Numbered from the stretch's first letter, positions 1 to 64,000 are shown. The stretch: DNA of 64,000 bases from Nitrosopumilus sp. (GCA_965223425.1 OZ245003.1:352001-416000); one strand, 5' to 3'. Notes: a model not told the origin generated them from the letters alone. Program-made: numbers and translations.

Positions 1-1131
1 TCCGCGGCCTCTTTTTTTCCGGCATCTCAAGTGCCATTCCCGTGTAGTGATTGGCATCCCTGGTACCCCTTGTCTGCAAGTACCCGTATCCTGTCCTTTT
101 CCGGAGTGTCTTTTTTGTACATGGATTTAGACCACCTGCCAAAGTCTATCGGATCCTCTCTTATCATGGTAAGGTCGTGCGTCCCGCCCTCAAAGGACCT
201 GCCTGCTGCAAGTATCAGGCCTGCCTTGTTTGTTGTTATGGTGGTGTTAATCGTAAAGCGCTTCTTTTTGCCAGAGTACGTGTCTTTTCTTTTATCCCTG
301 TCCTGCGGACGCTGCCTTGGCACCACCTCGGTGCCGTCAATTATGATGGTTCTGTCCGGCATTAGCTGCTCTAGCTGCCCTGATGTCTCGGCCTTTTTTA
401 CCAGACGGGTCATCCTGTCTGCAGTAGGCAGAATCTTTGCCAGCACGGAATCTGCGAACCGGAGGTACCTGCACACGGTGGACTGGTCAACATCAAACAG
501 CGCCCCAGAGCGTCCTGCGTCACGTTTGAGCGCCTGCGGAACAGCGCAAGCAGCAGGACGGACCTGCGGCCAGGCAGGCAGCGGTTTCCGGGATCCGGTG
601 TCCCGTCCTCTGAAAAGAGCGGCGCGTCTTTGTTGTGCCTCTTTGACTCTACCACAAAGTCATTGCAGATGTAGTCAAACTGGTCAAGGTCATATGGTAA
701 TCCCTGCAAGCTTTGCGCTGTTGTGCAGTATGCCGTGGATCACCTCCCTGATGTGCAGCAGCGACGTGTCCGTATCAGAGCGGCCTGCATCTGTAACGGC
801 CCACAGGCCGTCCTCGCGCAGCAGCTGCTGCTCGCGCAGCAGGCCAATCGTCTTCTCGCGCCTGCTGATTGCTGCGTCCTTTTGCTTGATTGCTCTGTTG
901 TTCTGCTTGATTGCTCTGTTGTTCTGCTTGATTGCTCTGTTGTTCTGCTTGATTGCTGTGTCCTTTTGCTTGATTGCTCTGTTGTTCTGCTTGATTGCTG
1001 TGTCCTTTTGCTTGAGCTCCCTTTGCAGCCTGCGTATAGTCTGTTCTGAAGATTCCATTACCTGTTGCGGCGATCAAAATGGATCTAAATCTTTCGGAAA
1101 AATTTTTATGATTCAATTATGCATAAAGTCT
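1..1131 (-). mobile_element. IS5-family (DDE_Tnp_4-type) element, frameshifted transposase with N-terminal coiled-coil repeat
   Basis: ORF pieces 690..1058, 410..709 and 27..476 join across frameshifts (LAGIT/YDLDQFDY...QDALG/FDVDQSTVCRY...IIIDGTE...YSGKKKR...DKGYQG). Left end AGACTTTATGCATAATTGA at 1131. Confidence 0.8.
867..1013 (-). repeat. 7 x 21-bp tandem repeat encoding KQNNRAI/KQKDTAI heptads
   Basis: Units GATTGCTCTGTTGTTCTGCTT / GATTGCTGTGTCCTTTTGCTT read directly. Confidence 0.95.
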
Positions 1132-1260
1132 CTTGCAGGGATTACCTCGTATGACCTTGACCAGTTTGACTACATCTACAATGACTTTGTGGCAGAGTCA
1201 AAGAAGCACAACAAAGACGCGCCGCTCTTTTCAGAGGACGAAACACCGGATCCCGGAAAC
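1132..1260 (+). pseudogene. Internal fragment of a second IS5-family copy, inverted relative to 584..710
   Basis: Encodes LAGITSYDLDQFDYIYNDFVAESKKHNKDAPLFSEDETPDPGN, near-identical to the minus-strand copy. Confidence 0.85.
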
Positions 1261-2728
1261 GTAAGAGGCTAGGTTAGTCACGAACTCAAACATTCTAGAT
1301 CATGCTGATCCAAATTCGATGATCCCTGATTCTGTCTAATGAGTGACTCGGAGATCAAGATATTACGGGATGCTCTGGCAAAATCATTTGCTGAAAACGA
1401 CAACTTGCGAAAGATTGTCAGCCAGTTGGCAGGCGATGTAAAAAAATCACAGGCAAGGGAAGCCGAGAAGGATTTGACAATAGCGGAACTAAAGAGGCGC
1501 GTAGCGTTCTACGAGAATCCGCACTCACCGCCGTCGGCAAACTCCATTCCCACGCGCCGAAAAAAGGCAGACCGTGCAAAAGGCGGTTCCTCCTCCTCCT
1601 CCTCCTCCCCTCCAAACAAGGGCGGAGCATGCGCCGACGTGGCCTGCCCATCCCACAAGAGAAGGCCTTGTCACACAACGGTGCACAGGCCAAAGAAATG
1701 CGCAAAGTGCGGCAGCAAAGGCATTGCCGTTACAAAAACCACGACAAAGATGACAGTCGACATTCCGGAGATTCCAAGGACCGTATCCACAAACAACGTC
1801 ATACAGCACTGCACCTGCAGGTGCGGACATGTCACAACGCCCCGGGTCGGAATAGACGGAACATCGATTGGCAAGAACCTCATGACAATAATCATGTCGA
1901 TGTATAAACAAGGCTGCAGCCTGAACTCAATCAGGGAGGCAGCAAGCCTGTATGACACGTCAATCTGCAAAAAAACAATACAAAACGCGCTGTTTGCATT
2001 AGGAGGAGCGTTAGAGTCAGAGGTAGAGTCATGGAAAGAAAAGATTGGCAGATCAAAATACCTGAAACTTGATGAGACGTCATATACAATATACGACAAA
2101 CTGGGATATGTCTGGGTATGCATCGGTGATGATGCGGTACTGATTCATGTGGACAGAAGCAGGGCCGCTGCCGTACTGGATCTTCACTTTCCTCACTGGG
2201 ATATTCCCGTGACAGTCGACGGTTATGCGGCATACAACAGTTTCAGAACAATTCAACGGTGCTGGTCACACATACTGTGTGATGCCGAATTTGAACAGGA
2301 TGATGGTGATGATGATGATGAACCAAAAACCATGCTGTATGAGAAACTGCGTTTGCTATACCACGATGCAAAGCAGGTTGCGCTGCGGCCTGACGCGCAC
2401 ACGCATTATGGCTCGTTTGTGATCTCCTGCACGGCAATTGCGGATTCGTACAAGGGTTGTCCGGACTGCAAGTTCGGAGACAAGCTGGAAAAGGCCACAC
2501 CAAACCTGCTTACGTTTCTAAAGCATCCCGGAATGGATCCCACAAACAACGAATCAGAAAGGATGCTTCGCCGGGTCGTCATATCGCGCAAGATTAGACA
2601 GCGTCTTGTCACCGAAGCAGGCATGAAGGTATTTGGCATACTTGTGAGCTGCTTGCTGACATGGCAGAAAAGGGGCACCAGCATTCAAGAAGAGATACTG
2701 AAACTGTACTAGAGACCTAGCCTCTTAC
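1261..2728 (+). mobile_element. IS66-family element (single ORF, ISBst12-like)
   Basis: Perfect 14-bp TIR GTAAGAGGCTAGGT (1261-1274) / ACCTAGCCTCTTAC (2715-2728); no target duplication seen. Confidence 0.9.
1339..2712 (+). CDS. IS66-family transposase
   Basis: Coiled coil, PPS motif, CxxC...CxC zinc ribbon, LDET, VDGY, QRCWSH, PTNNESERMLR. Confidence 0.9.
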   Translation: MSDSEIKILRDALAKSFAENDNLRKIVSQLAGDVKKSQAREAEKDLTIAELKRRVAFYENPHSPPSANSIPTRRKKADRAKGGSSSSSSSPPNKGGACADVACPSHKRRPCHTTVHRPKKCAKCGSKGIAVTKTTTKMTVDIPEIPRTVSTNNVIQHCTCRCGHVTTPRVGIDGTSIGKNLMTIIMSMYKQGCSLNSIREAASLYDTSICKKTIQNALFALGGALESEVESWKEKIGRSKYLKLDETSYTIYDKLGYVWVCIGDDAVLIHVDRSRAAAVLDLHFPHWDIPVTVDGYAAYNSFRTIQRCWSHILCDAEFEQDDGDDDDEPKTMLYEKLRLLYHDAKQVALRPDAHTHYGSFVISCTAIADSYKGCPDCKFGDKLEKATPNLLTFLKHPGMDPTNNESERMLRRVVISRKIRQRLVTEAGMKVFGILVSCLLTWQKRGTSIQEEILKLY

Positions 2729-3311
2729 GAAGGGAATCAGATGGCTGCATGAAATCAATCTGACAGAAGTTGACAGGATGGCAATGAACACATATCTTGA
2801 AAACATTGAGATGAATCAAAAACAGATTGACACATTTGAGACAAAGATTGCTACAATTAGCAACGAGGATGAAAGAACAAGACTAATCATGACAATACCT
2901 GGAATAAGCTATGTCACGGCACTGACAATAATATCCGAGATAGTTGATATTAACAGATTTGCAACAGTAGAGAAATTAGTGTCATATGCGGGACTTGCAC
3001 CATCACACAGAGACAGCGGAGAGACGCAAAAAGGAGGAGGCGGAATAACAAAACGGGGTTCTGCATGGCTGCGCAATGCAATGGTGGAGGCTGCAAACAC
3101 TACGATACGATTTGATCCAAGGATGGAATCATTTTATTCAAGAATTGCAAAAAGGAGAGGAAAACAAAAGGCAAGGATAGCAGCTGCAAGGCAGATGATG
3201 CTTGAGATAATCTGGTACATGCTAACAAACATGGAGGAATACCGCACACAGAATCACGAGTTGACGCAAAGAAAGTATAAGAAGATGCAGGACAAATCAG
3301 AAACGTCCTGA
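2729..3311 (+). pseudogene. IS110-family transposase, C-terminal half only
   Basis: TIPGISYVTALTIISEIVDINRF...YAGLAPSHRDSG...ITKRGSAWLR; the N-terminal DEDD domain is missing at the IS66 junction. Confidence 0.85.
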
Positions 3312-3591
3312 TTCAGCAAAGCACACTAAGAATGGCCCGCAGTAGGATAAGAGACGATTTCGTATGGGAGAACCATTAGGATGTACAAATGTCGGTGTAC
3401 TCCGGCATGTATATCTTCCAAATAGGGAGGAGAGAAATTTGGAATTATCACTAGCAGTTTGGGGTTTTGAAGTTCTGTATAGATGAGAAGCTGCGTGGAA
3501 TGTAGGTGTCTGCTAAATGGGAATCCATACGATGAATCACAACTCCCAGCTATTCGCAATAGATCCAGAGACAACCGCCAAAATTCAATAG
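3312..3591 (+). ncRNA. Candidate IS110 3' non-coding end / bridge-like RNA
   Basis: Long-range stem TCGTATGG(3360)/CCATACGA(3525) and hairpin TTCCAAAT(3416)/ATTTGGAA(3437) directly after the IS110 stop. Confidence 0.4.
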
Positions 3592-3647
3592 GGCATGATC
3601 TAAGCCCATATGTAACCATTATTTAGAACCATATCAAATGTTTGTGT

Positions 3648-4040
3648 ATGTATGATAATTGGATGAGAAGACGGTGGTTTGACTTTAGGATGGGGCACAC
3701 CGTATACCTGATATTCCTGCTCTCGTTTGCCAACTTCGTCCTGATCTTCTACAGGTTGTTAATTGAGAGGGTGGACTTTCTAAACGAGGTAGTTAGTGAT
3801 CTATGGATCTTCATGGTTCTGTTCATCTCAATCTATATCCCAGTGGCCATGCTGGTGGGCGCATGGCACAGAAAGACGCAGATCAAGGTGGAAGCCGACG
3901 TGGGCATGCTACAAAGCCCGCTTGCCGCCAAGATATTCCGTGTGATGATAGACATACAGACCGGAAATATATCAAAGGAGGATCTCGAGGCCATGCGGAA
4001 TATGCTCAAGAAAATCGAGGAAGGGCGAGGACAAGAGTGA
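3648..4040 (+). CDS. Hypothetical membrane protein (2 TM)
   Basis: ORF with two hydrophobic segments and a WFDFRMGH motif. Confidence 0.75.
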   Translation: MYDNWMRRRWFDFRMGHTVYLIFLLSFANFVLIFYRLLIERVDFLNEVVSDLWIFMVLFISIYIPVAMLVGAWHRKTQIKVEADVGMLQSPLAAKIFRVMIDIQTGNISKEDLEAMRNMLKKIEEGRGQE

Positions 4041-4089
4041 CGAAGTGCTACTGCCATGCACTACCGGTCTAGGCTATGGGCATTTTGTC

Positions 4090-4998
4090 CTATGTGTATC
4101 CAGTGCCCAGCTTTCCTATCTTCTTCCAGTCCAGTATGTCCTTTACGGGGTTTGAACCTTGATAGATAAAATCGAGGAAGGCCTTGGATCTGGCATCCTT
4201 TACGGCTGGATGATTCGGGTTCTTCCTAGCCCACGTAAAGCCGCGGTACAGGTATGGCATGTCTAGCAGTATGGATTTTACGCGGATCTTAAAGTCCAGA
4301 CTACCGACTAAATACCCTGTAAGCTTATCCGGGTTTGCCCCGTACCATACGCCGTTTGCAAACTGCCTCCAAGGTATGTCGTTGTTGTTGTAGTCCAAGC
4401 TGTTGGCACCTATGGTAGATTCTGCCACCGTGTCTTTTCCCTTTGACTGGAACTGCTCGATCAATATTGTGTCACAGCCATTGTAGACGCTGCGCAACTT
4501 CGCAAAATCCACATGGTCAAAGTATGACCTCCTGTATATCCAGTACGTGCCGGTATTAGGAGGTCGGATGATCTGGTTTGTCCTGTATATGATGCCGGTT
4601 ATGAGATCGCGCAGCGTCCTGACGGGCCGTCTTTCTTGATACATGATCATCGGCGTCTGGGGGCCGACTCGGTCATATCCGCCTAACATACGCCTTTGGA
4701 GTATGGAGTCTATATTGTACGCCAGTATCTTTTCATGTGATGCGGCCTTGATGCACTCGTGTAATACGTGTGCCAAATGCATCTTCCACTCACCGGAACG
4801 TTCGACTTTTACTGTGCGCGCGTTTGCGTGCCCGGACGATGCAGCCTCTATGATGTCTAAAAACCCTGAATCGGTCGGCTTGTCTACGCCTATTATAGTC
4901 TCGGTAGGCCGAAGCGCCACGGCAGCGCGAAGGGATCTCTCGACGAACCTGCGCTCCCGCGGTGTGTCGCGTATGGCTACTATGAGGCTGAACTCCAT
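4090..4998 (-). CDS. Putative GT-A fold glycosyltransferase-like protein
   Basis: Likely start MEFSLIVAIRD; IIGVD, and NIDS as a DXD-like motif; lies among glycosylation genes. Confidence 0.55.
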   Translation of the reverse strand: MEFSLIVAIRDTPRERRFVERSLRAAVALRPTETIIGVDKPTDSGFLDIIEAASSGHANARTVKVERSGEWKMHLAHVLHECIKAASHEKILAYNIDSILQRRMLGGYDRVGPQTPMIMYQERRPVRTLRDLITGIIYRTNQIIRPPNTGTYWIYRRSYFDHVDFAKLRSVYNGCDTILIEQFQSKGKDTVAESTIGANSLDYNNNDIPWRQFANGVWYGANPDKLTGYLVGSLDFKIRVKSILLDMPYLYRGFTWARKNPNHPAVKDARSKAFLDFIYQGSNPVKDILDWKKIGKLGTGYT

Positions 4999-5134
4999 TG
5001 CAGACCGGGTCGCCTTACCGCGATTACCGTAGGTCAATGTCAGGTGTGGGTGCAAGGCGCATATAATTATTGCTTGGATGTGTGGACAAAGCATAATCCC
5101 AGTTTTGAGATAAAATCCCAACCGCGTATACACA

Positions 5135-5304
5135 AGACTTTATGCACAATTGAACCGTCAAAATTTTTCCGAAAGATTTAGATCTATTTTGATCGCCGCA
5201 ACAGGTAATGGAATCTCCAAAACAGACGATATGCAGGCTGCAAAGGGAGCTCAAGCAAAAGGACAGAGCAATCAAGCAGAACAACAGAGCAATCAAGCAA
5301 AAGG
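5135..5304 (+). mobile_element. Truncated left end of the same IS5-family element
   Basis: Matches the reverse complement of ~960-1131, including the terminus and the first heptad repeats. Confidence 0.85.
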
Positions 5305-5477
5305 CCTAGATGTCAAATCCATCAAATCATTGTGATCTTTCATGCGATCTGTTTACCTCTACCGCATTTCTATTTGTATGTAGTCTTAGGTTTGTGTCCA
5401 TGACGATCAAGTCGCACTATAACATACTCCGAACCGATTACAGATAACATAAAATCATAGCTGCTCAAAGATGAAAG

Positions 5478-6473
5478 GTGGAAAATGGTCTAGTGGCAGG
5501 AGCTATCGCCGGCCCCGTCTTGGCATTCTTTGTGGTTTATGCTGCCACGCCGTACCTGATAAGGTGGCTTGAGAGCAAAAACATGTGCGTGGTGGATGTC
5601 AACAAGCCGGGTACAGTCATGGTAGCAAGGCCCGGCGGGATATCCATAATTTTGGGCATAGTGGCAGCAGAGCTTGCCCTGTACGCCCTGATGCCGCTAA
5701 GCGAGATACTAGCTGTAACTGCCACCACGGTTGCGGCGTTCACGGTGGGGCTAGTCGACGACCAAAAAAGGATGGGCGGGTGGTACAAACCAGTAGCCTT
5801 GGCCGCATGTGCAATCCCGATAATACTGCTGGGCGCATACGACTCTGACCTGGCGTTTCCCATATTTGGCGAGGTGCACATCCCGATACTGTACATCGTG
5901 GTGATCATAATGATGATCCCAATTACCGGAAACACGATCAACTCTATAGATGTGATAAACGGCGCCGCAAGCGGTTTCATGGTCATAGCCGGGGCGGCCC
6001 TTACAGCGTCGCTGTTCATAGTGCAAAACTACGAGGTTGCAATAGCAAGCCTGCCGCTGGTGTTTGCATCTCTTGCGTTTTACAGGTTCCACAAGAACCC
6101 AAGCAGGATCTTTCCGGGAGACTCGGGGGCGCTGACCTTTGGCGCCATGTACGGAGCGCTTGCCATAGTCGGCGGGGTGGAGGTCATCGCAGCAGTCGCC
6201 CTGCTTCCGGCCATAATCAACTCTTTTCTCTTTCTGGCCAGTACCAAGAGGATAGTAGAGTATAGGAAGATCAAGGCAAAGTCTACTGCTCACACCGAGG
6301 ACATGAGGATAAAGGCCACCGGAGAGAAGGACGCGCCAGTCACGCTGGTAGGGCTGATCGTCGCAGGCAGGCCGCTGACTGAAAGGCAGCTGTGCTCTGC
6401 AATACTCAGGCTTGCCGCATTCTCAGCTGTTCTTGCGGTGATCACGGCAGCCATGACAGGTGTGTGGGTGTGA
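5478..6473 (+). CDS. MraY/GPT-family polyprenyl-phosphate GlcNAc-1-phosphate transferase (AglH-like)
   Basis: ARPGG, GLVDD, NSIDVING and IFPGDSG motifs; multiple TM helices. Confidence 0.9.
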   Translation: MENGLVAGAIAGPVLAFFVVYAATPYLIRWLESKNMCVVDVNKPGTVMVARPGGISIILGIVAAELALYALMPLSEILAVTATTVAAFTVGLVDDQKRMGGWYKPVALAACAIPIILLGAYDSDLAFPIFGEVHIPILYIVVIIMMIPITGNTINSIDVINGAASGFMVIAGAALTASLFIVQNYEVAIASLPLVFASLAFYRFHKNPSRIFPGDSGALTFGAMYGALAIVGGVEVIAAVALLPAIINSFLFLASTKRIVEYRKIKAKSTAHTEDMRIKATGEKDAPVTLVGLIVAGRPLTERQLCSAILRLAAFSAVLAVITAAMTGVWV

Positions 6474-6709
6474 GCGGATCCCCGATAGTGATGTTCATCC
6501 TAGTGATGTGGGTTCTCATGCTGGCAGGCGGAGGCATCGCAGTAACGGTGCTCGGGTCATTCTCAGTAGCAGGCTTGGGGGGGGAGGCCCTTGATGGTGT
6601 CATATCGTCTGCTGCAAAGGCCATCATCGCAGTAGTCATGGTGGTACTCTGGGTGTTCATACTATCGAAGATCAAGAACTGGATGTTCCAAAGGCAGATG
6701 AGGCCCTAG
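6470..6709 (+). CDS. Small 2-TM protein coupled to the AglH-like gene
   Basis: GTGA overlap; paralogous to the remnant at 53481..53709. Confidence 0.75.
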   Translation: MSGSPIVMFILVMWVLMLAGGGIAVTVLGSFSVAGLGGEALDGVISSAAKAIIAVVMVVLWVFILSKIKNWMFQRQMRP

Positions 6710-7046
6710 GTCGCCTTGTACACGGTGCCACGGTATAGCATTTACGGTGATGTTTTCATGAGTCTTTTTTTCCCAGCAGGAATCTGTCTGTGTGTCATGC
6801 CTTCATCTAACCAGTAAACGGCGGATCTCATCTAATGGGATGGAAAATACAACAGCCTGTTGGCATCATGCAAACAAACCGTCTGAAACGCAGCATGCTG
6901 ACAACAGCAGCGCATGATCGTGCTTTTGGGAATTCTGATTGTACTGCATTCCTGTCTGGCACAGGACAGCAAGCATGCGGCATTGCGGAGGGATGCTTGT
7001 CCTATCTTGAGTGTTGTTTTCATCTCATCTGCTGGGTTGGAACGCA

Positions 7047-8084
7047 TCACTGGACTATTGATTTTATGACTTGGACCAGCTTGATGTAGGGGTCCTCCAT
7101 GGATGCGACCACCTTTCTAGCTCTCTGCTTGGCGGCGTTCTTTGAGGAGAGCATTCTCTCCACAACTGGGACGATCTTTTTCGGATCCTTCTCCCGTGTA
7201 GCCAGCCTCTTACTTACCACATAGCGCTCATAAAAATTAGGTACGGCATCATACGATATTGTGGGGACCCCCATCAGGGCCGACTCTGCCGTCATCGTCC
7301 CGCCTGAGCCGATGAATACGTCGCAGTCCTCAAGCAAGACCTTTCCGTCATACGACATGCTAATGTTTTTGATTTTGTTGCCGAATGTCTTAGTCAGGCT
7401 TCTCCTCTGGGCTGCGTATCTGGAAAGCACTATGATGTTCTCCCCTCCGTACTTTTTGAGAACATTGTTGATTATGGGGACTATTATGTTCCGGTTTACC
7501 ATGTACGAGGCCTGATCCTCTGGAGGCCTGATCAGGATGGTCTTTTTGTGTGGATTGAGACGGAGTCTGGCGTTCTTTGATACGTCCCTTTTGAGCATGA
7601 TGGCCGGGTCGATCGCATTATACTGTATGATGTCATTTTTGTCTATGCCGAATTTTATAAACGCGCTTTTTGGTATTATCCAAGGGATCAGCAGCTTGTC
7701 CAAGAACGGAGCTGACAGCTTCATGATTGCCGTCGCATGCGGCATGTCTGAGAATCCCACATACTTGATCCCAAGGCCGTATGCCACTCTGGATGCCTCC
7801 GGTGAGCAAAAACTTACTGCCACGTCAGGCGAATACTCGTGGACTATCTTTGATAGTGCGGCAGTCCTGCCCACGCTGGCTGTCAGCTTGCCAAACTTCT
7901 CCCCGCCACCGTGTTTTCCTACCAGCTTTACCGGAAGATTCCTGATCTCTGCGAGGTGGGATGCCTCCCTGTACCGGCGCGATGTGCACAGAACCCTATG
8001 TTTCTTCTTCCTCTTCAGATCCCTGACCATCGGCTCGAAAAACAACACCTCTTTTGGGGTAAGTATGTCAAACCAGATTTTCAA
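7047..8084 (-). CDS. DUF354-family GT-B-like protein
   Basis: MKIWFDILTPK...GKHGG...FIGSGGTMTAESALMGVPTIS. Confidence 0.85.
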   Translation of the reverse strand: MKIWFDILTPKEVLFFEPMVRDLKRKKKHRVLCTSRRYREASHLAEIRNLPVKLVGKHGGGEKFGKLTASVGRTAALSKIVHEYSPDVAVSFCSPEASRVAYGLGIKYVGFSDMPHATAIMKLSAPFLDKLLIPWIIPKSAFIKFGIDKNDIIQYNAIDPAIMLKRDVSKNARLRLNPHKKTILIRPPEDQASYMVNRNIIVPIINNVLKKYGGENIIVLSRYAAQRRSLTKTFGNKIKNISMSYDGKVLLEDCDVFIGSGGTMTAESALMGVPTISYDAVPNFYERYVVSKRLATREKDPKKIVPVVERMLSSKNAAKQRARKVVASMEDPYIKLVQVIKSIVQ

Positions 8085-8168
8085 ACATTTTTGTTGGAAT
8101 TTGCGGGGTCAATAAGTTTTTCCTAATCCTGACCCATTTGTAATGTCTTTGGTTGGTTCTTCTTCAAG

Positions 8169-8192
8169 TCAGTAGTTCCCAGATGTAGATTT
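8169..8192. repeat. 24-bp direct repeat of 8829..8852 (probable orphan ISH3 end)
   Basis: TCAGTAGTTCCCAGATGTAGATTT occurs at both positions. Confidence 0.85.
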
Positions 8193-8292
8193 GTGCCTAG
8201 ATGTAGATTTATGCTCAGATACTGGCGCGTTATCGCATAATTGCAATGCAAAGATCCAGATTAGGTTACGGTGTGCAAGATGTCATGAGCAT

Positions 8293-8601
8293 TCAAACAC
8301 AAGACGATCTGATCGTGCACCATATATCGTGATTGTCACTCAGTCTCTTTGCGGTGCGCAGAACTCCCACGGGGCCGTCCTGGTATGCATCAGTCACCAT
8401 TCGTATCTGGGCAGCTGTGACTGGGACGTGCGGCCTGCCCATCTTCACGCGTGTTGTTCCAATTTTCTGGAACCGGGCCCACAGCCTTCTTACGTGTCTT
8501 GCAGTGATGCCAAGATCCTTGGCTATCTTGGTGGAGACGATTCCCTTTTTGCGCTGTCTGATTATGTGTTGTCGGGATTTTTCTGTCAGTCTTTTTGCCA
8601 T
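8293..8601 (-). pseudogene. Transposase N-terminal HTH fragment (IS481-like)
   Basis: KIAKDLGITARHVRRLWARF...GRP; no catalytic domain follows. Confidence 0.65.
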
Positions 8602-8828
8602 AGCTTTTCTGGATCGGTACAGCCTGAAATAATCAGTTATTGTCCTACTGATCCTAGACGGACTTGCTTTTCGCACAATAGATGTTTACTTGGTTGGATA
8701 GAAAACTAAATGTAAACTCTGCATTTGATGAAGCATCAAAATTATATCAAAAATTACATACAATAAAAAATCAAATGTATGATAACAAACTTTGATTTGG
8801 AAATTTATTTTCTCTGAGTAGAAATACA

Positions 8829-9483
8829 TCAGTAGTTCCCAGATGTAGATTTACCGCAAACACAACTAGCATCGGTTCTACTTGCCTCGATCATTGACAA
8901 ACAACTCGTTTCTGCTTGTAATATGCGCGATAAACAGCACCATGGTAAGTTTTTTTCCTGCAGAAGACACTCTTCATGCCTCTTTCCTGCATCAAGGCAG
9001 AACTTGGCAATCCTCCACAGGTTGTACAGTAGCAACGGCGGCATGTAAAACATCAGCAGCCTCACAATCAGGGATTTGCTGCATGTCCTGCCCATGATTT
9101 CCTTTATGACGCGAAATCCCGTCTCGATGCCCCATCTTGCAGTACTGCTCCGGTATGATGTCTGTCATGGCTCTGTGGCACTCCTGATGGGAATGTTTGT
9201 TGCAAATGCAATGTATTGCTCCTCCTCCTTTTTTTCTTCCTCTTCCTCCTCTTCCTGTCTCTTTTGACAATTACAAGGTTGTAAGTCAGTTACGCCGTCT
9301 TTGTTGATCATTGACTGCTGCGATACCTAGTTTGCCTTTCCGTCCTCGTACAGCCTGACTGTCTTCTTGATCTTGGAGTTCATGATGACAGGCATGATAT
9401 AGCGGCACCCGCCCTTTCCTGCCATTGACAACATCAAAAAAATGGCAGATGACAAAAAACGACAGGCATGAAAATTGTGACAA
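8829..9483 (-). pseudogene. ISH3/IS4-family transposase remnant
   Basis: Frameshifted RWGIETGFRVIKEIMGRTCSKSLIVRLLMFY...LYNLW. Confidence 0.7.
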
Positions 9484-9554
9484 TTTGTGACGTTCTAGTC
9501 ATAAAATAGGCATGAATCCAACATTTTAAATAGAAATTGTGACACAAGTGTTAC

Positions 9555-9698
9555 ATGGCATTAAGAGACGTAAAACCCTTTGATGAAAAACAAATGACCC
9601 GACTAAAGGAGATCATGGCTAGAGGTTCTACTGAAAAACAAATTGAAAACTATCAAAGAGCTAAAGAACATGTCAAAAACGTAAAAGCAAACTTCTAG
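9555..9698 (+). CDS. 47-aa small protein, putative antitoxin
   Basis: Manually translated as MALRDVKPFDEKQMTRLKEIMARGSTEKQIENYQRAKEHVKNVKANF; ends 14 bp before the GNAT gene. Confidence 0.55.
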   Translation: MALRDVKPFDEKQMTRLKEIMARGSTEKQIENYQRAKEHVKNVKANF

Positions 9699-9712
9699 AT
9701 TTTTAAAATAAA

Positions 9713-10258
9713 TTGTCATTATCAAAAATAGATTTTACTACTATTGATTACGAATACTACAAAGTGCCAAATACTGATCCATTAGATGATGATTTTAAAT
9801 CTGAAATTCAAGAATTTACAGATTATTACCATAGAGATTCTCTACAAGATATCCGAGAAAAACTTGTTCAAATGTATGTTCTAAAAATAGAAGGTAAGGT
9901 TATGGGCTATGTTACACTGGCAATGACACATATTCGAAATGACGTAACTGAGGCAATCAAAGAAAAAGATGTTAATGGTACTATTCCAGCTCTATTGATA
10001 AGTCACTTAGCTGTACGTGCTGGTCATAATAGACGTGGAATTGGACATGAATTACTTGACATGATATTTAGTAGATTAGTTCCAAAACTAAAAAAATTTG
10101 CTGGATGTAGATACGTAATGTTAAATCCACGAGATGATGCTGGTGTTAGAAAATTCTATGATGATTATGGATTTGATTATGCTGAAAATGCAATGAATGA
10201 TAAAGAATCTGATGCTTTTCTATATGATGTGATTGATATTCCAGATGAAGAAGATTGA
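9713..10258 (+). CDS. GNAT acetyltransferase, AtaT/TacT toxin-like
   Basis: GYVTL, IPALLISHLAV, RRGIGHELL and KFYDDYGF motifs. Confidence 0.8.
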   Translation: MSLSKIDFTTIDYEYYKVPNTDPLDDDFKSEIQEFTDYYHRDSLQDIREKLVQMYVLKIEGKVMGYVTLAMTHIRNDVTEAIKEKDVNGTIPALLISHLAVRAGHNRRGIGHELLDMIFSRLVPKLKKFAGCRYVMLNPRDDAGVRKFYDDYGFDYAENAMNDKESDAFLYDVIDIPDEED

Positions 10259-10703
10259 GGAAACTAATAATTAGAAAATAATTTTATTTTACTGTAACAA
10301 TATCTTTTTTTAAATATTCTATTTTCTTTGTTTCCCAGTCTGAACTCCTCTATGGTACAATCTCAAAACTTATCCCATGATTCATCAAGTATAACTATAA
10401 CCGTACCTTTTTCTTGTTCTAGTTTTTCGGACGTCATAATATTAAATCCAGACTCTTGCACTCCTTCTAAAGACATCTCCGTTAATTCTTTTAGTAGTTC
10501 ATCAGGTAATCTTGTGTGCCCCGATCAAGGAAATTAGATGATAAGAGTAGCTCTGGTTCAAAAAACAGAGCCAGTACTGCAAAGATCAGAAATGCAAACA
10601 AACACACAAGACACACAAAGCCAGTTCAGGAAATTATTTGATTTTGACGCAAAATGCCGTGTAAATTCGCAGAAATTAGAAATCCGTGCGCACTCTTGCG
10701 GTA

Positions 10704-10757
<54 letters not shown>

Positions 10758-10863
10758 GATGATGCACCCAGTATCCAGCAGTTCTGATTGTGCTCCCGGT
10801 CTCCTTGGCACAACAGCCCACAGAATTCCCAGAACGCAATGACTGCAAAGAAAAAAAAACGCG

Positions 10864-11877
10864 TCACAAATCCAGCTTCCCTTTGACGTAGTCAATTGAG
10901 CCAATCGACGTAGGATCAGTCTTGTTGATGACTGCCAGGTAAATTGACGTATAGTCCAGCAGATATATCAGATTAATCAGTTTTGAGATAATATTTCCCT
11001 TAACTGAATGAACCTCCCTAAACGGAATCTGTCTGCTACAAAAAAACTCTTTTAAAATATCCCACCTCTCTTTTGTCTTGGGAAAGTCATCCTCTCCTTG
11101 CAGCAGTATGGGCTGAACGTTTGACGGGGTCTCCCAGGCCATGACTCCGTTGTGACATGCCTCAATCACGTCTTCTGTAATGGCATGCACCTTGGAGTTT
11201 TCCTGCAGCGAGTTCTTGAATCTTGTTGCCGCCGCGTTTAGTCCCGCAGGAAAATAGATCATTGGAATCCCGCTAATCCATTTTGCAAGGCTCAGAGCAT
11301 CGTTTTGATCAGTGAGGTTGCCTGATGAAATTTCCCTGCTTGACTCTTCTAGTCTTCTCAATGACTCGTCAATTTCGTCTTTTTTGATTGGCAGTGCCGG
11401 CTGGAGAACTCTTAGCATTCCATAGAAGAACCCAGGGAATGATGCCCGCGGGGAATGCTCCATCGGTATGCTCCTGTAATCAATCTTGTTTTCCCTGCAA
11501 AAATTCTTCATTTTGCCGTCAGAGGAGAACGCTATAACCTTGCATGGCAGACCTGATGCCGATTTCAATATGCTTAGGGTCTCTGCTGTATTGCCTGAAA
11601 TGCTGGTGGCAACCACAAGCGTATTGGCATCAACAGTCTTTGGAAGAAGGTATCCCTTTACTACAGAGACGTGAATGTTTGTCTTTGATAGGATAGAGGA
11701 GAACATGTCCCCCAGAGTCCCAGAACCCCCCATGCCTGCAAATACGATATTGTCGATTTGGGTATAGTCTACAGGCTCCATTTCTGTAGAGGATGCCTCC
11801 TTTGCAATATGGTGCCAGCTATCATAGACCCGATACATCCTGTTTGAATCGTGCAGTTTCATATCCTCCAGTCTCAT
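10864..11877 (-). CDS. Bifunctional phosphoglucose/phosphomannose isomerase (SIS domain)
   Basis: GMGGSG, SISGNTAETL, LQENSK and EACHN motifs. Confidence 0.9.
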   Translation of the reverse strand: MRLEDMKLHDSNRMYRVYDSWHHIAKEASSTEMEPVDYTQIDNIVFAGMGGSGTLGDMFSSILSKTNIHVSVVKGYLLPKTVDANTLVVATSISGNTAETLSILKSASGLPCKVIAFSSDGKMKNFCRENKIDYRSIPMEHSPRASFPGFFYGMLRVLQPALPIKKDEIDESLRRLEESSREISSGNLTDQNDALSLAKWISGIPMIYFPAGLNAAATRFKNSLQENSKVHAITEDVIEACHNGVMAWETPSNVQPILLQGEDDFPKTKERWDILKEFFCSRQIPFREVHSVKGNIISKLINLIYLLDYTSIYLAVINKTDPTSIGSIDYVKGKLDL

Positions 11878-11959
11878 TTACTTTGGTATGATGATGTGGA
11901 AATATAATAATTGATGGCTTGCTGTTCATTTTAAATATGGTTTTTCTTGAAAAAAATGG

Positions 11960-13015
11960 ATGGGTGAAATTGAGGCTCATTTCCCGCTTAGAACTGTGGA
12001 ATGGAGAGATAACAAGGTCCGAATGATTGATCAGACCAGGCTGCCCAACGAGCTTGTATTTGCAGAGTATGATGACTTTAACCAAGTTGCCGATGCAATC
12101 AGAACCCTTGTTGTTAGGGGCGCCCCTGCCATTGGAGTGTCAGGGGCATTTGGATTGGCATTGGCTGTTTTACAGAGCAAGGCAACAACAAAGGAGGAGC
12201 TGATTTCAAGTTTGGAGGATGCAAGAAACGTTCTCTTTGCAACCAGGCCGACTGCCGTAAACCTGGGCTGGGGATTGGAAAAAATTATGAATGTTGCAAA
12301 GACCGGAGATACAGTCGAGCAGATCAAAGAACTAGTTGTTTCTGCTGCCAAAAAAATGGCAGATGAGGACGTTGATATTAACCGGGCCATGGGAAAAAAC
12401 GGGTCTGCCCTTTTTGATGATGATGACACTGTTATGACCCATTGCAACGCCGGCGCTTTAGCTACTGTAGCATATGGGACTGCGTTGGGTGTGATTAGGG
12501 CAACCAGAGAAAGCGGAAAAAACATCAAGGTGATAGCCACTGAGACAAGGCCAATCCAACAGGGCTCCAGACTGACGGCATTTGAGCTAAAGCATGATGG
12601 GTTTGATGTCAGTCTGATTCCAGACACTGCAGTAGGGTATTCAATGGCAAACAGCCTAGTTGACAAGGTTGTCGTAGGTGCAGATAGAATCGTAAAGACA
12701 GGCCATGTATTTAACAAAGTTGGAACATACCAGATAGCTACCATGGCCAAACAACACGGAATCCCATTTTATGTCGCAGCGCCATTATCCACAATTGACC
12801 TGGAAACAAAGGCCGAAGATGTCATCATAGAGATGCGCAAAGGGAGCGAAGTTACCGGAATCGGCGATAAAAAGACTGCACCTGATGGCGTTGACGTGAT
12901 TAATCCCGCATTTGACATGACTCCGCCGGAATTAGTCTCAGGAATTATTACAGAAAAGGGCGTGGCTACTGCCCCGTATGGGGAGTCCATTCCAAAATTA
13001 TTTGAAGCTAATTAA
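11960..13015 (+). CDS. mtnA: Methylthioribose-1-phosphate isomerase (eIF2B-like family)
   Basis: VRGAPAIG, TRPTAVNL, THCNAGALAT, ETRP..QGSRLT and NPAFD motifs. Confidence 0.9.
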   Translation: MGEIEAHFPLRTVEWRDNKVRMIDQTRLPNELVFAEYDDFNQVADAIRTLVVRGAPAIGVSGAFGLALAVLQSKATTKEELISSLEDARNVLFATRPTAVNLGWGLEKIMNVAKTGDTVEQIKELVVSAAKKMADEDVDINRAMGKNGSALFDDDDTVMTHCNAGALATVAYGTALGVIRATRESGKNIKVIATETRPIQQGSRLTAFELKHDGFDVSLIPDTAVGYSMANSLVDKVVVGADRIVKTGHVFNKVGTYQIATMAKQHGIPFYVAAPLSTIDLETKAEDVIIEMRKGSEVTGIGDKKTAPDGVDVINPAFDMTPPELVSGIITEKGVATAPYGESIPKLFEAN

Positions 13016-13054
13016 TAGAAAGTTTTTATTGTTTTTCAAACTGCATTTTACAAT

Positions 13055-13696
13055 ATGAGTACCGTTTCTGCCCAGGCAATTGAGGATTCTTTAAAGCAGT
13101 GCATGGATCCTGAGGTTCCGCTAAACATTGTAGAGATGGGGCTAATCTATGGGATTGACGTTGCAGAAAACAACGACGTCAACATCAAAATGACAATGAC
13201 TACGCAGGGGTGCCCACTGCATGAAACTTTGGTTTCAGATGCAACACGATTTGTCAAAAAAGTCCCAGGGGTAAACAATGTCAACGTAGAGATTGTATGG
13301 GATCCCCCATGGTCAATGGATAAAATGTCTAAAGAGGCAAAAATTAAAATCAAAAACATGGGCGCCGGCATGAATACCCCCGCACCAATTAACTATGAAA
13401 CTGCATTGCCCCAAGGGGTCGGTAAGCTAGTCCAACAAGAAGATGGCTCCATGGTACTGGCAAATGAGCATGATCAGGGTTTTATGGTAAACCAGGCAAT
13501 TGTTGACTTTTGGAAGTCTTGCAACGGAGAACGCAAAGTAACTGATCTCGTGGAGGTATTTGCACAACAGACGGGACTGCAAAGAAACCAGGTGGAAAAA
13601 GAAGTCATGCAACTGCTGCAACAACTGCGTGATGGCGGACTGGTTGCAATTGCAGGCCAACGGCCTGATACGCCAAATGTTGAATTTAAAAAATAA
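13055..13696 (+). CDS. DUF59 Fe-S assembly domain fused to a PqqD-like domain
   Basis: DPEVPLNIVEMGLIY...TTQGCP...VWDPPWS; C-terminal FWKSCNGERKV..L..L..GL. Confidence 0.8.
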   Translation: MSTVSAQAIEDSLKQCMDPEVPLNIVEMGLIYGIDVAENNDVNIKMTMTTQGCPLHETLVSDATRFVKKVPGVNNVNVEIVWDPPWSMDKMSKEAKIKIKNMGAGMNTPAPINYETALPQGVGKLVQQEDGSMVLANEHDQGFMVNQAIVDFWKSCNGERKVTDLVEVFAQQTGLQRNQVEKEVMQLLQQLRDGGLVAIAGQRPDTPNVEFKK

Positions 13697-13703
13697 TTTT
13701 AAC

Positions 13704-14099
13704 CTAATCCCGTCTGGGACTGCCAGCCCTCTTCTTCTTTGCTTTGGGCCTGCCCACTTTGCGTTCTTTTCTGATTACCTTTGTTTTTTCTTTAAAATCC
13801 ATTCCTTTTTCAAAAAATTCCCATATCAGGATTTTTACCATCTTTGAAATTTTCTGTTCAATGTTTCGCTGATATTCAGGACTGTTGAAAATTTCACCCA
13901 AATTCCTTCCACCAACTGTAATGTCTTTTTCTTCCAAGGCATCTGCAACTAACTCTTTTGCCAAAGTTAGCCCTACGTAGAACTTTACCCCTGAGCGAAT
14001 GATTTCATTATAACTTAATCCATACTGCTCTTTGATTCTCTCAATCTCGTCAAACTCGTCATCAGGAAACCTGGCTCGAAGGGTATTCCATTCTGTCAT
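13704..14099 (-). CDS. Hypothetical protein, N-terminal RHH-like
   Basis: 131-aa ORF with a strand-helix-helix pattern and a basic tail. Confidence 0.65.
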   Translation of the reverse strand: MTEWNTLRARFPDDEFDEIERIKEQYGLSYNEIIRSGVKFYVGLTLAKELVADALEEKDITVGGRNLGEIFNSPEYQRNIEQKISKMVKILIWEFFEKGMDFKEKTKVIRKERKVGRPKAKKKRAGSPRRD

Positions 14100-14149
14100 G
14101 TTTTACAAGTACTACCTATCCTAATAACTTCTTAGAACCCCCCCTGTTT

Positions 14150-14797
14150 TTAGAATATGTGATTTGAATTTGCACCATCAAAGTTTATTGTAACCCCTGA
14201 CAGATACTTTATCTTATTTTCGACAATTGATTTTACAAAGTTTCCAATCTCTTTTGGATCTCCCAGTCTTTTCATGGGAAGCGATTTTTTGAACTCCTCC
14301 ATGTCTTCTACTAGTTCCCGAGTTCTGTCTGTGTTGATGGGACCTGGCGCAATGTTGATGCAACTGATGTTTTTTTGGGCATACTCTTTGCTCAAAATTT
14401 TAAAAACCTCACTGAATGCTGCACGGTATGCTGAGGAGATGATTAGTTTAGCACTTGGTTCCTTAATCACATTTGAGCTGATCAAAAAGATGTATCCCCC
14501 ATCGTTGATTCTGATGTTCTGCAAAACAGTGCAAAACCCCAAAAACAGCTGGTTGTGATATAGCTTCCAGTCCTCCTCGGTAATGGCTGCAAACTGCTTT
14601 GGGGCAGGACCCCCTGTATTTAGAACTAGAATGTCTGTTTGGCTGTGTTCATCCAGGAACTTTCTAACGCTGCTTAGATCTGATGTATCAATGTCGTTTT
14701 TAGAGGCTGCAAAAACATCAATGCCTGTGGATTTTAGTGACTCTGAAATTGCTTTTCCTATTCCCCTTGAACCGCCAAGAACAATTGCGTCAGTCAT
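14150..14797 (-). CDS. Short-chain dehydrogenase/reductase
   Basis: GGSRGIG, NTGGP, APGPINT and PMKRLG motifs. Confidence 0.9.
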   Translation of the reverse strand: MTDAIVLGGSRGIGKAISESLKSTGIDVFAASKNDIDTSDLSSVRKFLDEHSQTDILVLNTGGPAPKQFAAITEEDWKLYHNQLFLGFCTVLQNIRINDGGYIFLISSNVIKEPSAKLIISSAYRAAFSEVFKILSKEYAQKNISCINIAPGPINTDRTRELVEDMEEFKKSLPMKRLGDPKEIGNFVKSIVENKIKYLSGVTINFDGANSNHIF

Positions 14798-15928
14798 GCA
14801 ATTTTTAAAACGTTGCTTGATAATTAGATTTCTCTAGTACACAAATACTTTTTATTAAAACAAAAAATATCTCATATTATCTTGAAAAACCCTGCAGAAA
14901 AGCCTTAGAAAGGCACTCACACGAGAGAATCTAGAAAAACTCTACAGTAAAAACAAGTCTTCAGATCCCGTGTCATAACATCGGTGCTAATGGTTCTGGT
15001 AGATTTTAGTGATCCGTGACACAAAACGCAAAATGTTGATCCTCTCTAAAATCAAAGGTTACCATTATGTGTCAGGCGCACATGTAAGGAAGATCAAATT
15101 TCCGTCTTTTGTACCCTGCTGTTAAATTATGGTGATCTAGATGGGATTGTTGCCTAATTGTGCTTTATTGTCAGATTCATGATCCTCTGTCTCTCTGTAG
15201 ATACAGAACAAAGTCGAAGAATGAACAAGATTACTTGTAAACATGAATTACGCAACAACCCCGATCTAGATCCTAAAATATGCCAAAACCGCCGGGTCAG
15301 TATCGCATGGCAGTTTGAACACATGATAACCACCTCGTCGTAGTTGTAGTGATGGATCGACCCCTGTATGCATATGGGTCTTACGCCCTTGAGTTTGAAT
15401 GCATAACACGCCTAAGCCAGTCAAAAGTTGGGCAAGTTTCGTGCCTAGGATCCAAGTTATGCAACAAACTATCGCATGGAACCATTTGGGATTTGTTCTG
15501 GCATCAAAAGTCCCGATGATCCATGAATATCAGGACGTGTTTTTTGAGCACAGCATAAACCAGTATATTTTCAGTTGGAACCCTCTGCCTGATCTCGTCG
15601 TTTATTTTTCGCGGACATCTGTTCACTATGGAATAATGTGTGATGATTTCAGATGTGACTAGCGCAACCGTCTGCATTATTGCCTTGTACGTGTCATGGT
15701 GCACTGTTTTCATGTATTTTTCAAATACGCTGTTAAAGTGAACGTGAATTACTGGTGCCACGAAGAAAAATGATGAATTTGTTTATTTAACCTTGGTGGA
15801 TTTTGCGTATTTTGCAAATATTGCGTCGTCTTCCTTGCCCCAGTCAGGAGTTGGTTTTAGTTTTTTTCCTGCCATTGTCTCTCATTGCATCTTTATGATA
15901 ATTATGTGTTTCATCCGACACAGCATAG

Positions 15929-16221
15929 TGTAATATATGGAAAGTCGGTCCGCTAGTCATCGGTGTCCCTCTCCATCCATTTTGGGTTGCTTTTTCTGAT
16001 CGCTTCGGTAGCCGTTTTGTTGTGAAACGCCTCAAGCGGCTTTTCATAGTTGTCAATATCCAGCGCCCAGTGAAGCCGCCTCTCGTTGTAATAGTCGACA
16101 TACTCCTGCACCCCCTTGCGGTGAACCAGCTCCTTCTCAAGCGCCTGGAAGAACCTCTTCAGCTTGCCGTTTGTCTGAGGATGGTACGGCCTGGAGTTTA
16201 TCAGGCCGATGCCCTGCTCTA
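15929..16221 (-). pseudogene. IS481-family transposase C-terminal remnant, cut by IS630
   Basis: SRPYHPQTNGKLKRFF...YYNERRLHWAL integrase-core end. Confidence 0.8.
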
Positions 16222-17366
16222 TAGTAAGTACATAAAAAACCTGAACCATTTTGACAATTATTTTTGGCCAAAAGATCCAAGACCGGCCATACCGCACACA
16301 CTGCATGTACAAACAAAAAAAGAGACAGGTTGCAAGGGGGGCAAAATTTCTGCCAAACACCGGCGTTGCAGACCTCAAAAAGGCATACAAAAAAGAGACC
16401 GATCCCAGAAGGCGCGACAGGCTGCTTGCGTACATGCAGCGCAAGGACGGCGTGCCGCTAGACAGGATTGGAAGGATGCTGGGAAGGCCCAGGTCCACCA
16501 TATCTGCATGGCTCAACCGCGCACAGGAAGAGGGAATGCGTGCAAGATTCGAGCGCAGCGGCAGGGGACGAAAGCACCTGCTAAACGGGCCGCAGGCAGG
16601 ACAGCTTGCAGCAGACCTGGATGCGGGGCCAGAATCATGCGGCTTTGAGAGCAGCCTGTGGGACTCCAACCTGGTAAGGCTGCACATCAAGCGAAAGTTC
16701 GGCGTGCAGTACAGCAAAACAGGCGCGCTGCAGCTGATCAGGGAGATGGGCTTTTCGTGGAGCAAGGCGCGTCCAAAAAACCCAAGATCAGCCTCAAAAA
16801 GAAAGCAAAAAGAGTTTCAGGGGCGAGCAAAAAAACTCGTTGCAGAAAAGTCGGCGCAGGGATACACCGTACTGGCCGGCGATGCATCCTCGATTGAAAA
16901 GGCACCAAACAGGCCCGGCTACGGGTGGAGAAGGCGCGGCAAGCGCGCCACATCCCCATCTTTTTTGTCACGCGAAAGAAGATACATCTTTGGAGCTTTG
17001 GCGGCAAGCGCATTTTACTTTATGTTTTATGAAAAGCCAGACAGCGACGGCTTTTGCAGCTTTTTGGAACGGGTTCACAAAAGATTCGGCAAGGTGGTGC
17101 TGCTGTTTGTAGACAATGCGTCATATCACAAATCCAAAAAGGTAAAAGAGTTTCTGGAAAGATACAACGGCGAGATAGTTCTGGAGTACCTGCTGCCGTA
17201 CACGCCGGAGCTTAATCCCATTGAGATGCAGTGGAGGGTGATAAAACGGGTACTGTCTGCAAAGGTGTTTGGCACGCTAGATGAGATGGAGCAGTCAGTA
17301 CGCACGCTGTTTGCCAGAAAGGAGATCCTGCCTGTGAAAATGTTCAATTATTTAATGTGCTAACTA
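16222..17366 (+). mobile_element. IS630-family element
   Basis: TA-flanked imperfect TIRs: TAGTAAGTACATAAAAAACCTGAAC vs reverse complement TAGTTAGCACATTAAATAATTGAAC. Confidence 0.8.
16305..17363 (+). CDS. IS630-family transposase
   Basis: HTH and winged HTH; GDAS, VDNASYH and LPYTPELNPIEMQW motifs. Confidence 0.9.
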   Translation: MYKQKKRQVARGAKFLPNTGVADLKKAYKKETDPRRRDRLLAYMQRKDGVPLDRIGRMLGRPRSTISAWLNRAQEEGMRARFERSGRGRKHLLNGPQAGQLAADLDAGPESCGFESSLWDSNLVRLHIKRKFGVQYSKTGALQLIREMGFSWSKARPKNPRSASKRKQKEFQGRAKKLVAEKSAQGYTVLAGDASSIEKAPNRPGYGWRRRGKRATSPSFLSRERRYIFGALAASAFYFMFYEKPDSDGFCSFLERVHKRFGKVVLLFVDNASYHKSKKVKEFLERYNGEIVLEYLLPYTPELNPIEMQWRVIKRVLSAKVFGTLDEMEQSVRTLFARKEILPVKMFNYLMC

Positions 17367-17827
17367 CACCAAGATCATCTTTTGTTTCCTGAATGGCAAC
17401 AACATCAAATTTTTTGTAACAGCTCGAGTTTCTGAAGTGCCGTGCCTAAATTGGATGTAAAATCTGTGATTTTGATGTGTTTTACGCATGCAACTTCATA
17501 AACTCGATCAGTTACAATTTTTTGCATATTTCGCTAATGTATCGAATAGCCTTGTCTGACTTGTTTTTGTTCAGGTTACGGATGTTCCATGTGAGAAGAT
17601 GAAAGCGGTTAGAATGTAGTGGAGGTATCCTTTCATCTTTAATTCTAGAACGTAAATTCCTTAGCTCACTATTCATTAAAGACATTCATGAATCACCAAT
17701 GCATAAATAATAAAAATTTTTTGTTCACGCAAAAATCACGGAACATATGATCGAAATCACCCAATTTGGACAGCACCAAATTTAATATTAATTCATATAG
17801 AATAATTTTAACATAAAAGCGATCAAG

Positions 17828-18283
17828 ATGGAGAATGCAGGAAAACTAGGAGTGATTGTGGTAGTTGGGATCATTCCAGTCTTATTATTTTTGGCAACAG
17901 TTGGAATAGAAATTGAGATCAATTCTAAACTTAGTTGGATCATGGTTTCAATTTCTATTTCAAGTGCGTTAAGCATACCTTTTGTTTATGACCACATTAA
18001 ACAGAATAGAAAGAAGAATAACGCTAAGAAGTTTATTAAAAAACATAGAGACTCAATTGACCATATCAGAAAAAATGATACGGATTTAGAAATGATCTTA
18101 AACCAAATTGTAGAAGACCTTGAAAATATAGAACCATACATAAGAGAAGCTTATAATGAATTTGATTACACAGCATACATTAGAAAAATATCATTCATTA
18201 AAAAATCAAGAAACAAAAACAAACTAGAGGAATATTACAAGTTAATAAAATTAGAAACAGAGGATTTAGTAAGGCATTATTAA
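17828..18283 (+). CDS. Hypothetical membrane protein (AT-rich)
   Basis: 2 N-terminal TM segments followed by a charged helical domain. Confidence 0.6.
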   Translation: MENAGKLGVIVVVGIIPVLLFLATVGIEIEINSKLSWIMVSISISSALSIPFVYDHIKQNRKKNNAKKFIKKHRDSIDHIRKNDTDLEMILNQIVEDLENIEPYIREAYNEFDYTAYIRKISFIKKSRNKNKLEEYYKLIKLETEDLVRHY

Positions 18284-18496
18284 TTTCCAACAAACTTCAT
18301 GTTCACAAGAAGCAAGTTTAGAAGCGATTTGACCTTTACGAAACAACATAAAATAAGCAGAATCAGGAACATAACAATTCACAGTATCTCCAGAAGTATG
18401 ACCTGCAAATTTGTAAAATCCATCCACCTTAAAGACTTGCCCGCTTTTGATTATTTCTTCTTCTGTATGGTTTTCTATTGGATTTTGCAAACTCAA
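18266..18496 (-). CDS. Small hypothetical protein (YjzC-like pattern)
   Basis: GQ...DGFY...KGQ...C...W pattern. Confidence 0.5.
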   Translation of the reverse strand: MSLQNPIENHTEEEIIKSGQVFKVDGFYKFAGHTSGDTVNCYVPDSAYFMLFRKGQIASKLASCEHEVCWKLIMPY

Positions 18497-18541
18497 CTTA
18501 TCTCACTAATTTAGTAGGGTTATTAACTTTTTATTGTTTCG

Positions 18542-18802
18542 ATGATGTGCCAGCACCTTCCGCATATGTTTACGTTTGTCCAGTACGCCGGGGTGGAGCC
18601 TACTAACAACGCGTCGGAGAGGGCGCTGCGCTATCTGGTGGTGTTCCGGAAGATAAGCGGGCAGGCCAAGGGCGGCAGCAAGGCCATGAAGCGCCTTGGA
18701 GATTTTGTAAGCTGCGTCCTGACGTGGCAGAATCACGGCAAGAGCGTGGCGCAAGAGGTACAGAAAATGGTAGTCAACTGTTTAGAGTTTATGATAAATT
18801 GA
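18542..18802 (+). pseudogene. IS66 transposase C-terminal fragment
   Basis: GVEPTNNASERALRYLVVFRKISG. Confidence 0.85.
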
Positions 18803-18819
18803 TGCTGTAACATTTGTAG

Positions 18820-19185
18820 GGTATCTAAGAGTTACATTGGAAATATGGCAAGATTGCAATCATGCTGGATAGAGCACCAGTTCACAAATCAAAGAAAGTT
18901 AAGGAATATCTTACAAATAATAGAGATGTCAAACTAATCTGGTTGCCAAAGGGATCGTCTTATCTAAACATGATAGAGCAGTGCTGGAAGACAAGCAAGT
19001 ATGCATTGTTAGTATCAGAATATTATACAATGTTTGCAATAATGAACAAAGCAGTCTCTGAATATTATACAATGTTTGCAATAATGAACAAAGCAGTCTC
19101 TGAATATTTTAGAGTGACACAGTTCAAGCTTGATGTTGCAAATTATATTTTTAGAAATCCTGCAAAGATGTTCACGAACTTTTGA
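18820..19185 (+). pseudogene. IS630 transposase C-terminal fragment with a 42-bp tandem duplication (19018..19101)
   Basis: LDRAPVH...LPKGSSYLNMIEQCW; EYYTMFAIMNKAVS occurs twice. Confidence 0.8.
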
Positions 19186-19200
19186 TCGTCGCTATATCAG

Positions 19201-19301
19201 TAGACCTTATGCATAATCGATCAAACTAATATTGCGAGATGATTTTTGCCTTAGTAAACCAATTTGATTTTGAATTTTTAGTCGATTACGCATAAGGTCT
19301 A
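19201..19301. mobile_element. 101-bp MITE
   Basis: 20-bp TIR TAGACCTTATGCATAATCGA / TCGATTACGCATAAGGTCTA (1 mismatch); no ORF. Confidence 0.75.
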
Positions 19302-19330
19302 GTATAACAAACTACAATTTTCCATTCATG

Positions 19331-19566
19331 TTATTTGACAAGTCCATTGTCATAATCACTAATGAATTCATCCCTATCAATCATAATTTCACCCAACAAT
19401 CCTAAGAGCGTTCCAATTTTGAGCGTATTGTTTCCTGCAGGAACAGTTATGAATATGCTGTCTTTTCTCAGCCTTACATGACTCCCTTTCTGCCTTAATA
19501 TGATAAACCTTTTTTGGTAACATATTTTATCATCGTATTACCTGAGATTCTAGGAATCTTAGTCAT
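19331..19566 (-). pseudogene. hicA: HicA-family toxin, 1-nt frameshift
   Basis: MTKIPRISG...KKG / FIILRQKGSHVRL...ITVP...LKIGTL; overlaps the hicB stop (ATGA). Confidence 0.8.
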
Positions 19567-19781
19567 TTGTGATTCTGAACAATCAACATATTAAAATCAG
19601 TTATACCATCATCATCTTCTACTGACACTTCTACTGCTTCTTTCATATTTTCCATAATTTCTCCATATGTCTCGCCTTGTGAATAAGCATGTAGCTCATC
19701 ACATTTGCCTACAAAACCGCCATCAACTTTATCAGGTGTTATGATAATGGTGTATGTCTTTTTCTGTATTGTAGAACTCAT
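19563..19781 (-). CDS. hicB: HicB-family antitoxin
   Basis: YTIII..D..DGGF...C.EL.AYSQGET..E..ENMKEA. Confidence 0.85.
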   Translation of the reverse strand: MSSTIQKKTYTIIITPDKVDGGFVGKCDELHAYSQGETYGEIMENMKEAVEVSVEDDDGITDFNMLIVQNHK

Positions 19782-20075
19782 GATGTAACATTGTTGTAAA
19801 AAGTATTAAAAGTATTACTAGTCTCATGCGTAGTTAGGTCATTAGAATCAGATCACACCCAAGACAATAATCCCTGATCAAGGAATCTAAGATCTGGCAG
19901 AACCGTACCGCTCCATGAAAGAATCAGCAATACCTGCAGGAAGCGACTTTCTGTCAAACACCCGCGCATGTCATACCTGCGACAGGCCCAGAGAGTGGAG
20001 GCAACCCCCAAGGCTGCGGCCAAACTGCCTTGGTTTTAGGTCACATTCTGGCAGGATCAATAGATTTTTAAAAAT

Positions 20076-20579
20076 TTGCCAAAAAAATACTGTGTGACAG
20101 AAAAACTGCATGACTCACAGGTGCTTGACTATTTTGAGGTGACCATGAAAGACTTTATCGTGGAACGGCTATCTGACACGGATAACTGGTGGAACGCATG
20201 CATTCCTCCAGAGATAAGAGAAGATGCATCACAGAGACATCAAAGGACAAAGAAGATCAACGATGTCCTAAACAAGCCAGACTATGGAATAGTAGAATAC
20301 ATCAACTTTGATGGATATGAAAAGATAATATCAAGAAAGGATAACTGGAGGAATCACTTTGAGGCAGTCTTTGTCGACAAGACAGTATTTGAGTACAAGA
20401 TGCGAGTTGTACTGTCACTTAGAAACGACATTAGGCATGGGCGACAGCTTGATGAGATAAACAGGATCAGGCTTAGATTGCACTGCTATGACATACTCTC
20501 GCAGATATATGAAACAAGAAAAGCAGACAAAGATGCTCACAACGCTATGATAAAAAAACTCGGCTTCAAGACGGATTGA
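20076..20579 (+). CDS. Swt1-like HEPN domain protein
   Basis: WW...IP, NWRNHFEAVF and the RNDIRH (Rx4H) motif. Confidence 0.75.
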   Translation: MPKKYCVTEKLHDSQVLDYFEVTMKDFIVERLSDTDNWWNACIPPEIREDASQRHQRTKKINDVLNKPDYGIVEYINFDGYEKIISRKDNWRNHFEAVFVDKTVFEYKMRVVLSLRNDIRHGRQLDEINRIRLRLHCYDILSQIYETRKADKDAHNAMIKKLGFKTD

Positions 20580-20685
20580 CGTACCTGCACAAGAATCACC
20601 AATACAGGGCTTGCAACCTCAAAAGATACACAACTGAGAGAAGTTCAAAGCAGATCATTCTAAAATTTCTGCCTGTAATTTTTGA

Positions 20686-20943
20686 TCAGAATTTTTTTGT
20701 TACTTGGATTTCCTTAATTTCTGTAATTGTTCCCTGAACAGAATCCATCTTGATGATGGCCTTTTTTTCATCCCATCCTAACGCAACATACCAGTCTCCT
20801 GCATCATCATCGTATTTTGTTTCCAATGTTTTGGTGTCTTTTGGCTTTACGCCGTACTTTTTGGCAATGCCAGATACTGCAAGTGCTATCGCATCTTTTT
20901 CCTTTTCCAGCCTTCTTTTCATTAATCCTATTCCGGGACTCAC
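20686..20943 (-). CDS. Small hypothetical protein
   Basis: 85-aa ORF with an AT-rich promoter-like upstream region. Confidence 0.7.
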   Translation of the reverse strand: MSPGIGLMKRRLEKEKDAIALAVSGIAKKYGVKPKDTKTLETKYDDDAGDWYVALGWDEKKAIIKMDSVQGTITEIKEIQVTKKF

Positions 20944-21141
20944 AATAGCTGTAAACTGTAATATCTAATATAGTTAATTGACCGTGGGCCAACTCTGACA
21001 GATCCGAGAATTTTTCCCACGTTGCAAAACACTGCTTTGTGCAGCTTGCCTGCATTCACTACAAACCCGTGTCTTTCTTGTATTAATTGGGCATATGGCG
21101 TTCTGAGTGTTTTTGAAGTGCTTACAGCGGATGTCTCTGAT

Positions 21142-22623
21142 TTACAGCGTAATTGAACCGTGTTGATTGACAGTGGTGACATTTGAATGCCATTTTTTAT
21201 GATACTCGTCCTTCTTTGTATGGATCGGGATCAGTGATTTGGCATTGGCATTATCTATCACATACTTGATTTGCTCCCCGTCTCCGTGACCAGAAACATG
21301 GATTTGGTTCCAATCCTCCTCTTTTTTGAGTACGCCAAAGTGAACAAACCAGTTTCTAACCTGCTCGTCTTTTAACTCCATTTCCACATCAAATGGTTCA
21401 GTCAGCGAACGAATGTATGTAGAGCCTTCGATGGGTTTTATGTCAATCAAGTCCTGCAATCTAAAGTCACTGCAAAAAAAGACGTACTGGTTTTGTTTTT
21501 TCTTGATATCCATATAGTTGACCGCGTTTGGATAGCCTAAAAATTCCTGTTGCCAAATCCTATAGTCTGCAAGTAGCTGCTTTTCTGAAAATATGTCAAC
21601 ATTCTTATCAATTAATCCCCAAGAACCCCTCTGAACGTATATTTTGATATTTTTGTCAGTTGGAGATGGATATTTGCCCCTTAAGGATTCTGACTCGTTA
21701 AACAATTTCAGCAGATATGCCTGCTTCATATCTATTACTAGATCTCGGTTACTGTTTTTTGTTGCGATGTAAAATGATAATAGCCTGTCAAGATCCCTGA
21801 CAGGATAACCGCAAATCGCCAAGCCTTTTGTCTTTTTTACAATGTCTGCAACCTTGGATTCGACGTCATACTCTGTATCTGACGGTCTTGCATCAACCCT
21901 AGTTCCCTCACACAGTAATACATCCAAATCTGATTCTGCGCAGCGCCGTACAAAATTTTCTGTATCGTCTTTTCGCCTGCCGTGAAACCGTAAATCGCCC
22001 GTATTGCCAATGGAGCCGTCTGGCGTATGCAAAATAAATGCGTGAACTCCAGGTATTGAATGATCAACAGGTAGTGGTTCTGCCCTGATTGAGTCAATTG
22101 AGAATTCCCTCCCTGATTGAAACGTTTTGATTCTTCTGGGAACCGCAGTTTTGTCTCCACGGGATCTGATTTTTTCTCCCATTTTATTTTCATGAACCTG
22201 AAAATTTTCTTTTAGTGTAAGGTATTGATCAGAGCCTGTATCCTCAAAGTTCTGCATGATTAGTTTTGATTCTTCAGAACAGTAAATTGGAATATCGTCT
22301 CTGAGGTATGGAATGTATGCACAATGGTCAACATGTGCATGTGTAAGCAGCACTGCGTCAATTTCTGTATCCTCGTGTCCGTCAAAACCCATGTGTCTGG
22401 CATAGTCCCGCCTGTAGAGACCCTTGATTTTAGGCAATATTCCAAGTTCAAACATATCAATTAGGCTATTTGATGTTCTAGCCTTCAAAAACTGTGAGAA
22501 AAATTGCCCCTCTTCTGAGAAGGACATTCCAAAATCCATGAAAATTTTTGTTCCTTTGCTTTCAACTAGGAATTTGTTTCCGCCAATATCGTTTACGCCT
22601 CCATGAAATGTGATGCTTGTCAT
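21142..22623 (-). CDS. Metallo-beta-lactamase/beta-CASP ribonuclease (RNase J-like)
   Basis: GGVNDIGGN, DFG, THAHVDH, VDHS, TGDLRFHG, CEGT, HVSGH and IPIH motifs. Confidence 0.9.
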   Translation of the reverse strand: MTSITFHGGVNDIGGNKFLVESKGTKIFMDFGMSFSEEGQFFSQFLKARTSNSLIDMFELGILPKIKGLYRRDYARHMGFDGHEDTEIDAVLLTHAHVDHCAYIPYLRDDIPIYCSEESKLIMQNFEDTGSDQYLTLKENFQVHENKMGEKIRSRGDKTAVPRRIKTFQSGREFSIDSIRAEPLPVDHSIPGVHAFILHTPDGSIGNTGDLRFHGRRKDDTENFVRRCAESDLDVLLCEGTRVDARPSDTEYDVESKVADIVKKTKGLAICGYPVRDLDRLLSFYIATKNSNRDLVIDMKQAYLLKLFNESESLRGKYPSPTDKNIKIYVQRGSWGLIDKNVDIFSEKQLLADYRIWQQEFLGYPNAVNYMDIKKKQNQYVFFCSDFRLQDLIDIKPIEGSTYIRSLTEPFDVEMELKDEQVRNWFVHFGVLKKEEDWNQIHVSGHGDGEQIKYVIDNANAKSLIPIHTKKDEYHKKWHSNVTTVNQHGSITL

Positions 22624-22967
22624 ATGTCTACACTTCCAGAATGTCTGTAAAATGTGAATCGGTGGTTTCTGACCCTGTGTCTAATTCTGCTGCACAATTT
22701 CAGTCCTATCTTTATAAAGTTGTCCTCAATGCCAAACTGCTCAAAAACTCTTCTCAAAAAATAACTTCTTGTAAATGAGACTGTTGCATAAACAGACGTA
22801 ATTACCAAGTTTGCAGTCAGAGGATCCTCTTGAATCCAGCCTGTGGATAACGGCAGAATAATAATTCCCAAACCGTATCCTATTGGATATCCGCCAAACG
22901 AATTGACAAACGCTTCTGATAGACTCTTCTTGTGAGAATCCAATTCAACCTCTTTTACTGTGGACAT
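22620..22967 (-). CDS. Small 2-TM membrane protein
   Basis: S.KKSLSEAFVN...GY.IG...VSFTRSYFLRRVFE; ATGA overlap with the RNase gene. Confidence 0.75.
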   Translation of the reverse strand: MSTVKEVELDSHKKSLSEAFVNSFGGYPIGYGLGIIILPLSTGWIQEDPLTANLVITSVYATVSFTRSYFLRRVFEQFGIEDNFIKIGLKLCSRIRHRVRNHRFTFYRHSGSVDI

Positions 22968-23065
22968 TCTAATCTCCCCGTCTGACGTGACCTTTTGTTG
23001 TCTGGTTCTTCAAAAATGATGGATGCGCATTTGCGGTATTGCAGCTGAATTTCTGCCAGTTTCAT
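22955..23065 (-). CDS. 36-aa micro-ORF
   Basis: MKLAEIQLQYRKCASIIFEEPDNKRSRQTGRLECPQ; ATGA-coupled to the upstream micro-ORF. Confidence 0.35.
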   Translation of the reverse strand: MKLAEIQLQYRKCASIIFEEPDNKRSRQTGRLECPQ

Positions 23066-23163
23066 CTTCCTCCTCTTCCTCTTCTTCCCTCATAAATCAT
23101 TGGCTCTTCATCTTTATCATCGTCTTCAAACTCTCGAATTATTCTTGGATACATCAAGGTCAT
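23062..23163 (-). CDS. 33-aa acidic micro-ORF
   Basis: MTLMYPRIIREFEDDDKDEEPMIYEGRRGRGGR; starts 2 nt after the PIN stop. Confidence 0.4.
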   Translation of the reverse strand: MTLMYPRIIREFEDDDKDEEPMIYEGRRGRGGR

Positions 23164-23165
23164 TT

Positions 23166-23585
23166 TTAGATACCTCTTACCGTTGATGGGTGAAATGCTG
23201 TAACGCCGACAAACTGACAAGTCTGGAGAAGCATCCTGTCAAAAGTCACTAGGACAAAGCCATTTGCTTTGCATAAACTCAATATTTTATTGTCCCCATT
23301 ATGACAAATCTGGAACTGTTCTGTGATCTGCTTTGCATTTGAAATGTCATTTTGATCAATTTTGGAAAGTTCGATCTTTCTTCCTAACAGGCCTGAAATT
23401 TTGGCAATTATTTTTTCAGGCAAATGTCCCCGTACTCGTTTTACCTCCCCTAGCACAACGTCACAAAGAATGATTCTGACTGATTTTCCCCTCAAGCCGG
23501 CTTTGAGTCTAGATGCTACTCCTGGTTTCTCCATGATGTCAATTACGACGCAAGAATCCAAAGCTACGTTTTGCATCTTGTTCAT
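23166..23585 (-). CDS. PIN-domain (VapC-like) ribonuclease
   Basis: ALDSCVVID, VLGEV, GDNKIL and LVTFDRML acidic tetrad. Confidence 0.85.
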   Translation of the reverse strand: MNKMQNVALDSCVVIDIMEKPGVASRLKAGLRGKSVRIILCDVVLGEVKRVRGHLPEKIIAKISGLLGRKIELSKIDQNDISNAKQITEQFQICHNGDNKILSLCKANGFVLVTFDRMLLQTCQFVGVTAFHPSTVRGI

Positions 23586-23593
23586 GAATTAAC

Positions 23594-23645
23594 CCAGATC
23601 TGGAAAATTATTATATAGTATGTACATAGTATACATATTCCAGAT
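23594..23645. promoter_or_regulatory. Palindromic divergent promoter/operator
   Basis: TATGTACATA palindrome (23619-23628) flanked by TATA on both sides and by the ATCTGGAA/TTCCAGAT inverted repeat. Confidence 0.6.
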
Positions 23646-23648
23646 ACT

Positions 23649-24395
23649 ATGGTTAAAATTGCGAAATTACGCATACATGTTGCCCCCGTAGGCTATGAAA
23701 TCGACAGGATCGTCCTTCCTGCAAAGCAGGAAAAGGCCGACAAGGTATGGCTGCTGATTCACGAAAATAGGAGCGAAGACAAGGCAGTCCCGTTTATCTC
23801 AAAAATTACAAGACAATTAGAAAAATCAGGAATTGAGACAGTTCAGGAATCTCATAACAGGCGTGATTTATTTCAAATTATTCGTACGGTGAAAAACATT
23901 CTGGAAAAAGAAAAGCAAAATGACGTCTATGTTAATTTGGCATCCGGCTCCAAAATACAAGCAATTGGAACCATGATGGCATGCATGATGTTCAATGATG
24001 ACTCTAACATCCATCCGTTTTATGTGGAGGCAAAAAATTATCCTGGATTTGAAGGAAAAACGCCACTATCTACAGGAATTAAAGAAATCCAAAATGTTCC
24101 ACCCTATTCCATAAAAATACCTGATCAAAAATTAGTTGCGGCGTTAAAAATCATTAAGGAGAATGGTGGAGAAATCACAAAAAAACAAATGGCAGATTTG
24201 GCCGAAAAACATGATCTAATCTCTGTCAATGCAAGAGATGAGGAACACCGCTCCATGGTAAGGTTCACTAGTCTTGACAAGAATATTATTCAGCCGCTAG
24301 AAGAATGGGGATTTGTTAAAATCAAAAAAATTGGAAGAAACAGATGGATAAAAATGACTCAGGAAGGACAAAATGCCTCAGAATTTTTAATTTAA
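23649..24395 (+). CDS. DUF6293/HFX_2341-like regulator: CARF-like domain plus winged HTH
   Basis: IHVAPVGYEIDRI, ADKVWL, VYVNLASGSK; C-terminal ITKKQMADL...IIQPLEEWGFVKIKKIGR..IKMTQEG. Confidence 0.8.
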   Translation: MVKIAKLRIHVAPVGYEIDRIVLPAKQEKADKVWLLIHENRSEDKAVPFISKITRQLEKSGIETVQESHNRRDLFQIIRTVKNILEKEKQNDVYVNLASGSKIQAIGTMMACMMFNDDSNIHPFYVEAKNYPGFEGKTPLSTGIKEIQNVPPYSIKIPDQKLVAALKIIKENGGEITKKQMADLAEKHDLISVNARDEEHRSMVRFTSLDKNIIQPLEEWGFVKIKKIGRNRWIKMTQEGQNASEFLI

Positions 24396-24490
24396 CTGGT
24401 TTTTAAAACGGCGTGAAATTACTGCTGCGCTACGGATCAAGAACCCGTCTGTCCTTTTAGGTCATAACCATCATCTTGAAGGAAGTCATT

Positions 24491-24931
24491 ATGGAAAAAT
24501 ATGTAGATGTTACAGCCGTGATGATGAGAATGCCAATCTGTCTTGAAAAGGAAAAACTTGAGAACTTTTATAGAAAAAATAGATATGATATTATGGGAAA
24601 AATGACTGCAGAAAAATTTGAAGGATATTTCCAGCAATGGTTAGAAGAAATACAAAAACCAGAAATTATGATTAGCTCAGATACTGCTGACTATATTAAT
24701 AATGAACCATACCAAAAAATTATCAAACTTGGAAAAGACTCACTACCTTCCATAATGAATAAAATTGCACAAGGATATTTCTTCTTAAATCATGCAGTTT
24801 CTGAAATTACTGGAAAAAAAATATCTGAAATCATCTCTGGTGGAATGACACCAACTTCACAACAAGAAATTTCAAGATTATGGTTAATGTGGTGGAAAAA
24901 GCAAAAACACACCAGAAGAACCTTCTTTTAA
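24491..24931 (+). CDS. Hypothetical helical protein
   Basis: AT-rich ORF with YQKIIKLG..LP.I...ITG...WL.WW pattern. Confidence 0.6.
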   Translation: MEKYVDVTAVMMRMPICLEKEKLENFYRKNRYDIMGKMTAEKFEGYFQQWLEEIQKPEIMISSDTADYINNEPYQKIIKLGKDSLPSIMNKIAQGYFFLNHAVSEITGKKISEIISGGMTPTSQQEISRLWLMWWKKQKHTRRTFF

Positions 24932-25548
24932 ATCCCCGATAAAGATTTTTTATTCAATACACCTAGATAAAACACTTTCACCTGATGGTATCCTACAATC
25001 CAAGATATTTTCTGATACTCGCAAATTCATTAAAATTGATGATAATATTCTTGAAGAAAAAGACTGGTAATGTTTTAGACTTTTGTAAAGATAAATTTGA
25101 ACTGTGGATCTCATATTCTTATCTAAATTATAAAATTTTTTCAAACAACGTGAGCAGACATCTTTGTAACGTTCTTTAAGACAGGTTTACCAAATGTCTA
25201 GATTGTGGAGATATTCCCAAAAGCAAATATGTTATTAAAAAGTATCCAGTGTTTTTAATAATAAATGATATTTGTATTCTATTTTCACTGGATATCATAT
25301 ATCATGGTTTCAATTATCAGGCGTAAAAAAGGCAAAAACAAATATTGCATACTGATATACAATACAGGAAAACATCAGCATGAAAAATATCAGTGTCTCT
25401 TGGGAACCGAGTGGATGGGAAAGATCAGTGCCAGAGATTGGTACGCTGAACATGTCAGAATACACAGACACATTCAAAATTATCCATAATGTCGATTTTT
25501 TCTAATTGATAGTTTTTCAACTCTGAGCTCTATCAAAATCAGAATAGG

Positions 25549-26142
25549 ATGAAATTAATTCAGCGAATTTCAAACTCTGCACTTGCAAAGCCTGCCACCC
25601 TTGTATCGTTTGTTTCAATCTTGGCAGTAATTGGCCCCGTTGTGGTGGTTTTGGCAGGGTTTTGGGACGCCATATCCCATCTCCAAAAGGAACCAGAATT
25701 TTTCTGGAGCATACAACACATCATAGTATACTCGGGAGTGTCAATGACTAGCTGCGCTGCCATGGTGGGCTGCATTCTTTTATCTAGAAAATCAGTTCAC
25801 GGTTCCCTTAAAACAGGAATTAAACTCGTTATTGCCGGCTCGATAATTCAAATAATTTCAGGCTTTGGAGACTCTTTATCTCATGAAGTTTTTGGAATTG
25901 ATGGATTGGTATCTTGGTCACATCAGCCCCTCGAGTTTGGGCTTGTTCTTGCGTCCTTGGGAGGAGTCCTGATAGTAAAAAACAGAGAACACACAAACCT
26001 CAAAGCGCTTCTTCCCTTCTCCATTGCGGCATTCTTGTTTTTTGCAACGTGGCTAATCTTTAACTTGGTTCTAGTGTTTGGCCATACCATACAATGCATT
26101 CCTGTCTATGAGATCTTCTCCTCAGGCTGTGCCATACTGTAA
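25549..26142 (+). CDS. Hypothetical multi-pass membrane protein
   Basis: About 5 TM segments, WDAISH and DSLSH motifs. Confidence 0.75.
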   Translation: MKLIQRISNSALAKPATLVSFVSILAVIGPVVVVLAGFWDAISHLQKEPEFFWSIQHIIVYSGVSMTSCAAMVGCILLSRKSVHGSLKTGIKLVIAGSIIQIISGFGDSLSHEVFGIDGLVSWSHQPLEFGLVLASLGGVLIVKNREHTNLKALLPFSIAAFLFFATWLIFNLVLVFGHTIQCIPVYEIFSSGCAIL

Positions 26143-26600
26143 TTTTTTATTCTCAGATATGACATTATCATCACAGTGACGGCCCCCACCAATATCAAGA
26201 CTCCTGCAGGAGTCATCTGTTGAGAATTTGTATTTCCAAACTCTACTTCTAAACTGGTCTGACTTTCTGAAATATTTGTAATTCTTACAGTGTATGTGCC
26301 ATCTTCATCAAAATCAAAATACCCCACTGACATTTTTGTCTGAATCTTCTGTTCTTGTATTACGTTGCCCCTGATATCTAATATCTGAACAAACACCTCC
26401 TCTCCTGAAAATTCTGGCATGTATACCTTGTAAAAGCCGACATCTGCACCTGTGAATTCTGCCTTTAATTCAAAAGAGTTTGAGTGTTTTAGCACTACTG
26501 TTTCATCATGCATTTTCTCAGTTTCAACAAAAACAAAGGAAATCCAAACGGTTCCTATGCTGATTAGCACCAGTCCCAGTTTGAATAGTGAAACTCTCAC
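26106..26600 (-). CDS. Hypothetical membrane-anchored beta-domain protein
   Basis: N- and C-terminal TM segments. Confidence 0.75.
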   Translation of the reverse strand: MRVSLFKLGLVLISIGTVWISFVFVETEKMHDETVVLKHSNSFELKAEFTGADVGFYKVYMPEFSGEEVFVQILDIRGNVIQEQKIQTKMSVGYFDFDEDGTYTVRITNISESQTSLEVEFGNTNSQQMTPAGVLILVGAVTVMIMSYLRIKNYSMAQPEEKIS

Positions 26601-26642
26601 TTCATCTAGATGAAATGTTGTTTGCCTAATAAGATAATCTAA

Positions 26643-26717
26643 AGGGCTCGGAGGGCTTCGATCCCTCGACCTGGCGGTCCGAAGCCGCCTGCACTATCCA
26701 GGCTGTGCAACGAGTCC
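26643..26717 (-). tRNA. tRNA-Arg(UCG)
   Basis: Cloverleaf GGACTCG...; anticodon arm GGCGG-CTTCGGA-CCGCC. Confidence 0.9.
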
Positions 26718-26761
26718 AAAGAAGTAAGATTTTAACAGGCCTAAATATCTGTCTAGATACT

Positions 26762-27937
26762 TTGAAGGTATCAAAAAAAGTTGCAGGTGTCGAGTATGCA
26801 ATTCGGGATATCGTTTTGGCTGCTAGAAAAGTGCAACAAAAAGGAATGCATGTTGACTATCTCAACATTGGCGATCCTGTGCAATTTGGTTTTCAGCCAC
26901 CTGACAACGTTAAACAGGCTTTGATTGACGCAATTAACAAGGGAGAGAACTACTATTCCACATCTGAGGGCCTCTTGGAGCTAAGACAAGAGATTGCAAA
27001 CAAAGAAAATGCAAAGGGGCTCTCAATTTCAGCTGATGATGTTTTGGTTACCAACGGCGTTTCTGAAGGGCTTGACATGGTAATTTCTTCAATTGTAGAA
27101 GAAGGCGATGAAGTGCTGTTGCCAGGTCCGTATTATCCGCCATACGCATCATATGTGCGACTCCATGGCGGTATTCCTGTGGAATTTGCAGTTGATTTGA
27201 ACAACTCCACTCCTGACATTGATGATATCAAATCCAAAATTACTTCAAAGACTGTCGCCATTTGTTTGATCAGTCCAAACAATCCCACAGGTGTGGTCTT
27301 CAACGAGAGTTCTCTCAAAGAACTGGTAGATATTGCAAACCAACACAGTCTCTACATAATATGTGATGAAATTTATGATCAGATTGTTTTTGATGAAAAA
27401 TTTGTGGGAATTGGCAGGGTCGCAAAAGACTCGCCGGTAATTGTTCTAAACGGATTCTCAAAAGTTCATCTCATGTCTGGCTGGAGAATTGGCTATGTTG
27501 CATTTAATCAATCGCCACAACTTGAGGCAGTTAGAGAAAACCTTCCAAAGCTGGCAAGAGTTAGGATTGCAGCTAACCTACCGGTTCAACATGCAGCTTT
27601 GGAGTCACTTCGCGGTCCGCAAGATTACATTGCTGACTTTGTATCTGAACTCAAAAAACGAAGGGACCTGGTCGTAAAACGCCTCAATGAAATGCCTGGT
27701 ATTTCTTGCGCTAATCCAAAAGGCGCATTTTATGCATTTCCAAAGATTGAGGAGAACAAATTTGGTACAGACAAGGAATTTGTTACAAAACTTTTAGAAA
27801 CAAAAGGTGTGCTGACTGTTCACGGTTCCGGGTTTGGAGCACAGTTTGGAGGCGGGCATTTTAGACTTGTTTATCTTCCCAGTCTTAAAGTATTGGATTC
27901 TGCAATGGACAAAATTGAAGACTTTGCTAGTCAGTAA
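26762..27937 (+). CDS. PLP-dependent aminotransferase class I/II
   Basis: LNIGDP, SPNNPTG, DEIYD and NGFSKVHLMSGWRIG motifs. Confidence 0.92.
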   Translation: MKVSKKVAGVEYAIRDIVLAARKVQQKGMHVDYLNIGDPVQFGFQPPDNVKQALIDAINKGENYYSTSEGLLELRQEIANKENAKGLSISADDVLVTNGVSEGLDMVISSIVEEGDEVLLPGPYYPPYASYVRLHGGIPVEFAVDLNNSTPDIDDIKSKITSKTVAICLISPNNPTGVVFNESSLKELVDIANQHSLYIICDEIYDQIVFDEKFVGIGRVAKDSPVIVLNGFSKVHLMSGWRIGYVAFNQSPQLEAVRENLPKLARVRIAANLPVQHAALESLRGPQDYIADFVSELKKRRDLVVKRLNEMPGISCANPKGAFYAFPKIEENKFGTDKEFVTKLLETKGVLTVHGSGFGAQFGGGHFRLVYLPSLKVLDSAMDKIEDFASQ

Positions 27938-28332
27938 CTCCAAACTGAAAATTTTTCGGGAACTATTTCTATGATACAGTCAGTATCATCAAGTAATTCT
28001 TTTGCCGACCTGTTATTTAGGGTCCTAAAGTATCTTAAGAGAATTTTTCTTGCAATTGTTTTTACTTTGTTTTTCTCTAAAATCAAATTAGCATTTCCCT
28101 GTCCCATGACTCCGTAAATATTCGGGGCATTGATGCCGACATCCACACAAAACGAAACACGCTTGTTTCTTTTTGCATTTTTAGCCTTTTCTGTCTTGGT
28201 GTTTGTCCCTATGTAGATCTTTTTTCCAGCATACACATACCAAACAGGAGCGATGTGTGGAGTTTTGTTTTTGCCAACAGTTGCAAGCCGCAATACCTTC
28301 TGTGATCTTAGAAACTCATCTCTTTTGCTCAT
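27931..28332 (-). CDS. Pyridoxamine 5'-phosphate oxidase family protein
   Basis: LRLATV...PHIAPVWY...KAKN..RN.RVSFCVD. Confidence 0.85.
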   Translation of the reverse strand: MSKRDEFLRSQKVLRLATVGKNKTPHIAPVWYVYAGKKIYIGTNTKTEKAKNAKRNKRVSFCVDVGINAPNIYGVMGQGNANLILEKNKVKTIARKILLRYFRTLNNRSAKELLDDTDCIIEIVPEKFSVWSY

Positions 28333-28549
28333 GTTTTCTAAATCCCCACGCTATCATAAAAATCCCAAAGCCTAACATTGCCATTGAGATTTTTTCATTT
28401 GTTATTTCGGCATTAAACAGGAATTCTTCAACAAAGGCTGGTCCCCATATTAATAACTGCCTGACTAGCACAATTCCTGCCATTACAGAAAAAAGAACAC
28501 CGATTGCCGTAAACCAATTCCTGCCCCTCCTGTAGTATTCGTGACTCAT
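28316..28549 (-). CDS. Small membrane protein
   Basis: 2 TM segments; operon position. Confidence 0.7.
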   Translation of the reverse strand: MSHEYYRRGRNWFTAIGVLFSVMAGIVLVRQLLIWGPAFVEEFLFNAEITNEKISMAMLGFGIFMIAWGFRKHEQKR

Positions 28550-28568
28550 GATAAGTGAAAAAACTGAC

Positions 28569-29240
28569 CTAGATAATTTTGATACCTGGATTTTTTATCT
28601 TGTTTCTTATCATTGCATTTAGAAGAAGCGGTGTAGACATTTCTGCAAAATAAGACAGTTCTATTGGACCCAAGTAAATTGGTCGCAGTCCCTTGATTTC
28701 ATTAATCAATCCATTTACTACCTGAACTGACTCGTCATCATCCCCACACACAAAGATGTCGTAGTCAAGTTCCATGGTTGGATTGACTAGCTTCTTTTCT
28801 GAAATCACATGAAATGCTGAAACAAGCTTTGATTTATCCTTCATGTGGTTTGCCACCAGTTGGTATGAAAATGGCTTGTTTTCTTTAACTGACACACATT
28901 CAAATCCAACATCTGTCTTTGTCATTGGAACAATCGGAGATACAACAACGCAGCCATCTTTGATCTCAGGCAATATTCCAGAACACGTTGAATCTATGTT
29001 CTCGTATGGAATTGATAAAATCAAAACATCACTTTCTTTTGCAACTGAAAGATTGTCACTTCCAGAAACAGTTCCCTCCATTTCTCCAAATGCCTGTTTT
29101 GCAAGATTAACGTATTCTGCAGCCGAGTCTGCTGCCCGTCTGGCGTCTCTTGAACCTACAATTACATCATGATTCTGAGACCACCTTAGCGCAAAGCCTT
29201 TTCCCATCCCGCCTGTTCCGCCAATAATCCCCACTTTCAT
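28569..29240 (-). CDS. npdG: NADPH-dependent F420 reductase
   Basis: IIGGTGGMGKG, VGSRDA, VSAFH and VCGDD motifs. Confidence 0.85.
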   Translation of the reverse strand: MKVGIIGGTGGMGKGFALRWSQNHDVIVGSRDARRAADSAAEYVNLAKQAFGEMEGTVSGSDNLSVAKESDVLILSIPYENIDSTCSGILPEIKDGCVVVSPIVPMTKTDVGFECVSVKENKPFSYQLVANHMKDKSKLVSAFHVISEKKLVNPTMELDYDIFVCGDDDESVQVVNGLINEIKGLRPIYLGPIELSYFAEMSTPLLLNAMIRNKIKNPGIKII

Positions 29241-29291
29241 GATAATCCATCTGATAATGTTATTATTATCTCTATTTGAAGTTCGATCAGG

Positions 29292-29915
29292 TTGGGACAG
29301 ATTATTTTTCTCAGACACGGTCAGGCAAAAAACAATGTTGATAGAATTTTGGCTGGCAGAACAGGAGGTGTTCCATTAACTGATGTTGGAATAAAGCAAG
29401 CTGAACATACTTCTGAGCTGCTCAAACACATGAATGTTTCTGCGATTTATTCAAGTCCTGTCGAACGGGCAAAGCATACTGCAGAAATTGTTGGAAAAAA
29501 TAATTCCCTTGATGTTACAACTGATGAGCGTCTAAACGAACTTGACATGGGCAAATTCACTGGAATGCCATATGATGAAATTTTTAACAGTCACGGTAAT
29601 GTCTTTATGAAGTTCTATAATGGCGAACTTGAGATTGCTCACAATGGAGTAGAAACTTTCTCAGAAGTCAAGAAACGAATCTTAGGAATAGTTGATCATG
29701 TAACTGAAAAACATCCTGGCAAGAACGTGTTGCTTGTAACCCATATGGAACCAATCAAGGCGATGCTCTCAACCATCGTTGATTTGTCTCCTACGAATCT
29801 CCTTGAGCTAATAATTGCAAATGCCTCTCTTAACATCTTTCGAGAAAAGGATGGCAAGTTTTCACTTTCGGGACTTAATGTAATGCATCCGTCACGTTTC
29901 GATCAAGGTTGGTAG
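29292..29915 (+). CDS. Histidine phosphatase family protein
   Basis: LRHG, SSP..RA and VTH motifs. Confidence 0.9.
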   Translation: MGQIIFLRHGQAKNNVDRILAGRTGGVPLTDVGIKQAEHTSELLKHMNVSAIYSSPVERAKHTAEIVGKNNSLDVTTDERLNELDMGKFTGMPYDEIFNSHGNVFMKFYNGELEIAHNGVETFSEVKKRILGIVDHVTEKHPGKNVLLVTHMEPIKAMLSTIVDLSPTNLLELIIANASLNIFREKDGKFSLSGLNVMHPSRFDQGW

Positions 29916-29971
29916 CTAATAATCTTGAAAACCCTTAAATAGAAATTATAGGGCACGTCAGTCAATCGCTA

Positions 29972-30232
29972 ATGAAGGGTATGGTCGGGTTATTCTTAGT
30001 ATTGGCAGTTTTAGTAATGATTCCAGCTTTAGAGTCAGCGTTTGCTGCCGGCGACGAACCTGGAGAATATCTTGACCGCAGAGTGATTATTTGGAATTTG
30101 TTCTTTAGAATGATGACTGTTGCATTTACAGTTGGTGCCGTAGTTTCAGGAACAATTATCTGGCTATGCTGGAGGTTTAGGGAATCCCATCCAAAGGCAA
30201 CACCAACTGCATATGAGGGGAAGGACTGGTAG
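29972..30232 (+). CDS. Small membrane subunit of the heme-copper oxidase (split subunit II N-terminal part)
   Basis: Signal peptide plus TM, RFRES; first gene of the cox operon. Confidence 0.7.
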   Translation: MKGMVGLFLVLAVLVMIPALESAFAAGDEPGEYLDRRVIIWNLFFRMMTVAFTVGAVVSGTIIWLCWRFRESHPKATPTAYEGKDW

Positions 30233-30234
30233 AA

Positions 30235-30666
30235 ATGGGTGGACATTCTAACTGGCCTGAATGGATTTATGTCGCTATCGTAATTGCATTGATGACGTGG
30301 GTAGGAGCAGAAGCATGGGAGGCAGAAAGGCTCATAGAGCATGTTCCTGAGGATGCCGAAGTCATCAAGGTAACCGGACAACAGTGGTTCTGGACATTTG
30401 AACACGAAGACGGGACAAAAGAAATTGGCGAGCTTCATGTTGAAGTCGGAAAGGCCTACAAATTTGAGATAATGGCAACAGATGTTATTCATTCTTTTAA
30501 TATTCATGACTATGTTGTTTTGATGGATGCAGTTCCAGGCAGAGTCAATACTGTATGGTTTGCACCAGATGCGCCGGGAGTTCATGACATTCAATGCAGA
30601 GAATATTGCGGATTAATTCACTATAACATGCGTGGAACCCTATATGTGGAGGAACCATCCTTATGA
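30235..30666 (+). CDS. coxB: Heme-copper oxidase subunit II (CuA)
   Basis: GQQWFW, DVIHSF and CREYCGLIHYNM motifs. Confidence 0.93.
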   Translation: MGGHSNWPEWIYVAIVIALMTWVGAEAWEAERLIEHVPEDAEVIKVTGQQWFWTFEHEDGTKEIGELHVEVGKAYKFEIMATDVIHSFNIHDYVVLMDAVPGRVNTVWFAPDAPGVHDIQCREYCGLIHYNMRGTLYVEEPSL

Positions 30667-30715
30667 TAACATTATTGTTACGATTTGTCAGCATTTCAAG
30701 TGAGGAGATCAACTG

Positions 30716-32242
30716 ATGGTTCTAGAATTCCAAAAACCACGTCCAATTTGGCAAATAATGTTTTCAACGCATCACACTGACGTTGGATTGCTCTATCTTA
30801 TTTCATCACTGGCGTTCTTGTTCCTGGGCGGCACACTGGCACTTGCAATCCGGGCAGAATTGTTCCTACCGGGCTCGCAAATCATTGCAGACTCTATGAC
30901 CTTTAACAGAATATTTACCGTTCACGGTACGACGTTAATCTTCTTGTTTATCATTCCTTTTGCGTCTGCAGTTGGTAACTACTTTGTTCCAATAATGGTT
31001 AGATACAAAGATATGGCATATCCAAAACTTAACGCAATTGCGTTTTGGATGATTCCGCCTGCCGGTGCACTCATCTGGTTGGGCTTTGCAGATTTTACAT
31101 GGTATGCAACTCCTCCGTATTCTATTATCAGCGCCCCCGGTCCGGCAGCTGACATGTGGATATTCGGACTAAAGATTCTGGGCATCTCATCAGTGCTTGG
31201 TGCAATCAACTTTGTTGTAACAATTCTCAAATGCAAGCACCCAGACATGTCAATTGGCCAGGTACCACTATTGGCATGGTCCTTTCTGTCATCATCTCTG
31301 ATTATCCTTGTCGCAATTCCGACATTTGCAGCAGCCCTCCTGATGCTTTTAACTGACAGGCTCGGCGTAAGCGGATTCTTCAATCCTGCAATGGGCGGAG
31401 ACCCGATTGCCTATGCGCATTTGTTCTGGTTTACATTCCATCCAGAAGTTTACGTTTTGGTAATTCCGGCAATTGGCATGATGTATGAGATTATTCCAAG
31501 ATTTTCAAGAAAACCAATTTACAGCTACAACTCTGGCGTCTTTGCATTTGTGCTGCTATCCATTGTCGGTTTTTCATCATGGGCGCACCACATGTATGCA
31601 ACCGGAATGTCATTTACCGAAAAAACAGTCTTTATGGTGGGAACTCTTGCAGCGGTTCCAGCATCTGCCATGCACGTGTTCAACTTTATTGCAACAATGT
31701 GGAACGGCAGAATAAGATTCTCAACGCCGATGATGTGGGCAGTTGGCGGAATTGCATTGTTCTTCTCTGCAGGCGCAGGCGGCGTAGTAAACAGCGCGAT
31801 GCCATTGGACTTTTCGACACATGATACATACTGGGTAGTTGGTCACTTCCACCTCTTTGTGATGGGCACTATTGCATTTGGCTCCATCGGTTATCTCTAC
31901 TACATGTTCCCATATGTAACAGGTAGAATGTACAATGAAACTATGGGCAAGATCCACTTTTTGCTGTCATTTGTAGGAACTATTTTGGTATTCTTTACGC
32001 AACATGTACTTGGTTTGTATGGCATGCCAAGAAGAATTTTCGATTATCCGCCAATTCCAGAATGGATTGCTATGAACCAAATTGCATCTGTTGGTGCAAT
32101 GATTATTGGTGTCAGCATGGCAATCTTTTTGGCAAACATGATTCACAGCTCAGGAAAAGGAAAGCTTGCAAACACCGAAGATCCATTTGGTTTGGGTGGC
32201 AAGTATTACTATCCATTTGAGGCAAAGAACCCACATCACTAG
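30716..32242 (+). CDS. coxA: Heme-copper oxidase subunit I
   Basis: HPEVY, WAHH and HFH motifs. Confidence 0.97.
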   Translation: MVLEFQKPRPIWQIMFSTHHTDVGLLYLISSLAFLFLGGTLALAIRAELFLPGSQIIADSMTFNRIFTVHGTTLIFLFIIPFASAVGNYFVPIMVRYKDMAYPKLNAIAFWMIPPAGALIWLGFADFTWYATPPYSIISAPGPAADMWIFGLKILGISSVLGAINFVVTILKCKHPDMSIGQVPLLAWSFLSSSLIILVAIPTFAAALLMLLTDRLGVSGFFNPAMGGDPIAYAHLFWFTFHPEVYVLVIPAIGMMYEIIPRFSRKPIYSYNSGVFAFVLLSIVGFSSWAHHMYATGMSFTEKTVFMVGTLAAVPASAMHVFNFIATMWNGRIRFSTPMMWAVGGIALFFSAGAGGVVNSAMPLDFSTHDTYWVVGHFHLFVMGTIAFGSIGYLYYMFPYVTGRMYNETMGKIHFLLSFVGTILVFFTQHVLGLYGMPRRIFDYPPIPEWIAMNQIASVGAMIIGVSMAIFLANMIHSSGKGKLANTEDPFGLGGKYYYPFEAKNPHH

Positions 32243-32254
32243 GAGATAAATGAA

Positions 32255-33238
32255 ATGAGTAACGAGACAGAACATCCAGTATACAGAACGACTGCCGGTA
32301 GAACCGCAAAAATGATGGCCATAATGTTGGGCATTTGCATTGTTGGTGGCGTGATTTTCTTTGCAATGTGGGACTATTGGATTTCACAACCAGCTCCAGT
32401 TGTGGCAATGATGGCAGGAGAGTCAGCTTCTGCAGCCCCTGCGGCACAAACCGGGGAAACAATAACTGTAGATCTTTCTTTTGTTGAATCAGATGATTTG
32501 AGGACTCTGGCATTTAACGCATTACCTGGAGAGTCTGGCAGCAATCCAACCATTAACATGAATGTTGGTGATAAAGTAATGTTTAACGTAGTCAATGATG
32601 GAATATCACTCCACTCTTTTGGTGTTACAAAGAATACTGAAGGCTTTGCCGGAATAATTCCAGGCAGTGAAGTTGGTACCGTATCAAATACATTAAAACC
32701 AGGCGAAGGTGGTTCCTCTGAATTCATTGCAGGTGAAGAAGGCACCTACTACTACATCTGTACTGTTCCAGGACACAGAGAACAAGGAATGGTTGGAGAA
32801 ATCATTGTAGATCCTGCACAAGATGGCGGGTCTTCTGGCGCAGCAACAACAACAACAGCAGCAGCACCTCCAACAGGCGTATCGCATGACTTTATTTTGG
32901 ACTTTGTAGAGTCTGATGATTTCAGAACTTTGGCATTTAACGCACTACCAGGCGAAGACGGTAGTAATCCAGAAATCCGTGTGAACTCTGGTGACGAGGT
33001 AACAATAACTACCACTAATCTGGGAGTATCATTTCACTCATTCGGAGTTGTTACAAATCCTGAAGACTTTAACAGCATAGTGATGGATTCTGCAATAGGC
33101 TCAATGTCAAATGCATTAAAGCCTGATGAAAGTGAAAGTGTTACATTTACTGCCGGCGCACCGGGCACTTACTACTACATCTGCACTATTCCAGGACATG
33201 CGCTACAAGGTATGCAAGGTAGCTTTATTGTAGAATAA
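32255..33238 (+). CDS. Membrane-anchored two-domain blue copper (cupredoxin) protein
   Basis: Two HSF...YICTxPGH...GM domains. Confidence 0.92.
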   Translation: MSNETEHPVYRTTAGRTAKMMAIMLGICIVGGVIFFAMWDYWISQPAPVVAMMAGESASAAPAAQTGETITVDLSFVESDDLRTLAFNALPGESGSNPTINMNVGDKVMFNVVNDGISLHSFGVTKNTEGFAGIIPGSEVGTVSNTLKPGEGGSSEFIAGEEGTYYYICTVPGHREQGMVGEIIVDPAQDGGSSGAATTTTAAAPPTGVSHDFILDFVESDDFRTLAFNALPGEDGSNPEIRVNSGDEVTITTTNLGVSFHSFGVVTNPEDFNSIVMDSAIGSMSNALKPDESESVTFTAGAPGTYYYICTIPGHALQGMQGSFIVE

Positions 33239-33240
33239 TT

Positions 33241-33684
33241 TTGGCAATCCAGTATCTTGCATTAGCAACAATGATTGTTTTGTACTCCCTAATGTTTATT
33301 GGAGGGTATATTTCAGCAGCTGGACTTGGCTTGACTTGCCCTGAATGGCCTTTGTGTCCAAATGGGGTGCTGCCTTCTGAGGAGTATCTTATCGAATGGA
33401 TTCATAGATTGGTTGCAGCCACTACTGGAGGATTGGTAATTGCAACCATGGTAGCTGCCCTCATCAACAAGAACTCTGATTTGAAGATCAAGGTGACAAG
33501 CTCACTTGCAACTGTGTTTGTTATTACCCAAATCACACTTGGTGCTTTAGTGATTGATCTGAAGCTGCATGCAGTTTTAGTTGCCATTCATTTGGGAATT
33601 GGAATTTTACTGTTCTCAATGGTATTGCTGACTACCTTGTTTGCATTTAGGATATCTAGAATCCCGATAGAGTCTAAGGTCTAG
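33241..33684 (+). CDS. ctaA: Heme A synthase (COX15/CtaA family, short form)
   Basis: GLTCPEWPLC and EWIHR motifs. Confidence 0.85.
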   Translation: MAIQYLALATMIVLYSLMFIGGYISAAGLGLTCPEWPLCPNGVLPSEEYLIEWIHRLVAATTGGLVIATMVAALINKNSDLKIKVTSSLATVFVITQITLGALVIDLKLHAVLVAIHLGIGILLFSMVLLTTLFAFRISRIPIESKV

Positions 33685-34195
33685 ATTTTCTAAAAATTCT
33701 TGGCAGAAAAATATATCCCATGGTTCCTGCAAAACACAATGCTCCTACAGTTATTGCCATAATGAAGATATATCCGAATGGACTTTGCGTTCCCATGTTA
33801 AACTTGTATGTAATTGCTTCTGAATTGTCTCCGACATCATACAAATAAATCTCTACAATGTGGTTTCCTTGGTTTTTCCACACATAGTCAAAATCCCAAT
33901 GAGCACCATCAATTGATGTGGGCGGAACCGCATCTATTTGCTGATTATTAAAGAAAAATTTTATCCCCATTGTGAATTGCTTGACTTCCTCAAAATCCGC
34001 ATCAGTAACTCTGATCAAAAATTGTGATGGCTCATCAATCTGTGGAAATTCCGGTGCAGTGGCTACTTGAACTCTGTAACCCCCTTCAAATTTTTCAGCA
34101 GAATTAAACATTGAATGAGCATAAGCATAATCAAAAATTGAAACAGAAGAAAGCAGCAAAATAAAGATCAAAAAAAATGATCGCTTTTCAGTCAT
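33674..34195 (-). CDS. Hypothetical exported membrane-anchored protein
   Basis: Signal peptide ending AYAH; C-terminal TM. Confidence 0.75.
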   Translation of the reverse strand: MTEKRSFFLIFILLLSSVSIFDYAYAHSMFNSAEKFEGGYRVQVATAPEFPQIDEPSQFLIRVTDADFEEVKQFTMGIKFFFNNQQIDAVPPTSIDGAHWDFDYVWKNQGNHIVEIYLYDVGDNSEAITYKFNMGTQSPFGYIFIMAITVGALCFAGTMGYIFLPRIFRKSRP

Positions 34196-34290
34196 TTAGA
34201 ATATTATCAAGATAGACAATATATTGTAAATCAATTTCCTTACAAAAATCTTCAAAACCTTTAAATCCTAATTGACGAGAAACCCAATCG

Positions 34291-34893
34291 TTGACTTTTG
34301 TTACTAAATCAATAGATGTCAAAACACCCGTAGAGAATGTATTTACCTACTTTGCAAGACCAGAACATGTTTCTGACCAAATCAAATCTGATGCAGTAGG
34401 CATGACAGTCGTTCCTATGGATATCAAAGAAGGAATGGGCGTAGGTACAACCTTTAGAGTCATTGGTGACTTTAGTGGTAAACGCCTTGAATGGGATTGT
34501 GAGACAACTGAATTTGTTAGAAATGAAAAGATTTCTGCAAAGCAAATTGAAGGTCCGTTCAAGAAATGGCAAATTACTAATGAATTCAAAGCGTTAGGTG
34601 ATAATCTTACTAGGGTAACCATGTCAGTCGATTATGAGATGCCATTTGGTCCCCTTGGAGCAATTATGGATAAAGCAAAATTTGCAAAATCTGCTGAAAA
34701 AGGTATGGAAACAGCCCTTTACAATGTTAGGGGCTTGCTTGAAGGAAACGGTTCAATTCCTGTATACATCACACTAGACGCATATCAAAAGCTTCTCGCC
34801 GAAAAGAAAAAAATGAACGATGTTCCAGTTTCAACTGCACTTACAGCAATTATTGAAAAGTACAATGAAATTGAAGCAAAAGCACAAAACTAA
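34291..34893 (+). CDS. SRPBCC/START-family protein
   Basis: SIDVKTPVENVF...GPFKKW pattern. Confidence 0.85.
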   Translation: MTFVTKSIDVKTPVENVFTYFARPEHVSDQIKSDAVGMTVVPMDIKEGMGVGTTFRVIGDFSGKRLEWDCETTEFVRNEKISAKQIEGPFKKWQITNEFKALGDNLTRVTMSVDYEMPFGPLGAIMDKAKFAKSAEKGMETALYNVRGLLEGNGSIPVYITLDAYQKLLAEKKKMNDVPVSTALTAIIEKYNEIEAKAQN

Positions 34894-34952
34894 ATTTTAA
34901 TTTATTTTACAATCTCAAGATTAATAACAACTCTAGGCTTATCAATTTCGGT

Positions 34953-35027
34953 GGGTCTATGGCGCAGCCAGGCTAGCGCACCGGACTCTTAATCCGGTTG
35001 TCGAGGGTTCGAATCCCTTTAGACCCG
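34953..35027 (+). tRNA. tRNA-Lys(CUU)
   Basis: Anticodon arm CCGGA-CTCTTAA-TCCGG; T-loop GGTTCGAATCC. Confidence 0.95.
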
Positions 35028-35044
35028 CTATTTTTCTAGCATGA

Positions 35045-36505
35045 TTACTGGATTATTTCATTAACTTGTTTTTCTAACTCATCAATTGATGAATTGATTT
35101 TATTTTCTCTTTTAGTTATGACTGCCCTATAGTCATTAATTTTTTGAATTCTATTAGAAATCATTCGTTTCTGCTCATCATAGCCAGAAGAGCCATACGA
35201 TTTTCGCTCCTTTAGGGAGGAAACAACGGTGGTAGATGAGATAATTTTTGAAATGATTTTTGGATCAACCTTGGTACCGATTACAGATTTTTTTACTTCC
35301 GTCATGGTTAGTTTTGAAATAGGTTTTTTTGATTGGTGTGCCAATTGAACCAAAACACCTGCAATTTTATGCGTCATCCTAAATGGTATTCCTTCCTGAA
35401 CCAATTTTTCAGCTATGTCAAGTGCAATAAGATTGCTTGACTCTGTAACCTTTTTCATCTGTTTTTCGTTTACTTTCAAAGTAAGCAGCGTTGATTTTAA
35501 AATCAATAACGCACTAACAGATATTTTCGATGTGGACCAAATAGAGGATTTTATTTGTTGCAAGTCGCGTCCGTATCCAGTAGCCAAACCCTTGATGGTT
35601 GTCAGAATGGCAGTTAGGTTTCCAATGACTTCGGCAGTCTTACCCCTCGTTAGTTCCAAGATATCTGGATTCTTCTTTTGAGGCATTACACTTGATGGAG
35701 ACGTAAATTCATCAGCAAGCTCGATAAAAGAAAATTCAGATGTAGACCAGAGAACAAAATCTTCAGATATCCTGCTTAGATTAGTCATCAAAATAGAGAT
35801 CATTGCCACGTATTCTGCTACAAAATCACGCGTACTTGTTGCATCTATAGAGTTCTCAACTAGATCATCAAAACCCAACATCCCTGCAGTGCTGTGTCTG
35901 TCAATCGGAATACTTGTTCCGCCAACAGGTCCGGCACCAAGCGGACTCTGGTTTACTCGCTCAAACGTTCCATAAAGCCGTTGAAAATCTCGAAACAAAA
36001 CATCTGCATGAGCTAAAAGATAGTGAGAAAACAAACCAGCCTGAGCTTGCTGAAGATGTGTGTATAGCGGCATGATTGTTTTTTGATGATTTTTGGCCAC
36101 AGAAACAAGGGACTCTATGGTATCTAGAAGGCAATTACAAATAGTATTGATGTCGTCTCTGATTTTCATTCGAATATCTAAAGCAACTTGATCATTTCGT
36201 GACCTTGCAGTATGCATCTTTCCCCCACTTGCCATGCCGGCCTTCTTAATGACCAGTGATTCAATTAACTCATGGATGTCCTCGGCCCCGGATGATGTGG
36301 TAAATTTTTGTTTTTCCAAATTCTTTAAGGCAGACAATATCTTTTTTGCATCATTTTTTTTTATGATGTCATTTTGATATAACATCAAAGTGTGAGCTTG
36401 GCTTCCAATAATGTCATAAAGTGCAATTTCAGAATCATCATCTATTGATGACACGTAATCCAAAGTAATATCACTCAAATCATTACCAAGACGTGAACGA
36501 TACAT
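35045..36505 (-). CDS. argH: Argininosuccinate lyase
   Basis: ARSRNDQ, YTHLQQAQ and SSVMPQKKNPD motifs. Confidence 0.95.
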   Translation of the reverse strand: MYRSRLGNDLSDITLDYVSSIDDDSEIALYDIIGSQAHTLMLYQNDIIKKNDAKKILSALKNLEKQKFTTSSGAEDIHELIESLVIKKAGMASGGKMHTARSRNDQVALDIRMKIRDDINTICNCLLDTIESLVSVAKNHQKTIMPLYTHLQQAQAGLFSHYLLAHADVLFRDFQRLYGTFERVNQSPLGAGPVGGTSIPIDRHSTAGMLGFDDLVENSIDATSTRDFVAEYVAMISILMTNLSRISEDFVLWSTSEFSFIELADEFTSPSSVMPQKKNPDILELTRGKTAEVIGNLTAILTTIKGLATGYGRDLQQIKSSIWSTSKISVSALLILKSTLLTLKVNEKQMKKVTESSNLIALDIAEKLVQEGIPFRMTHKIAGVLVQLAHQSKKPISKLTMTEVKKSVIGTKVDPKIISKIISSTTVVSSLKERKSYGSSGYDEQKRMISNRIQKINDYRAVITKRENKINSSIDELEKQVNEIIQ

Positions 36506-36554
36506 TACCTAAGGTTCTAGAATGGTTATATATAGCATCGACGCTTTTGCCGAC

Positions 36555-36878
36555 ATGAGTCAGGATATCAAACAGCTCAGAGTGAAAATCTTCGACGAGT
36601 TATCAAAGATTGTAGATCCGGAGATCAACACGTCAATTGTTGAACTAGAACTGATTGACGAGGTTGACATCAACAATAATGACGTCAAAGTTGATTTGCA
36701 TCTTACAAGCCCTTTCTGTCCAGCAGTTTTTGGATTCAAGATTTGCCAAGATGTCCACGATAATCTTCTGAAGGTAGACGGGGTAAATGATGTGAAAGTG
36801 AATGTTTCAAACCACTTTATGGCTGAGCAGATTAACAATCAGGTGAATAATAGCCCAAATCCAAAAAAACTTGGTTAG
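36555..36878 (+). CDS. DUF59 Fe-S cluster assembly protein
   Basis: VDPEI..SIVEL...LTSPFCP. Confidence 0.85.
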   Translation: MSQDIKQLRVKIFDELSKIVDPEINTSIVELELIDEVDINNNDVKVDLHLTSPFCPAVFGFKICQDVHDNLLKVDGVNDVKVNVSNHFMAEQINNQVNNSPNPKKLG

Positions 36879-37642
36879 CTTCTAAAGCCTAGCAAATAGC
36901 CCCTGAGCAACTGAATTCCCATTGCTGGATCAACGCCTTTTGGACATACCTGGCTGCAAGAACCGGCAAAATGGCATCTCCATATGCCGTGGGATTCGTC
37001 AATTATTTTGAGTCTGGAATCCTTCCCTTTGTCTCTACTGTCTGCAACATATCGGTATGCCTGAGCCAAGGCCTGTGGTCCGACAAATGAAGAGTCCGTT
37101 GCCATTGTGGGACATGCAGAATTACACAAGCCACATTTGATGCAGTTGGAGAACTGGATGTATTGTTCTAGCTCTTCAGGGGATTGTAAGAATTCTTTTT
37201 CATCAGATTCTAACTCAGTATCGTCTCTGATTAGGTATGGCTTGATCTTATTATGGGTGTCAAACAATCGTTCAAACTTTACTGCCAAATCACGAATAAT
37301 TGGAAAGTTGTTCATTGGTTCAACTGTGACGACATTAGAGTTTAGATCACTAATTTTTGTAAAACATGCAAGTCTTGGCCTTCCATTTATTATCATTCCA
37401 CATGAACCACATGTGGCCTGTCTGCAAGAATAGCGAACTGCCACCGAATGATCAAAGTGTTTTTTGACTTCAAGGATTGCCTCAAGAACTGTTGTCCATT
37501 TCTCGTATGGGACATTGAACTCCATGAATCCGCTTGCATCATCGTGTTCTGGGTTGTATCTTGAAATCCGAAGTGTAATTGACTTTGAAGATGACAACGG
37601 TGTTGATGTTTGTTCGTCTGCAATACTGGATACTTGAGCCAT
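36875..37642 (-). CDS. sdhB: Succinate dehydrogenase Fe-S subunit
   Basis: SCRQATCGSC, CIKCGLCNSACP and CHFAGSCSQVCP motifs. Confidence 0.95.
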   Translation of the reverse strand: MAQVSSIADEQTSTPLSSSKSITLRISRYNPEHDDASGFMEFNVPYEKWTTVLEAILEVKKHFDHSVAVRYSCRQATCGSCGMIINGRPRLACFTKISDLNSNVVTVEPMNNFPIIRDLAVKFERLFDTHNKIKPYLIRDDTELESDEKEFLQSPEELEQYIQFSNCIKCGLCNSACPTMATDSSFVGPQALAQAYRYVADSRDKGKDSRLKIIDESHGIWRCHFAGSCSQVCPKGVDPAMGIQLLRGYLLGFRS

Positions 37643-37644
37643 TT

Positions 37645-37989
37645 CTATACCATCCCCATGTTAGTCATAATAATTGTTCTTGAACCGTATGCTATTAAAC
37701 CAACCATTGCAGCGACACAGCCATAAGAAACAGCCTTTTCGTAAGTTCTTCCTTGTTTTAGTTCCAATAAGATAACTCTTAACCCATTAAATCCGTGAAT
37801 TGAAAGCAAGATTAGTATCAATTCCAGCATTGCAGCATACGGGATGAATTTGTAGTTGGCAAGCACTGTTTCATACTCTAAAGATTCTGCAAAACTAGTC
37901 GTAAGACGCATCAAAACATGCACGGCCACTAGGGCTACGGCAGCAATTGCCGTTCCATAGTGAATTTTCATTATTGTACTTTCTCTCAT
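37645..37989 (-). CDS. sdhD: Succinate dehydrogenase membrane anchor
   Basis: HGFNGLRVIL; 3 TM; operon position. Confidence 0.85.
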   Translation of the reverse strand: MRESTIMKIHYGTAIAAVALVAVHVLMRLTTSFAESLEYETVLANYKFIPYAAMLELILILLSIHGFNGLRVILLELKQGRTYEKAVSYGCVAAMVGLIAYGSRTIIMTNMGMV

Positions 37990-37990
37990 T

Positions 37991-38422
37991 TTATTCACCA
38001 AACATTACTGCCAGACCATACATCATTGCAACTGCTGCAAGAACGATTGCAGAGTAAATCCCAATCTTGTGCCTGTAATTTTGCGATGCCGGTTCATATG
38101 GATAATCGGGTCTGGCAGGCTTGCCTACGCCAATTCCCCCGTGTCCCAACATCACTCTAATCCCATTAACAGTATGAAACACACACATTCCAATTACAAT
38201 TGCCAAAACTGCATGACCTTCTGTGGTTTGTGTCATTTCCATCATCTCGTTCCAGCCAACCTGACCGCGAAGAATATTACTTGTCTCATAAATGTGAGCC
38301 ACAAAATATGCCAACAGCCCCAGCCCACTTAACCGCATTAGCCAATAGGCAACCCTTTCAATCCCATAACGACCAGGGTTGGCCATTCCTCCAATGCCTT
38401 CTTTATGTTCGTCTCGGGTCAA
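37991..38422 (-). CDS. sdhC: Succinate dehydrogenase cytochrome b subunit
   Basis: RLSGL and FHTVNGIR motifs. Confidence 0.85.
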   Translation of the reverse strand: MTRDEHKEGIGGMANPGRYGIERVAYWLMRLSGLGLLAYFVAHIYETSNILRGQVGWNEMMEMTQTTEGHAVLAIVIGMCVFHTVNGIRVMLGHGGIGVGKPARPDYPYEPASQNYRHKIGIYSAIVLAAVAMMYGLAVMFGE

Positions 38423-40135
38423 CTAGTACTTTCTCTCCACTGGCTGGTATTTGGTAATTGTTACCGGATGTGTTTTCATTATTGGTTCGTTTGGATCATA
38501 ATATGCAAGTGTATGGTGTAAAAAGTTTGCATCATCACGTTTAGGGTAATCAGTTCTTGCATGGGCACCGCGGGATTCTTTTCTATTGATTGCTCCAAGT
38601 AGTACGATCTCTGCCACTCTGAACATGGAATCAAGTTCCATGACATTTGAAAAATTGGTGTTGTATTCTTTTGCTCTGTCATCAACATGCTTCCAAGCCT
38701 GTTTTTTTAGATCACGAATTTTTTTGAGGCCTGCAACAAGATCAGTTTCATTTCTGTAAACATATGCTTTTTCGTTCATAGTGTCAGTAAGTTGCTGTCT
38801 GATTTCATATGGGTTTGCATCACCATTTCCCCTAAAGATACCATCATAGATTCTCTTTTCTTCTGCTGCAACCAAATGATGGGGCCAAGGATCGGATTGA
38901 GTGTTATTCTCTATGTATTCTGCGGCCAACCCGCCGGTAATCTTGCCCCAAACTATGCATTCTGAGGTAGAATTTGCGCCTAGACGATTAGAGCCGTGGA
39001 CACTGTTACATGCAGCTTCACCTGCAGCCCAAACCCCTTGAATTTCTGTAGCGCCCTGAATGTCGGCATGTAGTCCCCCCATCATATAATGGCAAACAGG
39101 TCTGATGTCAAGCAATTCTTCGGCAGGATCAATTCCAGAGAATTTAATAGATATTTCTCTAATGCCGCCTAGTTTTTCCCTAATTTTTTCATCACCAATA
39201 TGTCGTAAATCAAGTTTCATACAGTCAACTCCCGTTTCATGCTTGAATCCACTGCCTTCCTGAATTTCTGTCATTATTGATCTTGATACAATATCGCGTG
39301 GAGCTAGCTCCATTTTACTTGCAGCATATTTTTTCATAAACCGTTCACCCTTGTTGTTTAGCAGATAACCGCCTTCCCCTCTTGCGCCTTCTGTAATCAA
39401 AATTCCAGATGGTAAAATTCCTGTCGGATGAAACTGTACAAACTCCATATCTTTTAGTGCCATGCCAGCCCGCAATCCCATGTCTAAACCATCAGGAGTT
39501 GATGATAGCGCATAAGTTGAAAAACTATACAACCTTCCAGCTCCGCCGGTTGCAATAATGAGAGCCCTTCCTTTGATTGTGTAAAACGTACCAGAGGACA
39601 GTTCTATGGCAGTAAGACCCATGAACCGCTTCCCATCGTGAATGATTGATGTTGCAAACCATTCGTTAAGATATTCAATGTTTTCAAACTTCTGACATGT
39701 ATCATACAAGGTCTGCATTTCAAAGAAACCAACCTTATCAGATGCATATGTTGCTCTTGGAAAACTGTAACCGCCAAAGTTTCGCTGATCAACTCTGCCA
39801 TCATCTCTTCTAGACCATGGCATTCCCCAATGATCTAGCTGATGTATTTCCTTTGGTATTTCTACACAAAGTTTTTCAGCCACATCTTGATCTGCAAGAA
39901 AATCGCTCCCCTTAACGGTATCATAAATATGAGACTCGATTGTGTCCCCCTCGTCTTCAAAAAGAGCAGCGGCAGTTCCTCCTTCTGCAGATACAGAATG
40001 AGAACGCATAACTTGCAATTTTGAAACAATTCCGATTTTGAGGTTAGGTCCCTTTTTTGTAGCGGCTATTGCAGCCCTCAAACCAGCTAAACCAGAACCG
40101 CAAATTATCAAATCAAAGTCTATGGAATCGACCAT
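38423..40135 (-). CDS. sdhA: Succinate dehydrogenase flavoprotein
   Basis: [22 protein letters not shown] and HGSNRLG motifs. Confidence 0.97.
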
Positions 40136-41015
40136 TTTTCAGACAAACTTGCTTTGAGCGGGTTAAATATGTAGTAATTGACAGGCATGATTCAAGTTCT
40201 GCTACATACTCGACTGATATCTTCTTGTGTTGCAGATCGAGTAATGAAATTAAATTATTATTTTCTAGGTTTGTTCCAGTAAGGATCTCGCATTTTGGAC
40301 AGATTGTAGGAACTCTTCGATCTCTGTTCTTGGAATCCATTTGTGGTCAGATCTTTCACAGACATTCTGCCCATCATGATCTCCCGTGCATTCTTCACGT
40401 AAGCACATGTCATAAATCCGTAGGGCCAAAACTGCATGAAAAACGCCCAATCACCTGAACTGTAGCATGCCTGAAAATCACTCAAACAAGTAGCAGAACT
40501 ATGTTCCAAGTTCTGCTAACTATTCGGCTGATTTCTTTTCATACTACAGATCGGCTGATAATGTGTAAAAACAGAAGTTGAGTACCTATCAAAAAGTAGG
40601 TACAGAAAGAGTATGTTTTTGTGTATAGACGTTATAGTAACCTAAACTTGTATCACTATTGTAATTTTGATTACTAATAGAAATACAATAATTTTGAAAT
40701 TCATTTGAATCTCCTCCTTTCATTATTAATTGACTGGTCTTTCCAGCTAAATCTATCCATTTAGGAATTATTGGACTCCTTATGTTTTCACCATCCATTG
40801 TTTGTCTTGGAGTCATTACATCTATAATGTCCCTTTTGATATATTATTGCTTGCCTTTTTGATTGCTGACTCTATCAAACCTTTTATAAAATAAAAACCA
40901 AATAACGCCAATGACTGTAAAACAGCCAAAAAAAGTAGATTCTTACAATAAAGAAAATCCTGCATATAATAAAACCAGTGCTAAAAAATCAAACAAATAA
41001 CATAACTCTGTCAAG

Positions 41016-41380
41016 TTATCTTGTTGCTTTTCTAGTATCTAATTCTATCAAACCTTTGATTTTATTTTTTTCTAAATCCATCTTGATTCCAGCTTGTTCT
41101 GCGGGGGTCTTACCCAAGCTTGAATGTTCTCTTACAAAGTTGTAATGAATCCTCATGGCTTCAATTAATTTCTGTGAAGATTCTCTAGTGTTCATACTAC
41201 GCATTACTTTTTCTCTGTCTCTCATAGTTCTGTTAAGGTGTTCTACCCTAGAGTTTAATCTCTCGTTTCTTACTGATATACTTCGAATATTTTTTACTCT
41301 AGGATTTTTCATTGCATGAAATTCCTTTTGAAATGCCTTGTCATAAGAGAAAAGCCCATTCTTCCAAGCACATTAGTCAT
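41016..41380 (-). pseudogene. IS6-family transposase remnant (internally deleted)
   Basis: GLFSYDKAF...NSRVEHLNRTMRDREK...HYNFVREHSSLGKTPAEQAG. Confidence 0.75.
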
Positions 41381-41467
41381 TGATAGTTCTTTTCCGTTCA
41401 AACCAAATGAGCAATTAACGATTAAAATTAACAAAAATACACTAGTGATTTCTAAACCCTGAAATTT

Positions 41468-42460
41468 TTAGGTTTTCTTTTCTTCGTTTTTTAATTTAGT
41501 GAATTTTCGAATATCTTGATTTTTGCCTAACCATTCTTTTACAAATGTTCTCAATGGATCAGGATTAATACGATGATAAAATACCTCATACGTTTTCTCA
41601 TCAATTTTTTTAGCTCTTTTTAGTTTAACAAGACCATCCATAGCCTTATTGATCCATCTTTTATGTGGAAAACAGGAACTGGGAGAAGACAAGTATGTTT
41701 TACATTCTTCTAAAATTTCATCTACTGTAATTGTTATTTCAATTGTTTTTTTACCGCCTGCTTGTCTATACATTTCAGGTGTAACTTTATTGGAGAAAAT
41801 TTTATCCCATAAGATACTCATAGTATATGGAAGTTCAGGTTCAGAATCATAGAACCACAATGTACTCAATTCTATTACGACATCATCTGCTCGTACTTCA
41901 ATTGGATCTGTACTTATATATTTATCCAAAATTTTATTGGTTAATTGTCCCCATATTTTTCGTAACATAAAAAATGTATGTCTTTCGGAATCACGTACAA
42001 ACTCCACAATAGATAAAGGACGTGTAAAAGTTACTTCATTTTCTTGGATTTTAGATTCGATAAAATTTTTCAAACTTCCACTTATAGATATATGTGTCAG
42101 AAGCATAATGTCATGGTTTTTCACGTCTTTTGTTACCCAATTACTTAATTCATCATCATACTTTTCAATTTGTTTTATATCACGTAACCATCGTTCATGA
42201 TCTCTTGGAAAACTTTTTTTAACTTCACCAACTAGATCTAAATTCTTTCCTTGAACGACAATATCAGGAGTTATGGAATCTTCTGTTTGTATTCTATTTT
42301 GTGCACTAGGTTGCAATCTATGACCAATACGAAATTCAGCTTGATAATGTTGCGTTAGAATTAATCCTAATGCACCAATAACTCCTACTGTTTGTTTGTA
42401 ATTATCGATTTTATCTAATACTTGTTCGATATTAGCTTCCTGACTTGATATATCCTTCAT
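41468..42460 (-). CDS. PD-(D/E)xK nuclease-like protein with C-terminal winged helix
   Basis: TPDIVVQ...VGEVKKS...QIEKY; C-terminal TVDEILE...WINKAMDGLVKLKRA. Confidence 0.65.
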   Translation of the reverse strand: MKDISSQEANIEQVLDKIDNYKQTVGVIGALGLILTQHYQAEFRIGHRLQPSAQNRIQTEDSITPDIVVQGKNLDLVGEVKKSFPRDHERWLRDIKQIEKYDDELSNWVTKDVKNHDIMLLTHISISGSLKNFIESKIQENEVTFTRPLSIVEFVRDSERHTFFMLRKIWGQLTNKILDKYISTDPIEVRADDVVIELSTLWFYDSEPELPYTMSILWDKIFSNKVTPEMYRQAGGKKTIEITITVDEILEECKTYLSSPSSCFPHKRWINKAMDGLVKLKRAKKIDEKTYEVFYHRINPDPLRTFVKEWLGKNQDIRKFTKLKNEEKKT

Positions 42461-43568
42461 ATTCTCGTACTTTTCCTTCTCTAAATCGTTCAAATATGTG
42501 GTTCATTAAACGAGCCACAGATGATTGGCTTGCTCTTAATTGGGGAACAATTGTGATTCTATTTGCAGATAAAACCCAAATATCAAATGACGAACCATCC
42601 AAATAATCTACTAATGAAATGTGAACATATGGATTAGAATGATATACACTTGTTGACGCATATGACATCTTTTTAACACTTTCAATAAATCGATGATTTT
42701 GATCTACATTCTCAAATACATCATAATCTAGATCAATTACTAATGGCGATGGTTTTGCTTTATTTTCAGTTCTGGAACGATTTGAATAAAGTTTGAATTT
42801 CTTTTCAATGATTTCAATTATGTGAGGCATTATCATCTGATAAAATGGGGAAAAGGCATCTCGAAATTTAAACAGTCCTCCTCTAGAAAAATAACCTCCC
42901 ATACTTATGACGTCCTTTTTCAATAAATGGAATTGAACCTTATCAATCCATTGATCATTAGCAAAGGCATCATCAAATGATTCTCTGTAAGGTCTTCCAG
43001 TATATGTTACAGCTGATTCTTTAGAATCCACACTTTGTTCTTTTCGTTTTGTTTTTCTATTGTAAACTATTTTATGAGCTATTCGTTTATACGCTGTTAT
43101 CCTGTCCACAATAATCTCTCCTTCAGTTGCATTTTCTAGTTTTTCTAAAATTTGTTGAATCTCACTTGAACTTAGAAAGGCTAGTGAGATTTCTGGATAA
43201 AATGAATTGATAAAAGGTCTTAAAACAGATTCAACAAATAAACGAGGTTCATCAGTAACTGCAAAATATACTTCTGGTTTAGGTGTATTTACTATCAAAA
43301 CATTCCCAAATTGTTCAGAATCTTTTTTGGCTACTCTAATAGAAAAAATACTATTTGTTTTATTCCCATCCCCAAAATCAACAACGAATCTTGGTGATTT
43401 TATATTTTTTATGTTTTGAAAAATATCTTTTTTTGAAACAAGTAAAAACATACTAATCTGGTATTTTCGGTTTCTGTGTAACATTTCGTCTATGTATCCC
43501 GCACATGTATCCGAATCATCATGAGTTTGTTTATACAACCAATATTCACTACCGTATTTTTCCCACAT
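42432..43568 (-). CDS. Hypothetical 378-aa protein, coupled to the nuclease gene
   Basis: Long AT-rich ORF overlapping the downstream gene; no family recognised. Confidence 0.8.
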   Translation of the reverse strand: MWEKYGSEYWLYKQTHDDSDTCAGYIDEMLHRNRKYQISMFLLVSKKDIFQNIKNIKSPRFVVDFGDGNKTNSIFSIRVAKKDSEQFGNVLIVNTPKPEVYFAVTDEPRLFVESVLRPFINSFYPEISLAFLSSSEIQQILEKLENATEGEIIVDRITAYKRIAHKIVYNRKTKRKEQSVDSKESAVTYTGRPYRESFDDAFANDQWIDKVQFHLLKKDVISMGGYFSRGGLFKFRDAFSPFYQMIMPHIIEIIEKKFKLYSNRSRTENKAKPSPLVIDLDYDVFENVDQNHRFIESVKKMSYASTSVYHSNPYVHISLVDYLDGSSFDIWVLSANRITIVPQLRASQSSVARLMNHIFERFREGKVREYEGYIKSGS

Positions 43569-43754
43569 GGAACACTCTTGTCAATATCTGGTTGATATAA
43601 CTTTATAATGAGAATTGCAAAAATTATCAAATCTTTTTTAAAATATGTTTTAATTATCAATTTTTCACAAATTTTCTCCATTTCAGTCGAATTGAAGCAA
43701 GACAAGAAATCAGTCATTTTCGTAATAGAACTATACCCCACAACACTAAAATAT

Positions 43755-43778
43755 ATCACTAGTGATATCACTAGTGAT
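43755..43778. promoter_or_regulatory. 24-bp palindrome (ATCACTAGTGAT x2) at the padR start
   Basis: Read directly; overlaps the ATG at 43777. Confidence 0.55.
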
Positions 43779-44286
43779 GATTTCTGAATGGTTTCAGAGA
43801 GTTGGAAGTTCAATCCCTAGAGGATTTTCAAGATATTTCATTTTAGAACTGCTAAAAAAGAAACCACGTACTGGAAAAGAGATTATCGATTACGCCGTTG
43901 AACAAAGTAATGGTATTTGGAAGCCATCTCCGGGATTGATCTATCCTTTGTTGGGTAGATTGCTTGATGAAGGATTAATTGAAGAAACTAAAGATGGAAA
44001 ATACCAACTAACAGAAAAAGGAAATGAAACATCAGAGGATGTAGACAAGATTAATGACATTGTCCGAAAGCAGTTGGATGTTTTATTTAGATTAGGTAAT
44101 GTGGGTAGATTTGTTGCAATGGATCTATTAGAAAAGATTTCAGCAATGGGTTCCATTCTAAGCTCAAATTTTGCCCATATGACTGAAGAGGAGACAAAGA
44201 AATACAAACAATTTCTTGAATCAGAATTAAAGAAAATTCAGGAAAAAGATGTAAAGAAGAAAGGCAAAAAAATCAAGATCGAATAG
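43777..44286 (+). CDS. PadR-family transcriptional regulator
   Basis: ILELL..KPRTGKEI...WKPSPGLIYPLLGRL...YQLTEKG. Confidence 0.9.
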   Translation: MISEWFQRVGSSIPRGFSRYFILELLKKKPRTGKEIIDYAVEQSNGIWKPSPGLIYPLLGRLLDEGLIEETKDGKYQLTEKGNETSEDVDKINDIVRKQLDVLFRLGNVGRFVAMDLLEKISAMGSILSSNFAHMTEEETKKYKQFLESELKKIQEKDVKKKGKKIKIE

Positions 44287-44396
44287 AAACATAAGAAAAA
44301 GTACTAAAATCAATTCCCATCAAAATCCAAATCCGCCAAGCAGTTTTGCAGAATTTATGATTAAAATCATAAATAATTCATAGAAAGAACAAAATT

Positions 44397-45263
44397 ATGA
44401 AAAACTTGAAAAACATGTTAAAATCAAGAAAACCGCTTGTTATTCCGGGAATATATGATGCATTAGGGGCAAAGATTGCTCAAAAAGTTGGATTTGATGC
44501 AATGTTCCAAACAGGTTATGGAACATCTGCTACTCTGTTTGGAATGCCTGATTATGGGTTTATTGGAGCAACAGAAACAGTAGATAATGCTAGACGGATA
44601 TGTGGAGCAGTTTCAGTTCCCGTAATTGTGGATTCAGATACGGGGTATGGAAATGCATTAAGCGTATGGAAACTAGTACAGGAATTAGAATCAGCAGGGG
44701 CTTCAGGAATTTTTCTTGAAGATCAAAGATGGCCTAAAAGATGCGGACATATGCAAGGAAAAGAAGTAATTCCACAAGAAGAGTACACTGAAAAATTATC
44801 AGCCGCACTAGATGCAAGAGAAGGCAAAGATTTCATAGTTGTTGCAAGAACAGATGCAAGAGCCACCGAAGGACTAGATGCAGCCATTGAGCGTGGAAAA
44901 CAAAATAAGAAAACAGGGGCAAGTGCAATATTTGTTGAAGCGCCAAGATCGTTAGACGAAATGAAAAAGATTGGAAAGGAAATCAATGCACCATTAGTTG
45001 CAAACATGATCGAAGGCGGAGCGACTCCATTAAGCTCTGCTGAAACGTTAAGCAAGATGGGATTTAAAATAATTCTTTACCCGCTATCTGTTTTGTATGC
45101 CAATACATTTGCAACCATGAATATTCTAAAAGAGCTAAAGAAATCAGGAAATACCACAAAGTATAAACAAAAAGTTGTGAATTTTGACCAGTTCAATGAT
45201 CTGGTGGAACTTCCAAAGTTCCGAAAGATGGAAAGGAAGTTTGGAAATTTAAAAAGAGAATAA
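44397..45263 (+). CDS. Isocitrate lyase/PEP mutase family (methylisocitrate lyase-like)
   Basis: DSDTGYG, EDQ..PKRCGH and ARTDA motifs. Confidence 0.9.
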   Translation: MKNLKNMLKSRKPLVIPGIYDALGAKIAQKVGFDAMFQTGYGTSATLFGMPDYGFIGATETVDNARRICGAVSVPVIVDSDTGYGNALSVWKLVQELESAGASGIFLEDQRWPKRCGHMQGKEVIPQEEYTEKLSAALDAREGKDFIVVARTDARATEGLDAAIERGKQNKKTGASAIFVEAPRSLDEMKKIGKEINAPLVANMIEGGATPLSSAETLSKMGFKIILYPLSVLYANTFATMNILKELKKSGNTTKYKQKVVNFDQFNDLVELPKFRKMERKFGNLKRE

Positions 45264-45289
45264 AAAGAAAAATTTCAAGTAAAGAAGAG

Positions 45290-45577
45290 TTATGTTGTGT
45301 TTCTCTTTACTTCAATTTCTATTGTTGAAACGTTTCTGGTTCTGCCGTCTTGTGACTCTAGTGACTCTGAGCCAATTTTAATATCCCCGATAGAGTAGCC
45401 TGCATTTTCTGTTTTTCGTGCAATGATTTGAGCTACATCTACAGCACGACCTATGCTGAGTCCTCTAGCTTTGATGTTGACGGTCGGTAAGTTTGCCAAT
45501 TGAATTAGCGTTGATGTAACATATGCCATCAATGGTTTCTTACCGATGAATATAGTGTCTCTGGCTTCGTTTGACAT
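45290..45577 (-). CDS. albA: Chromatin protein Alba
   Basis: IGKKPLMAYV...KARG.SI.RAVDVA...VSTIEI. Confidence 0.95.
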   Translation of the reverse strand: MSNEARDTIFIGKKPLMAYVTSTLIQLANLPTVNIKARGLSIGRAVDVAQIIARKTENAGYSIGDIKIGSESLESQDGRTRNVSTIEIEVKRNTT

Positions 45578-45692
45578 GGGAAATTTGGCATTTAGGGATA
45601 ATTTAAAGCTAAAAGGGTTTTTTTGAATATGATGAAAATTTTTTGAAAGATTTGAACTATTATTAACTAGAAAAGAGTAATTTATTCAGAAT

Positions 45693-46232
45693 TTGGAAAA
45701 TATCTCAAAAGTTTTAGAATTAGGAAGTTGTGAAGAAAAAATCAGAATCTTAGAAACTTTGGATCGTACTGACAGTCCAGAAATTTTAGAAAAGATAATT
45801 TCAAGATTAGATGATGATGATATTCAAGTTAGAGGGGAGGCATTTAGTTCACTTGTGTTAAACGAAAACAAGATTTCAAATTTTTTAATTAAAAGTTTGA
45901 GTTCTGCAAGTAAAAACATCAGGGGCTTTGCATCATTGGTATTGGCAAACAGAAATGAAACGTCTGCAATTCCGGAAATAATAAAACTTGCAAGCGATGA
46001 GCGTTCCATGGTTAGATCATGCGCAATTGGGGCATTAGGATATCTCAGAGCTCAAGATGCCAAAGAGATTTTTCTTAAATCCCTTTTAGACTCTAATTTG
46101 GAAGTAAGGAAAAGTGCCATGCAAGCAATCATTGATCTAAATATCATAATTTCAGAAAATCAGATAAGTGAAATTACTAAAGAAAAAGATCCTGAAATAG
46201 AAAAACTACTTTCTATGTTGAAAAAAATATGA
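45693..46232 (+). CDS. HEAT-repeat protein
   Basis: Repeated D....VR..A...L units. Confidence 0.85.
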   Translation: MENISKVLELGSCEEKIRILETLDRTDSPEILEKIISRLDDDDIQVRGEAFSSLVLNENKISNFLIKSLSSASKNIRGFASLVLANRNETSAIPEIIKLASDERSMVRSCAIGALGYLRAQDAKEIFLKSLLDSNLEVRKSAMQAIIDLNIIISENQISEITKEKDPEIEKLLSMLKKI

Positions 46233-46601
46233 TCAACCAGATGGGTATTATTGCCCATGTGGTCTCTCTCTTTTACGTTCTGATACTTGATGTGCGTATC
46301 AATGAGGAATGGCATTGCCGGTAGGCAATTTACCTGAAAAGTGTCAGTAGATACCTGTTCGTATTTTTAATTATAAATCAAAAATATGCCCGCAGTTGAC
46401 ACATCCTCTACTACATCATGATTCAAACCAGGCATCCGTATTTTTTGCCCATGAGTGCTTGTGCACCATCCTGATTGATCATGTGGATGCCACGACTACC
46501 GACGGGTAAAATCTAGATGATTTCCAGAGCAGCAGCCTGTTTTTATTAATGTATAAGAAACAGATGAATCACATATAAAATTAAAATCCATGGTTTAAGG
46601 G

Positions 46602-48161
46602 ATGTCTACATTTTTAGAAAAGAAAAACCCAGTCAAAGTTTCACTGATAGTTTTTCTTGCATCTTTGGGAATAGGCATAATTTCATTGGGCATACTATAT
46701 GTTTTAGATAATTACTCCCTGTTATACTATGGAGATGCAATATCACACCTAATTAATGCACGACGATTTGTAGATGCTGCAGAACCTGGAATAGGACAAA
46801 TGATAACAGTCTGGCTGCCCCTGCCGCATGTTATGATGCTGCCGTTTTCCATGATTGACTCTTTGTTTGTAACAGGTCTTACGGGAACTATTGTTAATCT
46901 GCCATTACATGCACTAACTGCAGTTTTCATATTCAAACTTGTTCAAGGTCAGACCAAAAAACAATGGATAGCAATAGCCGGGGCATTACTGTACGCAACA
47001 AACCCCAATCTGATTTATTTAGGAATTACAGCAATGACTGAGGCGCCGTTTATGCTATTTTTTGTAGGATCTGCATATTTTTTACAAAGATGGATTGTAA
47101 AACTTGCAGACAGTATTAATTTTAGATATATTTTGTATTGCTCAGTTTTTGTTTCCCTTGCAACATTATGCAGATATGAAGCATGGATATTGTCTATTGC
47201 TTTGATAATATTTACAGTTTATTTTGCAAGTAGAAAAATAAAACAAAGGAAGAAAATCATTCTCGTAATTCTGATTTCTCTGGTTTCAGGCACTGGAATT
47301 TTATTCTGGCTTGCTTGGAACGGAATTGCTTTTGGCGATCCACTAGAATTTGCAAATGCTGAATTTTATGCTGCAGCGTCACAAGCAGTTGAGCGAACCA
47401 ATCGAGACTCGTTGTTTTTGCAACCACAAAACGTTTTGTATATCTATGGAATGGCCGCATTCATGATATCAGGTCCTATCCTGCTAGCAATTGCTGTCAT
47501 CGGGTATTACTATTATTTAAGACAAAAAGAAAAAATTGCGTCAACGTTAGTGTGTGTATTTTTGTCATTACCAGCTTTGTTTACTATACTGACAATGATT
47601 GGAGGAATAGCAGAGATGAACCACTGGTGGTTTAATGCAAGATTTGCGACATTTTTGACACCACTGGTAATAGTTATGGCATGTATGGCATTATTTAGAT
47701 TAAAAGAACACATAAACAAAAAATCTGTAGCGGCAATAATTGTAGCTGGTCTTTTTGTTTTTCAGCTTTCTAGTCCAACTTTTGGCGTCGTAACATTTGC
47801 AGATGCAAAACAGGGCTCTGAATACAAACAAGCACCATACTCAAGACAAGTAGCCGATTATTTGAAAGAAAATTATGATGATGGAAACATAATGATCATT
47901 ACAGGCTCTGCACAGGCACATAAAATCATGATCTCATCTGGGATTTCCCTGGCAACATTTGACGAAGTAACAGAATCTGATCTTCACAAGCCATCATACA
48001 AAGAGCCTTGGAAATACGATGACTGGTTTATTATTGGATTGGAGCCTGATTCTGATTCTGTAACTGCGGTAAATTATTGGACTAGCAACATTGAACAAAT
48101 CAACAGTCATTACTCTCTAGCGTATGAGAATCAGTATTACAGAGTCTTCAAGATTCTATGA
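46602..48161 (+). CDS. GT-C (PMT/ArnT-like) membrane glycosyltransferase
   Basis: GDAISHL..ARR, WLPLPH, MTEAP and RYEAW motifs; many TM. Confidence 0.8.
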   Translation: MSTFLEKKNPVKVSLIVFLASLGIGIISLGILYVLDNYSLLYYGDAISHLINARRFVDAAEPGIGQMITVWLPLPHVMMLPFSMIDSLFVTGLTGTIVNLPLHALTAVFIFKLVQGQTKKQWIAIAGALLYATNPNLIYLGITAMTEAPFMLFFVGSAYFLQRWIVKLADSINFRYILYCSVFVSLATLCRYEAWILSIALIIFTVYFASRKIKQRKKIILVILISLVSGTGILFWLAWNGIAFGDPLEFANAEFYAAASQAVERTNRDSLFLQPQNVLYIYGMAAFMISGPILLAIAVIGYYYYLRQKEKIASTLVCVFLSLPALFTILTMIGGIAEMNHWWFNARFATFLTPLVIVMACMALFRLKEHINKKSVAAIIVAGLFVFQLSSPTFGVVTFADAKQGSEYKQAPYSRQVADYLKENYDDGNIMIITGSAQAHKIMISSGISLATFDEVTESDLHKPSYKEPWKYDDWFIIGLEPDSDSVTAVNYWTSNIEQINSHYSLAYENQYYRVFKIL

Positions 48162-48562
48162 TTAAGAAAAATACTATTTTTCAATATTCATACCCGACGA
48201 GGTTATCTGTAGACAATTCATGATAAAAAATGGAGGTTTATGGCCAATCATTAATGCTTTGGACTGTTCCAGTCTGCGGTGATTGTCCATCCTTCTTCTG
48301 GAGAATTATTGTATTTGTCCATCTTAACAATTTGGATCCTTTCATTCCCGTTGTGAATAGTGTTTTTTTGACCGTTGGCGCTTTGTACATTGTCAGAACC
48401 GTCATTGAGGTCGTAATCATAGATTTGCTTCACTATCTCTGACGTGATAATTAACATTACAAGCCTCAGCAATATTTTCTCAATCCTTGCAGAAACCTTC
48501 TCAATCGTCCTGAAATACCTGACATCAAAATCATCTGGAAACCTGATGAGGCTATGGGTTAA

Positions 48563-48865
48563 TCACTTTGCTTGAACAGAGCCTTTGATTCGTCTAAGCG
48601 AATATACTATCAAGCAGATGCCAGATATTCCATATCCAATAACCAGCAGCGACAGCTTCAGGTTAAAGTGGCATTCTTCTGCAGCTTCCTCTATACTACT
48701 GTCCATTAATGATTGTGAATACTCCACGGTCTCCAACATGCAGTGATACGTAAACAGATGGACCGTGTTTACATCCCCTAGAAGTTGCGGAAATGAGGAA
48801 AAAAATGAAAACAAGCACAGTAAAAAGATCCCAGAGAGCAACAGGGCAAATGTTTTTTTGAACAT
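48563..48865 (-). CDS. Small 2-TM hypothetical protein
   Basis: ORF track; hydrophobic ends. Confidence 0.5.
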   Translation of the reverse strand: MFKKTFALLLSGIFLLCLFSFFSSFPQLLGDVNTVHLFTYHCMLETVEYSQSLMDSSIEEAAEECHFNLKLSLLVIGYGISGICLIVYSLRRIKGSVQAK

Positions 48866-49147
48866 GATAAAAAGAGAGGGTTATGGATATTCATTAATGC
48901 TTCGGACTGTCCAATCTGCGGTGATTGTCCATGGAGTCTCATTTGGAATTTCACTGTTCAAGTCCTCGTAAAGACTTGTGGTATCTCTCCAAGAAATCGT
49001 TGCAGATACTTGTATAGTGTCTTTTTGTTCCAGCATTTTTTATGCCATCAAGAAACTTTTCGTGGGAGATACGTCTTGAGACATTGTCTTCAAATCAATT
49101 TTTAACATACGTTTTCCATGCCTAGAATCTAATTCAAGCACTAAGGG

Positions 49148-49224
49148 TGGTGGACCGGAAGGGATTCGAACCCTTGATCCGATGCATGCCATGCACCTAT
49201 CCTACCAGACTAGACGACCGGCCC
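49148..49224 (-). tRNA. tRNA-Ala(GGC)
   Basis: GGGCCGG...CCGGTCCACCA; anticodon loop ATGGCAT. Confidence 0.93.
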
Positions 49225-49349
49225 AACTATCAGAATTCTGATTGAATAATATTTTTCAAAGTGGGTATTAACGTTTAGCGATTTAATTGAAATCATCGTT
49301 ATGAAATTAACACAATATATTTAACCATGGGTATGATGATCGGATCGTT

Positions 49350-50195
49350 ATGGTAGTAGATAACAAGGCAACTGTTACCTATGTTCAATTGTTAAAAGAA
49401 GATCTTGTAATCATTAGACTAGTTCCAAAAGAATGCCCAGTTCCAGATTTTGAAGCTGGTCAATTTATCACACTAGGATTACCAAATCCTGTAGAAGGTG
49501 GAAAGATTGTTAGGCGTGCATACTCGATTGCATCTCATCCACAGAATAAAGATTACGTCGAACTTGTAATTAGATGGGTTAGAAAACCACTTCCGGGTAG
49601 ATTAACTACGCAGTTGTTTAATCTAAAAGAAGGAGATGAAATTCTTTGGTTAAAACCTACTGGTAAAGCATTAACGATTAGCGAAGAACTTCCAAATGGA
49701 GAAAAAGATAACAGAAGAATTGTTTGTATAGGCGGAGGGACAGGACTTGCACCGTTTGTCAGTTTTGCACAGTATTTTCACGATACTGGAGATAAACGTG
49801 AAATCATAGTTTTACAAGGTGCCAGCTATGTTGATGAGTTAAGTTACAAAGATTTGCTAACTGGTCTTGAAAATGAGAGTATAGCTAGAGGAAAAGATGA
49901 ATGGAACTTCAAGTACAGAGCCGCAATCAGTAGGCCCCAAGAGTGGTTTAACAGATCATGGGGTGGCCAAATTGGAAGAGTTGAGACATTCCTAAGACCC
50001 AGAGAGGATGGAACATCACCATTAGAAGAATTAGTTGGAGAGAAAATTACCAAAGATAATACAATATTCTATGTTTGCGGTTGGCAAGGAACAATAGATG
50101 GCGTGATGGACTTTTTGAAACCAAAAGGATTCGTTTCAGAACATGACAAACGTGAAGACGGAAGTTTTGAAGTCAAATACGAATCATATGGATAG
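49350..50195 (+). CDS. Ferredoxin-NADP+ reductase (FNR-like)
   Basis: RAYSIAS, GGTGLAPF and YVCG motifs. Confidence 0.9.
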   Translation: MVVDNKATVTYVQLLKEDLVIIRLVPKECPVPDFEAGQFITLGLPNPVEGGKIVRRAYSIASHPQNKDYVELVIRWVRKPLPGRLTTQLFNLKEGDEILWLKPTGKALTISEELPNGEKDNRRIVCIGGGTGLAPFVSFAQYFHDTGDKREIIVLQGASYVDELSYKDLLTGLENESIARGKDEWNFKYRAAISRPQEWFNRSWGGQIGRVETFLRPREDGTSPLEELVGEKITKDNTIFYVCGWQGTIDGVMDFLKPKGFVSEHDKREDGSFEVKYESYG

Positions 50196-50246
50196 AGTTT
50201 TTAAAAAATCAATCATTGAAATATGAGATTTATTTAGTGATTATAA

Positions 50247-50849
50247 TTGATTACTGCACTATACCTTGCACATCTTAATCCAGTAACACATGCACATGTT
50301 GAAATTATTTCAGAGTTGAAAAAAGAAGCTGACATCATCAAAGTTATGCCCGTAGTTTTCAAAGATGATGAACGAGAAGTCAACAGTAAAAGTTTTCCAT
50401 TTAATTTTGAAACGAGAAAGAAAATGCTCATGTCCGTTTTTGACGATTCAATCCAAATTACAGATGACTATACATTTTTTGCCCCATTTAAAAAATACTT
50501 GCCACCTTTAGTCAGATCAAGATCATGGAAATTAAGAAAGCAAATTATGCGAGGAGTTGAAGGGGAATTTTTTTCCTACACGGGGGACAAAACTGAAGGA
50601 TATATGCTGAAAATGTACGGACTAAAACCAAGAGTAGGAGAAAGAAAAGTGCTTTCTGCATCATCAGTTAAAGAAAAATTATTTGATGCCGCACTTGGAA
50701 AAGAATCATCATGGAAAAAAGATGTACCAGAAAGCATATTTAAAATAATTGAAGATGATTGGAAAACAGTAGAAAAATTTGCAAATATGGAAGATGCAAC
50801 CACCAGAGTTGCAGGAATGAAGTTTCCCAAGGAAGGATGGTCAAAATAA
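50247..50849 (+). CDS. Nucleotidyltransferase (HIGH-superfamily)-like protein
   Basis: HLNPVTHAH and SASSVK motifs. Confidence 0.7.
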   Translation: MITALYLAHLNPVTHAHVEIISELKKEADIIKVMPVVFKDDEREVNSKSFPFNFETRKKMLMSVFDDSIQITDDYTFFAPFKKYLPPLVRSRSWKLRKQIMRGVEGEFFSYTGDKTEGYMLKMYGLKPRVGERKVLSASSVKEKLFDAALGKESSWKKDVPESIFKIIEDDWKTVEKFANMEDATTRVAGMKFPKEGWSK

Positions 50850-50883
50850 ATAGAGATTAATACACATCCAGTAAAAATTTTCT

Positions 50884-51801
50884 ATGAAACTTCCACTTTC
50901 AAAATATGTCTGGTTTGATGGAAAGTATGTTCTTACAAGCAAGGCTCAAGTTCCAATAACCACTCATGCAATTCATTATGGAACATCAATCTTTGAGGGA
51001 ATAAGGGCGTATTGGAATGGAAAAAACCTCCATGTGTTTAGATTAGACGAGCATGTAAAACGATTTAGAAGATCAGGCAAATTTTACAACATCTCACTTA
51101 ATTTTTCAGACAAGGTTATCACTAATGCAATTACCGGAATCTGTAAAAAAAATAATATTAAAAAATCATGCTATATCAGACCATTTTATTTTGTCGGAGA
51201 TTATGGAATCAATCTACATGTAACAGAAAAGGCACCAACTAATGTTGTAATTTTTACATTTCCTTTTGGAAACTTGTTTAACAAAAATGGAATTTCAGCA
51301 GGAGTTGTATCGTGGAGAAAATTCTCAGATCTGTCTACTCCATCACAAGCAAAAATGGGTGGAAACTATCTAAACTCCATTATTGCAACGCAAGAAGCAA
51401 AAAGAAATGGTGTTGATGAGGCAATTATGCTTGATCATAACGGAAATGTCAGCGAAGCACCAGGGGAAAACATCTTCATTGTAAGAGATGGGCAACTAGT
51501 AACTCCATCGCTGGCATCCTCAGCACTTGAAGGAATTACCCGTGATGCAGTAATCAAAATTGCAATGGATTTGGATATTGACGTAGTCGAGAGATGCATT
51601 GCTAGAAGCGAACTAACAATATCTGATGAGATTTTCCTGTCAGGAACAGCGGCTGAAATTACTCCTATCACATCAGTGGATTTACAAAAGATTGGTAGTG
51701 GCAAACCAGGCGATATAACAAATAAGATGATGCAAGAGTATACAGACATAGTAATGAAGAAAAACGACAACTATTCTCATTGGTTAACTGCGGTGTATTA
51801 G
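50884..51801 (+). CDS. ilvE: Branched-chain amino acid aminotransferase
   Basis: HYGTSIFEGIRAY, AKMGGNY, LEGITR and GTAAEITP motifs. Confidence 0.93.
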   Translation: MKLPLSKYVWFDGKYVLTSKAQVPITTHAIHYGTSIFEGIRAYWNGKNLHVFRLDEHVKRFRRSGKFYNISLNFSDKVITNAITGICKKNNIKKSCYIRPFYFVGDYGINLHVTEKAPTNVVIFTFPFGNLFNKNGISAGVVSWRKFSDLSTPSQAKMGGNYLNSIIATQEAKRNGVDEAIMLDHNGNVSEAPGENIFIVRDGQLVTPSLASSALEGITRDAVIKIAMDLDIDVVERCIARSELTISDEIFLSGTAAEITPITSVDLQKIGSGKPGDITNKMMQEYTDIVMKKNDNYSHWLTAVY

Positions 51802-52737
51802 ATGAAAATTGTTCAAATTGGAACTGGAGGATGGGGTAAAAACCATGCCAGAGTTTTATCAGAATTAGGGGTACTATCTGCTGTATGCGATGCGGACAGT
51901 CAAAGGAGTAAAGAATATGGAGAAAAATATTCTGTAAATCATTATGAATCATTAGATGAATTATTAGGTTCGGAAGAATTTGATGGAGCGTTTGTAGTAA
52001 CGCCAACATCAACTCACACAGAAATTGCAACAAAGTTGTTAGAGACAAAAAAACATGTTTTCATAGAAAAGCCAATTACATACAAATCAGAAGAGGGTGA
52101 AAAACTCGCTAAACTTGCAGAAAAAAATAAAGTAATTCTAACATGTGGGTATGTTGAGAGATTTAATCCGGCAGTAAATGTTGTAAAAAAGTTTGTCAAT
52201 GAAAAGAAATTCGGTGACTTGATGATGCTGGAATTTTATCGAGAAAACAGAGTGTCTCTTCATATCAAAGATGCTGGAATTATTCATGATACTTCGGTTT
52301 GTGATATCGATACTGCGAATTGGTTGTTTGCCGATATGCCTCATGTAGTATTTGCAAGAGCGGGAAAAATAAAGCATGAACATGAGGACTTTGCAAGCAT
52401 TATGCTAGGATACAAAAATGACAGGATTGCAATTATTTCCTCAAACTGGATTACACCAAAAAAAATCAGAAAATTCAATGCAGTGTGTACTGATGCTATA
52501 ATTTCATCGGATTTTATCACTCAGGAAGTTATTGCAGGAAAAAACAATGAATCTGAATCTATTCAAAATGAAAAACAAGAGCCATTATTATTAGAAATTC
52601 AAAGTTTTCTAGGTGCAATTGAAGGTAAGAACGAACTAGTAGTCAAATCACAAGAAGCAGTCAACGTTACAAAGATTGCCGAAGCTGCACTTTTATCTAG
52701 CCAAAAAGGAGTCCCAATCTATCTAGATCTAAAATGA
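51802..52737 (+). CDS. Gfo/Idh/MocA oxidoreductase
   Basis: GTGGWGKNH, EKP and ERFNP motifs. Confidence 0.9.
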   Translation: MKIVQIGTGGWGKNHARVLSELGVLSAVCDADSQRSKEYGEKYSVNHYESLDELLGSEEFDGAFVVTPTSTHTEIATKLLETKKHVFIEKPITYKSEEGEKLAKLAEKNKVILTCGYVERFNPAVNVVKKFVNEKKFGDLMMLEFYRENRVSLHIKDAGIIHDTSVCDIDTANWLFADMPHVVFARAGKIKHEHEDFASIMLGYKNDRIAIISSNWITPKKIRKFNAVCTDAIISSDFITQEVIAGKNNESESIQNEKQEPLLLEIQSFLGAIEGKNELVVKSQEAVNVTKIAEAALLSSQKGVPIYLDLK

Positions 52738-53003
52738 ACAAAACAATGATGGACATCTTGGCGTGTCCAATTGATAAAAATCATCCTCTGGAACTATTTG
52801 AGATAAATGAAAAGGATAATGCAGTGTCTGAAGGGGCATTATTCTGCCCAAAATGTTCTAGATTTTATCCGATTATTGAGGAAATTCCAATAATGCTTCC
52901 TGATGAATTAAGAGACAAAAAACAAGAGTTGGAATTTCTAAAAACCAACAGGGATAAACTGCCTGAAAAAATTATTACAAAGGCAAACCCATGGCACCTG
53001 TGA
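52734..53003 (+). CDS. Trm112-family protein
   Basis: ILACPIDK...LFCPKC.R.YPI...IPIML. Confidence 0.9.
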   Translation: MNKTMMDILACPIDKNHPLELFEINEKDNAVSEGALFCPKCSRFYPIIEEIPIMLPDELRDKKQELEFLKTNRDKLPEKIITKANPWHL

Positions 53004-53007
53004 CATA

Positions 53008-53484
53008 ATGGTTACAAATTTTATTTCTGAGAAAGCAAAAATTGGACAAAATGTTCAGATTTGGCATTTTTCATATGTTGGAGACGATGTAGAGATTGGA
53101 GACAATGTCAAGATTGGATCCCTTGCACATGTTGATTACGATGTAAAGATTGGTGAAAATACAAAGATAGAAGGTCAAGCATACATTCCACCACTGTCTA
53201 GGATTGGAAAAAATGTTCTCATTGGTCCAGCAGCTGCACTAACAAACGATCCTTATCCCATGTGTGACAAAATGATGGGAGTTACAATTGAAGACAATGC
53301 CATAATCGGAGCACGTGCAGTAATCCAAGCAGGAGTTACTGTAGGAAAAAATAGCGTTGTGGCAATGGGTGCAGTTGTAACAAGAGACGTTCCAGAAAAC
53401 TCTGTTGTTGTTGGCTCTCCAGCTACAATAAGATACACCAGAGCAGAATACGACAAGAAGCAAAAAGAATGGAAGGAAAGTTAG
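53008..53484 (+). CDS. Hexapeptide-repeat acetyltransferase (WbpD-like)
   Basis: Left-handed beta-helix repeats; IWHF, TND and VVTRDVP motifs. Confidence 0.9.
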   Translation: MVTNFISEKAKIGQNVQIWHFSYVGDDVEIGDNVKIGSLAHVDYDVKIGENTKIEGQAYIPPLSRIGKNVLIGPAAALTNDPYPMCDKMMGVTIEDNAIIGARAVIQAGVTVGKNSVVAMGAVVTRDVPENSVVVGSPATIRYTRAEYDKKQKEWKES

Positions 53485-53885
53485 GATTTTATCTCTTTTC
53501 TGAAAATCCAGTTTTTTAATTTAGACAAAACTAAAATCCACATTACAACTAGAACAATTGCAACCACTGCTTTGATTACATAACCAACAAACCAATCAAG
53601 TTCACCAAAGCCAGTAATCGAAATTGGTCCCAGTATTGTGACAACAATTCCACCTCCAGCAAGTATCAAAATCCATTGCAAACAAAAATACAAAAAGACT
53701 AGACCTCAAAGAGAAACCCCACATATCCGCCGGGTCTGGCAAACCATTACATCGCCTTTTTTGTTCATGTCTTTTACTGTAAGATTTCTTTTTTTGAGAA
53801 ATACGATCAGGGGCGGAGTTGATAGAAATACAACAAAAAATGCGACTAGGCAAGAAGCTATTGCTGGAAGTACTAATTCAATCAA
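53481..53885 (-). pseudogene. Decayed AglH/MraY-like gene (53706..53885) and frameshifted small TM partner (53481..53709)
   Basis: LIELVLPAIASCLVAFFVVFLSTPPLI...DMNKKGDVMV, then +1 nt, ARPGG, then joined almost directly to C-terminal GVSL*; partner has a 2-nt loss at M-W. Confidence 0.85.
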
Positions 53886-56012
53886 CTATCTAACCTTCCG
53901 TAATTCGGACTTTATGTTATCTGCAAGGGTTGAACCAATTTTATCTATCTCTGCTAATTTATTCACTGGAATCTTTGCCAAATCATCTAGATTCTTAATT
54001 TTGTGTTTGTAGAGGATCCTGGCCCTAACTCGTCCAATCCCTTTGACTCTAACAAGTTCCAATAATTCCTCTCTAATTCCATAAACGATTCTTTTTCTTA
54101 GATTATCAAGATCCTCAAGCAAATCAGCTCTCTCAATGTGCCTTGAAATCTCCCTGAGACAATATGAAAGCCAATTTGCCGTTTCTGCCATCCTGTGCAT
54201 GTCTCCGGACTCGATTCCGAGGCCATCGGAGAGGGACAATTCTGTGGATTCAGTCACCCAAGCATGCAAAGCCAAAAGACTGCGTGAGCAATCATACTCT
54301 GAGATTGGCTCGAGCAACTCTGAGGAGTTATTTTCTATCAAAAGGCTTGCAGATTCATAGTCCCTTTGCCGAAGCGAGAATTTGGGGAAAAACTCCTCAC
54401 AGTTTGAAATCAGATGGAGATATCCAAACGTGTGTTTTCTTCCTTGGGATGCATTTTTAATTGCATCCCTAAAGTGTGTTGCAGTTAACGGATCAATGTA
54501 CAGTACTGATGTCTTTTTTCCAAATTCAGTAGCAGCATATCTCTCACCTTTTTTGACTATCAGGCATTCACTTGAAAGAAAACGCAGCGAGATATCAATT
54601 GCAAATTTTATTGTGGGTTTTCTTGATTGCAGTCCTCCCAATGTCTGCAAAAAGAATTCCAGGATCTCACCTTTTTTGATTCCAGGATTTGTGGCTACGA
54701 CGCTGAGTACGTGAGTACGTAAGGACTTGTCGTCTGCTATCTTGGAAACTATTGGTTCTGGCTCCCCATTAACGTAGTGATCAATTAGATCTTCAGCGTT
54801 TCCGTTTCCAACAATTATTGATTCACCGTAATCATCAAACTGTGGCCTTCCAGCCCTGCCACAGAGTTGCTTATACTCTAAGATGCTAATCGGTCTGTTT
54901 GCCCCAACTTTGGCGTTATACCTGTTAACATTTGAAATTACAACCCTTCTTGCAGGTAGATTCACCCCTGCAGCCAGAGTTGGCGTAGATGACAGTAGCT
55001 TTATTGATCCCTTGCGAAATTCTGTCTCTATTGTTTCCCTGCAGTTTTGATTTAACCCTGCATGGTGAAATGCAACTCCTTTTTTTACAAGAACTGCCAA
55101 TGTTTTGATTAACTCTGTATGCTCATTTTCAGATAGGAGTTTTTTTGAAGTTTTTGCCAACTCTTTCAAATCTTTTTTTTCTAAAATTTGAGAGATAGCG
55201 TCTGCTGCTTTTGTTGCAAGGGATTTTGAGCGAGTTCTAGTCTCTGCAAACACTAGGGACTGACCTCCGTCTTTTACTGACTGCACGCCTAAATCAATAG
55301 GAGTTCCACGTATACTGCGCTTGATCTCAAAGGTTTTACCATCATTCATGGTAACCTTGCCTGCATCACACACTCCTTCAGATAACGGAACTGGCCTCCA
55401 GTCGTTTTTTACCAGACTGCAATCAAGCCAATCTGCAATCTTGTCTGAATTTGTGATTGTAGCACTGAGACCTACAATCTGCGGCTTTGGTTTTAATAGT
55501 TTCAGTTGCGTAAGAATCATCTCAAGTGTCGGGCCGCGATTTTCATCTCCAATCAAATGAACTTCATCGGCAATTACAAGTCCGATCTCTTCAATCCATT
55601 CAGCACCGTGCCGAATAATAGAATCCATTTTTTCATTAGTTAAAATTAATACATTGTTTTTTTCCAGCTTCTTTTCCAGATTTTCAAAATCCCCAATAGA
55701 GATACCAACTTTTACTTTTTTTCCGATAGCGACTTTTTCTAACTTTTTAAACTCTGAGAATTTTTCAGCAGCTAGTGCACGTAACGGACTGAGATAGATT
55801 ACCCTGCCATTGTTTTTAGAAAGATAGTTAATCATGCCAAGCATCGCAATCAAAGTCTTTCCGCTTGCAGTAGGAGAAGAAACTAGAATGCTTTTTCCAT
55901 CTAATAGTCCAGATTTTACGCTATCTGCCTGCGGAGGATATAATTTCTCAAATCCTTGTGATTGTAAAAACTCGATTGCAGAATCAGGAATGTCTAATTT
56001 CTCTATTTTCAT
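53886..56012 (-). CDS. hel308: Hel308/Ski2-like helicase
   Basis: PTASGKT, DEVH, AFHHAGL, GRAGRP motifs and HhH. Confidence 0.93.
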   Translation of the reverse strand: MKIEKLDIPDSAIEFLQSQGFEKLYPPQADSVKSGLLDGKSILVSSPTASGKTLIAMLGMINYLSKNNGRVIYLSPLRALAAEKFSEFKKLEKVAIGKKVKVGISIGDFENLEKKLEKNNVLILTNEKMDSIIRHGAEWIEEIGLVIADEVHLIGDENRGPTLEMILTQLKLLKPKPQIVGLSATITNSDKIADWLDCSLVKNDWRPVPLSEGVCDAGKVTMNDGKTFEIKRSIRGTPIDLGVQSVKDGGQSLVFAETRTRSKSLATKAADAISQILEKKDLKELAKTSKKLLSENEHTELIKTLAVLVKKGVAFHHAGLNQNCRETIETEFRKGSIKLLSSTPTLAAGVNLPARRVVISNVNRYNAKVGANRPISILEYKQLCGRAGRPQFDDYGESIIVGNGNAEDLIDHYVNGEPEPIVSKIADDKSLRTHVLSVVATNPGIKKGEILEFFLQTLGGLQSRKPTIKFAIDISLRFLSSECLIVKKGERYAATEFGKKTSVLYIDPLTATHFRDAIKNASQGRKHTFGYLHLISNCEEFFPKFSLRQRDYESASLLIENNSSELLEPISEYDCSRSLLALHAWVTESTELSLSDGLGIESGDMHRMAETANWLSYCLREISRHIERADLLEDLDNLRKRIVYGIREELLELVRVKGIGRVRARILYKHKIKNLDDLAKIPVNKLAEIDKIGSTLADNIKSELRKVR

Positions 56013-58096
56013 ACTCGGTTATAATGACCGGGTTTTGATTCATAAATAGATGCTTCTCTGAGCATTCTTCTGATATAGTTTCTTGCCTCCTCTTCAGTGA
56101 ATTTTTCAGTCTTTTCAAGTTCTTTTACAAACGTCCTCTCCTCAACTGCCACCTTGTTGTCCCCTTCAAGGCTCTTGAGTACATCCATGAATAACTGCAT
56201 CTTTGAGACCTCGCTTCTTGGCTTTCCTTGCAGTACTCCAAGGTCTACCTTTCCAGTATTGACATCAACTCCTGCATTTTGTAGCATGTTCTGAATAAGG
56301 AAGATTGCACGCTCGGCATCCTCTTCTTCAACCCTGTCTTTCATGAGCAGCCTTGCCCTGGCAGTTGAGAGTCTGATAATTCCCTCCAGCTGTCTTGGTG
56401 TAACTGTAATCATCTCTTCGGATTCCACGTTTCTCATCTGGAGATAGTAATCAAGGATTTTTTCTTCTGCTTCTTTTGTCAAGTCAGGAGTTCCACGTTT
56501 TGCATATGCAAGATACTTTGTTAGCAAGTCAACGTCAATCACAGAGCGTTGGTCGGTTCCTTGCGGAGTATGCAACTCAATAATGTGTCTTGCAATCCTT
56601 TCATCTTTTTCCTTAGTTGGAATATCCCTTACAACAAATATCAAGTCAAATCTTGTAAGCAGTGGAATTGGCAAGTTTACGTTTTCTGTAATGTTTTTGA
56701 AAGGATCATATTTTCCGTACATTGGGTTTGCAGCAGCTAAAATTGAGGTTCTAGCGTTTAATGTAGCTACAATACCGCCTTTTGCAATACTTGCAGATTG
56801 CTGCTCCATGACTTCGTGCAATGCACTTCTGTCTTCTGGTTTCATCTTGTCAAATTCGTCTATACTTACTAGTCCCTGGTCTCCAAGCACAACAGCACCA
56901 GCTTCCAACATCATGATTCCGGTTTTGTCTTTAACAACAGCGGCTGTAAGTCCTGCAGCAGTAGAGCCCCTGCCAGATGTGTACAGTCCTCTTGGTGCAA
57001 TTCTTGCACAGAACTTTAACATCTCAGATTTTGCAGTACCGGGATCCCCCACCAGAAACACGTTAATGTCTCCTCTAATCTTACTTCCATCACCTAGCAG
57101 TCTTTGATTTGAACCAACAATTAGTAACAAAATGGCTTCTTTGATCAGTGATTGACCTTGAATGTGCGGAGCAAATGAATCAATCAATCTTTGATACACG
57201 TCATGACTGTTACCTAGTGCATGAATCAGTTTTTCTTCCTCAGGTGAGATTTCCTCTCTTTCTATTTTTCTTGATGTCTTGGCGCCACGCCCGCCTAAGA
57301 ATTCAATGTTGTTTCCCTCAATTCTTAATCTGTATAATCCACTATGGCCACGCTGAACTCCTGAAACGGATTCTTGCTCAATTCTGACTATGCCTGTAAG
57401 GATGATTCTGTCTCCTGGACGTGCATTGTCGACTAAATCCTGCCTAATTGTGACATCAATGTAGTGGGGAAGTTGTCCTGGGGGTAAATCCTCGGGAAGC
57501 TCCTGTAATCTGAGAATCTGAAAATCGATAAACTTGCTTGCTTCTGGTTTTAGCTCAAAGTCTCTATGTTTACAGTTTGGGTTATCACACACTACTGGAA
57601 TTTTTACATCCATTCCCTTTAGCTGATATACCTTGGTTGGATGCTCATCAGGACATACAAAGACTAGTTCTTTTGCAAGTGGTTTTACCTCTGATGCTCT
57701 AACCACCATTCCTGAAACACTGGTAATTCTTCCAATGGTTTCAGCATTGATTTGTCTGAGACTTCGCTCAAGTGGATAGTTTACTAGTCTGACACGAACC
57801 TCGTCTTTTATCTTCTCAGCGTAATCAGGAAATCTTGTTTGCAATGCTTCTTTGATTGCCCTTGAGAACGCATCAAATATTCTATCGGGATTTTCAGAAA
57901 AGATTGTCTCAATTTCTGGCTCGTACACCAAGTCATTGTAATCAACGATGATGTATTTTGCATTCTTTGGCATCATCTCATCGATTGCCTCTACGTACTT
58001 GTAGCTGCCAGACTTGTCTTTGAATCGAGTTAAGAATTCTTTTACCCTGTCTGATAATGCGGAATCTGTAAATGTACTAGTCTGAACTTTGCTCAT
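56009..58096 (-). CDS. mcm: Replicative helicase MCM
   Basis: GDPGTAKS, IDEFDKM and LLTRFD motifs. Confidence 0.97.
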   Translation of the reverse strand: MSKVQTSTFTDSALSDRVKEFLTRFKDKSGSYKYVEAIDEMMPKNAKYIIVDYNDLVYEPEIETIFSENPDRIFDAFSRAIKEALQTRFPDYAEKIKDEVRVRLVNYPLERSLRQINAETIGRITSVSGMVVRASEVKPLAKELVFVCPDEHPTKVYQLKGMDVKIPVVCDNPNCKHRDFELKPEASKFIDFQILRLQELPEDLPPGQLPHYIDVTIRQDLVDNARPGDRIILTGIVRIEQESVSGVQRGHSGLYRLRIEGNNIEFLGGRGAKTSRKIEREEISPEEEKLIHALGNSHDVYQRLIDSFAPHIQGQSLIKEAILLLIVGSNQRLLGDGSKIRGDINVFLVGDPGTAKSEMLKFCARIAPRGLYTSGRGSTAAGLTAAVVKDKTGIMMLEAGAVVLGDQGLVSIDEFDKMKPEDRSALHEVMEQQSASIAKGGIVATLNARTSILAAANPMYGKYDPFKNITENVNLPIPLLTRFDLIFVVRDIPTKEKDERIARHIIELHTPQGTDQRSVIDVDLLTKYLAYAKRGTPDLTKEAEEKILDYYLQMRNVESEEMITVTPRQLEGIIRLSTARARLLMKDRVEEEDAERAIFLIQNMLQNAGVDVNTGKVDLGVLQGKPRSEVSKMQLFMDVLKSLEGDNKVAVEERTFVKELEKTEKFTEEEARNYIRRMLREASIYESKPGHYNRV

Positions 58097-58607
58097 CGGT
58101 GTCTCCTCTTATTTGCTTTTCAAACTCTACGCTATTCTCATGGATGGTTTTGTAAAAGACGTTTTCTTCAACAGTTAGTTTGTTGTAGAGTTCAGAATTT
58201 AGTTTAATGGAATCTGCTATCTTTACTAGCTTGCCCCGTCTCATTCTAAATAATTCTAGCATGATGCTTTCAACTTTATCAAAGTCATGTTGATTCAACT
58301 CCTTCATGGATTCTTTTAGTTTGATGTAAAAGTGAGGCTCTAGTGTTGAGATTTGGTATTCACCAACCATCTTCTCTTTGGATAGTGCTTGTTTTAGTTC
58401 AGTAATCATATCTGGAGAATCCACTGCTGCCAAGTTGTTATCAGAGAGAATCTTTCCAACCCACTGAGGCATGTTGTTTACATCACCCTGCTTGCCTTCA
58501 GTCTTGATTCCTGCCACATTGAATTTAAAATCCTGATTAACTGTAACCTTAGTATCCTTTAGGCGGTTTCCAATCGAGTGTACTTTTTCTACGTTATCTG
58601 TTTCCAT
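58077..58607 (-). CDS. GINS subunit (Gins23-like)
   Basis: Directly upstream of mcm; PQWVG, FYIK, MRRGK and LTVEE motifs. Confidence 0.85.
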   Translation of the reverse strand: METDNVEKVHSIGNRLKDTKVTVNQDFKFNVAGIKTEGKQGDVNNMPQWVGKILSDNNLAAVDSPDMITELKQALSKEKMVGEYQISTLEPHFYIKLKESMKELNQHDFDKVESIMLELFRMRRGKLVKIADSIKLNSELYNKLTVEENVFYKTIHENSVEFEKQIRGDTDEQSSD

Positions 58608-58777
58608 GCGAGATCTTCATCATCCTACGGATCCTCAAGAATCGGATCGATCAATTCTGTTAACAATTTAGTGAGATCAATTGATCCTAATTAATTTCAG
58701 GCTGATCGCTGGTAAATTATGGCACGGCTGAGTTTTAATTTGCAGTATATGATATAATAACCAATTCGGATTTATTA

Positions 58778-59752
58778 ATGGGAATTGAACCTAATGAATT
58801 CATGTCAGCATCAGGTATGTGGGTGGAAAAATATCGCCCAGCAAAACTCTCAGAGATTGTAAACCAGACTGAAATTATTGGCAGTCTTGAGGCGTTAATC
58901 AAGGATCCTACAGATATGCCTCACTTGTTGTTTTCAGGATCTGCAGGAGTTGGAAAGACAACTACAGCATTATGTCTTACAAGACAAGTTTTGGGAGATT
59001 ATTTTAAAGACTACACTTTAGAGCTAAATGCATCAGACGAGAGAGGAATTGGAATGGTCAGAGAAAAGGTAAAGAAATTCTCAAGATTTGCAGGGATGGC
59101 AGATGTCCCATTCAAGATTATAATTTTAGATGAAGCAGACGAGATGACATCAGATGCTCAAACCGCATTAAGACGAATCATAGAAGACGCTGCAAAAATT
59201 TGTCGATTTATTCTGATTGCAAACAATGTATCAAAAATTATTGAGCCCATCCAAAGCAGATGTGCTGCTTTCAAGTTCACATCAGTTCCTGAAGAGGATG
59301 TAGTTTCTAGACTAGAAGAGATTGCCAACAAAGAGAAAGTAAAAGCAGACAAGAAAGGCCTCAAGGCAATTTATGATTATTCAGAAGGAGATTTGAGGCA
59401 TGCCATAAATCTGATGCAGGCAACTGCAAGTCTTGGTGGAATCACCGAAGGGAACGTAAAGTCCTCAGCCGGTCTGACAAAAACCAGTGACGTTGGTGAT
59501 GTTCTAAAAATCGCACTGTCTGGAAAAGTACCAGAAGCAAGAGAGAAGATGATAGAGTTGATCAAAGTTTATGGAATGTCCGAATCTGACTTTCTCAAAT
59601 ATCTCAGTTCTGCCGTCTTCAAATCAAAATATGCCAAACTATCTGAAATTCTAAAAGTAATTGCAAAATATGATTATAGGATCCTAGTTGGAGCAAACTC
59701 TGAAATCCAGTTATCTGCAATGCTGGCAGAGATTGCAAATCTAGAAAATTAA
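58778..59752 (+). CDS. rfcS: Replication factor C small subunit
   Basis: WVEKYRP, GVGKTT, ELNASDERG, LDEAD and IQSRC motifs. Confidence 0.95.
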   Translation: MGIEPNEFMSASGMWVEKYRPAKLSEIVNQTEIIGSLEALIKDPTDMPHLLFSGSAGVGKTTTALCLTRQVLGDYFKDYTLELNASDERGIGMVREKVKKFSRFAGMADVPFKIIILDEADEMTSDAQTALRRIIEDAAKICRFILIANNVSKIIEPIQSRCAAFKFTSVPEEDVVSRLEEIANKEKVKADKKGLKAIYDYSEGDLRHAINLMQATASLGGITEGNVKSSAGLTKTSDVGDVLKIALSGKVPEAREKMIELIKVYGMSESDFLKYLSSAVFKSKYAKLSEILKVIAKYDYRILVGANSEIQLSAMLAEIANLEN

Positions 59753-59755
59753 AAA

Positions 59756-59839
59756 CGCAGAGAGAGGGATTTGAACCCCCGTATGCTTGCGCACACAGGC
59801 TCTCAAGGCCCGCGCCCTACCGAGCTAGGCGACCTCTGC
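59756..59839 (-). tRNA. tRNA-Ser(UGA)
   Basis: Anticodon loop CTTGAGA; long variable arm. Confidence 0.9.
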
Positions 59840-59912
59840 AAAAAGTAGAGCAAAAACGTGATTAAAATTTGTTGATATAAAATAGAAAAATAAGAAAAAA
59901 GAAAAAATTTCT

Positions 59913-60458
59913 TTAATCGTGTGCGTGTGGGTTGCCGCCGCCTTCCATTTTTACAAATGTGCCATCGGCTTTTTCATGCCATTCCAAGTTAGCCGCTTCA
60001 ATTCTAATTGCACCTTCAGGACAGATTTCTTGACATGCCATACAAACGGTACAATCATGTTCTCTGATTGGCTGTGATTTGTCTGTATAATCTAATCTTT
60101 CATCTTGTTCTGTTAGACCAGTACCATCAAAAGTCTCTCCCAAGCAGTCAGCTGCTGGAATATCTTTTTCGGTTCTGTACCATTGGAATGTTTGAACAGG
60201 GCATACACTAAAGCATGAACCTGCCGCAACGCATGAATCCCAATCGACTGCAACAGTAGTCCCATGAATTCCAAGAGGAACTTGTTTTTCTCCTCTTTCT
60301 TCATAAGCTGCTTTTACATCATCGTTTGAGAATGCTGCACCGTTTTTGTTACCTTTGCCCCAGATAAAGTGCTTGTTTTCACCATCGGAATGACTTGTCT
60401 TTCCTACCGGCTTTACGTCATTGTGACAAAAGTCTTCTGGTATTACTAGATCTACCAT
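59913..60458 (-). CDS. Dicluster ferredoxin
   Basis: CVAAGSCFSVCP and CTVCMACQEICP motifs. Confidence 0.9.
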   Translation of the reverse strand: MVDLVIPEDFCHNDVKPVGKTSHSDGENKHFIWGKGNKNGAAFSNDDVKAAYEERGEKQVPLGIHGTTVAVDWDSCVAAGSCFSVCPVQTFQWYRTEKDIPAADCLGETFDGTGLTEQDERLDYTDKSQPIREHDCTVCMACQEICPEGAIRIEAANLEWHEKADGTFVKMEGGGNPHAHD

Positions 60459-60519
60459 GATGACATTGTTTCCAAATATTATTTAAAGCTAGACAAAATT
60501 AGTCATGACTAAACTAATT

Positions 60520-61014
<495 letters not shown>

Positions 61015-61133
61015 TCAATTTCGATTTAGATATTATTTAAATCTAGACAGACAAGAGTAGGAACGTTTTATCATCTTGAGATCAATTACGAAGGAACAAT
61101 TTCCTTACGTTCATAAGCAATACACGATCAATT

Positions 61134-61805
61134 TTGGGAATGGATATTTTCAAATCCGATGTGTATAGGGGACCAAACCTTGGAGTATACATTAGAGTCA
61201 ATGATGAGAAGGTCCTAGTTCCAATGGGGTATGCTGAATCAAAAGCAGAAAAACTTGGAAAATATTTTGATGCAGATATCTTGTACACGTCAGTTGCAAA
61301 CACCAGACTAATTGGTGCATTATGTATTATGAACAACAAAGGAATACTGCTGCCAAAGACGGCTTACCAGAATGAATACGATTTGTTAAAAAAAGAGACA
61401 GGCTTGGAGGTTGGTGTTTTGGATTCAAAGTTTACTGCATTAGGAAATGTGATTTGTGCAAATGACAAGGGAGCAGTAGTGTCTCCGTGGCTTTCTTCTA
61501 GTGATTGCGATGCCGTTCAAGATGTTTTGGGAGTTGAAGTTATTCAGAAAAGAATTGCAGGATTTAATCAGACCGGAGTGGTTTTGGTTGCAAACAATTC
61601 GGGTGCTGCAGTTCATCCAGAAGCTGACGAGGAGGACATGAAGACTTTTGCCAATCTGCTAGGCGTAAAAATCGAGCAGAGCTCAATTAATAACGGAATT
61701 CCGTATGTCTCATCTGGGATTTTAGCAAATAATCACGCGCTAGTTGTGGGATCTTTAACTACAGGCCCTGAAATTATGATGCTGACTAGAGCTTTTCTAA
61801 ACTAA
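61134..61805 (+). CDS. eif6: Translation initiation factor 6 (aIF6)
   Basis: NLGVY, ALGNVICANDKGA and INNG.PYV.SG..AN motifs. Confidence 0.92.
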   Translation: MGMDIFKSDVYRGPNLGVYIRVNDEKVLVPMGYAESKAEKLGKYFDADILYTSVANTRLIGALCIMNNKGILLPKTAYQNEYDLLKKETGLEVGVLDSKFTALGNVICANDKGAVVSPWLSSSDCDAVQDVLGVEVIQKRIAGFNQTGVVLVANNSGAAVHPEADEEDMKTFANLLGVKIEQSSINNGIPYVSSGILANNHALVVGSLTTGPEIMMLTRAFLN

Positions 61806-63066
61806 GAACGGAACTAGGATCTTCTGTTAGCTTTTCTAATGGGATAGTTCCTTCAGTTCCGTTAATCATATCTCGTAATAGCACGTTTCCGTCTTTTAGC
61901 TCATCAGGGCCTACAATGATTGCCAGTCTTGCATCTTTTGCACTTTCCATCTGTTTTTTTAGATTACGCCCTACAATGTCAACATCAGTTGGAATGTTTT
62001 CTAGACGTAGCATGGATGCAATTGATGTTGCAACTTTTTGCATCTCATCGTTAGTGTACAGTATTGCAATTCTATTTTGTGTGATTTTTGGACTTATTTT
62101 TTGCTCTTGCATTGTTAGTATGATTCTCTCAACACCGCCAGCTACTCCTGTAGCTCCAATGTCTTCTCTACCAAATGCTGCAGTTAGCGAATCGTATCGA
62201 CCTCCACCAGCAAGTGCTCCAAGTTTTGAATTCTTATCAAATACTTCAAAGACAGTTCCTGAATAGTAATCAAGCCCTCTGACGATTCCGAAATTAATTC
62301 TGACATTTGATACTCCTCTGTTCTCCAATGAATCAAAGAGTTGTTTCAGATCATTCCATGATTCTAGCTGAGATACATCAAATGCTTGTTCCACTTCAGA
62401 GATCGTTCCCTTGATTTGTGAGAACTCTAGAATCCTTTCTAGCTTGGATTGGTCGTATCTGTCTTTGAATTCAGACAGGATTTCATCTTTTGATTTTTTT
62501 GCAATCTTGTCTATTGCTCGCAGAATGTCTGCTACTAGCTGTGGCTCTTTTGAACCAAATATTTTGTTGATATGGGACTCTACAAGACTTCTGTGATTAA
62601 TGTCAATTGTGATATCCTTGAGTAACAGCGAATCAAACAGTCTGGATGTCAGTTCTATGATTTCAGCTTCTGATTCCAGTCCCGGTCTTCCGTAAATCTC
62701 GATGTCCCACTGGTGAAAGTATCGGTATCTTCCCTTTTGGGGCTCGTCATATCTGAATACTCCGCCAAAGCTTGAGATTTTGGCTGGAAGCTTCATTGAT
62801 TTTTGGGCAGCTGCAAATCTTGTTAATCCGACTGTAAAGTCAAATCGCAGTGCTACTTCGCGTTCTCCCTTGTCTTTGAAATAGTAGATTTCGTCTTTGA
62901 TTGCAGGGCCAGACTTTGTCTCAAGTACTGAGAGTAGCTCAATTGGGGATGGATCCATAAATGAGAATCCGTACAGTCCTGAGAGTTGCTTGAAATGATG
63001 TCTGACATGCTCAATGTCTGCAGTCTCTGCTTCTTCAAAGTCTTTCATGCCTCGCGGTAATTCCAA
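61786..63066 (-). CDS. hisS: Histidine-tRNA ligase
   Basis: PRGMKDF, RYDEPQKGRYR, VRGLDYY and GGGRYD motifs. Confidence 0.97.
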   Translation of the reverse strand: MELPRGMKDFEEAETADIEHVRHHFKQLSGLYGFSFMDPSPIELLSVLETKSGPAIKDEIYYFKDKGEREVALRFDFTVGLTRFAAAQKSMKLPAKISSFGGVFRYDEPQKGRYRYFHQWDIEIYGRPGLESEAEIIELTSRLFDSLLLKDITIDINHRSLVESHINKIFGSKEPQLVADILRAIDKIAKKSKDEILSEFKDRYDQSKLERILEFSQIKGTISEVEQAFDVSQLESWNDLKQLFDSLENRGVSNVRINFGIVRGLDYYSGTVFEVFDKNSKLGALAGGGRYDSLTAAFGREDIGATGVAGGVERIILTMQEQKISPKITQNRIAILYTNDEMQKVATSIASMLRLENIPTDVDIVGRNLKKQMESAKDARLAIIVGPDELKDGNVLLRDMINGTEGTIPLEKLTEDPSSVLSLEKL

Positions 63067-63134
63067 GATGATTATCCCTTGAATGGTTATGATTTAGATT
63101 TTACTAAAATTGCAAGCTAGTATAAAAGAGCAAT

Positions 63135-64000
63135 ATGACAAAAGAAAACACAATGATGAAATCTATTGTAATTGTTTTTGCCGTTTTGAGTATTTTTGGA
63201 ATGAATCAAGCTTTTGCAGAATCTTATCCTGGTTTGGGAGTCAAAGTAGATACAGTAGCTGAGAATCTTTCAATTCCCTGGAGTATTGATTTTGCACCTG
63301 ATGGCAGAATATTCTTCTCTGAAAGGACAGGAACCCTAAATGTAATTGATGGTGGTGTACAAAAACAAATCATGACACTTGATGTTGGAAATGGAGAAGG
63401 TGGGATGCTTGGCATTGCATTGGATCCTAACTTTGAGACAAACCATTACATCTACATCTACTATACCTACAACGAACTGTTTGCAATTAAAAACAAGCTT
63501 GTACGATATATAGAATCAGGTAACACTTTAACTGAAGATAAAACTCTGCTAGATGATATTCCGGGAGCATCATACCATGATGGAGGCAGAATACAGTTTG
63601 GACCAGACGGCAAACTTTACATTACAACAGGCGATGCTGGAGAACCTAACTTTTCACAAAGCTTAGATTCTGTTGCAGGTAAGATTCTCAGAATTAATTC
63701 AGATGGAACAGTACCAAAAGATAATCCATGGAAGGACTCTCCAGTATATTCAATCGGGCATAGAAATCCGCAAGGAATCGATTGGGACGCGAATGGAAAC
63801 CTGGTTGCAACAGAACATGGGCCTTCTGGATGGCGTGGTTCTGCCCATGATGAGATTAATGTGATAATTCCAGGTACAAATTATGGCTGGCCTGATGTCA
63901 TTGGCGATGAAACAATGGAGGGACTACAAAATCCAATTTTGCATACAGGAGATGATACATGGGCACCATCAGGTGCAGAATTTTACGAAGGAAACAAAAT
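63135..64000 (+). CDS. PQQ-dependent sugar dehydrogenase family (GSDH), runs off the window end
   Basis: Manually read: signal peptide, PWSIDFAPDG, HDGGRIQFGPDGKLYITTGDAG, GHRNPQG, NYGWP. Confidence 0.88.
   Translation, partial: MTKENTMMKSIVIVFAVLSIFGMNQAFAESYPGLGVKVDTVAENLSIPWSIDFAPDGRIFFSERTGTLNVIDGGVQKQIMTLDVGNGEGGMLGIALDPNFETNHYIYIYYTYNELFAIKNKLVRYIESGNTLTEDKTLLDDIPGASYHDGGRIQFGPDGKLYITTGDAGEPNFSQSLDSVAGKILRINSDGTVPKDNPWKDSPVYSIGHRNPQGIDWDANGNLVATEHGPSGWRGSAHDEINVIIPGTNYGWPDVIGDETMEGLQNPILHTGDDTWAPSGAEFYEGNK

Follow-up and report, generated by a model that had tools for sequence, protein, structure and literature searches.

A CARF-winged-helix regulator divergent from a mosaic, micropeptide-encoding operon in Nitrosopumilaceae

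We describe a locus of an ammonia-oxidising archaeon, Nitrosopumilus sp., in which a regulator gene stands back-to-back with a small operon. With a confidence only somewhat better than even, we take it to represent a module specific to the Nitrosopumilaceae, in which a ligand-gated, autoregulated CARF regulator governs a mosaic, leaderless operon that has a micropeptide as its core. Across this family, the recurrent partners of the regulator are the micropeptide, a PIN-domain gene and a DUF7220 gene. In the mechanism that we propose, a small ligand in the strictly conserved CARF pocket would elicit the response of the regulator, and the conserved cargo of the divergent unit would be the micropeptide, often placed after the PIN RNase and before DUF7220. 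The output could then be the controlled cutting of RNA under stress, in dormancy or in defence. A role in defence or as a toxin-antitoxin system is plausible, and an antiviral or dormancy role may be envisaged.

Within the window (the whole stretch of 64,000 nucleotides that was analysed), the regulator is encoded on the plus strand (23649-24395; 248 aa) and is separated by a 63-bp spacer, the presumptive bidirectional promoter region (23586-23648), from five minus-strand ORFs that abut or overlap. These are the PIN-domain ORF (23166-23585; 139 aa), the micropeptide (23062-23163; 33 aa), a 36-aa ORF (22955-23065), a DUF7220 ORF (22620-22967; 115 aa) and a beta-CASP ORF (21142-22623; 493 aa). 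The PIN stop codon TAA (23168-23166) is followed after 2 nt by the micropeptide ATG (23163-23161), and the micropeptide is translationally coupled to PIN here; its own stop (23064-23062) is joined to the start of the 36-aa ORF by an ATGA overlap, while the 36-aa ORF shares 13 nt with the 115-aa ORF, and the latter 4 nt with the 493-aa ORF. Copies of insertion sequences (IS) lie on both flanks of the locus, and the cassette sits within an IS-rich island that also carries a HEPN gene (PDC-M34B model, E 3e-15) and a HicB-like gene. No Pfam match to cas or cyclase families was found among the 84 ORFs of the window that were compared with it, nor did a search of the window return a CRISPR-like tandem array. 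Much of the original prediction stands: its genes are all present in the divergent arrangement that it gave, with neither cas genes, array nor cyclase in the window, and its individual calls of a CARF-like loop and C-terminal winged helix-turn-helix (wHTH) in the regulator, of a palindromic divergent spacer, of a PIN gene and of a beta-CASP protein with all metal ligands agree with the evidence given below for each.

We are confident that the regulator is a CARF and winged-helix protein of the HFX_2341/DUF6293 family and Csa3-like, belonging to a clade that we take, from the names of PADLOC models, to be "CARF3". It matches HFX_2341_N (PF19810; 126.9 bits, cut-off 30) and, in a C-terminal winged helix, DUF6293_C (PF22665; 79.1 bits, cut-off 27), as well as the PADLOC CARF3 model PDLC01847 (E 2e-78). 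Its structure model (pLDDT 90.1, pTM 0.82) has a Rossmann-like CARF fold, for which the best Foldseek matches are the Csm6 CARF domain, Csa3-cA4, Can2, Card1 and ring nucleases, with an E value of 7e-9 against both Csm6 CARF and Csa3-cA4. CARF pockets are marked by a glycine motif after strand 1 and by [DN]-x-[ST]-x-G-x-K after strand 4. The corresponding motifs here are APVG[YF]E and N96-L-A-S-G100-S-K102, the latter forming a conserved N-x-S-G-S-K loop, and R8, R20, N96, G100 and K102 are invariant among 47 regulator sequences.

The regulator is related to the CRISPR-associated Csa3, yet it has no tie to CRISPR. With Csa3a and Csa3b of the Sulfolobales (PDB 2wte, 6wxq, 6w11) it shares the CARF-wHTH fold, the cA4-binding type of pocket motif and palindromic promoter sites near the regulated genes (for Csa3, in part as cited in PMC11434293). 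However, it scores 30 bits with the Csa3 model TIGR01884, below the cut-off of 60.2, it has no neighbouring cas genes, no Cas10 was found in its genome, and the genes under its predicted control are the micropeptide and PIN rather than cas genes. HFX_2341 of Haloferax mediterranei has the same Pfam architecture but is not an orthologue, as the window regulator reaches only 16.7 bits with the HFX_2341 equivalog model of NCBIfam (NF051475), whose cut-off is 500. The text of PMC11434293 describes HFX_2341 as a stand-alone CARF-wHTH regulator that is genomically unlinked to CRISPR and kept in CRISPR-less relatives, and as a global, vertically inherited regulator whose repressor role was established by experiment; this text describes no divergent micropeptide, PIN or DUF7220 operon for it.

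CARF domains are best known for sensing the second messengers of type III CRISPR systems, and the best structural matches of the CARF domain include ancillary proteins of such systems, namely Csm6, Can2, Card1 and the ring nucleases Sso1393 and Sis0811, with which the locus has in common that a sensor of nucleotides is linked to nucleases. Unlike in these systems, the sensor here is joined in one protein to a DNA-binding domain, nucleases are encoded separately, and no oligoadenylate cyclase was found in the genome. A type I-B CRISPR-Cas locus lies about 1 Mb away in the same genome, where searches found neither a Cas10 palm2 domain nor a SMODS cyclase, and no source of cyclic oligoadenylate. 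A Cas10-made oligoadenylate is an unlikely ligand for this regulator.

The spacer contains four inverted repeats, a TATA element (AATTATTATATA, 23606-23617) and an operator (ATAGTATACATATTCCAGATACTAT, 23626-23650) that extends into the regulator ATG. The operator is conserved: TATA element and palindrome form a conserved block in an alignment of 37 promoters of the regulator family. In a scan of the 2.64-Mb genome with a position weight matrix, the regulator's own promoter gave the best score (25.0) and the runner-up 16.9, so that no second convincing site was found in the window's own genome. All three orphan PIN or micropeptide cassettes that we found retain operator and TATA element upstream, which implies regulation in trans. 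A 14-nt palindrome, allowing one mismatch, occurs at 44 sites in 100 genomes against 45 for the reversed control, and because it is not enriched the case for operator function is solely one of positional conservation, with 15 of the 44 sites falling at regulator or micropeptide loci. We propose that the regulator, presumably in dimeric form, binds to the conserved palindrome ATAGTATGCATACT and to a third half-site, ATACTAT. With the shared TATA element on one side of the palindrome and the regulator start codon on the other, binding would repress the regulator's own transcription. For the opposite promoter, the operator sits immediately upstream of the TATA/BRE and so could gate the PIN/micropeptide unit too, and in that direction its position is compatible with activation, repression or no effect. 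Judging from TATA-to-ATG distances of about 20-36 nt, both mRNAs are probably leaderless.

The micropeptide is an acidic, unannotated protein of 24-45 aa across the family with the core [YF]P[RK]IIREF[DE]D..EPM.Y, here MYPRIIREFEDDDKDEEPMIY within 33 aa (52 aa for the longest ORF in the same frame, from a TTG start). It is a coding sequence: entropy is highest at the third codon position (0.49/0.69/1.50), and arginine is encoded by AGR as well as CGN codons. Beside the regulator, the micropeptide was counted at 32, PIN at 17, DUF7220 at 5 and beta-CASP at 4 of 48 loci, and in a census of 80 loci the micropeptide at 56, PIN at 26 and DUF7220 (within 1.5 kb) at 25, with at least one of these three at 74, although such co-occurrence counts overstate the support, since related genomes are not independent. 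By six-frame HMM and motif searches the micropeptide was located in 33 of 100 family genomes, each of which belongs to the 46 with the regulator and none to the 54 without it (regulator in 44 and micropeptide in 31 of 98 when the unpublished genomes G077 and G092 are excluded). It was found in none of 257 genomes from other families of the phylum. The micropeptide has no family match in Pfam or NCBIfam, and a PDB profile search with its alignment gave no match; a protein word-index search with the 52-aa ORF yielded no candidate, and a search of the ESM Atlas no lead (best score 0.81). A second copy suggested in the window's genome (C1:1694853, E 1.7e-4) is weak and lacks the motif on inspection, and a PIN-micropeptide fusion in high-GC genomes was considered and dismissed, as the two lie in different frames. 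Structure prediction of the micropeptide in complex with two copies of the regulator gave a score of 0.00, which has no bearing either way. We propose that the micropeptide acts as a modulator of PIN or of the regulator.

PIN, which opens the divergent unit, is a predicted RNase, a VapC-like PIN-domain protein. It matches PF01850 (29.7 bits, cut-off 23.6), its acidic residues D10, E47, D98 and D116 are invariant in 15 orthologues, and its model (pLDDT 92.8) has VapC toxins as top fold matches (TM 0.64-0.70). It is possible, though unlikely, that the locus is a split toxin-antitoxin system serving dormancy or addiction, in which PIN is the toxin, the micropeptide a minimal antitoxin that plugs it, and the CARF-wHTH protein takes over the DNA-binding and autoregulatory part of VapB. 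In line with this, the VapC-like fold comes with an intact catalytic tetrad, as in type II VapBC systems; PIN is tightly coupled to a small partner ORF, 2 nt away, beside a promoter that is predicted to be autoregulated; and no VapB-type gene lies upstream, PIN being the first gene after the promoter. Moreover, PIN and micropeptide occur together at 9 of 48 and 15 of 80 loci, and one such pair stands apart from the regulator (on G033:C5). However, unlike in VapBC, no VapB-type DNA-binding antitoxin adjoins PIN, and the small ORF is located downstream, is only 24-45 aa long and mostly occurs without PIN. Indeed, the micropeptide lacks a close PIN at 22 of 48 and 41 of 80 loci, among them those of clades in which it forms a monocistronic unit amid syntenic housekeeping genes, and PIN lacks the micropeptide at 8 of 48. 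Each being found without the other, they show no fixed stoichiometric partnership. An acidic peptide would also seem poorly suited to plugging the acidic active site of PIN.

A second, still less probable scenario is that the regulator is a general physiological one, vertically inherited and possibly global, with the micropeptide as its sole dedicated neighbour and PIN, DUF7220, the small ORFs and beta-CASP as unrelated insertions into a permissive site. The regulator-micropeptide pair resides in housekeeping synteny in several genera, and in the clade with the short form of the micropeptide this synteny is conserved. Housekeeping synteny of the pair agrees equally well with a defence module and with a vertical regulator of the HFX_2341 kind, which PMC11434293 describes as a vertically inherited global repressor. 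Downstream of the micropeptide, the cargo varies widely between loci, and the IS copies that flank the window locus would also agree with insertion. However, across many genera PIN and DUF7220 turn up repeatedly at this single promoter (26 and 25 of 80 loci), and the orphan PIN and PIN-DUF7220 cassettes retain the operator, which argues for a functional linkage. Nor does the lone strong operator site in the window's genome suggest a global regulon. A regulated, mosaic cassette built around the micropeptide remains the reading that we favour.

The 36-aa ORF has no tblastn match in 47 loci and is probably the remnant of an in-frame deletion rather than an independent gene: in a single comparison, its N-terminal part resembles a 93-aa ORF of G330, a genome of the same genus (13 of 29 residues identical, E 1e-5), its end, GRLECPQ*, aligns with that of a 68-aa ORF of G330, and G330 has about 1.2 kb of small ORFs for which the window locus has no counterpart. 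Of the two micropeptides originally proposed, the 33-aa one is retained as conserved and coding, while the 36-aa one has no homologue in these loci and is a probable scar. The 115-aa ORF is a DUF7220 protein (PF23858; 61.5 bits, cut-off 28), and its previous description as a two-transmembrane protein is plausible, as it does have two hydrophobic segments, if only moderate ones (Kyte-Doolittle maxima of 1.5 and 1.3 at 15 aa). DUF7220 occurs in 13 of 100 family genomes, in five of them at the regulator locus and in one beside an orphan PIN gene. The 493-aa ORF matches Lactamase_B_2 and RMMBL (23 bits for the latter, cut-off 21.6), and the metallo-beta-lactamase motifs 1-4 and beta-CASP motifs A-C (HAHVDH, PVDHS, TGD, CEGT, HVSGH, PIHT) can be read from its sequence and its alignment to EF2904 and RNase J. 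By these motifs it is a beta-CASP metallo-beta-lactamase nuclease similar to EF2904 and RNase J. In a sequence search of the PDB it hits EF2904 (2az4; E 2.8e-25) and RNase J (1e-9), the uncharacterised EF2904 being its closest solved relative, and it falls below the cut-offs of both the RNase J model TIGR00649 (59.8 bits against 400) and aCPSF1 (39 against 580). The gene is local, lineage-specific cargo, coupled to DUF7220 by their 4-nt overlap: it is present in 31 of 100 family genomes, but it lies no more than 5 kb from the regulator in just 3 of 100 other family genomes, one of which has the same gene order. We propose that this cassette acquired beta-CASP and lost the roughly 1.2 kb of small ORFs, of which the 36-aa ORF is the scar.

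The neighbourhood comparison accordingly bears out the recurrence of PIN, micropeptide and DUF7220 and not that of the coupled five-gene set. PADLOC-DB 2.0 has no families for PIN, the two small ORFs, DUF7220 or beta-CASP; its CARF models alone match the locus, on the regulator only, so that no known defence system is matched, an outcome that the original prediction had named as favouring novelty. We consider it very improbable that the five genes (PIN, two micropeptides, a membrane effector and an RNase J-like nuclease) make up a fixed system for antiviral RNA degradation or abortive infection, switched on by cyclic nucleotides through a cOA-responsive CARF regulator, even though the best matches of the CARF fold bind cA4, all five ORFs touch or overlap, the island holds IS elements, HEPN and HicB-like genes, relatives of beta-CASP adjoin restriction, GmrSD, HNH or Schlafen genes at 6 of 18 other loci, and a motif like that of the micropeptide occurs in a tailed-virus protein, since against this stand the unconserved gene set with ten beta-CASP genomes that lack the regulator, the scar-like 36-aa ORF, the failure to find a Cas10 palm or SMODS cyclase in the genome, the want of a PADLOC system match for the four effector-side proteins and the housekeeping synteny of the core pair.

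A more daring idea, to which we give little credence at present, is that a CARF pathway independent of CRISPR has its true output in the micropeptide and not in the nucleases. The peptide would then be a short linear motif for docking on a conserved host factor. If so, the regulator would sense a nucleotide linked to infection or stress and set free a peptide that mimics a viral motif or competes with it, with PIN, DUF7220 and beta-CASP as add-on effectors. The similar viral motif is found in a protein of an archaeal tailed virus encoded beside a terminase gene, and a scan of viral contigs with the micropeptide alignment gave 20 pattern matches, none of which was confirmed. A globally important family of nitrifying archaea strictly maintains a CARF pocket, in this genome without a detectable messenger synthase, and the conserved product of the regulator's promoter is an unannotated micropeptide. 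We found no literature on such a module in ammonia oxidisers; it would join the few defined regulatory circuits of these archaea, and its ligand and peptide partner, once found, would open a CRISPR-independent branch of CARF signalling. Annotation misses this whole small-protein family, which six-frame searches recover in a third of the family genomes (33 of 100) and which has 111 cluster representatives among the 1.84 billion proteins of metagenome protein sets.

The CARF and winged-helix regulator encoded at 23649-24395 on the plus strand has a dedicated promoter partner, a micropeptide restricted to the Nitrosopumilaceae, and recurrent cargo in the form of a PIN protein and a DUF7220 protein. 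These associations are new; the regulator family, and its standing alone without CRISPR, are already known. The original prediction of a five-gene RNA-degradation or antiviral system under CARF control is correct in part, its defence or dormancy role being conjectural. Its six ORFs are all present as described, the five divergent ones lying on the minus strand: PIN (23166-23585, PF01850 match), the micropeptide ORF (33 aa from an ATG at 23163-23161, 52 aa in its longest form, from a TTG start), a 36-aa ORF (22955-23065), a 115-aa ORF matching DUF7220 (22620-22967) and a 493-aa beta-CASP ORF with metallo-beta-lactamase and RMMBL matches (21142-22623). That these ORFs touch or overlap across from a palindromic spacer is borne out by the sequence: 2 nt separate the PIN stop codon TAA from the micropeptide ATG, the micropeptide stop and the start of the 36-aa ORF overlap as ATGA, the 36-aa and 115-aa ORFs overlap by 13 nt and the 115-aa and 493-aa ORFs by 4 nt, and the 63-bp spacer between PIN and the regulator contains many inverted repeats. 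The micropeptide and 36-aa ORFs had no match in family scans, and none of the five divergent-unit proteins matched a PADLOC model, in keeping with the novelty claimed for the unit. Neither cas genes nor cyclases were found among the 84 window ORFs run through Pfam, nor a CRISPR-like array in the window, as originally described.

Pfam matches to the regulator are HFX_2341_N (126.9 bits) and DUF6293_C (79.1 bits); Csa3_N and Card1-CARF match more weakly, and among PADLOC models 'CARF3' matches (E 2e-78). R8, R20, N96, G100 and K102 are invariant in an alignment of 47 relatives, indicating that 'NLASGSK' lies in the canonical CARF loop, which VNLASGSK had been said to echo. The expected CARF-like fold is found in a confident AlphaFold model (pLDDT 90.1, pTM 0.82); in the PDB the model most resembles Csm6 CARF domains, Csa3 with bound cA4, Can2, Card1 and two ring nucleases of CARF-wHTH type, Sso1393 and Sis0811. 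Identity with Csa3 proper is ruled out by TIGR01884 (30 bits against 60.2). Haloarchaeal HFX_2341, the sole studied protein with the HFX_2341_N/DUF6293_C architecture, represses many genes, is vertically inherited and occurs in CRISPR-less species (PMC11434293). The regulator shares this architecture, but it is not an orthologue of HFX_2341, scoring 16.7 bits against 500 for NF051475. A type I-B CRISPR-Cas locus (Cas4, Cas1, Cas7/Csh2, Cas5b and Cas3) with a long array lies about 1 Mb from the regulator in the window's genome (G000), at ~1.357-1.371 Mb of contig C1 (loci L093 and L094); neither a Cas10 palm domain nor a SMODS cyclase was detected in that genome. The type I-B locus adjoins a chain of ~74 spaced repeats, with interruptions by IS5 and ISH3 transposases, and a second Cas1 fragment is present at 1379849 of the same contig.

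Relatives of the regulator occur in 46 of 100 sampled family genomes, in the genera Nitrosopumilus, Nitrosarchaeum, Nitrosotenuis, Nitrosotalea, Cenarchaeum and Nitrosopelagicus. When 47 loci from 44 regulator-positive genomes, each with 8 kb on either side, were compared with the window, the most constant neighbour was, unexpectedly, the 33-aa micropeptide ORF. A six-frame HMM search recovered it on the divergent side of the regulator at 21 of 48 loci; a short form, V[YF]P[RK][IV][KR]S[IV]F[ED] followed immediately by a stop, added eight loci with a regular expression composed only after this form had been seen, and three more variants added by eye brought the total to 32. PIN was found in 17/48 loci and DUF7220 in 5/48. 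A Rad50-like gene was seen at a distance of about 3 kb in 3/48 loci and of about 8 kb in one more, and is absent from the window. Where the regulator is at least 48% identical, the first divergent gene is the micropeptide, PIN or DUF7220 in 40 of 40 loci, and in none of eight with more distant paralogues. A second census, overlapping the first, covered 1.5 kb on either side of the best 80 among 266 relatives from the genome collection. Cultured strains that carry the regulator are Ca. Nitrosopumilus salarius BD31, Ca. Nitrosotenuis chungbukensis MY2, Ca. Nitrosotalea bavarica SBT1 and Nitrosarchaeum sp. BD3. The micropeptide was present in 56 of the 80 loci of this census, PIN in 26 and DUF7220 in 25, leaving six with none of the three, one of which has just 146 bp of upstream sequence. 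The five genes do not hold together as a conserved unit: the micropeptide, PIN and DUF7220 recur beside the regulator, and beta-CASP lies within 8 kb of it in 4/48 loci, with the window's gene order found only in one other genome (G022).

Judged from its codons, the micropeptide is a real gene. Across 29 sequences, at ten codons free of gaps, entropy is 0.49, 0.69 and 1.50 for codon positions 1, 2 and 3, and both arginines are encoded by AGR as well as CGN codons. Whole-genome six-frame searches detected it in 33 of the 100 family genomes, all among the 46 regulator-positive ones (33/46) and none among the 54 regulator-negative ones, counts to which two unpublished genomes, G077 and G092, contribute and in which related, non-independent genomes are treated singly. 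A phylum-wide sample contained it in 15 of its 43 family genomes and in none of the 257 from other families. From 1.84 billion protein representatives, its profile retrieved 111 at E <= 0.001, 94 of them no longer than 77 aa; 14 of the 111 were inspected. Five longer representatives (P0091, P0093, P0094, P0100 and P0103) carry KKPT-[MI]FPRI[IR]REF-E/P-DEKDEDPM[VI]Y near the N-terminus. One of the 80 viral-contig loci retrieved with such a protein contains the motif: L177 (IMGVR_UViG_3300022933_000006), a tailed-virus contig in which a 402-aa highly charged protein (6001-7209) with FPRIIREFPDEKDEDPMIY near its N-terminus is encoded directly 3' of the large terminase gene. The closest terminase among named viruses is that of Halogranum tailed virus 1 (30.5% identity, E 2e-37), and relatives with 38-39% identity occur in 2 of the 100 family genomes; this likeness suggests that the virus is probably archaeal.

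The shared promoter has a conserved layout in 37 aligned upstream regions: the start codon of the divergent gene is followed by ~20 nt, AATTATTATATA, 8 nt, ATAGTATGCATACT, 4-5 nt, ATACTAT and the regulator ATG. In the window this layout places a TATA element at 23606-23617 and a predicted operator at 23626-23650. The operator weight matrix scores 25.0 bits at this site and at most 16.9 bits elsewhere in the 2.64-Mb genome. From standard archaeal promoter geometry, we infer that both divergent transcripts are leaderless or nearly so and that the regulator, if it binds here, would repress its own gene. Three cassettes stand apart from any regulator gene, namely PIN-micropeptide (G033:C5), PIN-DUF7220 (G001) and a lone micropeptide (G063:C272), and all three have an operator-like palindrome and a TATA element upstream. 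This argues that the regulator may control distant cassettes in trans, and that the palindrome is likely part of the PIN/micropeptide promoter too, rather than of the regulator's own alone. Five of six exact palindrome copies are at regulator loci, and the stringent palindrome showed no genome-wide enrichment (44 sites, 45 for a reversed control). A variant palindrome, TAGTATGAATACTA, occurs once or twice per genome away from the regulator locus in G064, G082, G042, G017 and G099, the five genomes sampled from a single genus.

The PIN model (pLDDT 92.8) shares its fold with VapC toxins (TM 0.64-0.70), and D10, E47, D98 and D116 are invariant. In the alignment of the PIN subfamily C12, H95 and C105 are also invariant and C94 nearly so; these four residues may form an extra metal site. 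Close orthologues (at least 44% identity) occur in 11 of 100 genomes, in ten of which they adjoin the regulator. DUF7220 is present in 13 of 100 genomes, five times at the regulator locus and once next to an orphan PIN.

The 493-aa beta-CASP protein scores far under the RNase J and aCPSF1 cut-offs, its nearest relative of solved structure being EF2904, which is uncharacterised, with RNase J next. It is present in 31 of 100 genomes, ten of them without the regulator, and only three of the 31 have it less than 5 kb from the regulator. DUF7220 was beside it in none of 18 fetched loci, six of which (L096, L097, L100, L105, L108 and L109) have restriction-type neighbours: an EcoO109I restriction-modification pair, HsdM, GmrSD, EVE-GmrSD-Schlafen, HNH or Schlafen. 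It therefore behaves as a defence-island resident in its own right, which suggests that its orthologues form a still uncharacterised family of EF2904-related nucleases found in defence islands.

The origin of the window's operon can be approached through G330, a genome of the same genus, in which the regulator (68% identical) is divergent from a PIN gene (68%) followed by the micropeptide, six small ORFs (36, 93, 74, 64, 84 and 68 aa) and DUF7220 (76%); beta-CASP is absent. Several of the six recur at other loci, and about 1.2 kb of the stretch is missing from the window. The first part of the window's 36-aa ORF resembles the G330 93-aa gene (13/29 identical, E 1e-5, in one comparison alone) and its end corresponds to the C-terminal residues of the 68-aa ORF. 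Thus, the 36-aa ORF, proposed as a second micropeptide gene, is best read as a probable in-frame deletion scar. The small ORFs that recur, across several genomes, in the interval from micropeptide to DUF7220 (L201:8833-10175; L037, L034 and L051) include a 55-93-aa 'MK.TR.LPK' protein, a zinc-ribbon protein of 64-69 aa and a membrane protein of 74-84 aa; Pfam matched none of them.

The closest sampled relatives of the window's regulator (72-76% identical) are scattered across Nitrosopumilus and Nitrosarchaeum, and other same-genus genomes have versions just 48-50% identical. The locus sits in a stretch of ~11 kb (15.4-26.6 kb), flanked by housekeeping genes, that also contains an IS630-type transposase and two transposase fragments. 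Scattered relatives and flanking IS copies together suggest that the cassette is mobile between genomes. The regulator-micropeptide pair of the short-form clade, in contrast, lies within conserved housekeeping synteny. Just past the beta-CASP gene are a HicB-like small ORF (19563-19781, minus strand; weak match, E 0.033) and a Swt1-type HEPN gene (20076-20579, plus strand) matching the PADLOC candidate PDC-M34B (E 3e-15). IS elements and fragments (IS66, IS110, IS630/DDE_3, rve_3) are numerous within the 64-kb window (1339-2712, 2778-3311, 16251-17363, 18542-18802, 18862-19185 and 41016-41312), the DDE_3 fragment containing a 42-bp tandem duplication (19011-19108), and the genome, at 2.64 Mb, is ~1 Mb above its same-genus relatives. 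A 413-aa ORF (31-1272) with no Pfam match contains 7.4 copies of a 21-nt tandem repeat at 862-1015, with super-periods of 42 and 63 nt.
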